64,000 nt of DNA from Saccostrea cucullata (taxonomy: Eukaryota), in the NCBI RefSeq assembly GCF_032062105.1, contig NW_026934231.1:558001-622000 (forward strand), read 5' to 3'. Shown piece after piece: positions 1 to 64,000 of the stretch (its first letter is position 1; every line of letters starts with the position of its first letter). Below the pieces are notes generated by a model that saw only the letters and a program-made list of their open reading frames with translations, was not told the DNA's origin and searched no databases. Position numbers and translations under genes: made by a program.

Positions 1-691
1 GACACATACGTGTATCAGAGATATGAAGTTTAAAAAAAAAATTATTTTTTAAATTATGCAGTGATTTCTTCCTTCATGCGTAATTATTCTTCAAATTTAT
101 TATTATCCATCTTTGATGAATTTTTACAACCATGTTGATAGTACCAAGACCACAATCTAGCACTAACCTACATGTATGAATGAAAACTGTATTTGTCACT
201 ATTCGCAGTAGCATACAACTGAATAAAACAACTGAATAATGTTTAGGTTAAATGTCATATACATGATATTTTGAAAATGCATATTTTGTTACAGACCATG
301 CAAGTGTTAAGTTTTACAGAAAACCATTATTGATCTCAAATACTTAAATCTGACACTTAATAATGATTTGCATCACAAAATTGGAAGCAAGCACTATTTA
401 AAATCAGTAAGTTTCTAAAAGTGGGGATGTACAGTTTCAAACTTTAAGCGACACATAAAACTTTAGTAATGACACTTTTTAAAAAAATCAATTTAAACAA
501 TTTGAAAGTGTCAAGAATTTAGCACTATTCTGAACAAGACCAAACTTTGAAGATCATTAAATACTTGAATGTCTTAAACGGTTTGCTGTTTAAAGAAGAC
601 AATTTGCAAATGGGCGACTCCTCAGCCACCTTGCATCTTGAAAACTTAGCAGTGTAAAGGAATAAAAAGATACAAGCAACAATATTCTTAA

Positions 692-1240
692 CCTAATGCA
701 AAACAAATGATATGTACATTTATTTCCCACTCTTACCAAATAATGTCAACTGACAAAAATTTCCCCCTCTATTCCATAAGTCAAAAAATAACGGACTCAA
801 CCAAAATGAATCTACCAACTAAATCCTCTTCATTACCAGAAAATTTGTTATCTGATGCAAACAAGTGATATGTACATGTACTTCCCACTCTTACCAAATA
901 ATGTCTACTGACAAAAATTTCCCCCTTTATTCCACAAGTCAAAAAATAACAGACTCAACCAAAATAAATCTACGAAACTGAAATCAGACCAAAACTGTAG
1001 GAGGAGTAGCATTTTGAAAGAATTTCACAGAAATTTCTATTTTTAGTAACCACGGCAACACCGTTAATCAAAATCAAAAACCGATAAACAGAATTATGTA
1101 TCTTAGTGTAGTCTACTTGTGTGCCAAGTTATATACTGAAGGAGAATCTACCAACTAAATCCTCTTCATTCAGAAAATTTGTTATCTGAGCAAACAAGTG
1201 AATACATGTACCAGACAAAAATCTCTTCATTACAAGAAAA
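692..1240. repeat. Local tandem duplication of about 160 bp with partial further copies
   Basis: atgcaaa(a)caa...cccactcttaccaaataatgtc...aaaaatttcccc...ctcaaccaaaa occurs at about 696 and 855; gaatctaccaactaaatcctcttcatt at about 808 and 1144. Confidence 0.75.
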
Positions 1241-1454
1241 TTTGTTGATCATTTCGCCAGATTGTATCTATACAAGACCTAAGCCACACATTTACAATAC
1301 CAGATTCATAAACATTGAAGATGTCTTTGAGACAAAGTGTTTAACACCAAAACATGAAAATTCTTATTCTGAACACAATAAGTCCTATTAACTTGTTGAT
1401 TTACTGTTTGCATAAATGAAAGACATGGTTTCCTGATGAGTTGCGACTCTGGTA

Positions 1455-4400
1455 TCATAAAGCTTTTTTCTTCTTTTCTTCGGCTAACTTCCTTGCTTGT
1501 TGTAGAAGTGAATCAAAGTCCAAAGGATCACTCTTCCTAACAAGGGGGTAGTACTCTTCAATCACCTCATTTTTCCCATCTGTAATTAAAACACATTTTT
1601 TATTCAATGACTTACATCTGAGCAAACGTCTTTTCTTGAGGAATCATTATCGATGTATTTCAATGAAGTTTGATTTTCCTAGATTTTGAGGGTACCTCTT
1701 AATCATGAATTTACAACCTCAAAAAATATTCCTCAGGAGATGATTAGAAAAGAAAATAAAAATTCCCTATATTCACGGTGTTAACAAATCCAATTGTACA
1801 TTCAGTACCTAAATCAGCATATTCCACTTCACAAAATTTTGCCACCAAAACAAAGGTAATCTCCATGTTTTATTTGGAAAATTGAGCAAAAATAACAAAT
1901 TAATTGGTTTCTTTTGCATTAGACCTTTTTTATATAGGTGATTTTCGTGCAGTCCATGGTCATTTCAGTAATTGCAAAGCCATAGTTACTGGCATTCAAT
2001 TAATTTTAAATTATCACGCTTTCTTTAATTCAAATCACATGTAATCAATAATTTTTGTGTTTGTTCACAAAAGCTATTTTAATAGCCAACGCTACAAATG
2101 TTTCATCAATCAAAACAACGTGGGCTCTCTGGGTTTTGAAAATTATTCCCACATATCGTAAATAATGTTACCACGTGTATTTGTATATCCTGCATTATCA
2201 TGCATGTTAGTTCATGTAGTTTTATCGTACATTTTGGTGTGTTAAAAAATCATTCAAATAAATACCAAATTTTACACAAAGCATCTATGGGTGAAGTGTG
2301 GAACAAAAATTGTGAATTTCATGGTCCCTTGGGATTGGGGTGGGGCCAAAACCACTAAAATTAGTGCAATAAAAAGTTTTATTTCCTGGACATCAAGCAG
2401 TCAAACTGTTATTCGCTGCGTTGTACCAAAATTGTGAAGATATCGGGTACACAGGGTGGCACTCATCGATTATATAGCATATTGGAAAGTCATTGAATTA
2501 ACTAAGTATATAGTTTAGAGACTATTAATAGCTGCAATTGTGTTAATTAATTATTATATAAAATTTAACAATTTTTTAAAAACTTACTCTCTGCTTGGGT
2601 ATTAAATAAACTAATAAAGACATAATTACGATGAGAAAGAATTGTAAAATGTCGTTTACATGTAGCTATGGTATGGATTAAATAGAGAAAATGCAAATTT
2701 GTTTGAAGTAACTTTTATTCAAAGAATTAACCAAGTATATAGTTATGATGAGCAAGAATGCCTCTTCCTAAATTGTGAATTTTATGGCCCCAGGGTCAGG
2801 GGTTCTGGTGTTAGGGTGGGGCTCTATTGATTATATAGAGAAAATGCAGAAATTGTTTGAAAATCTTCTTCTCTGCTGCTTGGTATTCAACAAATTAACT
2901 AAGTATATAGTTATGATGAGCAAGAATGCTTCTTCCAAAATTGTGAATGAATTTACAACCTTGATTATATAGTGAAAGTACATTAATTCTTTGAAAATTT
3001 TCTTCTCTACTCCTGAGTATTAAATAAATTAACAAAAGATATAGTTATGATGAGGAAGAATGACTCTTCCAAAATTGTGAATTTTTATGGCCCCAGGGTC
3101 AGGGGTTCTGGTGTTAGGGTTTCACTGATCATATAGTGAAAGTACATTAATTGTTGAAAACTTTCTACTCCTGGGTATTAAATAAATTAACAAAGCATAG
3201 TTATGATGAGGAAGAACTTCACAAAATTGTGAATTTTTATGGCCCCAAAACAAAGGTCAAATGTTAGGGTGCTCTATTGATTATATAGAGAAAATACATT
3301 ATTTCTTTTAAAATCTTCTTCTCTGTTCCTGGGTATTAAATAAACTCAAAAATACATAGTCATGATAGAATGCCTTTTGAATTTTATGGCCCCAGGGTCA
3401 GCCACCTTTTTAGGGCAGGGTTCTATTGGTTATATAGAGAAAATGCAAAAATTGTTTGAAAATCTTTTTCTCTGCTCCTGGGGATTAAGCAGATGAACTA
3501 CCTATATAGCTATGATGAGCAAGGGCCATTCTTCCTGAATTGTGAATTTCCACACCCATTTAAATGTAAATGTTTTTTATATACTGAAAATGAATTAAAT
3601 TGAAACCTTCTACTTTGTATTAATCAAATATTTTTGATAATCAGGGTGCCTTTTCCAAAATTTGAAATGTGTGGACCAAGGGTATGGTAGTGGCACCATA
3701 TTGATTATTCTTATATTTTTTAGTCGAAACAATTTCCACAAAGTGGTTAAGTAACCAAACAAACATGCTAAGTGTATACTTATGATGTCTTTTTCAAAAT
3801 TGTGAATGTCATGGTGTCTAGTTTAAAACATGAACCAATGTCAATCATTGTAAAGTTGTTGCATGATGCTCAGGTGACCTATAAGGCCCATGGGCCTCTT
3901 GTTTCAAAAAGTTGCAGATCCAGAGCTCCATATTTGAGCTTTCTCTAAATCAACACTGATTTGCTAATTTTCCTGAATGTTGATCATGAAAATGCATGAT
4001 ATCAATAAATTGACAAATATTGTGGTTCTCCATCAAATGAACAGTGAGTATCAGCTAGGAACGAAAGACATTTGTAAAGTCTTCATATGAATCTGCTGAA
4101 CTATGATCTCATCACATACATCACTGCTTCATATGGAAACAACTTGAGCAAAATCAGTAAAACCTAAAATTGACTCACCCACACTCCCTGAAATGGACAC
4201 TAACTTCTTCTATTTCTCCAAAACACTCAAATCTTTTCCTCAGCTGTCTTTTAGAGTAGTTGTTTGGAATTTTCCCCACATAAATGATTCTTCTGTCTTT
4301 CTGCATAGAAAACATAATCATTTGAGTGAGTTTTGAGAACTTAACAAACTTCTCATTGTCACTTAATTTCTCAAGCAATATATCATTAAGATTTTCAACA

Positions 4401-7400
4401 AATAAATAAAAGAAATTTATGAGGGTTCAGTCTATGCGAAAGTCACCGGACCGTCGGTTTTTACCGGTAAAATTTAGGTCGGGTAGGTAAAAAATTTCAG
4501 TATACAGGACCAAATGTCCGATAAAAATTAAGGCCAAATAAATCTAAATTAAGAGGTACACATGGTCAAATTCCCCACAAATATCCTTTATTTGACCAAT
4601 TTAGAAGTAATACCTGATTAATTTTTATGTATTACAACCCTGTCATGATTGTTTTTATTCTAATTTGAATTTCCTCTGTCAATGACTAAGATTTATAGCT
4701 CATACAGTCATACGTAGATTCGGTTGGGAAATTATTTTAAATGATCATTGAACTTGAGTAACCATAATGAATATAAATATACACTGAAAGTGCATATTAA
4801 ATTTTATAAAGAAAATCTTTGATACAGTGTATGTTGTATAAGTCAAATATGAAAAAAAATGCATGCAATTGTATTAATAGATACCTTTTACAAAGAAAAA
4901 TTATAAATAGTTAACTTGTCTATTTCACTCTGAATTTATTTATGCTTAAATTTCACAGTGAGAATTAACCCCATCCCACCCACCCTCTCAATCTCAGTAT
5001 CATAATGATGTATGGATTTAAAGGAAAAAAATGTTGGTCTGGTAAGAAATTGTTTGGTCTGGTAAAATTTTTATTTTTACCAGACATTTTGTCCTGTAAA
5101 AATTTTTAACTTTCGCATAGACTGAGGGTTATAGTTAAAAAAACAGCTACTATAAAATTTATTATATTAATATAAAGAAATCTTGAATTCTTTAAGTTCT
5201 TTTTTAAAATAGATTTTCTAATTTTATTATTTTTTCCGTCTCACCATTTTTTGTGCCCTCTCTTCCTCTCTACGTTTCTGGCGTTCTGCCAGACGTCTCT
5301 CATGTGACAAGCTTCGACTTCTACTTCTGTATTCTCTATGTCTACTGTAGCTTCTACTCCGACTTCTAGACCTGTCATATATAATAAAAAAAAATTTAAA
5401 TGTAACAAAAATCAAACAGTCTCACCTTTTTTTCTGATATTTCAAGAAAATTATTCCTATACACTGTATATTTTTTCCTCTTTCAAAGTAATGGTGATTC
5501 TTATGAAATAATGTAACTCTGAAAACTTTAAAATGTCCCAATTTCCATTAATTAACCCTAAAATTAAACTCACCTGCTGGAAACAGATGAAGACCTAGAT
5601 CTTGAGCTGTATGACCTTGATCTTGACCGGGAATATGACCGAGATCTTGAACGAGATGACCTACAATGGGTAAAAATACATATATTATTTATTTTCATTG
5701 AGTTTAGTTCTTTTGTAATCTTAATGAGCAGTGAGTATCAGCTAGGAACGAAAGACATTTGTAAAGTCTTCACATGAATCTGATGAACTATGATCTCATC
5801 ACATACTCCACTGTCAGTATCAGGTTAATTGAAAGTCCAAAAATTAAATTACCCAGTACTCCTTTTTATGTCAAATTAAGTCGGAAATAAAAAAGTTAAT
5901 AAAGGCGTCAACTGTACCTTGAGTATGAAGATCCATATGACCTGGATCGAGATCTGGATACAATGGAATCATAAGTACCACTTCTCCTCCTCCTTCTTCC
6001 TCTCCTGTCACGATCCCTTGACCTTGACCTACTTGAATTTCTACTGGCTGACCTTGAACTTGATCTATGGTTCATAAAGGGAGACCGGCTTCTACTTGAG
6101 TATCCACTGCTTGACTTGCTCTCCAAGGAGACATCGTTGTTGTCATACTTAGTACTATTTGTGAAACAGCTATGATAAGCTGGTAGTCTACTGTAAACTG
6201 AGCTGTCTCCCTGAGGCATGGGATTTGGCTCAAAGAAGTCCTGAATAGTAATGCCCCCTCCATTGCTATCTTCTTTTGGAGCGATATTTTCCTTTTTAGA
6301 TTTGGACTGTTTGACGCCATTCAGTGACAAGGCTGTGTAGTAGGACGGAATTTTATCAAAGAATTTATCATCTTCCTTACCAACTGGACTCTCGTCTCTC
6401 TTTCTATAGTTCCTGCCACTAAACTTCTGTCCTTTCTGTTGTGAATCACTTGGTTTATTTGAGACATTATCCTTAGCAAGGGCAAGATTTTGTCTATTTT
6501 TGAAACCATCTGATGTGGAATTTGTCAAGTTTTTATCTTTTTCGTTCTCCACATCATCAAATTCGTCTATGATCTCTCCATCTTCCAAGTCCAGAACATC
6601 ACCTGGATGACAATTTAAGTTTGACTGCGTTTTGTTTCTCTCTAATCTGGGGACATTCTGACAGTAGTCATGATCCAAGATGTCTCTGTAGTAATTTTTA
6701 TTCACTGAAGTTTTCTCTTCTGCCAGAATGTCAGAGGCAGTACATACTGGCTGTTTCTTTGGGGAATACTTTTCCATGGACTCCAGTATAGATTGACTCA
6801 CTTCTGCGGACGACTTCTGTAGTATTCGTTGCAGTCTGGGAGTGGTACTGGTAGGCTTTAATGCAATAGCCTGGCCACGCCCCCTTTTTGACGGCATCCC
6901 CATTGGCAAAAGAATTACCGACTTCCTTTTATTTAAAGCTTTGATCTTGTGCAGCGCATCTTTGCTATTACATTTCTCTGGGATTATTGACACTGCTAAT
7001 TTTTCAATGGTTTTTGTTTCACTACAAATACAAATTTTTTCCTTTAAATCAAATGCATGAATGTCAATTTAATGAAATCGTTAAACTTGTTTACTCAAGG
7101 CCCATGGGCCACAATGCTCACCTTTTGCCTGCTGTTTTGGGGTGAAATTTTAAACTTAGCTATAACTGGCTTTATAATTATTGACCTTGAATGCAGTATT
7201 TGAATGCTTCAATATTGCTAGGACTATGTTAAAATTAATAATTCTTAAAAGAATTTTAACTTACTTGCTCATTTTGAGATCTTCAAATCCAGATAAAGAA
7301 TTTGATGCTGAAATGAGGATAAAACATACATAAAAGTTGAACAAACTGGAGAAGATGTGAATAATGGGAAAATAGATTTATAAAATGGTATGGTTAAAAC

Positions 7401-7699
7401 CTTCTTCAAACTGTTCTAGTAGGCTTCCCACATCAGCAGCTTCTATACCAACTGAATCATTATCTAAAAGAGATAATTAAAAATTTATACAAACATGACT
7501 GAGAGACTAAAGAGGAATCAATGCACTATTTTTTTTTTTAAAAAAGGACATCAAGATAAAAATTATCCTCTGTGAACATCCCTATATACTTACAAGGTGT
7601 TAGGTCAGGCATATCAAAATTAAGTGGTAATTCTGCCGGGTTAAACTCCTCAAACTCTGCCAATGACACAACAGAGGTTATGTCTGGATCTCGATCCAT
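1455..7699 (-). CDS. PPRC1: PGC-1 family coactivator (PPRC1/Spargel-like), spliced; two RRM exons look damaged
   Basis: GT-AG exons 7699-7594 (ATG with upstream in-frame TGA), 7463-7401 (GIEAADVGSLLEQFEE, PRC-like), 7307-7265, 7021-5918 (DHDYC HCF-binding motif, RS tract), 5660-5574, 5371-5245 (RS), 4300-4179 (RRM start, RRIIYVGKI...FGEIEEV), degraded exons near 1990-1925 (NYGF) and about 1860-1809 (LCFGG..FCEVEYADL), last exon 1579-1455 (LDFDSLLQQA...stop). Confidence 0.9.
2260..3903. mobile_element. Helentron-associated (HINE-like) element with internal satellite-like array of about 165-bp units
   Basis: Repeated units aaattgtgaattttatggccccagggtcaggggttctggtgttaggg...gttatgatgagcaag; end motif caggtgacctataaggcccatgggcctcttgtt resembles oyster Helentron-associated repeats. 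Confidence 0.65.
4042..4126 (-). ncRNA. SNORD80: Box C/D snoRNA, SNORD80 (U80/Z15/snR60)-like, copy A
   Basis: Minus strand: terminal stem, box C GTGATGA, guide CATAGTTCA plus D' CAGA, C' ATGAAGA, guide GTCTTTCGTTCCTA plus box D CTGA. Guides complement 28S TGAACTATG and TAGGGGCGAAAGAC (G-U pairs). Same sense as the host gene. Confidence 0.85.
4428..5124. mobile_element. MITE with CAG termini and 6-bp TSD (hAT6-like)
   Basis: TIR cagtctatgcgaaagt / actttcgcatagactg; TSD agggtt at 4422-4427 and 5125-5130. Confidence 0.8.
5729..5813 (-). ncRNA. SNORD80: Box C/D snoRNA, SNORD80-like, copy B
   Basis: Near-identical to copy A with boxes and both guides conserved and flanks unrelated; ends about 68 nt upstream of the 3' splice site at 5661, a typical position. 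Confidence 0.85.
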
Positions 7700-7992
7700 C
7701 TTGAAGGTGAACTGTTGTCAATTATCTAAAAAGACATGGACAGCATATGAATTTTTCAATAAAAATTATCAAAATGCATTTGACTTAAGTTTCCTATCTC
7801 TGGGGTCACACTTTGGAATGATTTGTTTGATGACTGGTTCAACCTATTCTCATCTGAGATTCAGACAGCTTGGACTAACACTTTCACAGTCAGAATCTCA
7901 TGATAGTGTTTCATAATGTATGTCTGGAAATTAACACTAACTCTTCCTGACAGATTTAGCTATTGATATACACCTTGGGGACACTGCTGATC

Positions 7993-10353
7993 AGGCCAAA
8001 AATAAAGTTAGCTTTGTTTGGCGTTGCCGGCCGACTCAGGTAATTCTCTGTGGTCCGAAGAAATTTTTTCAGCTGATATGGATCGTAATTTTTTTTTCGT
8101 CCTATATATCCGGATTTAGCTGTCTGAACGTTTGAGTATTATAGAAAACAGAAAAGAATCATGTAAACGCTTGATTGATCAAACAGTTTTCATTTAAAAG
8201 CGTCAATGTGATGTTGAATATATGTATCAGAAATCCAACATGGCTGTCGAACGCGGTAAATTTTGTATAAGAGAAGTTGATGGCATGACTCTCCGCAGTA
8301 ATGTGTTTAGTGACAAAATATACTGACAAATCAGTTATACCAGTTTGAATTAGAAATTGCAAGATACAATGTCCTGTCCGATTAGGTAGTTGAATCTAGC
8401 AGCCATGCTTGGATTCAGGCATGTGAAAACTTTATGCCAATTCAAAATCGGCGAATTTTTTTACCATGTATATTAAAAGTTTTAAACTAATCAGTCAAGG
8501 GCATCATGGAAACAAGTTATTTTTGAAATAATTTGTTTCAGTTATTAAATGTCAACATTTTGGGTTATCTTCCCCTGATTATGCTTTTCTTCAGTAACTT
8601 ATTCCTGTTATTGATACTTTACTACTCATTATTGCAAACCTACTGGCATCTGAATAGCTTTATTCATGCTGTGCTTGGGTTATTAAGTACTGGTAGATGG
8701 TTCATGACAGGAAAAGTAATCTATCTTTAACATTTAACACATTGAAGTCCAACAAAGTATAACTTATAAAATTAGTTTTATGAATTCCTTTGAAATTATA
8801 AAATTTTATGGCAAAATGTTGCAAATATACGTCCGACATCGCTTTTTACAAGTTAGTTCGTTCTTCGAAATAGCTTTTTAAAGTTGGGTTTGAGCTCACA
8901 TAAATTTAACAACACAGGTCAATAAAATGCTTTCTTCATAGTATTTATGATATAGATAATGAAAGCCGCCAAAATGTCAGACCAAGTTGGATCAGTGGAT
9001 GTGAAAACATTCAAGCGTTGAAGACCAGAACATTTATGCATTTCATAAAAATAAAAGGTGAATAAAAAATTAAATGGAATCGATACCTGGAAAGAGCTAT
9101 TGTAATAGATTGCCCTTTGAACTTGGTAGGATACGTTCGTCATGTTGAGAAATTAAAAATGATCGTTCCGTTCCCAGATAAAAAATTACATGGGTCAGAA
9201 ATGTTTATTCCCAAATACAAAAGGAAAAATGTTGTCTGTCAGTATAACAAGTCTTTGAAACCTAATGTTAAAACTGATTCATGGCGAAAATTGAACATAC
9301 AAGCAACCTGTTTTTCCAGAAACAAACTATTCTTAAGAAATTTTGTGAAGGGCTAAATTTCAAAGAGAAATGCTATGAAATACACTAATGAAACTGTTTT
9401 AAAAAGATTTGTAAAGAAATTGTTTTAGAAAGATTTTAAAAATAAAGAAAAAACATGAAATTTGACTTTTAATAGATAAGCAAATCGAACATCAAGAAAG
9501 ATTGATACTTGAGTACCATTCTGTGTTATAAATCTGAAGATATACAAATGCAAAAAAGGTACCTTTTTTTAAAAGAAAGGTGTAAATTTCCCAATTTCAA
9601 TAGCAAAATTTTAATTAGAAAATAAAAGTCCATGAAACTTAATCGCAAAAAAAACCCCAAATGAAACAAACTTGCAAATGAAAGTGAAACTGTACTACTA
9701 TTTTAATAGTTTGCTCCAAATGCATTCGTAAACTGGTTCTGGGAACCAGGTTTTTGTTTTTACAAAAATATGTACTAACTGTGAGTGCAGAGTATCTTGT
9801 CATGTAGTTTCGACATAAAACATTTTGGTTTTAAAAATAGACATTTCATTTAAACATTAGTAAGCTGCACCTAGAAACAAATATAATTGTATTGGTAAGC
9901 AAAGTTCCCATGTGATCGAGGAAATTGTTGTGTTATAGCGACTGTCACTCAGAAATGAAGACATATAACCGCAATATCAACACTCAAAAATAGTTATGAC
10001 AAAGCTAATTTACTTTCATAAATAGCCTACGTACCCATGTTTGTTCTATTTACCTAACTGTTTATTCAAAACCAGAGTTAAATTGATGATAAAATGCTAG
10101 AAAAGCAAAATTTGAGGATTTTTAAAAATGAATTTTGGTTATCAACTTTTAAATGACGATAAAATTTTGGCCCCACAAAAAGTGGTGTGAGAGCCCTGGT
10201 GTATATTTTAGACAAAAATGATATTAACCAAATGTGAAACTGTTATATATTTCTATTAATAAGCTTTAATTTGTAAAAAAATAAAAATATAATAAATTTT
10301 TCTCCTGGGTGTGCAGGCAGCAATTCCAAACAAACATTTTTTTAAGGATGGCC
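7993..10353. mobile_element. Possible degenerate DNA transposon with AGGCC termini
   Basis: aggccaaaaataaagttagctttgtttggcgttgc at about 7993 is an imperfect inverse of gcaattccaaacaaacatttttttaaggatggcct ending 10353. Confidence 0.35.
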
Positions 10354-11589
10354 TTATTTCAATTATTTCATCCTTAACCCACCTAACTTTAAAACTCTTG
10401 CACAAAAATCTACAGCTTTGCACAAAAATTGTAAGACATAGAGATTGTACAGTAATATCCAAAGATTTTAGGAAAATTAGTCTCAATGTTGGCACCATGG
10501 TAATTGCTGAAATGTTAATGAAATGGGATTATTTTCCTTGAAAAATATCATGTTATTTTCTTAATATCATCATATCTCCTCTGGAGATATTAAGTTTGTT
10601 TCAGTCTATTAAAAGAAGTACATATATTTACAATTTTGTTAGCCTTAAATCATCTTAAATCAGCAGCAAACTCAAAATATTAATGTTTTTTTGCAAAACT
10701 AATAGGCATTCTACTTTTTAAGCATTAACTCAAATGAGTTACTTCTTTGTTTAGGAATAAATAACATAACAAAAAAGTTATTTTAGAAAAAGACTGCTAT
10801 AGGATTTGAAAATAAATAACAACTTCAAAATAATACAATTTCACCGGAAACCCATCCAAAACTAGAAACAAACTGAAATTGAAAAAAAAATAAGCTTCCA
10901 AACGTATTGTACCAACAATATTTTAATTGTATCAAAAATGTTCTTTCAAAGCTGCGATGCTTCATCTAAAACAGATACAATTTCCAAAATCCAAAACTAA
11001 AAAACTTAAATGAAAGCTTCCTTGCACTAAGACTATATACAAAATTTCTATTAAATACACCTAAAAAAGACAAACTATTGGATTTCTTCAAATGGGGGTA
11101 CATAAATTAGTGCATTCTCTACCAATGAAAATTATATAGATTCCTTGATTTTTAAAAGAATATCATTGATCATTATGCATTAGGCCCATATAAGCTGATA
11201 AGAGTTTAACTTTACGGTTCAATTTATAAGATCATCTTTTGTTTTTATAACTTTCTTATACTTAGGGCCCTAAATCTTAAAACAATGGACGAGGCCACCA
11301 CGTGGACCATGAATAAAACTTCTATTATTCTGCTCATAAACAGACTTAGCATGTTTCCACTTAAAACAATGGGCGAGGCCACCACGTGGACCTCGTGTCA
11401 CGTTGTGTGGGGCATCTTTTTGACATTTTATAAATGAATTATGATTTATCACAGCATTAAATATTAAATATATACCTATAACTACTTCATTTTGGAGTGT
11501 TATATTAGAATGACAAGACAATTAAATAACATCATTTCATATTTCTTTCCACGTGGTTGAATGAAACATACAATGTTCTGAATGGTTAA

Positions 11590-12108
11590 CGTAACTGACG
11601 TCAAATGTACAATTAAACAAATTACCATCAGTAATAATAACTAATTAAAAAGTTACCACATCACGTTATAGATATTTTCTATCTATAATATAGGCCTATG
11701 TCATTATTATTCTTCGACTCTTTTCTTTCACCTACTCACCTACCGTTCACACAAGTTCCCGAGAAAATGACGTCAATGATCTCGTGCAGTCTCGCAAATT
11801 TCGTGATCTCTCCAGTAGCAACATGGGACGCTAATATATATTCATACGCAAAAAAACAATAGTCCTCAAAATATTTGTCACGCGGTATTGACATATTTCA
11901 TAGTGTTATTATAAATATTTGCTAAATTCTTGATACATTTTATACCCTAAAAGTTGAAACAATAAAGATCTTTCATTTATTTCTGTTTCTGTTTTATGCA
12001 GCGTAATAACATCCGTAGGAGTTCCAAGGCACCAAATTTTAGATATCGAGATGGTATTGAGAATTTTTCGAATTTAGTGCCTTTATTTGTGTTTTTAAAT
12101 TATTGACA
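11590..12108. promoter_or_regulatory. Putative bidirectional promoter between PPRC1 (non-coding first exon) and the C6orf163-like gene
   Basis: CpG-richer patch; minus-strand donor G|gtgagta near 11739; two TGACGTCA (CRE) sites at 11596-11603 and 11768-11775; plus-strand ATG at 12109. Confidence 0.5.
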
Positions 12109-15100
12109 ATGACTGATCCCGTTTCTCTAAGCTTACCAGCTTTGTCCTCAACGAACAGTTTAGTACGATATAAAGGAATTCCTAGACGATACGAGGAAAC
12201 AAGACCAGTCTTTATCCAAGGAAACACTCATCGAAAGATTATAGGTTCAGGATATTGACATTTCTTTACCTTTTTTAAGAAATACTAAGAGACAAACGTT
12301 TCTAACTATTTAAAGAGGTATTTTCAGAATGCAGTAAATATTTCGTCCCTGATTTATTTTTGCTCCTTTTGATTTGATTGCAAGCACAGGGGCTTGCTCC
12401 CAGCGTGTAATCATTTAGCTGCAGATCTGTAGCGTTATGGTTTTATATATTTGTCTTTGACCATAACGCTACAGATCCCGTAGTGCAAAAAAGGTGTAAT
12501 TTACGGCGCAATATTTTTTGCGCTCTTTTGGGGAGAATCTCTCAACTTTCTAACATTGGTCAATCAACTACCTTTCACTCCCTAATTCTAGACACATTCT
12601 GTAGCCAATATGTATAGTTTATCCACTTCCCAACCATTTATAGTTTTCTCTACAGGCAATAAACTCGCTGGAAGTGAATTTTCAGTAATCTAACAAATAA
12701 TTTTAATCAAGCGAGTTTATCACTTGTAGAGACGACTATAAAGGGTTGGGAGATGGATAAAATATACAGATTAGTTAAATGAATGTCAGACTGCTCGGCC
12801 CAACGACACCTCGGCCCAACGATACCTCGGCCCATTGACACCTCGGCTCCCACGGCTCGGCCCAAATTTGCAGACACCTCGGCTCACGTAAAAGACACCT
12901 CAGCCCAAACAGAAATATAATATTTTATTTAAATATATTTATTATTTATGCTGTTATATATCTTTGAAATGCAAAAGAAAATTAATTTGATACATTTGCA
13001 ATCTTCCAAGAAAGCAAATTGACGGTAATTAAAGAAAGACAATCCATTTATAGTAACTTGATTATAAGTGCTAATCACTAAACAAGTTTTCAAGAAGACA
13101 TAGGGGGTGGTGACTATGAGGAGTTAATTACGAGAAGCCATAATTGTTAATTGTTACATTGTTAATATTTTATTGAATTGATTTGAAAAAAAAATATGAG
13201 TTTTCACGATTAAACAGTAAAATATATATATCAAAAATAAACAAATCAATAAATCTTGCGGACCAGGGCATAAACTTCTGTGTAGACCTATTACATGTAC
13301 CTCCCAATCAACGGATTGTAATTTGATGTTGTGCTGTGGTTTGTTAGAAAATACTGAAATATTGAAATTATCGTATATTTATAGTATAAGTATAGTGATT
13401 AAATATTCATAGTACAAATTTACATTACCGTGGCATAGAAAGAACCAGATAAATTTAAACTAATTTAAACAAACTAAATATATAATTTTATTCCTAACGG
13501 GCCGAGCAGTCTTTGGTATGGGCCGAGGTGTCAATGATATTGAGCCGACCTGTCAGGGCTGAGGTGTCAACCAGCACGGGCCGAGGTGTCGTTGGGCCGA
13601 GTAGTCTGTCTACCAGTTAAATAATGTGTCTAGAATTAGGGGTTGAAAGGTAGTTGATTGAACGATGCTTCAAAGTGGAGAAATTCTCCCCAAAAGAGCG
13701 CAAAAAATATTGCGCCGTAAATTGCACCTTTTTTGCACTACGGGATCTGTAGCGTTATGGTCAAAGACAAATATATAAAACCATAACGCTACAGATCTGC
13801 AGCTAGTAATCATTATATTTATTTTAAAAATCATATACGGTAATGATAAAACTACACAAGTGAGGACGCTATTTTGGACCCCTTCCTCGCTTCAACCTCT
13901 GTTTTCATTATTTTTTCCTTATTTTACTGACTCACCGCCTCGGATCTGTCAAGTAATGATTCTTCTAAGACCCTATGCTTGAATTTTCCCCTTGGGGCCT
14001 CTGCAATACACATTTCAGACTAAAAATAATCCAAACGCGCTCATTAGGACAATTGATTATAATCGACAGAATGCAAAAACACATTCGTAAACCTCGGGAT
14101 TTTTCTACTATTTAAAACATCTGCTTATTATAAATTTTAAAAAAACGTGTTCTAATTCCGTATTCGAATGTAAAACACCAAGGTTACTTTCCCTTTCTGT
14201 CCATTTTTACCATTTCAATTAAGGAGGCTGGGGGGTCAACAAATTAACCACAAATTAACCACCAGATTTAACTTAATTTTTTAGATATGATATCTTAAGC
14301 TGTCAACTATCATTTGGCAAGAAAAATTTCAAAAATTTTAGTTTTAAAATTTGATCATTTTCTATATCTTCATATGGAGCTCTTCATCTAAAGGAGATAA
14401 ATATAGCCTAAAAATGGCCACTACCCGCCAGCCCCCTTAATTTGATAAAAATGTCGCTAATACAAATCAAAAATTGTTGTAAGGTTGACAGAGATTCTGT
14501 TCATAAATATCAATCTTTAGTTGCCTGTAACAATTTATCTTCAACCCTTTACTTTGAAATAAAGGGAAAACACTGCAATATCGATGAAAAGAGATTATCA
14601 CTACACATTCTGATGCAGGTCTTGCAAGATTTTAAAATTCATGAAATGAAAACAAACCTTGGCAGTATGATAAAATGATTTCATCAGATTGTATTTTTTT
14701 TAAAAATGAACCATAAAAATGATGTTAGTAAGTACTAATGGTATGATTCTATTGATAACTTGTGAGTTTGACATTTTATTTGGTTTGCAAGTATCGAAAG
14801 TCCATCGGCAATGCCACCTTTTGATGGCCAATTTCCAGTTTTGTAATGGAGCCATTCTGACGATTTCCTGGCACATTAAATATCCAAATATTAAAAAGCC
14901 TGGAAAACATCTGATATTTTTAACTATATCTTCATAACACAATTGTTGTCGAGGATTTGAAATGGGGCTAGATTGTAGGTGTAAGAGAGCAGAAATAAGG
15001 GCAAAAATTTCCCAAATTTGTAAATAAAAGTAAAGTGGTTATATTAATCAATGCACTTCATATTTCATCTACATGTATTAAAAGACTGCTGTCTCTTTCA

Positions 15101-18100
15101 TATTGCATTCATCATCAATTTGCTATTACTGTATACAGCACATATGAATTATTACTTTCCTTTCACACAGGACTTGGGCGGGATTTGGAAAAAAGAGTAC
15201 AAGAAAAATATGAACAAGAGAAACAGAAGGCAATCAGGGATGCTGAACAAGCAGTGTGGGCAGAAGCCGAGCAACTAAAGTCAGCAGCACTGCTGAAGGC
15301 GAGAGAAGACTCCTCAATAGACCTAGAGAGAGCAGTAAAAAAAATCAACAGACAACATGAAAAGGCACTGAAGGTAAACAGTCCAGTCCAATACGAAAAT
15401 TCGTAATATTACGAAAAAACGAAAGATTACGAAAGACTGTAATATTACAAGTTATCGTAATATAAAACTTATATTACAATTTTTCGTAATGTAGTTAAAT
15501 TACGAATACGCATAATATAGCAGATTGTATGAGACTATATTACGAGTTTTCGTAATCCAAGACAAATTTAAGCATTGCAAGAAATTGAGTGGTGGGTAGC
15601 AAAGTATGACATCAGTAATATATCAGATTCCACGGCTACTGATAGCACGCGGTCAGTTTGGTCAGTTACGCCTATCAGAAAGCATGGAAATTCAAGAAGA
15701 AAGTACCGCCAGCGATGGGTGAGTGGACAATTTCTTTTTTCATTCTTTTATAGGAATTTTCCCAAGGATAAGACCAATTTTCCAGTAAATTTCAATATTC
15801 GCTTATGCATGTCGCATTGGTCTATATCACCCGAACTCCCTACTTTTCTTCCGAAGTCTACCCTAAAAATCACACCCTCGTCTCATAATACAACTTTTCG
15901 TGCAATTCTTATTGAAACACACCGAATTCAAATCTCAGTAAGAGTCGTACAAGTTATCGCCCGTGACATCTCATAGTAAACGTCATACTTTACTATCCGC
16001 CACTCAATTTCTTGCAATGCTTGAATTTGTCTTGGATTACGAAAACTCGTAATATAGTCTCTACAATCTGCTATATTACACATATTCGTAATTTTACTAC
16101 ATTACGAAAAATTGTAATATAAGTTTTATATTACGATAACTTGTAATATTACGCTTTCTCGTAATCTTACTTTTTTTCGTAATATTACGAATTTTCGTAT
16201 TGGACTGGACTGGTAAATATAATACTCTAATATTTACACACACTGAATGATACTATATAAGCAGAAATTTTAGGGAGGATTTAATTTTGGCATTATTAGC
16301 GAGGGTTTCAAGATCGCTAAAATTGAATATCGCTAAAAATTAATTGAGCTTTATTTGCAATAGCTTCTTAAGATAACTCTTTAAAATCGCTAAAATTACA
16401 TATCGCTAAAAATAAAATACCTATTTTTAAGGACAAATTGCTAAATTTGCATCTCGCTAAAATTTCCACTAAAAAATATATGGTATGTTGTTTTGTAATT
16501 ATTATAACCATGGTTGTTTATCAATATACTTTAACAGTGCTTTAATTAACAAGACAGTGTATAGAGGAGTTTCTCTTTCAATGAAACATGCACTGGTTAA
16601 ACCTACTTAACATAAATATTTATACAGTTAAAAATATAAACAATAAAATGTCTTTTATTTGTTAGCATTTAAGTTTGTAAAAGATGAAAATTTGATCATG
16701 CATGGAGATAACAAGAATTGAAACAAAATTAAAGAGTTCCCCTGCCCGTATATGGAAAAAACTTGTTCAAATTAGCTACATGTAGCTATAGTCACAGCAC
16801 CATATTCAAGAATAAGAAAGGACCCTGTACAATCTATTGGCCATTGAGTAGTTTTGTTTAGGACAGCTTTATTTGATGGGTTCAGTTGTTATTAGTAGGG
16901 TTGTGCTTTAGCCCAACAGGCCACAGAATTTTCCTGCCTCTAAGGAGAATTATTTTTCTCCTGGTTATTCTAGCATTGCTTCCTCAACCCCCACTTTTAA
17001 AGGGAGGAACCCAGAGCATCCTTCTTCTTTTAAAATGGATCCATATCTATTTTAATTTTTATGAACTTTTTGTTCAGCAATATTTTTATAATGGCCTGGA
17101 TATTCAAACGTCATTATACTTGTACGCAATCTTGTCCTGCCTTTGAAATATTTTAAACAACAGGGTAGCCATTATCACGACAATCAAGTTTAAATCTGTA
17201 GTTACCTAGATAAGTTAATATTTACCCTGCAGAAAGTTTGGTGATTCTCTTTAAATCATATTGCATAATCCACAGGCCCTGTTTGTAGAGATGTCCAGCT
17301 GCTGCGCTGATGATCATTGTCAGTGTGTCTGTCTGTAGTTCATGTCATTCTCTTGTAGTCCATGTGGGCCATTAATCACATCAGTCACTGTACTGAAAAG
17401 GTTCAGTGATAATATGTGTGTGGTCCTATTTTATCAGAGGAAGCTTTTATCAGTAAACTTTGTCAACTATCATCTGATTATGCAGTAATTAAACAAACCT
17501 AGGAGTGTTCCAGAAAGAAAAGCATGAAGAAAACAGAAGCATTTGAATATAGTTCACTAAAACTGTGAAACCTATCAGTGAAAGAGAGTCATTTAATTTA
17601 ATTAAACTTGAAAATTTTTTTATAAACTTTGACAGGACTTGTCTTTTTCACCTCTATATAGCAGAGTAAAACTTTTTCAATGTAATTAAATTCTTATGCA
17701 ACCTGACATTTTCTCTTATCTTCGAGGAGTTGATATCCAGCTGCCTAGACTGGCATAGTTTAATATTTATAATTGTGGCCAGAAAACTTTGTTTATCTAT
17801 TTAGAACATCGGAACTAACCTAAGTTTAAGTTTAATTTGTGTTCAAAGTCCACCTTTTTTGCAATAGGATATAGAAAAGTGTTAATGTATACTGCAAAAA
17901 TAAATTCAAAAATAGGTAAATTATATACATTGGCAGTGATACATATGTACATTTAATACAGGACATTTGAAATTATTATGTTTTTTTGCAAATCATGATG
18001 CAAAGTCTATTTCAACTATTGTACATATCTGTGTCACATATTGTTCTCGTACAAGTGTCAAATTTTTAAAATATATATGATTTTGTATTTACTTCCAATT

Positions 18101-21100
18101 TGTATGACCTTGAACTTGTCCACATGACCTTAGTGAAATTATCATGTCTTACATTCTTTCCATAAGTATGTACGTACTATGTTATTCAAAAATGATAAGG
18201 TGACTGTATATACTTTTTCAAAGGAATATCTGTCTAATTTTTTGGTTTCATGATGTGATGAATGGATTGGCTTGCATAATAATTTGCATAAATGTTGAAG
18301 GCATTTATGCATAAAATTATCATGCAAACCAATCAATCGATCATCATGGAACAAAAAAAAATTCTGACAGTTACCGTAAATCTGGAAATTTTTGCTGTAG
18401 ATAAAGAACTATATGCGGTATTAACCAACATTTGCCCCCCAAAATCAAACTTTGATGGAGTAATATTTAATTAAGTCCTTAAACAGGGGAGTATATGCTG
18501 GCTTCAAAGCACTGAATAATTTCATAAGTAATGACGTCATATGTACGTAATGACGTCACAAAAATGACGTAAATTTCAGTTTTTTATGAATTTTGCAGAA
18601 AAATGTACATATTTCGTCGATATTTTAAATAAAAGTCACCGAGCGCATGTGTGTTCAGGATTAATATTTTGATATAATGTGTAGAATGATAATATCAATG
18701 AAATATGTCAATATTGTTCCTGAACACACATGCGCTCTATAAATTCTAAAGCTTAAATTGTTGAAATTTTGTCCATTTTGTCCTCTTTCTGAAAAAGGAT
18801 ATAAAATCGGACTAGTTTGTGACGTCATAAAAACAGAAATTGTGAATACACTGCTCTGGAACTATAATATTTTCTGTTAACTTATATTTCTTGTACAATT
18901 TATTGAATTCAGCACATTTCAGGAAGTTTTCAAAATTTGACTTTTGTGGGGGCAAACATATGCAATATACCGCATATAGTTCTTTTTAACAAATTTGTGA
19001 GTTCATTGCATTCGCAAAAATATTTTTCTTAGAAATAAATTACAAATAAGAAAATGTAAACAAAGCAGTGGTCATTCGCAAAATTTTGAAACATAAAAAT
19101 TAATCAAGAGCATTTTGACCCGAATTCGCAAAATAAAATTGACGTAAAAATTTCCAGATTTATGGTATTTCTCATATTTATATGCTCTTGATTCCGCAAA
19201 GCCCGCTTCTGTCTCTGTTTGTCCCGCCCAACACATGATTTTTTTTAACCGCCCATATATAGGTCCCTGCCCATATGGATGAACCAGTAGATTGTAGTAA
19301 AAGTACATTCACAATTTTTAATTTTATCTCAGACAAAGACATTGGAAATGTAAATATATATATTTATAAATGCAAGCTCTCTGCATGAAAGTTGCAGACA
19401 GACATGAAGAGAAACAGACAGACAGACAATCTTAAGTAAAAAAAAGAACAACACTGCTAAGTCCTTTGTCTTCAAGTCATAGTTTTGAACTTATTTGAAT
19501 TTAAAATTTTCAATGCTTCACTATTTCATCTCCTTTTTATCTGTTTTTACCGTTCATTGTATCATTATGAGATTGCATAGGCTTGCAATGAGATGACCTT
19601 GCTAAATTTTTCCACCTGGAATTTTCCACCAAGTATCATACAGGCCATGTTACTGTATGTACATGTACTACAGTCTTGATGTTTTTATTACGTGAGGTAT
19701 ACAGTGTAAGCTATGATAATTTAACTCTATACACTGAAGTTTCACGTGTACTTGATGATGTTAGGTACCTACTGGACTTTAATCAGTGCATGAATAATTT
19801 CACATGTCAAACTAACTTAGAGAGGGTAAAAAAAAATCTAAAAAACAAAACCATTAATATGTACCTGCAGTAAGAATTTACTTTAAAAATTTTAATCCTT
19901 GTTATGTAGGTTGCTGCTGAGACTTCAAAGAGCAGTTGAGGCAAACTATTATTAATTTAGTCTAGAATTAGTCTATATAATATATATACTTTGAGAGGTA
20001 ATAATTGCATGTCAATCATATTTCATAAATAGTCTGGAACAACAAAGTAATGCATAAAAAATCCTTTCGCTAAAGCAAATCAAGCATTGCATGTTCAATT
20101 GTTTGTCATGTTATTCGAGTACCAACAGAACACCATTTTTTAACTGATCTATAATGAAAGGTTGATTTAGGAGTAGGGTGAATTGTTAATAAAGTGTAAA
20201 CACATATCAGTTTTCATTTAACCAAAACAGTTTACTGCTTATGATAAATTAAGCTGGTACATGTACGTACATATGTATTACGTGTGTTGTAGTTTATTAT
20301 AAATTAATGCCTTTAATTTATTTTTGCCAATAGGAAGAGGCTCTTAGGGTGGAGATGGCGATGCAGAAATTAGCGATTGAACAAGTCAAGCAGGAAAGAG
20401 CTGAGGCTGAGGAACGACTAAAGGAAGCAGTGAAGAAAACTGAGGCTCGCTGTCACCAGGAGCTGGTAGAGGCGGTGATAAAAGCTCGCGAGGAGGAGAA
20501 GAAGATAGCAGAGGAGGAGGTTAAAAAAGTGGCCAAGTACGTAGTGATAATTAAAAGCTGTTGTAAAATTGATTTCTGGTGGATTTTACGGTTGAAATAG
20601 ATGTAAATTAGTTTTGTAACGTGAGTTTCAAATATGTGAAAATTTCTACAAGATATTTGTTGTTTTAGGTCATCCTAATTTCATCAGATTTCTTTATAAT
20701 GTACTGACTTTGATGTTTTGCAATAATTTTTTTTTAAATTACTGAAAAAATGAAATCAATGAAAAAATAAGGAAACTCTAAAAAGAAATTCAGATTTTTT
20801 AAATTGATGATTGTAAAAAAAAAAGTAACTCAGCAACTTTGGTGCAGACAACAACGCACTTATTCATGAATAATTAATCAAAACTGAATATGATACTAAT
20901 TCATGATCACGCCAACCACTGGATACCCAATGATTGCCCTAAATTTTGAATATTTACATTTCCAATAAATTTCCCCTATGATTCTTTACAAAATAAAATG
21001 CAGTATATTTTCTCATGAACTACATTAGGTATGTATCACGAATACGCATGAATATCTCCATTGTTACGTCATAATACCGCTCTTGACGTCAAAAAGTCAA

Positions 21101-21979
21101 AAGATATAGTGCACCCTGTTTTGTTTTAAAAATGACAGTTGAATGGCGTAAATTTATGGCAAGTCATCAGAAAAATAATGTAAATATAAGAAATGAATTT
21201 AATTTTTTGAAGATTCATGAGTTATATGAACTACAATGCTTCACGCCGGCATATTTATCATGAAGCGCTAACGCGCTTCATGAAATATGGTGGCGTGAAG
21301 CGTCGTAGTTCATAACCTCATGAATCTTCAAAAATTAAATTCATTTCTTAAATATGTCAATTTATGTACATGCCCAGACAGTGTATGCAGTTATTGAGCA
21401 TTTTAGAAGTTATGTCCCCTTGTCCATGACTTGTCTAGCTGATTATCATTCCCTCTTTTTTCAATACAGAATTCTTTGAAAGATTATTAAATAAACAAAC
21501 AAATTAAAAAATTAAGAAAGGTTAGCAGTGTTTAAGAAAATCCTCCTTTAACTCTTTGTAGGGCAGCACAGGAAAAATTTGAGAAAGCGGTCCAGATAGC
21601 TGCAGAAGAGAAGAAAAAGGCATTAAAAGAGCTGGAGGAGAGAAAGGAGAAAGAGAGGGAGAAGGCAGTGGCGGAAATGGAGGTGGCCCAGAAAAAGGTG
21701 GCCGCCCAACAGCTGGAGAAATTAAAGAAGGAGTACGAGCAGATTAATGCCAGACTTAAAGAGGAAATCAAAGGAAAACTGGACATAATAGACAAACTGA
21801 ATCTCCAGGTAATCTGTATAGAAAAGGCCAAGAAAAACGTGGAGGAGGTACTTCATGATACGAAAACGGATTTCCAAGATTTCATCGATAGACTGCCAGA
21901 CTCCATTAAAGGCCAGGTGGGGTACATGGTACGACCTATATACATTGACGAGATTGGACGGGTGCCTACAATTGTGTAA
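12109..21979 (+). CDS. C6orf163: C6orf163-like uncharacterised coiled-coil protein, 4 exons
   Basis: Phase-consistent exons 12109-12244, 15171-15373, 20334-20536, 21562-21979. THRKIIGLG, AEQAVWAEA, CHQELVEAVIKAREEEK and VEEVLHDTKTDFQDFID are collinear with recalled human C6orf163 motifs (THKDILDIG, AEAEVWAQA, CHREKVEAVEKARAEER, LEEELQETRMAFQKYIN). Confidence 0.8.
12416..13805. mobile_element. Foldback Mutator-like (MULE) non-autonomous element, 9-bp TSD
   Basis: Long TIRs tagctgcagatctgtagcgttatgg...; TSD gtaatcatt at 12407-12415 and 13806-13814; right arm interrupted by a nested element. Confidence 0.85.
12781..13614. mobile_element. Nested non-autonomous DNA element with subterminal repeats, 8-bp TSD
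   Basis: Arrays of gacacctcggccca and inverse gggccgaggtgtc; TSD agttaaat at 12773-12780 and 13615-13622. Confidence 0.75.
14223..14436. mobile_element. Kolobok-like MITE (TTAA target)
   Basis: ttaa|ggaggctgg...ccagccccc|ttaa. Confidence 0.6.
15379..16212. mobile_element. Long-TIR MITE with 5-bp TSD inserted at a splice donor
   Basis: TIR of about 220 bp starting cagtccagtccaatacgaaaattcg; TSD gtaaa at 15374-15378 and 16213-16217. Confidence 0.85.
18372..19166. mobile_element. Tc1/mariner-type MITE containing a nested TIR element (about 18403-18985)
   Basis: Outer TIR taccgtaaatctggaaattttt / aaaaatttccagatttatggta; inner TIR aaagaactatatgcggtat / ataccgcatatagttcttt. Confidence 0.7.
21187..21350. 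repeat. Hairpin of about 80-bp arms, centre gcgctaacgcgc
   Basis: taagaaatgaatttaatttttgaagattcatgag... pairs with ...ctcatgaatcttcaaaaattaaattcatttctta. Confidence 0.75.
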
Positions 21980-22875
21980 GAGCTGAATTTATTTCAGAAG
22001 AGAAACCACTGAATCTTCTTTCTAAGTGACCTACTTACTGAGTGTATGAATATTTCATTACATGAAGTCCTAGCTGTAAAATTCCGACTTTATATTGTTT
22101 CTTATACATTTCCTGAGATATTTTGACATTGAACATTCCTGTATGTAAAGATGTATCAACTATCAAGCAGGGTTCTTGACCTCTTTAAAGAATTTACTGC
22201 AAATTATCGGTATTATTTTTTACATTTGTTTTACATTTGTCAGTAGAAACATGGATATTCAAGGACTTCTGTTGTTGACTGCAAGTGCCTGCATTTATTT
22301 TCTTTTAATTTTGTTGCTGACTATCAAAAATACCAATATATTGGATTATTAGAATATTTTTACCATAAATCTATCTAAACAATTTGTTATGCAAGCTAGT
22401 GTTAAAAAAAATACTCATGTATCTTTTGAGTCTTGAAAGTGAAGGGTGTATCTGGCTCTCAATATCCATTATAGATAAATAATATACAATTATGGTACCT
22501 ACTTTGGGACTTAATTTTTTTTCAACAGTGCACTTTTTTTCACCAAATTTCACTGAAAAATACTGTTACAGTATAGTATGTATCGTTTTCTGTACATATG
22601 GCACTCAAAGTGAAAGTACATGTATATATGTAGTCATTTTATTTTTAAGTTTTACTCATTTTAAAAAGTAGTACAAAGAGATTTCTTTTTAAAAAATCTT
22701 CTTCGGGAAGTTCCCAGAACAACTATAGACCATAATAAGATACTTGCAAGCATCTTCAAATAGCGCTTATTCAAATCATGATCACACTAAGTAGTCAAAA
22801 GTTTCATGGGAAAAAGGATGGAGGGGGGGGGTCTTTTTAAAAATATTCTGAACAACAGCAGGAATAAGGTGATTC

Positions 22876-23073
22876 TGGTGAGCAATATGGCCCACAAGTT
22901 TCTTATTATTAGGTATGGTGAGCATTGTGACCCACAAGTTTCTTATTATTGGGTATGGTGAGCATTGTGACCCACAAGTTTCTTATTATTGGGTATGGTG
23001 AGCATTGTGACCCACAAGTTTCTTATTATTGGGTATGGTGAGCATTGTGACCCACAAGTTTCTTATTAATAGG
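22876..23073. repeat. 40-bp minisatellite, about 5 copies
   Basis: Unit agcattgtgacccacaagtttcttattattgggtatggtg at 22921, 22961, 23001 and 23041 (partial), variant at 22881. Confidence 0.9.
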
Positions 23074-24385
23074 TAAACTAGAAAAGAATTCATTTTCAAA
23101 TGTTTTGGTTTATAATCAGTTTTTAACATTGATTAATTGTGAGTGGTGTACATGCTTCTAATTTAGTTAAAGAAGTTAAAGTAATGGTAAACTGTGAAAT
23201 CATTAATTTTTAAGGGGAGCTGTTTTTGAGGTTTGAATAGACCCGTGAATCAGTGTCCACCACAAAATGTAAAAATTCATAACTCCTCAACACCTCTCCA
23301 AGTACCCATAAAAAAACCCTACAAATCAATAATTTTTCTCAAGCCTTGAAAATTTTACCCCTTAGAAACATGTGATTTTACAGTCTTAGGTCAGTTAACA
23401 TACTTGTACGTAATAAATTGTGTGAGCATTGTTGAGTCACCAGATTATTTATTTCTGCCTTGGAACTCTCGATCCAGTCACAAATTTATTATTTTTATAC
23501 ACTTGTTTTATTTTTGTACAATATACACTAAAAGCAATAAAATAATGTATATTTACAGATTGTTGATTTATGCAAGTACTTGGTAACTCAAGCTAAGAAA
23601 CATTGGAAAATGTATGCATTTTGAAAACAGAGAGCGACAGCCAATTGACCCCTGAAAATGTGTCCACTATACTACTATCATTCAATATCAGAATGTCACT
23701 TCGTTTGATCAAGCATGCTAAAGTTTCAAATGATGATCACCTTTTCACATCAGTTGGATGTTTGATTTAAATGAAAACAATACTACTTTGGATATGAAAC
23801 AAGGAACCCAGCAATATACTGATTATACTGACAAATTGCATTGAATGATGGTTTACAATACATTTTTATAAAGCAGCAACACATGATCAGTCAAAGCCCA
23901 TCGCTGGTTCCTCTATTTACACTCTTTGCATTGAAATTATAAACATTTAATCGAGGAGAAATATGGTGATCTCCGTTTGAAACTTTACCATGCTAGATCA
24001 AACAAAGTAACACACTGGTATTGGAATGATAATACCTATCTGATTAGTCCTTTATACATTAGAACCTCTGTTTCAAATCAAAATAACTGAGTCTTCTGGA
24101 CAAATGGACATCTCATTCTCACCTGCCTTTGATTCACACATTCCTTGACCCAAACACTATACACTGCTGAACTTGGTCAGACTAAATTACTTAGTCTAGT
24201 GAATAGAGCAGATGAAAAAGTGTCTTCAGTAAGTTTTTTTTTTCCTCAGTATGAATATGTTTATTCAACTTTAAACTATTAATTGATTAAGTTAAGCAGG
24301 ATTCATTTATTTGTGCATTCAACAATGCAATTATAATGAAAAAGTGAAGATTTTATGATCATATTCCCACAGAAAATCTACACAG

Positions 24386-24597
24386 TACTGTAGATCACTT
24401 AATTTTCGCGACACCTTATTTTCACGAGATAGTCATTGACTTTTCAAAAGTGAGACAAAATTTTCACAAATTATGGTCATTGCTCTATATTATCTTAAGG
24501 AATTCTATGATAAGCAAGAATGACATTTTCGCGAGCATACCGTCTCACGTAATTACGCGAAAATAAAGTTCTCACGAATAAAAAGTGATTTACAGTA
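24386..24597. mobile_element. About 210-bp TACTGT...ACAGTA MITE (Tc1/mariner-type)
   Basis: TIR tactgtagatcactt / aagtgatttacagta; same family as 33082-33291. Confidence 0.75.
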
Positions 24598-24676
24598 TTT
24601 ATATTGTCTGTTTTTGCTTTCATTTGTCTAAGTTGGATAAACTGAAGTAGACTGTTTCTAGTTTTGTTTGTTTTTA

Positions 24677-27107
24677 TTAAGTCCCAGCATACTGTACATA
24701 TTTAGGTTGAACTTTGGCGACCTTTCTGAACTCCTCTGTCAATGTTTTGGGACATTTCATCTTGCACCAGCTGATAGGTTCTAATGTGGCCCCTGTTTGT
24801 AATCACAAAAATTGGAGAAATACATATACTTGAATATTTCTGAATTCAAATTACAAACAAGAATTACTTACAACAAATTTGCTGATATAAAGAATGAATG
24901 TACCTGCTTCGCTTGTTGCCATGACAACCCCTAATTCATTTTCTGCTGTACTGAGTAGGTAAGAATGGGCATCTCCTAATGAAAGCTAGTGTACATTAAG
25001 GATTTTTTTTTTTCTTAAAAAGTAAAAATATTATTTCTTTTTTAATACATGTACATGTAAAACGTTTTAGTAATAAAATTAAAGTGTGATTCAAAGGGAT
25101 ACAACTCTTGCAATGACTATATCTCCTGGTCTGAAACACTTGTACATTTCCACCTACAATGAAAAAACTATTTTATGTTGTTGACACAAAATTTTTATAA
25201 TAAATTTTTAAATATCATGGCTTTATACAAAATGATGTTATTAAAATGATACATGTATACCTTGTCTTTTTCTGTTGCACGGACATCCTCTTTCCTTAAA
25301 AAACAAAGGTGTGTGATTATTTATTGTGTAGACTTGTCTTAATATAAGTGTGATATTTAAAGTCATTAACTTTCCCTTTTTCTTACCTGATTTGTCCCCT
25401 GAATGGCTCCTTTAATGGAATTTTTCCCACACTGAGAATCATACATTTACAGAATCTAGGATTGACATTTGTTATCTGAAACATGCAGTCATAAGCTACA
25501 TTTAGCATAATCCTGCAACAAAACACAATAGTGCTGCAAATTTTGTTTCAGTTAAAATTAAACAATATCAGATTCATACCCTTGTTGTAACAATGGCATC
25601 TAAAGAGGGAACAACATTTTGTTCTTCTTGTGTTTTCACTTGAATCAGTGACTGAAATTCAAGAAATAATTGATAAGAAATATAGGAAAAATGTAATTTC
25701 CATCTTATTTCTTTTATTTATCTGTCAGATTATAATATTTTTCTCAAATACAGTTGTACTACATTTCAAAAATTGCTGTGATTTAATTATAGTAATATAA
25801 TAAATACAATTAAACCTAGCAGTCACAGTAGAATGTACCTTTCCATCTTCATTTTGAGACGTCTGTAGATAGCCGGCTAGACTGGAATAAATATAGCCAT
25901 TCCTGGAGTAGGTACCATTACCCCCTTCACAAGTCTCTTCCAAACGACAAATCCTCTGACCTTGAAAATCAATAATTATAAAAAGACTTCGTACATTAAT
26001 ATAATAAGGTCAATGCATTTTAATAGTGAAGTCAAGAGTTCAGGTATTTCCACTGAAATTTTGAAAAGACCTGTAAGAGTAGAGGGCAAAGAAAAACCTG
26101 TTCAACAGAACTCTTTCATGCTAATCATCATATTAGAAATATAATTATTAAATATTAAATTTAGACTTGCAACGTTTGTATATTTCGTCCAAAAAAGCAT
26201 GCATTTATTAAAATAGCTTCATCCAGGGGCACTGGGAGTTAATGTAACGAAATTTATTATACTTCTGTTTTAATGTTTCCTATATTAAATTCAGAGGGTA
26301 AAATAACTATCCTTTATAGTCTACGCATAGCAAAACTATACCCCGGAGTATAGTTTTCTATCTACCCTCGGAAAATTTTCATGAATTTGTTGCCGCCAAT
26401 TTTGATTTCCAGCGATAAATCTTTAAACTGATGATGTCATAATGACTTCAGTAGCATTGTGACGTCATAAGGTTTTCAGATTATTCTTGCAGAATTATCT
26501 TACTCCAAAGAAATTCAAACCTCAGAAATTAAATTATACATCAGTATAATAAAACGCTTATCTACTGGTTGTGAGTAGAATAGCTCTTTTATCAAACCCT
26601 TGACAGGAACTATTCCCCTCGGGCAAGCCCTCGGGGAATAGTTCTCTGTCGTGGGTTTGATAAAAGAGCTATCCCACTCACACCCAGTGGATAAGTGTAT
26701 AATATAGTATGTGCATGTATATATCTTTTTTTTTTTTATATACATGCACATACTATATATTTGGACTTGACAATATTAAACTGTGACTAATTGTGTATAC
26801 GTGTTTACCAATTTACACAAATATTTTTTTTAAAAAAGGATGAAAAAACTTTAAAAAATGAAAATATTAAAATTCATTGTAAACCTGTTAATTTAATCGG
26901 GCACGAAAATCAAAAGAAATGAAACACCACGATGTAAAAATATGTTAAAATAGCTTCTTTCAGACATTTACTGTGTTTAAATTTGTAAAGTACACATATC
27001 TGAAGTGATCTGTACTTCTTGTATATCTTATGTTTATGAAAGACCAACAAAATCAAAGGGATCACAGAATTCTCAGTACCTGGTACACAGATTGTGGGCG
27101 CAGCCAT
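24677..27107 (-). CDS. EXOSC1: Exosome complex component CSL4, 8 exons
   Basis: Exons 27107-27080 (MAAPTICVPG), 25960-25839 (GNGTYSRNGYIYSSLAG), 25651-25580, 25475-25387 (ITNVNPRF...FRGQIR), 25294-25261 (KEDVRATEKDK), 25153-25103 (FRPGDIVIARV), 24985-24904 (LSLGDAHSYLLSTAENELGVV), 24792-24677 (PISWCKMKCPKT..EFRKVAK). Confidence 0.95.
24986..25102 (-). other. U12-type (minor spliceosome) intron in EXOSC1
   Basis: 5' site GTATCCCTTT; branch TCCTTAAT ending 9 nt before the exon; no polypyrimidine tract. Confidence 0.8.
26556..26703. repeat. Hairpin repeat, centre ctcgggcaagccctcg
   Basis: cttatctactggttgtgagtagaatagctcttttatcaaaccc... pairs with ...gggtttgataaaagagctatcccactcacacccagtggataag. 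Confidence 0.7.
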
Positions 27108-27357
27108 CTTTAATGGAAAAATGAACTCGTCCTCAAAAAGGGGTAATTATATTTAAAGCCAATTCATTCAAGACAAAGTGCTTAAAAATGGCCATATCAT
27201 TTCAATACAAGCATAGCGAGTTAATGTAAAATATTCCCAAAGTTTATATCTGTTCGTTTTTTACCAAAATGTTTGACGTTTAGAAGTGATCAAAGTATCT
27301 TTGGCCCCTTTTATTAAATGGGTAAGTCCATTTTACTTCCGTTTATTTGTAAACAAT
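27108..27357. promoter_or_regulatory. Bidirectional promoter EXOSC1/FRA10AC1
   Basis: Divergent ATGs are 250 bp apart; ETS-like acttccg at about 27335; YY1-like AAGATGGC over the EXOSC1 start. Confidence 0.7.
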
Positions 27358-30300
27358 ATGTCAGAAGAAAGTATAGACTTCTCAAGGGTAGGCATTGGAT
27401 TTGTTTTTTAATTAATACCTTAAAAAGACGATAAACTGGTCTCTTATTTAACAATTTTATATTTTTTCGCCCCACAGATTCATACCGGAGGAGGGTACAC
27501 CTCAGATTTTGATTCTGATGCCGAGAAAGAAAGAAGGCAAGTTTATTTTGACATAACAATAAAGAGTAATTAAATATTACTTTCATATAGCATGTTTTTC
27601 CAAGCTTGGTAACTAAAGTTATGAGCCATTATATTTTATATATACCTATTTGATTTCACTAAATATAAGAGATTTTACCTCATCACAAATTAAAGCCATA
27701 TATGGCGTAACTGATCAAAAAATATATTATTGAAAAATATAAAATTAAGTAAAGAAATATAATTAATACATTTAAATTAAAACTTTTCATACAATTCTGA
27801 ACACGGAGAACCCCTCGTTTCAACTAATAATACGATTTTATCTTCTCTGTAATGTGTTATTTATAAATCTTTTGTATTTTCTTCCGAGTCGGAGAAAATT
27901 CCGAGAATCCAAATTAAATTGTGATAACTTTATAACGCAATTGACTTAGATTTTGTAATTTAGGGAAAAGTTCTATCTTTATATAAAGTAATGATACAAA
28001 TAATAAGTTCTTATAATTTTAGTGTAATAATTTTCATTGTACATACGCCATATATGGCTTTAATTTTACCTCATGAATAATGATCACAAATTAAATCATG
28101 CAAGCAGAGAATGATAAATATGATAAAGTGATTTGATTTAGCATTATACTATAGGTATGGGTTAAATGAGATATAGGAATCTGATTTTCTGTGTATTTTT
28201 CATGTTTAACAAAGGACCAGGAGACATGATCTTGTCCCTGAGCGTCAGAAGACAACAGAAAAAGTCGCCAACAAACGAGAACTGGAAGACGAGTATGGAA
28301 GGTAGGAATGACAGCTGTGGTTACCTTGTTTGGTGTAGGGTGGTTTCGCGCCGATTACGTGTTCGCGCCGAGTGGTGTCGCACCGAGTGGTTTCGCACCG
28401 CTTATCTGGCTTCCCCCCGATTACCTGTAATTATAACTTAATAGTTTGTAATTAATCAACCCCAAGCTTTAATGTCGTGTCATGTCGGATAATTATCCCA
28501 CTTTAAGTGAGGCCATTTTTTGCCAAATGATGACAAATTTGATCGTCTAATTTGGAATAATTTAGGACTGGATGTTATAATAAATAAATAATACATGTAT
28601 AAATTTATTAAAACCTTATTGCTAGTCATGTACAAGTAACATTAATAAATACACGTGTTTAATAGATCTACTATATAAGAGAATAAAGTAAGAATACTGA
28701 TATTAAGGATATTTTAGGAAATTATACCTGCCATTGAAATCTTTTTGATCAACAATTTCCCATTTATATGCTATATAATAATTTGAATTTTGTTAATTTT
28801 CATTATAGCGGTATCTTCAGTAATACAGTGGCGCGAACCCACGTGGTGCAAATCCACTTGGCGCGAACAAGTGATAGGAGCGAAACCACTCGGCGCGAAC
28901 ACGTAATCGGAGCGAAACCACCCGCATTCCCTTGTTTAATGAATGATACTCACCCAAAGACATGAATTTTACTGATTTAATCTTCTTTTTCAGGGAAGAA
29001 GGCAAGATCCACAGAATGCAAATCCTCAGTATGGATGCAGTATCCTTTATATAATTACTATGACTTGAACAAAACAGCTATAGGAAGAGTTAGAATTCAT
29101 AATTTCTGAAAAACGAACATTCTTCCTTTAACTACCATTTTGTCTTTTTTTCTCCCTCTCCCTTAAGTGTAAATTCTAGTAATTTATTGAACTATCTCAA
29201 CTGTTGACCAAATGAGAATTCTCCCTAACAATAAATTAACTGGATGAATAAAAAATTACAATTCTTTTAATATATAAGAAAATTCTCTGTTCAAACAAAA
29301 TCTAGTTGCAATCTGAACTAATTACAAGAACTGCCTTTAAAAAAAATAGTCTTAAAATGTCATTTGTGTAACTCTGTCATTTTAAGTCACCTGTGCACAC
29401 TGAATGCAATTAACAGTCTTTCCAATTTTATAGTCTTAACAATTGTAGTACACCAGGCATAAGAAATATGTAAATGATTACATTCAGTATTATGGAGGAT
29501 CAGAAAAATTCTTCAAAAGAGACAAGTAAGAGCAATACTTTAAAAAACTGTTAAAAAAGAATATGTGTTCTAAGATGCATATAGTCACACCTCATTATCA
29601 CGAACTTGATTGAACAATGTGAAACTTAGGACTAGATATAATGAGGTTTTAAGACATAAAGAAAATGTGTTTGGGAACTCATGTAGACATATTCAAAATA
29701 TCAATTATTAATCGGGATAATGATTTTCTGGTGTGCATATAACTGATATAAAGTGAGAGTTTCAATTTTTTTTTCACAGTTCTAAAGACAAGACAGACAT
29801 GGATGTGATTAAAGAACATCATAAATTTCTGTGGGATGAGGATGAAGCTGACACATGGTGAGTCACTGAATAAGGTCCCCTCATATATTTCTTCTCTCAC
29901 AATGAAAAACCCCCCAGATATTTGATCACCTCCTAAAAGACCTATCTTACTTGAAAGCAGGGATAAAAATTCTTACTATTACAAAGAAGGAGATACTGTA
30001 TCACCAGTAACAGTCATTGGCTGATATCAAAACTTTAAAATCTTTAATATGGAATAATTTAATGTTAGTTCGATGTACTTTGACAGGGAGAAGAGGCTAG
30101 CCAAGAAATACTACGACAAATTGTTTAAAGAATACTGCATAACAGACCTCAGTCGGTACAAGGAAAACAAGGTAGAAAGGAATTATTTATAGACTCTCTG
30201 AAATTAAGATCGCAGTTCTTACTTTTGAATTCATTTTGATATGTACACTTTATACAAAGCCTGTTTTGTACACAAGGTGTGAGTGGAGATTTATAATGAG

Positions 30301-33300
30301 AGCTTTACACAAGAAGCATTATAAATTTAGATTTCTGAAAGAGAAAGGCCTTTTTTCAGGTTGCAATGAGATGGAGGACGGAGAAAGAAGTTGTAGAGGG
30401 AAAAGGTACATGTATTTATGATATTGTTAATTTTACACAAGTGTCCAGTAAAGTAGTCATAATTTTCATTTGTCAGATTGAGAAAAAAATGTATGGATCA
30501 GGAATGATCAGAAATTTATAAGTCATTGGTGATTTGATGACTCTTATACGCACATTAACATATAATACCCTAGAGATAATTTTGGATATTGTCTACACTG
30601 AGTTTATGCTTATGGGTGCAAAGTTTATGCCCATGGGCAACATAAATACTAACATGGGTATAATTATTTCAAATACTAATTTATTTTAGGTCATTTTACC
30701 TGTGGTAATAGAAAATGCAATGAAAAAAATGGTTTGAGAAGCTGGGAAGTTAACTTTGCATATGTTGAGGATCAAGAAAAGAAAAATGCTCTTGTTAAAC
30801 TAAGTAAGTGATTAAGTGGGTTATAAGGAAACTTTGTGTTGTGCATTGTCACAATGTGTAGGAAAAGGGTGAGAAAAGCATATACGAGGGTTGATCCAAA
30901 AGTAATGTCACAGTGTCCATATCTTTTATATTTGGCATCATATTATCAAATACAATATACCAAAAGATGCACAAATACAAATCTAATAAACATTGAAATT
31001 TTCATTTAATAATGTTTATTTAAATTTATTTTGTAGATGTTTAAAACATAAAGTATATGGGGTGTCACCACGTCACAACTGAACGTCACATTTTAAAGTG
31101 TTTTTTTTTTCTTAGAATGCAAAATACAAACACATTTAAAAGATTCTAAAAAAGCACCCATTCTCTCATTTTTTTTAAAATACACAATTCAAGTCATTTT
31201 CTAGTCTTTAATTGAAAATTAAATGACGGCATTGGAATTTATGATCATAAACATTACATTGTTTTATTCTCTTGAATTGGACAAAGGGATTGTCGAAATG
31301 GGGAAAAAACGGCTCGACGAGTTGTTATGCATTTTTGCTTCAAAATATGGGAATAATTACTAGCGCCAGTTACATTAATTAATTAGACTAACAGAATAAA
31401 GAATATAAATAAGAGACTTCCTTATAGATGGTTTCAGGAATTTTGGGCAGATGATGGGTCATTGAATGATCAGCAGAGGACAAGAAGACCGAAAGATAGC
31501 AGATCGGATGGAAACGTTCAATGGTGTCTGATGTTGTCAAAAATTACAGACGAATAGAGTGACATGTGAATTTTTAAGTTTGCCATATGCCACTGTTCAA
31601 AAAAATTTGACAGAGGGCTTAATTATGAAAAGAGTGAGTGTATAATGATGCAAAAAATTCTTAAAGAAAGTGAAATTGTTTGCGAATCACAAATATTTTT
31701 TTTAATGAAACGAAGGGGAAACGCTTAAAAGTATGACGTCGCGTATCCGTCATATGACGTAATATTTAGGTGCAGCGACTACCATGAACGCATGTTTAAA
31801 ATCTGATATTTTGGAAAGTATACATCATATTCCTTTGAATTTTTCAGGTCTGATTTGAAGTAAATAAAGCTTTCATCATGTATAATTCTGTTGTTTTACG
31901 ATGATTAATAGCAATGTAATGAAAGTTGTGACATAACTTTTGGATCAACCCTCGTACATCTACTCTACTAAATACCAAGATTTCTAAATGTAAAATAAAA
32001 TATGGTTTGCGACTGAGTTGTATATAATTCTGAGCTACATTGAGAATTTATTCAGATTTTGATTTTTATAGAATCAGAGTCATATTATCAAAGTCAAATA
32101 CAAAATTCTGTAAATCTTTCAAGCATGAACAAAACTTTTTTTTTGCTTGAATAAAGTTTGTAAGTACCATAAAATTCAACATATAGAGAAAGAAAACGGT
32201 GTTTATGTGTGATATTATTTGCATCTATTTTTAGGACTCTGCCCAGATTGCTCATACAAATTAAATTACCATCATAAGTAAGTATAAAGATGAAAGTAAA
32301 TATTAAAATATTTTTGAGTGATTAGAAACATTTGAAATCAATGTGTTAAAAATGCTTAGCATTTTGGATGTGTTCCCGTTTTGCACACATTTGATAATTA
32401 GGTATAGAACAATAGGTGTGAAGTGTGTTTTGATAGCAATTATAGTCTGATTTTTGGTTTGGATTTACCTGTGAATACCTGATTTAGCTTTATGTATTCT
32501 TAAGAGGTTTAATACCTCTATAAGATATAACAAATAAGAAAGAAAATAGAGAATAAAAATTAATTTCAAAAATAATGCCCAAGACAAGAAGATATTAAGG
32601 TCATCAGATAATTATAAGATCAAAGTGACGATCCATGATTGCTGCTGATCCAAGCTGGTAAAATTTTAGTTTTTATAATTTTGTGTCTTTCAATGCTAGT
32701 AAATTGTAAATACATGTAACTCTTATTTATTTAATTTATTTATTCTCTTATTTTTCACTATAAGTTCACCTTTCACCTACTAGTCTTACTAAGTATGGTA
32801 TAGACTATAGCAATTAAGTAATTATCTCACCTGGTCAAATTCCCGTTTTGCACACATTTTTTAATTACCTGTAATTCAAATGTGTGCAAAACGGGAACAA
32901 ACCGCATTTTGGTATACAAAGAATTCCATTGTATCCAAACTTTGATTGATTTTTTTAAAACATCATTTTATCTTTTTCAGAAAGAAAGAAATACTTCCTA
33001 AAAAGAAAAAGAGGGACAGACAAATTGAATCAAGTTACAAAAAGCACAAATCTCATTACAGGAATTCATCAGAGTCAGGTATACTGTAGATCATTTTATT
33101 TTCGCAACACCTTATTTTCGCGAGATAGTCACTGACTCTTGTTTAGCGAGACAAAATTTTTACAAATTGTGGTTATTGCTCTGTATAATCATAAGGAATA
33201 CTATTATACACAGGAATTAAATTTTCGCAAGCACTGTCTTGCGTAATTACGCAAAAATAAAGTTCTTGCGAATAAAAAGTGATTTACAGTAGTCAGCATA

Positions 33301-34049
33301 GAGTATTTATATAAATAGCTAAAGTATTGCCAGGGAATGAAATATTGCATATTGGACAATTTGTAATCCACATGTTAACAGATAAAGTATTGTCAGTGCA
33401 TAAAATATTGGACAGTTTGAAATGAACAAATGAACAGATAAGGTATCATCAGCACATAGAATATTGGACAATCTGTTACATGTACCGGTGTGGTAGGTGT
33501 GTAATGAATTGTTACTTGGGAATTTTCAGAAGACGCAGAACACCCTGGGGTTTCATCAAGTATGGAGAAGGAGAAGTCTAGTGAAGAGGAGAAATCTTTA
33601 TGGAGTGGTCCAGCAAAAATATCAGAGGAAAAATCAAGGTATTCAATCAGAAATTTTGTTACTTCAGAACACAACAAAGCCATGTCAAATTTTACACTCC
33701 ACTTTACCTTTACAAAAAGTATTGTCAGAGGTGATGATAAGGTACAGTACTATTGCTTTGCATCAAGATTACAACTAGTTCCTATTTTATGAATCTCAAG
33801 TGAATCATTTGGGATTGCATTCAAAAAAATTATCTGATTTTGTTCTCTTTAAGGAAAAGGGGAGGCAGTTGTAAAAATGAGAATTTCTAGAAATGGACTG
33901 AACCTATGTCAAATTAAAATGATTATTTTTGTCTAATATCCAGCTTCTAATATAAATCCCATGTACTCTCATGCTTGCTAAAATCAGTAATTTTTTTTTA
34001 TTTCAGAGAAGAAGAATTTGAAGATTACTTTGAAGATATGTTTTTATGA
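27358..34049 (+). CDS. FRA10AC1: Protein FRA10AC1 (spliceosome-associated), 13 exons
   Basis: Exons 27358-27387, 27478-27536 (GGYTSDFDSD, GC donor), 28215-28301, 28994-29039, 29449-29525 (VNDYIQYYGG), 29780-29857, 30087-30171 (EKRLAKKYYDKLFKEYCITDLS), 30360-30405, 30690-30803 (LRSWEVNFAYVE...KNALVKL), 32235-32277 (LCPDCSYKLNYHH), 32981-33078, 33530-33638, 34007-34049 (EEEFEDYFEDMFL stop). Confidence 0.93.
27694..28059. mobile_element. Kolobok-like MITE (TTAA TSD)
   Basis: ttaa|agccatatatggcgta...tacgccatatatggct|ttaa. Confidence 0.75.
28332..28929. mobile_element. Non-autonomous DNA element with subterminal repeats, 8-bp TSD
   Basis: gggtggtttcgcgccgattacgtgttcgcgccgagtgg at left, inverse at right; TSD ccttgttt at 28324-28331 and 28930-28937. 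Confidence 0.75.
29040..29448 (+). other. U12-type intron in FRA10AC1
   Basis: Consensus 5' site GTATCCTTT; branch TCTTAAC ending 8 nt before the exon; frame joins MDA|YTRH. Confidence 0.88.
30885..31954 (+). mobile_element. Decayed mariner-family element
   Basis: TA|cgagggttgatccaaaagt...acttttggatcaaccctcg|TA; remnants at about 31470-31640 resemble a mariner transposase N-terminus (TVQK.LTE.L.MKRVS-like). Confidence 0.75.
33082..33291. mobile_element. About 210-bp MITE, same family as 24386-24597
   Basis: tactgtagatcatttt...aaaagtgatttacagta, starting 4 nt into a FRA10AC1 intron. Confidence 0.75.
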
Positions 34050-34176
34050 TAAACTATATAAAATTAAACAAAATTGTTCTTGTATTTCCAATCAACCCAA
34101 GTGTTATTCCTCTCTCTTAGTCATGTCTGTATCTGAACTTGACAACCCCATGCCATAAGCCATAATCAATACCCTT

Positions 34177-35334
34177 CATACATGCCAACTTTCCCGATTT
34201 AGGCGGGATCCTCCCGATTTTACCCTTTCATCCCGCCTTCCCGATCGGGAGAGAAAAAATGGCCTAATTTCCCGATTTGAAAAAAAAATCACCTTAAAAT
34301 TTCAGATTTTAAAAGTTTCCCTACCGCTGAATTTTGACAATGGGATAACAATGTCAGACTTGTATATTCAATGCACACAGATAAGTTTCATTGTTTATTT
34401 AACCAGATGTTAATTACTAATTAGCCACAGGAAAACTTCACGCATGAACGCAAGTTGTCCAGGTACGAGTAGCTTATAGCTTGGGGCAATTAGGGTATTA
34501 CTTGTCAGTTTTAAAAAGGTGAAACACATAGATTAACGTGAAAACTGTTAGTCATTTTCTTAAAAACATAAATTAAAGACAATAAAATACTAATTAAACC
34601 ATAAAATCGGAATCCAAAGAGATCGTTTTTTGAAAACGAATGTAAAAAATTACAAAGCATAGCTGATGATTTTATCTACCTATAATGAAAACTATTTCTA
34701 AGTTGCCAATTAAAATATTATGAAAAATGAATAATATGAAAAAATTAAGATGAAACAATCAAGTGTATTTCAATTACAATTTCTTTTCCCTCCCTTCTCC
34801 CAGAAGTAATGTGCATGACTTAAAGAAATACCCACATGGCACCATCAAGCCTGACAAATTTCATGACTGTTAAAAAAAGGAATTTTCTTTTACATAGGTG
34901 GTATAAATTTCTGTAAATTTAATATAAAAAATCTCAAAAATATATGTTTCCAGAAACAGGACTTTACAGTATCAAAACTTCATATTTTTTAGCCTTTGAA
35001 AAAATGATTTAAAAGTTGTAAAATTTTCAATTTTTCACTAAATTATGTGTTCTGGTAGAAAAAAATGTTATTTACATATGTAACTAAATACCCCTTCTTA
35101 AGTGAAAGAGGCACTTATTTTAGCAGAAATATTTCAATTTTGGAAAGAAAAACATTATTTTTTGTGTTAAATTAATTCTTAAGTTGTATTGATAAGTAAT
35201 ATCAATATTATAAATTAAAAAAAAAAAATTCATAATCATTTAATTTCACGACAAAATGTCGCGAATTTAAAGCTTTGAAAATTGTCGTCATGCGCTAAAT
35301 CCCACATGGGAATTTTCAAAAGTTGGCATGTATG
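34177..35334. mobile_element. Non-autonomous element with 6-bp TSD (hAT6-like)
   Basis: TIR catacatgccaacttt / aaagttggcatgtatg; TSD accctt at 34171-34176 and 35335-35340. Confidence 0.8.
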
Positions 35335-36647
35335 ACCCTTTCTCTGTCAAGAGAAGAGTAAATTTTGAAGTCTATAAAAAAAAATACGAAGAAAATGTGG
35401 CTCTTTGACAAATTACACACATTTTTGATAAATTTCAGACAACTCAGTGTCATATAATATTGATTATGTTAATAATGAGAGTTTATTTCCCAAAACAACT
35501 CCATCTAGAAATTTGCAAGCTTTTTCTATAATTCCCCTAAAAGAGCCCACATACAAAAATCACAAGATTTATCTAACCAATCAGGTCAGTTAACAATCTT
35601 CGAGGTTTCAGCAGTTGTGTTTACATACAGTAAAGATTTGTTCATACCTCCACCTCCCCATCCACCAACCATTTTCTTGGGTAATAGACATGCAAAAAGG
35701 GTTCATGATGTTATTTGATTGTGTCTGTTATGGTTAGTCTAATATTTTTGTGTGATTGTCTTGGCATATTACTTCATGGTATGTTTACCATTCCATTTTT
35801 CCCAAGCATGGGATATTGTACATGTACGTATATCATTCAGCATTATTGTTGAGTACTTATGTTATGACAATTATCAAATATTGCACATAGCTCATACTTA
35901 GGTAGGATTACTCTGCTCTTTACACAGGTGCTAGTGAACATAGCTCAAAAATATAATGAATCATGTGAGCATGTCTCACGTTAGTGCCTTAGTGGACATA
36001 GCTCATATAGGCAAGATTTCCTTGCCCTCAGCCTTCCTGTATCAGGTGCTAGTGAGCATGTTTCATATAGGCAAGTTTTACTTGCTCTCAGCCTGTTGCT
36101 CATCCAATTCCAAAGAGTAAGTTCTATCTTGTTAAGTAATTCGAGTCTTCTTTTTTATGCTGCTGATAAATACTTAGATCACTTTGTGTTCAATTACATA
36201 GCTGCATGAGCCCTATAGGCAAGTTTTAAATTTAGATTAATAAATGATGAAACTTGATAACTTCTTTGTTGTTTTGGGGTAAAAAATGAACACCTTTATT
36301 TTGTTAATTACACACAAAAATATAATGTCATGTCAGGTTATGTAAAACACCTCCTCATTTCACACAGTCTGTGGCACTTGTTGAATTAATTTAAAAAAGT
36401 TTCTATACCGTTTTTCTACTTGATTTGCTTATATATTCAGTCATTTGAGTATCAAGATAATTCTTTGAAGTCTCTTTTTAAGAAAATCTTTTAACATTTG
36501 TACACCAACGATAACTAACCGTAACTGTTCTATCCCTTGTTAACTACCGAATTAGTTAACTATAGCCCCCCCCCCCCTCTTGAAAATCAATGTTTGTTAG
36601 ATAACTTTATATCTAGTACAATTATTTATCCAGCATATCTTTAGATC

Positions 36648-36998
36648 CAGTGGCGTAGCATCGCTTTTGAAAGTGGGGGGGGGGGGGGGCCAGCCAAAGG
36701 AAAAAATTTTTTTTACTTACCTGAAAAAAAGTTGACAAGCAAAAAAAAAAAGGAAAGGGTTGCCCAAAGTCGAAAATCCTATTTCGTGGGGTGGGGGTGG
36801 GGGTAGGGGGTAGGTAAACTTTTTCTCAGTGTCAACTACATTAAGTACCAATTCTAATACTACATTTTCGGTAATTCACTAAAAGTGAGGGGGCAACCAG
36901 GCTTTCAATTAATATTTCCTGTAGTGGAAGTAAGGTTGGGAAAAAAAGTGGGGGGCCGGGGGGGGGGGGGGGGGGCTGGCGATGTTGCTACGCCCCTG
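36648..36998. mobile_element. Poly-G-containing MITE, 5-bp TSD
   Basis: TIR cagtggcgtagca / tgctacgcccctg; TSD agatc at 36643-36647 and 36999-37003. Confidence 0.75.
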
Positions 36999-37897
36999 AG
37001 ATCATGATTTCAACAATTTGTACTACCTAAGTAACCCCCCCCTCCCGGAAAAGGACCTGGTCTATTCAGACAATGACTTTTTTTAAACTAGTGGTTCTTG
37101 AACATGTTCATAGTTTACAGACAAACAGACAATGGAGATAAAAGATCACTTGAACTTTCAGCTCAGTAGTCCAAAAATTTTACTTGGCAATCGTAATAAA
37201 GAAAAATCGTAAAAAATGCCTGGAAACAGATATTTCGGTCTATATATCAGCTTAGACGAGGTAAAAAAGAAAAAAAAACTAACAGGAGGAAATGGAAAAT
37301 ATAGCAATATGGGCAATTAAGCAAAACTCATACTAAGGACTTTAATTGTTTCTCATTGTAAATAGTTATCTCGTTAAAATAAGATATGTTTATTATAAAA
37401 ACTTTATAACTCTATAATAAGCAATATCCTTTTAATACCCAATATAGAACTAATACATTATGCTATGTCAGCTAGAGTACAGTACTTGATAACGAATCAC
37501 GATGTTTTCTGCCTGGTACTACTATGTAATAATTTCCGCTTCAGTACCAGGAATTAGAAATGATATATATTCATTTTGTTTAACTTTTATCTAATCATTC
37601 CTTTTTTTTCAACTGACGTGATCTTGGATTAATTACAAATCTCACTGCAGTTTAAATTATTGAGAGTTGTAAGTATATACATCAATTTATGAATAAATTT
37701 ATTCTAAAGTTTTAATCGTCCAAATAACCAAATTACAGATTTGTTTTAAGTTCGCCCAAATCATCCAGCAGCACAGAATTTACATCTTTATGCGTACTAG
37801 TGAAAGTCGCTGATCTTTAATTCTTATTCGACGTTTCTTTTTCCTTGTGTATGCACAATCATAATTTCGTAATTTTTCACTTTCAGCCTTAATAATT

Positions 37898-49612: not shown

Positions 49613-52600
49613 TAGAACTGCGCAGCTACAGCATTTACGAGATGAAAAATGCATTGAATATAGTGTTAGTTTGATTCATTGATAATATGGCTACAACCAT
49701 TTGTTTCGCTTTTTTCTTGTCATTATCCATAATTCTTGAAAATTTGATTTTTCATATGGGTGTCTTCCTGAGGCCATGTGTTCATTTCGTCCGCCATTCC
49801 TCTGTCACACAGAGTTCGAATAGCATTGGTTTTAAAATAAATGCGACCATAATAACATCAAGACAAGAAATTACTAAGTAATAATCATTAGGTTATATTA
49901 CTTACTACTTTTATTTGTTGCATTGCATCGTCTGATTAATGAAAAAAAAGCGATTTTAACCCCACTCCAGCAAATCGGGAAAAACTGTTCTGTTTACAGC
50001 TCGAGTTTCCTCGATAATATCATTCCACTGAGCACGTGGTTCAATCGGCAATCCTCGGCTGACTCCGCTACGCTCCATTCAAACCTCGGATGTGATAGGT
50101 GGAGGAATACGCAACAGATCGCTACATTTCTCCGCCGGAAACTGCCTTGTCACTCATTTCATATTTCGCTTTGCCTAAAGTTCTTAGAAAAGGTATCTTT
50201 ATTGGTGTAATTCCTCGTGTTAATTACAACCAAATGTTAGTATTCTTTGAAAGAAAGAACACAGTGTTGGGCGTGCATCAAAGTAACTCGGATTTCAAAA
50301 GTATAATATTTGAATGAAATTCAAATAAGATCACATGACTGAATCAGCAAGATGGAAGATCACCATTGACGTCCGAGGTTATGTACGAGGTACGAGTCAT
50401 CCGAGGAACTCCGATTGCACGTGGTTGGCATGTGCATATATCTGCTGTGGATAGATGCGTTTATTACCATGATTATATTTAATTTTTCATGGGAAAAGTC
50501 TTGATGATTTGTTGGTTTCTTTAAAACTCAAGAAAAAAGATAAAACATGGCCTAAACATATGTGATTACGGTGGGTCTTTTTTCTGTGGCGATAGAAGTT
50601 ATTTTCAAATGGGGCACTGCAAGGAGAATGCTTAGCATTTAATTTGAAAATGTTAAACAATATGCGGTGCATGAAAAACAAATTGTAATTACATGTTTTA
50701 CATTCGAAAAGTTGGTACATGTTTCTATTTTGTTTAGCAGTTAGATAGAAAAAATAGGCAGTTATAGGATTTCCTTCAGGCACCTCACAAAAATAGCTAG
50801 ATTGTTTGCAATGAACCACACATAGTATGGAGTAATGTTTGGACATAAAAACGCATCATGTCTCATTATGTTGACAACATTGTAAGCTCTCGCTCATTGA
50901 ACATACGAAACTTGATAAAATATATTGAGTTGTTTCTTTGAAATTTAGAAGCAAGCACAATGTTTGCAAAGAAAAGTCCATTGCATATGCTATGTCTATC
51001 ACGCAAAAAAATGAGAGGCTACCCCCCCCCCCCACCCCCCAAAAAAAAATCCTATGTTTGTTTTTCAAAATAGTGCCAAAGATTCAAAAATTTTGCATTA
51101 CTAAGTATGTGATGGAACATGTACTAGCCTTATAAGACAATTTGTTATAAAAATATTTGGTTGCCCTCTCTCCCGATCTACTGCCTACAAATGGCCCGAC
51201 TCATTTTTTTTTTGTTACATCCCATTACATGTTTTTTTTTCTTCCGTCAACGAATATGTTTAAAATTTTAGGAATTTTTTCCTCACCTATAAATACGGAC
51301 CCAATAATTTTTCCCTGAGTTGGGAGGACCACCAAACGTCATTTTAAAGATGGTATAAAATATTTATTAATGTTGATTTTTTTCTTTACTCTGTAAAATT
51401 GTAATTTTGACAAAAAGGGCAAATAGAAAGAGTTTTTGTATTCATTAAATCTCCTAACCCACTCTGAATGATTTCATTCCTTTTCAAATGTTGCTCCGCT
51501 AAAATCAAAATTGTAAATGTTTATTAGACAGAGTATACGAGGGTAGACCAAAAAGTAAACGATATATCTTAGGTATTTGATAGTTATATTTTGAAATATT
51601 CAAGTATTTTTCAAAGTGTAAATTGGAGGTCTTTGATAGCATTTTGCTTAATTAAAAACACATCCCTTTTCAAACTTGCTAATATATCACTGGGCAATAT
51701 AACAAGTATCATATTTAACCATCTGCCTTCCTTCACTAAAACGATCTATCCAATCATTGATTGAATTTGTAGGAAGTCATTTGTCTTAATAAACTATGAA
51801 CAAATTCTTATATGCTACTTCAAAGGCATTTTAAAGATATACCATAAATATTTTAGTCGTTTGTTAAACGAGTACCACTGAGGCAACCATTTATCGTCAC
51901 AAGTACCTGCATAATGACGTCATTATAAGCAAGACTTTATTCAGCATATATGCTATTTTATAGAACTTGTGTTTGGCTATGTGTGCACCAAATTTGTTTC
52001 TAATCTAAATTGTGGTTTTGTAGATATAGAGATAGTTCGCGAACTTTTTGATCACCCCTCGTACTAGTAGGTACTAAATCAAGGTCATTCATATCGATTT
52101 TATGTGTTTAATTTCTTTGTGTTTCATTGGTGATAATTAAAATTTTGATATATATTATAAGTTATCTGTGGCAAACTTACAAACTCTTAATTCTCAACTT
52201 TGATGGTGCTCATTTTTCCTTACCTGGAATCAAAGAGTTTAAGATTTTTTTCTTTGATATCAATAAGTACATTATTTAACAACTGTTCGATAATAATACT
52301 AAATAAATTACTTCAAGCCATACTATAGCACATTTCCTCTTTTAAAAGTGTTCATACTATTTGAAATATTTTGCAATAGTAATTCTCTTCCACATTTAAA
52401 GATTGTTATGTCCCTCCATATTAAGAAGAGGTCTGGAAAACAAAATTCTGTGCTAAAAATAGACCACGTGCTGCTTTCCATGAACTACTTTCATGGTTCT
52501 TTACACTCTTTTTGAAGACAACGATACCTTGTTTTGAACTTGAAATTATCATTTAAAAGTGCAAAATTTAGACATTTTCTCAACAAATGGTTGTAGAGAG

Positions 52601-52674
52601 AACATTGATGCACAGTTTGCATATTTTTTTGGATTTTTTAAGGCTCTGCTGAATTCTGTAGCTGCGCAGTTCTA
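49613..52674. mobile_element. Nested TIR element
   Basis: TIR tagaactgcgcagctacag / ctgtagctgcgcagttcta. Confidence 0.7.
51538..52061. mobile_element. Mariner-derived MITE
   Basis: TA|cgagggtagaccaaaaagt...actttttgatcacccctcg|TA; termini resemble 30885-31954. Confidence 0.7.
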
Positions 52675-53316
52675 AGGAGCATATCAAAAGCATTTTTCTG
52701 CAAAAGTATAGGTTATATATGCACAACATGCATTCAGATATGAATATTTATTGTATCTTTATCTTAAGGACTTAAAATTTGATCAAAATATGATGTATTT
52801 TAGCCATTTGAAGAAATGTTTACATTTTGTTCTCACAGCACTAAAGGTGGCCGTACATCCCCCTTAACTTTCAGCTCAAGTGAGCAAAAAAAAAAAATTG
52901 TCAAATGAACTTCAGATAACTGTCGACTTCATAGTTGTCAAATGAACTACAGATAACTGTTGACTTCATAGTTCCTCTGATTTCAGAGATTTATTTATTT
53001 ATATGAAATAAATATACAATCAAAGCACAGTCTAAAAATCATACATTTCATAATATAATGTACATCATCACAGCTCACAGAGAAATAGTCACTCTCTCAC
53101 AATGTATAAGGGATTTCACACTAGGTTAAGTATTAACAGCCTCAGAAGCTGAAGTCTATAGATGAACACTTGACTCGTAATCTGACGCTGTATGTTTAGA
53201 TTTTAAAAGGGCATCTGTGATTAAGATTGCCATTTTTCCAGATCTGTTGAACTTTTTCAGGTGACAAGACTTAGACCTATTTGTTCATAATTTGTTCCTA
53301 TTTCTGGTGATTCACA

Positions 53317-56300
53317 TCACATGGGTCTCCCTCGACCACGCCCCATGCCTGGGGGGCCACCACCGGGGGCATCCCCTCCTGATTTAGGATTTTTAATTGT
53401 TTCGTCAACAGAGAGGATGAGGCAAGTGGCTTCAGATGCAGCAGTGATAGCATTAATTTTGACAATGGCAGGCTCCCAAACACAGTTCTCAAAATTATCA
53501 GAAATATCCTCCTTCATTATATTTACACCATACCATAAACCACCTGTAACAAGAAAATAAAATGCATCTGAAAATATTTTGTACATCTGTATTTGTATAT
53601 GCATATTTTCTTGTGCACAGGAATAATTTTTTTTTGTTCTGGAAAAGTTATCAGATAAATTTCCAAACTACATGTATCTATGATAACAATTTTCTATTCG
53701 AATTCTGAAAACCTAGTGCCTATACACATAAATTAAGGACAAACAAAATCTGCCTCAATTACCTTCTGCATGGCTCTGTCTAAGTTTGTTGAGAATGTTC
53801 GTAGCATCAAAACCTGCATTATCACACAGTTGTCTTGGAATGATTTCTAGAGCTTTGGCCATTGCACTGATCATAAGTTGCTCCTTTCCTGCTATTGACC
53901 TGGAGTAGTCTCTCAGGTATTTACTCAGTTCCATTTCAATGGCTCCTCCACCTTTAAAACATCACAGCATTTATTTAGTATTATCAATTAAGAATACTGT
54001 GAAAGCAGAAATATTCGTGGGGGATTAAATTTCGTTTATTTCGTTGTTAACAATTATCAACGAAATTAAATCCCACACGAAATTTTATATGGCTATATAT
54101 TAAATAGAGTTACTCTCAAAACAACGAAAATAAATGCCCACGAAACTATTTTGATGACAAATCAACGAAATTTTATCCCCACGAAAATTTGTGCTTTTAC
54201 AGTATTACATGTTTTCTTCTCACTCACGGTAATGTAAAATTTCAACTTGGATTGCTTCATAGAGAACTGAGGGCAGCGTACGATTAAAGAATGGAAGATG
54301 ACCCTTCAATAAAATAAGCAATGTATGATAGGACTTTAGCAACCTACACACCATGCTGGAATATCTTTCTCACCTGCTACAACAGCATCGTTCTTCATGG
54401 CTCTTCTGACAATCATAATTGCATCATGAAGTGACCTCTCGGTTTCCTCAATGAACTGCTCTGCTCCTCCTCTTAATACGAGTGTGCATGTTTTTGCTTC
54501 TGGACAGCCAGTAAATAGATTGTACCTAAACAAAGCCAATGTCACAGTGTAAATACCGAATAAAATATATTAACCTATTTTTCTCTTTCATAACAATCTG
54601 TCAAGTACACCTTTATTTCCAAATCCAACTTAAACTTATTTATGCATGCAATTAAATGTACAGGTTTTAATTCTTGTTTCCTGTTTAAGTTCCAACCTTT
54701 CTCCTCCTATCTGAATTTCCTCGAATTTCTCGCAGGATCCGAGAACACTACCCTGTAGATTCTGACATGTGGTCTGTATAGATCCCCCGCATGCTTTCAT
54801 TGTTCTTTTTAGATCTTCCTCCGGGACTCGGCCAGCACAGAACATGTCCCTGAAATTTAATGAAAATACAAAATTACGATTCTTTTTCAAAGTTTTAGTT
54901 TACATTAAAGATATTTTTTTAACCGCAACAATCTGACAACTGCCTTCCACAAATCGGATGCATAAAGAATATTAGAATGAGACAGGTGCTCAGCAAAGCC
55001 ATCTGGCATTGACTTCAAATTTCTTTCTCAGAAGACCATCGTGAGTAAACATCATGGCACCTGTCTTTTTTTATCATTATCATCCATTTCAATTAAGGCA
55101 ATGTTTGCTTTCGAACCTTCCTTCTTTTTCAAATTGATATTTTTTATTCTCACAGGTCTAACTTTCTACGATATGCATAAACTTAACTGTTATCCCTTTG
55201 AAACTCCTTAAGAAAAAAATTTCTTCAAAACTCTTAAACCAACCACTAAATTTAAGCCTCTATTTATATTTGGTTTGTTGCTTCAATTTGGAATATTCTA
55301 ATTAACTTTTGTCCAAGTTTAGTAAGCTTCAAGTCAGATGTGAGGAGGGTAAGGTGCAATGTTAGTTAAAATTGTGTATAGTAAAGAAAAAAGAACATTG
55401 AACTACTTCCGAATTATTACAGTTGCACAGGCTTTTCAGCTTTCCCTATGGTCAACATTAAAGTTAATTTTTATATGACCCAATTACAATTTATATCTTT
55501 ACATGATTATATTTTTATCCCAATTATCTTATTTCTCTAGCTATCAAAATGTTCAAGAAAATGTTCAAGAAATGTGCATTTTCTTTCGATACCTGAAATT
55601 TAATGATGCTTATATTAAGCAGTCTTTAATCTCTACTCCTACTTTTCTACAAGCAAAGTGGATATTTGACAGATGTGCTCAGCAGAGCCTATTGGCATTG
55701 TCTTCAGATAGAAACTTCAGAAGACCATCGTGAGTAAACATCATAGCACTTGTCATGTTATCTATAACTTTTTAAAATCCTTTTTATCAATCTATAAAAA
55801 TCATCATCAATTTTTATCTATTAAAATTTAATATTACCCATTACCTGTCAGCAAAATACTGAGTAGCTACATCCCCAATGGGGAGTTTGGACAGCACAAC
55901 CTTGGCCCCACTCTTGTGAATCCAGTCTAATTTTTCGTACAGGATTTTCCATTCTGCATCAACAATGGACTGATACTCCTAAAATAACACAAGCAAACAG
56001 GGTTCGACACTAACTTTTTTACCGTGGTGGACCGCAGGTCCACTTGTCAAAAATTATTGGTGGACCTTCTCAATATCTGGTGGACCTTTAAAAATGTTTG
56101 AATGAATGAATCATTACACAAGGCGTTACTTAAAACTAACTTTAATATATACCGAGTCCAGTCAGACTAATAAAGCATAAAAATCTAACCAGTCATCAGA
56201 ATCAAATCAATCAGGGAAAAGGGACACTAGTCAGATTTTTTCAGATGTAAAACTTAAAAAAAAAAAACAAACAACATATTAATCTACAAACCAAAAAATA

Positions 56301-59300
56301 TATATATTAATAACTAGAAAACTGACCAGTCAGCAAGGGCCCCGCCATGGGGTAGAATTAATAGGGTGCAGCTTACGGAATTATTAAAAAATGTACGAAG
56401 AATAAGCAACAGCAACTGTATTCTAAAAATTTCAAGATAATTCCTGAATATTCAAAAACCTGAAAATAATATCCTTGTATTTACATTAGGCAGTAAAGAA
56501 CAACTTAACATTGAATGTATATTTAAACAATTATGAAGCTTGTGTTATATAAAATGCCAGTCTTCAATGAATGCAAATATCATGAAGGCTTGACCTTAAC
56601 TTCAAACAAACAGCATGCAGTTGCAGACAAAGGTTTTCATTAAACTTAAAGTGACAGACAAAGAAAAGCCTACTAAATTTTCTGCAGCAGGCTAGATAAT
56701 TAATCCCAAGGGATTAATTGTACCTCTCTCATCGTTTTCTTCTTAAGTTACAATAAGAACTTTTTTCAGTATTAATGATAGAGTGGGGTTTTTATACAAC
56801 TATACTAAAAATTAATAATATTCTTGAATTAACATAAAGTGAAAAAAGTAAATCAAAAAATCTTCTTTAATCTATTTTTTGTTATTAGAATTCAATGAAA
56901 TCATAACTATTAAACAAAAATAAATTATAAAAATTTATATTTAAATCCACATTTCAGAGCATTCATAGCATTCCCAATTGACTTAACTTCAAAACAAACT
57001 TCATTTGCAGACAGAGGTGGTAATTCATCTCAATTTGACAGATAAAGATAATGCTCTGGATTTTCTTCAGGAGGAAAGCTAATTAATCCCAAGGGACTCA
57101 TAGCAGCATTCACTTTACAATGGGAACATCTTCAGCAGTTATCTCTCTTTGCCAATGCTTTGGTATATAAAGTTAAGAAATCTACCCCACCACCCCAGCT
57201 CCAATCCAGGGTACATAGAGAACCAAACTTAGCATTAAAATATGTATTTCTGCCTACTTAGTGTTAAATCTAGACCCTAAAAAGGGCATGGTAATCAAGA
57301 AATCAAAAGGGCACTTTGTGTCGCGACGGGATCTCACGAGGGCACTTTTAAAACAAATGTATTAAAATGTCTTTATAAAGATTATATTAATCATTAATTT
57401 TTACATACTTTAACATTTTTAATTACCTTTAATATCCTTTCATACTGAAATCTTTATTTAAACAAGTAATTTAAAGATAAATTCATATATCTGTATTCCA
57501 TTCATTTTTTTAAAAATATCAACACAATTAGCACACCTGGGCTGACATGACAATTATTGAAACAAAAAAGGATATAAAAAAGGCATTTACATCCAATTTC
57601 TTTAATCAAAAAAGTAGTAAAGTTACACTTGAGAAAGTAATGGTATTAATCTAGCTGAAACATCTTCAAAAATTATTAAAGTTTGGAGGTATGTTTTTTT
57701 TACCTACTTGGACTGTGTTATTTGTGTACTAGTACAGTCAATTTAAAAATACTTTTTTCAGGGAAGAGGGGGAGGGACATTTTGAAAAATACATGTAGAG
57801 ACCATTCTATTTACTTGGAAAATATTCTACCAACAGGATAAAGTGAAAACTGGTCTTACTCCCAATATATTTTGTTAAAAAAAAACTCTGGCTTTAATTA
57901 GAAACATTGACCCTCAGCTTATCAAATCTATCAGTTCAATCAAAGAAACTAACTTAACTGTTGTTTTTAAGCCTTTTATAAAATTACATTCTTTTTTTTT
58001 GGTGCACTGTAAGTATTTTATTCAGATAAAATATCCGTTTTTTCTTCAAGTTCAACTATGTGTTTTATTCTACTTTCTGTTTAAAAAACGATCCTGATTT
58101 TAATTAGTAAATAATTTACAAGTTAATTTATCCTTGGTCTTGGGCTTATTCTTGCATAATCAATGCAATCAAATGACAGTTTCTCAAGTTAAATCCTCTA
58201 CCCTGACAGCCTGAGGCATGTTAATTAGCCAGGTGGCTGTGTGGTGCGTTCAAGCGTGAAGTGATTTCCTGTCGTTGTGTAAACAAAGGGATTATCAGCA
58301 TGCACTGAATAAACAGAACAGCAAAGGAATATTGCCTAAACTGGGCATATTTATTAATTTTGGGTTAGGAAATAAGGGCATGGTGCTGGAAAAAAGGGCA
58401 TGGCGCCGAGAAAAAGGGGCATGGCGCCGCGCCATGCTAGTTTGCTTTAGATTTAACACTACTACTGAACTACCATACCAAATTTGTACTTGATTGGGCA
58501 ACCATAAAAAAAGTTGTCCATTCATTCTTATGCATAGTTAAGGAATCTACCCCACCACCCCAGCTCCAAACCAGAAGACATATAGAACCAAACTTAGCAT
58601 CAAAATATGTATTTCTGCCTACTGAACTACCATACCAAATTTGAACTTGATTGGGCAACCATAAAAAAAGTTATTAGAAAAAAACAGAAAATTTGTGGAC
58701 GGAAGAGTGACAGACGGACAGACAGACAGACAGACAGACGGACAGACAGAGTGATTACTATAGGGCACCCGCAAATTCTTGCGGGGCCCTAATTATCATT
58801 CAGGTACAGTGCTGAAAACCTGCATTTATTTCGCTTCCAAAGGTAGATTTCATTATAAAATTTCAATTATTAATAAATTTGTTTGCAGATGAAACAAGTG
58901 AATTCTTCACGTATCTATGGCTAGATATTTTTTTTTACTACGAAGCAAAACTGACATAGGCATGATAGGTACATGTATGTGTATTAATTAATTATTTTCT
59001 AAATTCATTGTTTATTCAAAAAAGTAGTGTTAAAATGTATATCAAGAAAATTAAAAAAAAACAATGCATATAAATGCAGCTGTCAATCAATTTTAATTAT
59101 CTCCAATAGTGTGCGTTCAGGCGTGAAGCGATTTCCTGTTACCCAGTGTAATTTTCACACCTTTCTGTGCATTACGTAAACAGAGGAGAGACTGGCTAAT
59201 TTGGCACGGATTTTTCATGCTTCTTATTCAACATGTTCAAGGTCCGTGTTGAATGTTCTATTGTTAATATTGGAGTTATGAATTTTACATGTAAAAAAAT

Positions 59301-62300
59301 ATCGATTTGCTAGGTCACCCTGATTACCTAAAACATTATTTACATGCATATTTATTTCTTGTAAAATACAGGTATTGAGGAATTATTTAATAATTTGAGT
59401 TACAGATTACGATTTATAGCAAAAACCCCTGAAATTTCACTTTTTTTTTTTTTTTAATTTTTTAATATGTTGTTTAAATTTTAAGTGGACCGACGGTCCA
59501 CCTAGTCCAGAACGTTTGGTGGACCTTCCAATTTTTTGGTGGACTCGGGCCGCCGGTCCACCGTTAGTGTCGAACCCTGGCAAATCCGTGTGGGATCAGA
59601 AACTTATTCCATAGGCTTAGAAATTTTCCTGTATTCTCCTGACAATGTGTTATTGTTATTATATTATAATATTGTATTATTATTATATTGAGATTATGGT
59701 AACTCACCTGAACGTTATCCACTCTGACTTCAGCATTCTCTTTCTCAGCTTTAAGTTCCAGTTCAACATTAAGTAGCGCAATCTTTGGTTTCTCATATTT
59801 CTTAGGTTGCATTTCAAAGCCAGCATAGCTAAATGTTTTCTTGAATGCTACACCTGCCACCAACCTGGAGTCCTGCAATCCACAACAAGGTACAGGTTAG
59901 TAAACTTGAAAGGCACATAAATTATTATCCAAGTGCCCCATTTATTGTCCTAATCATGAAACTCTGGATCAATGTCAAAATTGCAAGAGAAATACCACTT
60001 TGTTGTTTATATGTACCTTCACAAGCTATGGTCATACTCAGAGAGAAGCATACAACCAACTCTCAGGAAGAAAGCCACACCCCTATCATGTCTACCCTGA
60101 CTAAAACAGCCAATGGCTGACACACAGGGTGGAGGCTCTTTATATACCACTGATGTAACACCAAAAACCTGAGAGAGGTCCTCAGTTGACTTATCAGTGG
60201 AAGTAAGTTACAGTATACAACTTTATCTAAAATTCTGATTTATTTTTCTAACACGAATGAGTGGAAATCTGCAACAATGCAAAGTAACTACATTCCTAAT
60301 TCTCTAACATGCATGAATGAGTACTTCTCTCACCTCTAAGGCTCCTCCTGTGACTTTCTTGACACCAATCATGTTCAATGGGAGTAGTTCATCTAATAAC
60401 ATCACAGCATCTACCACCATTTTAGCAAAGAAGTCCTTCTGATGAGCCACAAGTTTGGAGCTCAGTGTTGTGGCTGCACATTTCTCCAGTAATTGCCTGT
60501 GCTCCCTGGAAGTAACAATATAAACTTCATTTTCTCTGTGTTAAACACTTCTGACAATTATATGTATTTCAGACTCAGTTTTGCTACATGCTGACTGCTC
60601 ATGAAATGGTTTCTTACTTCTTGTCATCCTTCTTCACTTTGACAGAAATTTCTTTGATTTTTTGAACACTCTGTTGAAAACAAAGTACAGTACATAAAAT
60701 CATAAATCAAAAGAATATTTCTTCATTATCTTCATATGATACAAGATACAATGAAGCAGCTTTCAAATTTTAAGAAATTTACTCAATAAATACATGGACT
60801 TCATCTTAAGTCTATCATCATAAAGTTGAAAATGATGAATATATAAATATTGTTAGAAAAAATTAATTTAGATCTTCTGGAAAAAACAGCTTAGTATAAA
60901 GAAAAAGTAGAATAATCATGTCTCCAGAAAGTTAGAACCACTTAAATACTTGATCTCTGAATTGGGATTTTCCTTATTTCATTCTAATTATATTCTAATG
61001 AACATATACAATAATCAAGTGTTGGAAGGAGTTCGAACCGAGAAGACGATGTTTGTCATCGCAGTCTCACGACTTCCTTTTCTCTGTCCTCTCTACATCA
61101 GGCTCTGAATCAACAATGTGTTTACTTTTAACTGCTGACCCCAACCAAGAAAACTTAGAGGAATCAACAATTAAAAGAACACTGGACTCAGAACTGTGAT
61201 ATAGAAGAGGATTAGGAATTACAAGTGACATTTCTTACTCTAGAGTCTAATAACTCACTAGATTTGTAGCTTTTCTGAATGCCCTGATGATGACTTGAGG
61301 ATGTACATTTTCTTCCACAAAAGGTTTGGCTTGTTTCAAAAATTCACCAGCTAATAAAACTACTGATGTTGTACCATCACCCACCTGTAAACAAATGGAT
61401 AAAAAATATCTTAATGAAATTTTAAAACAAGAAATCAAACATGCTTTGGCAATAACAAGGTTAAAGTGACTGCAACATTTTTACCTCTGCATCTTGAGAT
61501 CTAGCTATATCAACTAATGTTTTAGCTGCAGGGTGAACAATATCCAAATTCTTCAAAATTGTGGCTCCATCATTTGATATTATAGACTTTCCTGCAAGAG
61601 TAGCCAAAAAAGTTCTTTTAACATATTCTTTCATGGTGGATACTGAGGCAACAAATAATTTATTATGACATGTTTTGTGAATTCAGAATACATTCAATAA
61701 CAGCTTTTACAAATTTAAGAGTCACCTTGCTCACTGATGATTAGTTTGTCCATGCCCCTTGGACCCAGTGTAGTTCTGACAGCATCAGCTATGGACTGAC
61801 AGGCATTGATATTGCTAACAATCTGGGGGATTCCTTGTGAGGAATCGGTCCCTTCCTTCAGCAAGATAATCTGTGGTTGCTGAAATGAGAGTAAAATGTT
61901 TAGATTTGGATGTTTGCGGCAGTTGCATCAAATGTGACGTGTAGCAGTTTCAATAGCAGCAATGTGCAACAGGAAAGGAGAAAATGTATGGCTTGACCAG
62001 GAATTAAACCCAGGACCCCTGTACCACTAGTCAGTGGCTCTACCAACTGAGCTATCCAAGCTGCTATCCACGTCCAAAATCATTATGATTGCACACATTT
62101 CAGAGATCTGCTAAGTAAATTACAGCTATTAAGATTCCACACATTTGGGCAAATTGTCTAATCTCTTTCCAATGAAGGGGTCCTTTAATGCATAATTTCA
62201 CTCCCCTTTTGAAAATGTTACTTAACTTTAGGAGGAACTTCAAAGGCTTGCAAGCCTTTATGGTCATTTTTACATTTTTATAACGTTCAGTGATTGAATA

Positions 62301-63378
62301 CAAAAGCATTTACTTTTTATAGAAGAGATAATCATATCCTTGGTAACGCGATGTAGAACTGAAATGTTTATCCTCAGTGTCCAATAAATTTTTAATTTTC
62401 AAACTGCTATACGTGGATTCCTAGTTATCCAACGATAAGCAATCTCAATTTGAAAAGAAATCACTTGATAAAATATACCATGATGTTAAATATCATAAAG
62501 AAAAGTTTCGTTGTTGGGAATATTACATATTTCGAACATTCCAGAGTAACATGTGATTACTTGCAATTTCCAAACCACAGGGGCATCTTATCCACTCTGT
62601 TCTCTACTTCACATATAAAAATACACAAGGGAAGAATCGAAAGTAGCACACGATTTTTAAAAAAAGTCAAAAAACAACTTACTTGAGAAAAGTTACACAA
62701 ATCCTGAAAGGAACTAGCGCAAATAATGTCCTAGTACTTATCCAGGCTAAAATATTCCAGATATATCCATCGTAAATAGCTTTTATCCAACTAAAACCCC
62801 AGCTTTCTGCACAGTGTGAATCTCTACGCCCAAGAAAAGATAACTCACCCGGATGACAATAGGGTAGTACCCGAGGCCTTCCGAGTGCCATTGGAAGACT
62901 TCGGGCACTACCCTATTGTCATCCGGGTGAGTTATCTTTTCTTGGGCGTAGAGATTCACACTGTGCAGAAAGCTGGGGTTTTAGTTGGATAAAAGCTATT
63001 TACGATGGATATATCTGGAATATTTTAGCCTGGATAAGTACTAGGACATTATTTGCGCTAGTTCCTTTCAGGATTTGTGTAACTTTTCTCAAGTAAGTTG
63101 TTTTTTGACTTTTTTTAAAAATCGTGTGCTACTTTCGATTCTTCCCTTGTGTATTTTTATATGTGAAGTAGAGAACAGAGTGGATAAGATGCCCCTGTGT
63201 CCAAACAAAACAGCACAAAAAATACAAGCTTAAGCAAACTCAAGTTTCTTGTACTTCATAAAATTCAAATCTATACTTAATCTTTTCTTCATTTCCTTTT
63301 CATAATTCACAACAAACAATTCTAAATAGAACGATTGGGATGGATTTTAAACATAGGCATGATTGCACCTACCATCAT
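53317..63378 (-). CDS. CCT7: T-complex protein 1 subunit eta, 12 exons
   Basis: Exons 63378-63373 (MM), 61879-61726 ([15 protein letters not shown]...[10 protein letters not shown]), 61591-61485 (SNDGATIL), 61384-61259 (VGDGTTSV), 60670-60618, 60505-60334, 59872-59708 ([16 protein letters not shown]), 55978-55845, 54849-54697, 54525-54374, 53951-53763, 53543-53317 (GRGRGRPM stop). Confidence 0.97.
53995..54204. mobile_element. About 210-bp TACTGT...ACAGTA MITE
   Basis: tactgtgaaagcagaaatattcgtgggg / ccccacgaaaatttgtgcttttacagta. Confidence 0.7.
54981..55065 (-). ncRNA. SNORD35: Box C/D snoRNA, SNORD35 (U35/snR73)-like, copy 1
   Basis: Stem gacaggtgc/gcacctgtc; box C ATGATGT; guide CTCACGATGGTCT complementary to 28S AGACCGTCGTGAG; D' CTGA; CAATGCCA hairpin; box D CTGA. 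Matches recalled U35. Confidence 0.85.
55668..55754 (-). ncRNA. SNORD35: Box C/D snoRNA, SNORD35-like, copy 2
   Basis: ATGATGtttactcacgatggtcttCTGA...gacaatgccaataggctctgCTGA with terminal stem; identical guide. Confidence 0.85.
56312..58793. mobile_element. HINE/Helentron-like element
   Basis: Begins aactag...agggccccgc; ends with (gaca/gacg)n and stem-loop agggcacccgcaaattcttgcggggccct. Confidence 0.65.
57259..58461. mobile_element. TIR element with 5-bp TSD nested in the HINE
   Basis: TIR tagtgttaaatcta / tagatttaacacta; TSD ctact; empty site tctgcctactgaactacc visible in the duplicate unit at about 58614. Confidence 0.85.
60009..60202 (-). ncRNA. SNORA74: Box H/ACA snoRNA, SNORA74 (U19/snR191)-like, three hairpins
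   Basis: Hairpin 1 ccactgat..GTCAACT...GGTGTTACAtcagtgg, H box ATATAA, middle hairpin, TGAGAGTTGG...GACCATAG, terminal ACA plus 3 nt; about 194 nt, like recalled U19. Confidence 0.7.
61017..61211 (-). ncRNA. Unassigned box H/ACA RNA candidate
   Basis: Long 5' hairpin tcctcttctatatca...tgatgtagagagga, H box AGAGAA, second hairpin ggaag...gaga...tctc...cttcc, ACA plus ctt; sense to the host gene. Confidence 0.6.
61963..62070 (-). mobile_element. Degenerate tRNA-like repeat related in layout to 41032-41145
   Basis: Minus strand tagctcagttggtagagc...gggtttaattcctggtcaagcc...tttctcctttcctgttgcaca. Confidence 0.45.
62576..63199. mobile_element. Very young foldback element, 7-bp TSD (P-superfamily-like)
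   Basis: About 293-bp arms with no mismatch seen by eye, starting cacaggggcatc; about 10-nt loop; TSD tccaaac at 62569-62575 and 63200-63206. Confidence 0.88.
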
Positions 63379-64000
63379 TTTCGGCTAGTAACCATATTAT
63401 ACAGGAGAGTTCCAATACAAAAGAGGAATAACTCTTGTTCCTCCTTGTCAAAAAAGAAGATTTTCGCATTGTAAATTTTGTCTTTGTGTGATTTATGATT
63501 ATTTACTCAACGAAAGAAGCAAAATTTAATAAAAAAAAATTAGGAATGATTATACAGAAATTATTCGTTTTTATTACATCAGATCGGGTTCACGTGTTTC
63601 ATATTTAGTTTCACTTTCACTTTTTTCTCGACAGTCAGATACTGATAGTGAGATAGACCTGGACGTATGGAAAGACAGAGCCACTGCAACAAGCTAAATC
63701 ATGACGAGGACGAATTGTAGTTTGACAATTTTATTATGAATTTAACATGGTAGTTTAGTGTAATACTTGGATGATACCTTTATTTCAACAAAATTTAATG
63801 TTGAACAATTCAAGGTTTGATGGTAAGCCTTCTGGACCATGCGTTCAACCAAATTATTTGGACTGACTGGAGTAAAACTTTTTGTGTGCTGTTCATCGGC
63901 GATCGAATTATGATACATGAAATGTAATCGATACAATAGATTTTCCAGTTTTTTCTCCGTGTCTTTGTCTGAACTGTTATAACATTTTAAAGTGAAAGGA

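Follow-up and report, generated by a model that had tools for sequence, protein, structure and literature searches.

SNORD35 (RF00211) is a box C/D methylation-guide RNA that targets 2'-O-methylation of large-subunit rRNA, and its human copies lie within the introns of ribosomal-protein genes. In vertebrates and yeasts, box C/D snoRNAs are usually processed singly from their introns, with a set spacing to the branch point. In animals, recursive splice sites (ratchet points) have been described in very long introns, of tens of kilobases. Outside mammals, to our knowledge, there is little documentation of the way in which animals handle duplication of a snoRNA inside an intron.

Yeasts provide known examples of zero-length exons in such a setting: in the snoRNA polycistrons of Candida and Debaryomyces, exons of zero length or one base separate snoRNA introns, with RNA-seq support (PMC5033589). 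Introns with two snoRNAs are the source of sno-lncRNAs (PMC11028025; PMC4234469), and multi-snoRNA host genes have been found to combine alternative splicing with NMD (PMC4233243). Here we describe a CCT7 intron in a 64,000-nt stretch of Saccostrea cucullata DNA (the window), in which two SNORD35 copies are separated by an internal copy of the acceptor followed directly by GT (a slash marks splice junctions throughout).

Two SNORD35 paralogues in one CCT7 intron

The host intron (55844..54850, minus strand, 995 nt, phase 2) splits an Arg codon as AG/G, with the AG of its true acceptor at 54851-54850. Translations of both flanking exons matched the eta subunit of T-complex protein 1 (E = 6e-19 for the upstream and 3e-19 for the downstream exon), giving contiguous eta-subunit sequence for which the best PDB matches were all eta chains. 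Since the two exons correspond to human CCT7 residues 262-305 and 307-356, the intron hides no coding exon; exon identity comes from exons searched singly. The true donor, CAG/GTAATG, forms a duplex of -8.1 kcal/mol with the 5' end of this genome's U1.

Table 1. Features of the CCT7 intron and its flanking exons, in transcript order (window coordinates)
Feature	Position	Strand	Remarks
Upstream CCT7 exon	55845..55978	-	residues 262-305 and first two bases of split Arg codon 306
True 5' splice site CAG/GTAATG	55839..55844	-	G at 55844; read from sequence
SNORD35 copy 1 (upstream)	mature ~55675..55749; Rfam 55670-55749	-	RF00211, 55.1 bits, E 3.6e-10
Branch-point-like CTTAAT	55614..55619	-	22 nt before internal AG; putative
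R1, internal acceptor copy TCATTAAATTTCAG/G	55592..55606	-	exact 15-nt direct repeat of 54849-54863
Juxtaposed AG/GT, candidate zero-length exon junction	55591..55594	-	donor GTATCG; GT = 55592-55591
Hypothetical 90-nt poison exon	55503..55592	-	R1 acceptor to CAT/GTAAAG; sequence-level candidate
Spacer, R1 to SNORD35 copy 2	55061..55591	-	single copy, no detectable structure or RNA family
SNORD35 copy 2 (downstream)	mature ~54986..55060; Rfam 54981-55060	-	RF00211, 51.5 bits, E 4.3e-09
R2, true acceptor TCATTAAATTTCAG and first exon base G	54849..54863	-	exact repeat of R1
Downstream CCT7 exon	54697..54849	-	residues 307-356

As shown in Table 1, a preliminary description of this 995-nt intron as holding two intact SNORD35 copies is borne out at the same coordinates, and both copies span model positions 1-88 of 88 and exceed the RF00211 gathering score of 36. 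Each carries a C box AUGAUGU, UUUACUCACGAUGGUCUU-CUGA (D' with the conserved guide), a D box CUGA and a terminal stem pairing GUGC with GCAC. The copies are identical from the C box to the D' guide segment, while their internal loops are unrelated and tell them apart (AGUUUCUAUC and GAAAGAAAUU); overall identity is 81% over 75 nt. Because identity to the copies of a related species (species B, below) is 75-84%, the pair is no younger than the split from that species. The paralogues are probably old and preserved by selection, and host transcripts probably give rise to both RNAs.

A genome search found no further SNORD35, although such counts are lower bounds. Origin as a retroposed snoRNA with a 15-nt target-site duplication was considered and rejected: neither repeat has an A-tail beside it, and there is no donor copy elsewhere. 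A metagenome scan with a 28-mer of the snoRNA guide gave no match; with an 18-mer it returned 26 loci, mostly chance bacterial matches and a few unrelated C/D RNAs, none of them this CCT7 intron. Three U14 copies on contig C8047 and an snR60/Z15 pair in the window each occupy separate introns, and are therefore uninformative on shared introns.

An exact copy of the acceptor between the snoRNAs

The 15-mer TCATTAAATTTCAGG is present at the true acceptor (R2) and again between the SNORD35 copies (R1), where GT follows. Among 5000 dinucleotide-preserving shuffles, 3 gave the acceptor region and the intron body a word of at least 15 nt in common. R1 is thus a real copy of the true acceptor block and no product of chance, which upholds the earlier observation that the internal AG (55594-55593) shares sequence with the true acceptor. 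The same description had placed this AG about 75 nt after the upstream snoRNA; it lies 82 nt past the 3' end of copy 1, so that the canonical spacing stands and the figure does not. CTTAAT, already proposed as a plausible branch point, falls inside 38 nt that can be aligned to the region of the true acceptor. The other flanks of R1 and R2 do not align above noise, in agreement with the divergence noted before for the sequence surrounding the duplicates. Downstream of R1, a putative degenerate copy of the start of the exon was not significant, as 99 to 270 of 2000 shuffles were equally good.

The identity of R1 and R2 at 15 of 15 positions suggests recent copying or gene conversion. The true acceptor differs among related species, so generic splice-site constraint does not preserve its exact sequence, and the identity therefore points to a recent shared origin of both sites. 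They differ in their upstream pyrimidine tracts, that of R1 being the weakest among the gene's ten acceptors (10/20 pyrimidines, longest run 3, versus 14/20 for R2).

The donor regenerated at the junction, CAG/GTATCG, forms a U1 duplex of -7.2 kcal/mol. This lies within the span of the eight real donors of the gene (-5.4 to -11.9 kcal/mol), five of which pair less stably. The intron shows no excess of AGGT (three sites observed versus 3.8 expected), four of the nine real exon starts examined begin with GT, and by an estimate from base composition a GTA after the copied CAGG would be roughly a 1-in-8 accident. Searching for close relatives with the spurious open reading frame that spans R1 gave no match in a protein collection from which the window's species is apparently absent.

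Downstream of R1, the spacer matched only itself in the genome and gave no further Rfam match at E up to 1; its fold z-score was -0.13, computed on 55061-55674 and thus including the 82 nt that follow copy 1. As a single-copy sequence in the genome, the 532-nt spacer was rejected as a transposon, and an RNase III-type hairpin or an extra RNA gene was rejected on fold z-scores of about 0 and the lack of an additional Rfam match. A 12-nt tandem repeat (2.2 copies) lies inside the spacer at 55546-55572.

The intron in relatives and competing readings of the internal site

Full-intron comparison covers one other species (species B, four individuals). Its intron also carries two SNORD35 copies, with distances of 83, 625-669 and 175 nt versus 95, 612 and 135 nt here, a layout assembled independently in four runs. 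Between the copies of species B there is no AGGT, and the acceptor of that intron is not repeated within it: the longest word shared is 8, equal to the mode of the shuffles. A polymorphic 44-nt indel lies where the internal acceptor would be, and a candidate relic of R1 (CAATTTCAACTATTG) is at noise level (207/300 shuffles). The preliminary description had looked to conservation of AG/GT wherever both copies exist; it fails in species B, the sole other complete intron. Its proposal that the duplicated acceptor was kept, so that the intron could be removed as two lariats, survives in part: the copy is real, lies at the canonical distance from an intact snoRNA and would regenerate a donor able to pair with U1, but the site is not conserved there. 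The upstream SNORD35 of species B scores 39.1 bits (36.7 in one individual), below the 52.9 of the downstream copy, whereas here the upstream copy scores highest. The spacers of the two species align at noise level, and spacer fold z-scores are -0.13 and +0.18. A third species (species C) has ATTAG/TCGG at a possibly homologous spot, a weak correspondence (26/1000 shuffles). For species C, and likewise for species E and F, the contigs break off within the snoRNA or ahead of it.

Among the lineages sampled, SNORD35 occurs in the CCT7 intron of one clade of relatives only; at least five other lineages lack it. In one lineage (L017) this intron bears an array of pseudo-acceptors but no snoRNA, so acceptor duplication occurs here unlinked to snoRNAs. 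Crosswise orthology, in which the upstream copy here would correspond to the downstream copy of species B (a BLAST hint), was set aside, since no more than one or two positions speak for it, the pairwise identities form a star-like pattern, and the layout common to both species favours orthology by position.

From these sequences we lean, with modest confidence, towards the internal acceptor copy being a leftover that is not required for snoRNA release. The CCT7 intron would be a conserved two-snoRNA intron with two old SNORD35 paralogues, and TCATTAAATTTCAG/GT a copy of the intron's acceptor block confined to this lineage, which may have arisen by secondary local copying or be the remnant of an old duplication recently homogenised by gene conversion with the true acceptor. 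Most transcripts would lose the 995 nt as one lariat, on which two snoRNPs would assemble; these would be parted by debranching and exonucleolytic trimming with a cut in the spacer, or would remain joined as a snoRNA-ended RNA. R1 would serve at most as a minor cryptic 3' splice site. In favour of this reading are the two-copy intron of species B without such a site, the weak tract of R1, the frequency of GT at exon starts and the acceptor array of L017.

Several features speak against a leftover. A neutral island of 15/15 identity amid non-aligning flanks is hard to explain without selection or a recent event. R1 seems to have every part of a usable 3'/5' junction (CTTAAT at -22, 82 nt to the snoRNA, -7.2 kcal/mol), and selection should act against an intact decoy acceptor that an essential gene transcribes first, unless the decoy is harmless or re-spliced. 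Species B, which is without R1, has the lower-scoring upstream SNORD35 copy, which may point in the same direction.

Use of the internal site, by either of the two routes below, nevertheless strikes us as doubtful. The first is zero-length recursive splicing through R1, with an unchanged mRNA: joining the 5' splice site to R1 would release a 252-nt lariat with copy 1 at its optimal distance, and joining the regenerated CAG/GTATCG to the true acceptor would release a 743-nt lariat with copy 2. R1 is an exact copy of a working acceptor, the positions of CTTAAT (22 nt upstream of its AG) and of the snoRNA (82 nt) suit this scheme, the regenerated donor falls within the range of real donors, and the host transcripts of Candida and Debaryomyces, in which exons of zero length or one base separate snoRNA introns, provide a precedent (PMC5033589). 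A longer exon would have to rely on poor donors (-1.7 and -1.4 kcal/mol), which makes re-splicing at the junction the likelier outcome should R1 be used, and by survivorship an essential gene may retain a duplicated acceptor only where that acceptor is disabled or a junction donor rescues it. We still regard the recursive route as unlikely, given that species B keeps both SNORD35 copies without an AGGT between them, that species C (weakly) reads ATTAG/TCGG, that the pyrimidine tract of R1 is weak and that the intron measures merely 995 nt, compared with the very long introns of animal recursive sites. A version in which selection keeps R1 and the junction donor, gene conversion holds the two acceptors identical and the intron is removed in two steps via a zero-length exon would be unlikely too.

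A further reading concerns the product and not the junction, and is compatible with a leftover R1: a sno-lncRNA of ~764 nt (55749-54986), with both ends protected by snoRNPs, might be the main extra product. The preliminary description had assumed one snoRNA per intron, which is the rule in vertebrates and yeast; intronic snoRNA clusters and lncRNAs with snoRNA ends have been described all the same (PMC11028025). Two C/D snoRNAs per intron are indeed the defining arrangement of sno-lncRNAs (PMC11028025, PMC4233238), and the layout, with a spacer of ~610-670 nt, is kept in two deeply diverged species. The sequence of the spacer is not kept, and with neither conserved sequence nor structure in it (z -0.13 and +0.18, alignments at noise) we consider this product to be a rather slim prospect.

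The second route, which we judge improbable, would make R1 the acceptor of a poison exon such as 55592-55503, giving each snoRNA its own intron while the mRNA is lost to NMD. Read in frame from the upstream exon, such an exon would encode RYRKKMHIS followed by a stop (TGA at 55567-55565, nine codons after R1), and human multi-snoRNA host genes do use NMD-coupled alternative splicing for co-hosted snoRNAs (PMC4233243, PMC4233238). Its donor at 55502, however, pairs with U1 at -1.7 kcal/mol and the other nearby candidate at -1.4, against -5.4 to -11.9 for real donors; conserved signals of an internal exon are absent in species B, and the exon would cost an essential chaperonin gene part of its transcripts.

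Finally, although mollusc assemblies often contain haplotype duplications, an artefact in which the assembly placed two haplotypes, each with one snoRNA in the intron, in tandem is highly implausible, as the exon repeat amounts to 1 nt with no exon sequence duplicated, the copies are 81% identical with unrelated loops (far beyond allelic divergence), and the two-copy layout was assembled independently in four species B runs.

Comparison with known systems

The locus offers a clean natural case: the only SNORD35 pair detected sits in one intron of an essential gene, its layout is kept in two distant relatives, and an intact acceptor-donor junction is present in one of them and not in the other. 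Were the junction used, the recursive splicing of yeast polycistrons would extend to an animal coding gene; were it unused, two C/D snoRNAs could be maintained in one intron without a junction, and the intron would be a candidate source of a mollusc sno-lncRNA.

In their own make-up, both copies are typical SNORD35: full-length, above the gathering score, and equipped with C, D' and D boxes, guide and terminal stem. The difference lies in the host, here CCT7, with two paralogues in one intron. With the NMD-coupled host genes the locus shares an internal acceptor and a downstream in-frame stop that could give each snoRNA its own intron, but the candidate exon donors are very weak. As in sno-lncRNA loci, two C/D snoRNAs share an intron with a spacer of several hundred nucleotides; unlike them, the spacer sequence is unconserved, and the joined RNA is a candidate predicted from sequence. 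Animal ratchet points likewise consist of a 3' splice site followed by a regenerable 5' splice site, for which CAG/GTA here has adequate U1 pairing, whereas this intron is 995 nt long, the tract is weak, GTATCG is not GTAAGT-like and the site is absent in species B. The Candida and Debaryomyces polycistrons resemble the locus in having AG/GT between snoRNA-bearing intron segments, which in principle would yield one lariat per snoRNA. Their hosts are non-coding, while here the host is an essential animal coding gene with a predicted junction, and a relative with both copies has no such site.

The CCT7 intron and its two SNORD35 genes

On the minus strand, the upstream exon ends in ...TATTTTGCTGACAG, followed by GTAATG, and the downstream exon is preceded by ...TCATTAAATTTCAG. 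Translations of the two exons match residues 262–305 and 307–356 of T-complex protein 1 subunit eta (CCT7), residue 306 being the Arg codon split as AG|G between them, so the 995-nt intron hides no further coding exon. As the preliminary description had it, this intron harbours two intact SNORD35 genes, and its anatomy is real. A whole-assembly search, the counts of which are lower bounds, returned at least two SNORD35 matches in the 1.17-Gb assembly, the two listed being this pair. The copies share 81% identity across 75 nt: their sequences agree fully from C box to D′ box inclusive, both keep the D box and the GUGC/GCAC terminal stem, and their internal loops are unrelated, as would be expected if both were functional genes under purifying selection.

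Features of the CCT7 intron and of other loci (window coordinates unless a contig is named)
Feature	Position	Strand	Details
Upstream exon end	55845	minus	intron donor CAG|GTAATG, U1 duplex −8.1 kcal/mol
SNORD35, upstream copy	55749-55670	minus	Rfam, 55.1 bits, full length
Internal acceptor copy (R1)	55606-55592	minus	junction donor CAG|GTATCG, U1 duplex −7.2 kcal/mol
12-nt tandem repeat	55546-55572		CTTGAACATTTT × 2.2, perfect
TGA in frame from 55592	55567-55565	minus
Candidate poison-exon donor	55502	minus	U1 duplex −1.7 kcal/mol
Candidate poison-exon donor	55487	minus	U1 duplex −1.4 kcal/mol
AG|GT at 5′ end of downstream SNORD35	55062-55060	minus	gacag|GTGCCATGATG
SNORD35, downstream copy	55060-54981	minus	Rfam, 51.5 bits, full length
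True acceptor	54863-54849	minus	downstream exon begins at 54849
snR60/Z15-family C/D snoRNA, first	5730-5811	minus	53.8 bits
snR60/Z15-family C/D snoRNA, second	4043-4124	minus	47.5 bits
Inverted repeat, 307 nt	62576-62882 / 62893-63199		99% complementary, 10-nt loop
U14 (SNORD14) locus (L059)	G000:C8047:546034-549285		three copies in 3.3 kb
AG|GT at two U14 copies	L059 632-634 and 1461-1463		cag|GTAGTGATGATG
C/D-like RNAs, metagenome contig JACCDP011188734.1 (L037)	2494-2511 and 3164-3181	minus	tandem, 670 nt apart
Tandem 37-nt units, contig k141_99682 (L017)	6215-6379		4.4 units

AG|GT placed exactly at a snoRNA 5′ end, as at the downstream SNORD35 and two U14 copies, may be a by-product of a terminal stem starting with GT right after CAG. 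Between the three U14 copies, on another contig of the same assembly, lie short exon-like segments; these have good splice signals and lack obvious coding potential, and the locus resembles a non-coding snoRNA host gene. The snR60/Z15 pair, in contrast to the CCT7 intron, follows the canonical one-per-intron layout, each member occupying its own intron of an Arg/Ser-rich gene, and real exons lie in between; the first ends ~70 nt ahead of its acceptor. Two C/D-like RNAs on a eukaryotic metagenome contig share the 18-nt guide core of SNORD35 and differ in the remaining sequence; a third copy of this type lies in L048, a contig of the same metagenome assembly. The inverted repeat just upstream of CCT7 may be either a foldback element or a palindrome produced in assembly.

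An internal copy of the acceptor

The 15-mer TCATTAAATTTCAGG at the true acceptor recurs exactly between the snoRNAs, at an AG|GT junction. Among 5000 dinucleotide-preserving shuffles, 3 gave a shared word of at least 15 nt between acceptor region and intron body; the repetition described earlier is thus correct and not due to chance. In local alignment the similarity extends to ~38 nt, including the branch-point-like CTTAAT (only 4 of 300 shuffles did as well). All remaining flank comparisons were at noise level, bearing out the divergence reported around the duplicates. The internal AG does follow the upstream snoRNA at short spacing, although at 82 nt past its 3′ end rather than the ~75 nt first given; the downstream snoRNA lies 136 nt ahead of the true AG.

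A neutral remnant left by an ancient duplication would be expected to have decayed along with the sequence around it, and long-term splice-site function would not predict exact identity, since the true acceptor itself varies (ttttcattaaatttcag|G in the window; ttttcattatag|A, ctcgtttcag|A and tgttattcag|A in relatives). Because neither predicts an exact match, the 15/15 identity suggests that the two 15-mers share a recent ancestor, which points to a secondary local copy or to an old remnant rendered identical to the true acceptor by gene conversion. The spacer between the snoRNAs is single copy in the genome. Retroposition was rejected as an origin (no A-tail, no donor copy), as was a decayed exon start after R1 (not significant); the tandem repeat 20–46 nt past the junction bears a weak, non-significant resemblance to the downstream exon start. 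Duplication of the acceptor region is not unique to snoRNA-bearing introns, as the orthologous CCT7 intron of another species (L017, from ENA), which holds no snoRNA, carries a decoy-acceptor array just upstream of its true acceptor, each unit resembling the acceptor joined to the opening bases of the exon that follows (...GCAG|GACATGTTTTGTGCT...).

The orthologous intron in relatives

Relatives were found by exon-by-exon protein search, followed by retrieval of genomic contigs. SNORD35 occurs in the orthologous intron within a clade with the common exon signature TCQNL..., namely in species B (L008–L011, four individuals, 99.2–99.9% identical), species F (L022–L025, cut at the snoRNA) and species C (L003–L007, cut inside it); species E (L012) carries the signature, and the last 660 nt of its intron are covered, without a snoRNA there. 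The Logan contigs of species C and F, independent of one another, all start within the snoRNA or at its 5′ edge, which fits a repeated 30-mer in de Bruijn assembly and hints at a second copy in both. The intron is without any SNORD35 in at least five other lineages (L017, L020, L021, L026, judged by eye, and L060); contigs L013–L016 cover too little of it to judge.

The intron is complete in species B alone, where the two-snoRNA layout closely matches that of the window: 83 versus 95 nt from donor to first snoRNA, 625–669 versus 612 nt between snoRNAs, and 175 versus 135 nt from second snoRNA to acceptor. SNORD35 copies are 75–84% identical between these species and 81–84% between paralogues within them; as the copies differ between species as much as the paralogues do within them, and exon DNA identity is only 78–84%, the pair arose no later than the split from species B. 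Conservation of AG|GT wherever both copies exist had been expected, its absence being named beforehand as refuting; species B has both copies and no AGGT anywhere between them. Nor does it hold a copy of its own acceptor there (longest shared word 8 nt, the shuffle mode), and a polymorphic 44-nt indel lies ~85 nt past its upstream copy, just at the position predicted for an internal acceptor. Past the snoRNA of species C, the flank weakly resembles that of R1 (GCATCA-TTAAAT; 26 of 1000 shuffles) and continues ...ATTAG|TCGG, without GT.

Splice-site strength, competing readings and known systems

The AG|GT junction is a plausible splice-site pair. With U1 taken from this genome, eight real CCT7 donors gave duplex energies of −5.4 to −11.9 kcal/mol, and the junction donor is adequate; it would be unchanged in sequence after a first splicing step, since R1 and the upstream exon both end in CAG. 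The R1 pyrimidine tract (10/20 pyrimidines, longest run 3) is the weakest among ten acceptors examined, against 14/20 for the true acceptor. GT straight after AG is unremarkable at this locus: GT opens four of the nine real exons listed for the gene, AGGT occurs three times in the intron versus 3.8 expected, and TA as the next two bases after a copied CAGG is roughly a 1-in-8 accident, as estimated from base composition.

On a rough weighing, we lean slightly towards R1 being a leftover that snoRNA release would not need. However, its island of identity is difficult to account for under neutrality, and it calls for explanation that an essential gene carries an intact decoy acceptor. Both points favour actual use of R1 as a splice site, as do the adequate donor and the weaker upstream copy in species B, which lacks the site (39.1 bits, 36.7 in one individual, versus 52.9 downstream). 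Such use, by recursion or poison exon jointly, is nevertheless somewhat unlikely: the sole comparative test available, species B, is negative, the acceptor is weak and GT is cheaply obtained by chance. Zero-length recursion by itself is unlikely. A snoRNA-ended RNA, compatible with the other readings, is quite unlikely; the spacers of the window and species B yielded no structure and no additional RNA family. A poison exon from R1, which would meet an in-frame TGA, is very unlikely, its candidate donors being poor, and an assembly artefact is highly improbable.

C/D snoRNP assembly is best when the branch point lies ~50 nt downstream (PMC8162545). R1 geometry fits this optimum, and would also fit mere inheritance if a single copying event once took in both snoRNA and acceptor. 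Clusters of intronic snoRNAs exist, mammalian introns with two snoRNAs yield snoRNA-ended lncRNAs (PMC11028025, PMC4233238), and multi-snoRNA host genes employ alternative splicing with NMD (PMC4233243). In non-coding host transcripts of Candida and Debaryomyces, exons of zero length or of a single base that separate snoRNA introns have RNA-seq support (PMC5033589). Given these precedents, the proposed mechanism is not new in kind; if true, recursion would be a novelty for a protein-coding gene of an animal, and for an intron this short.
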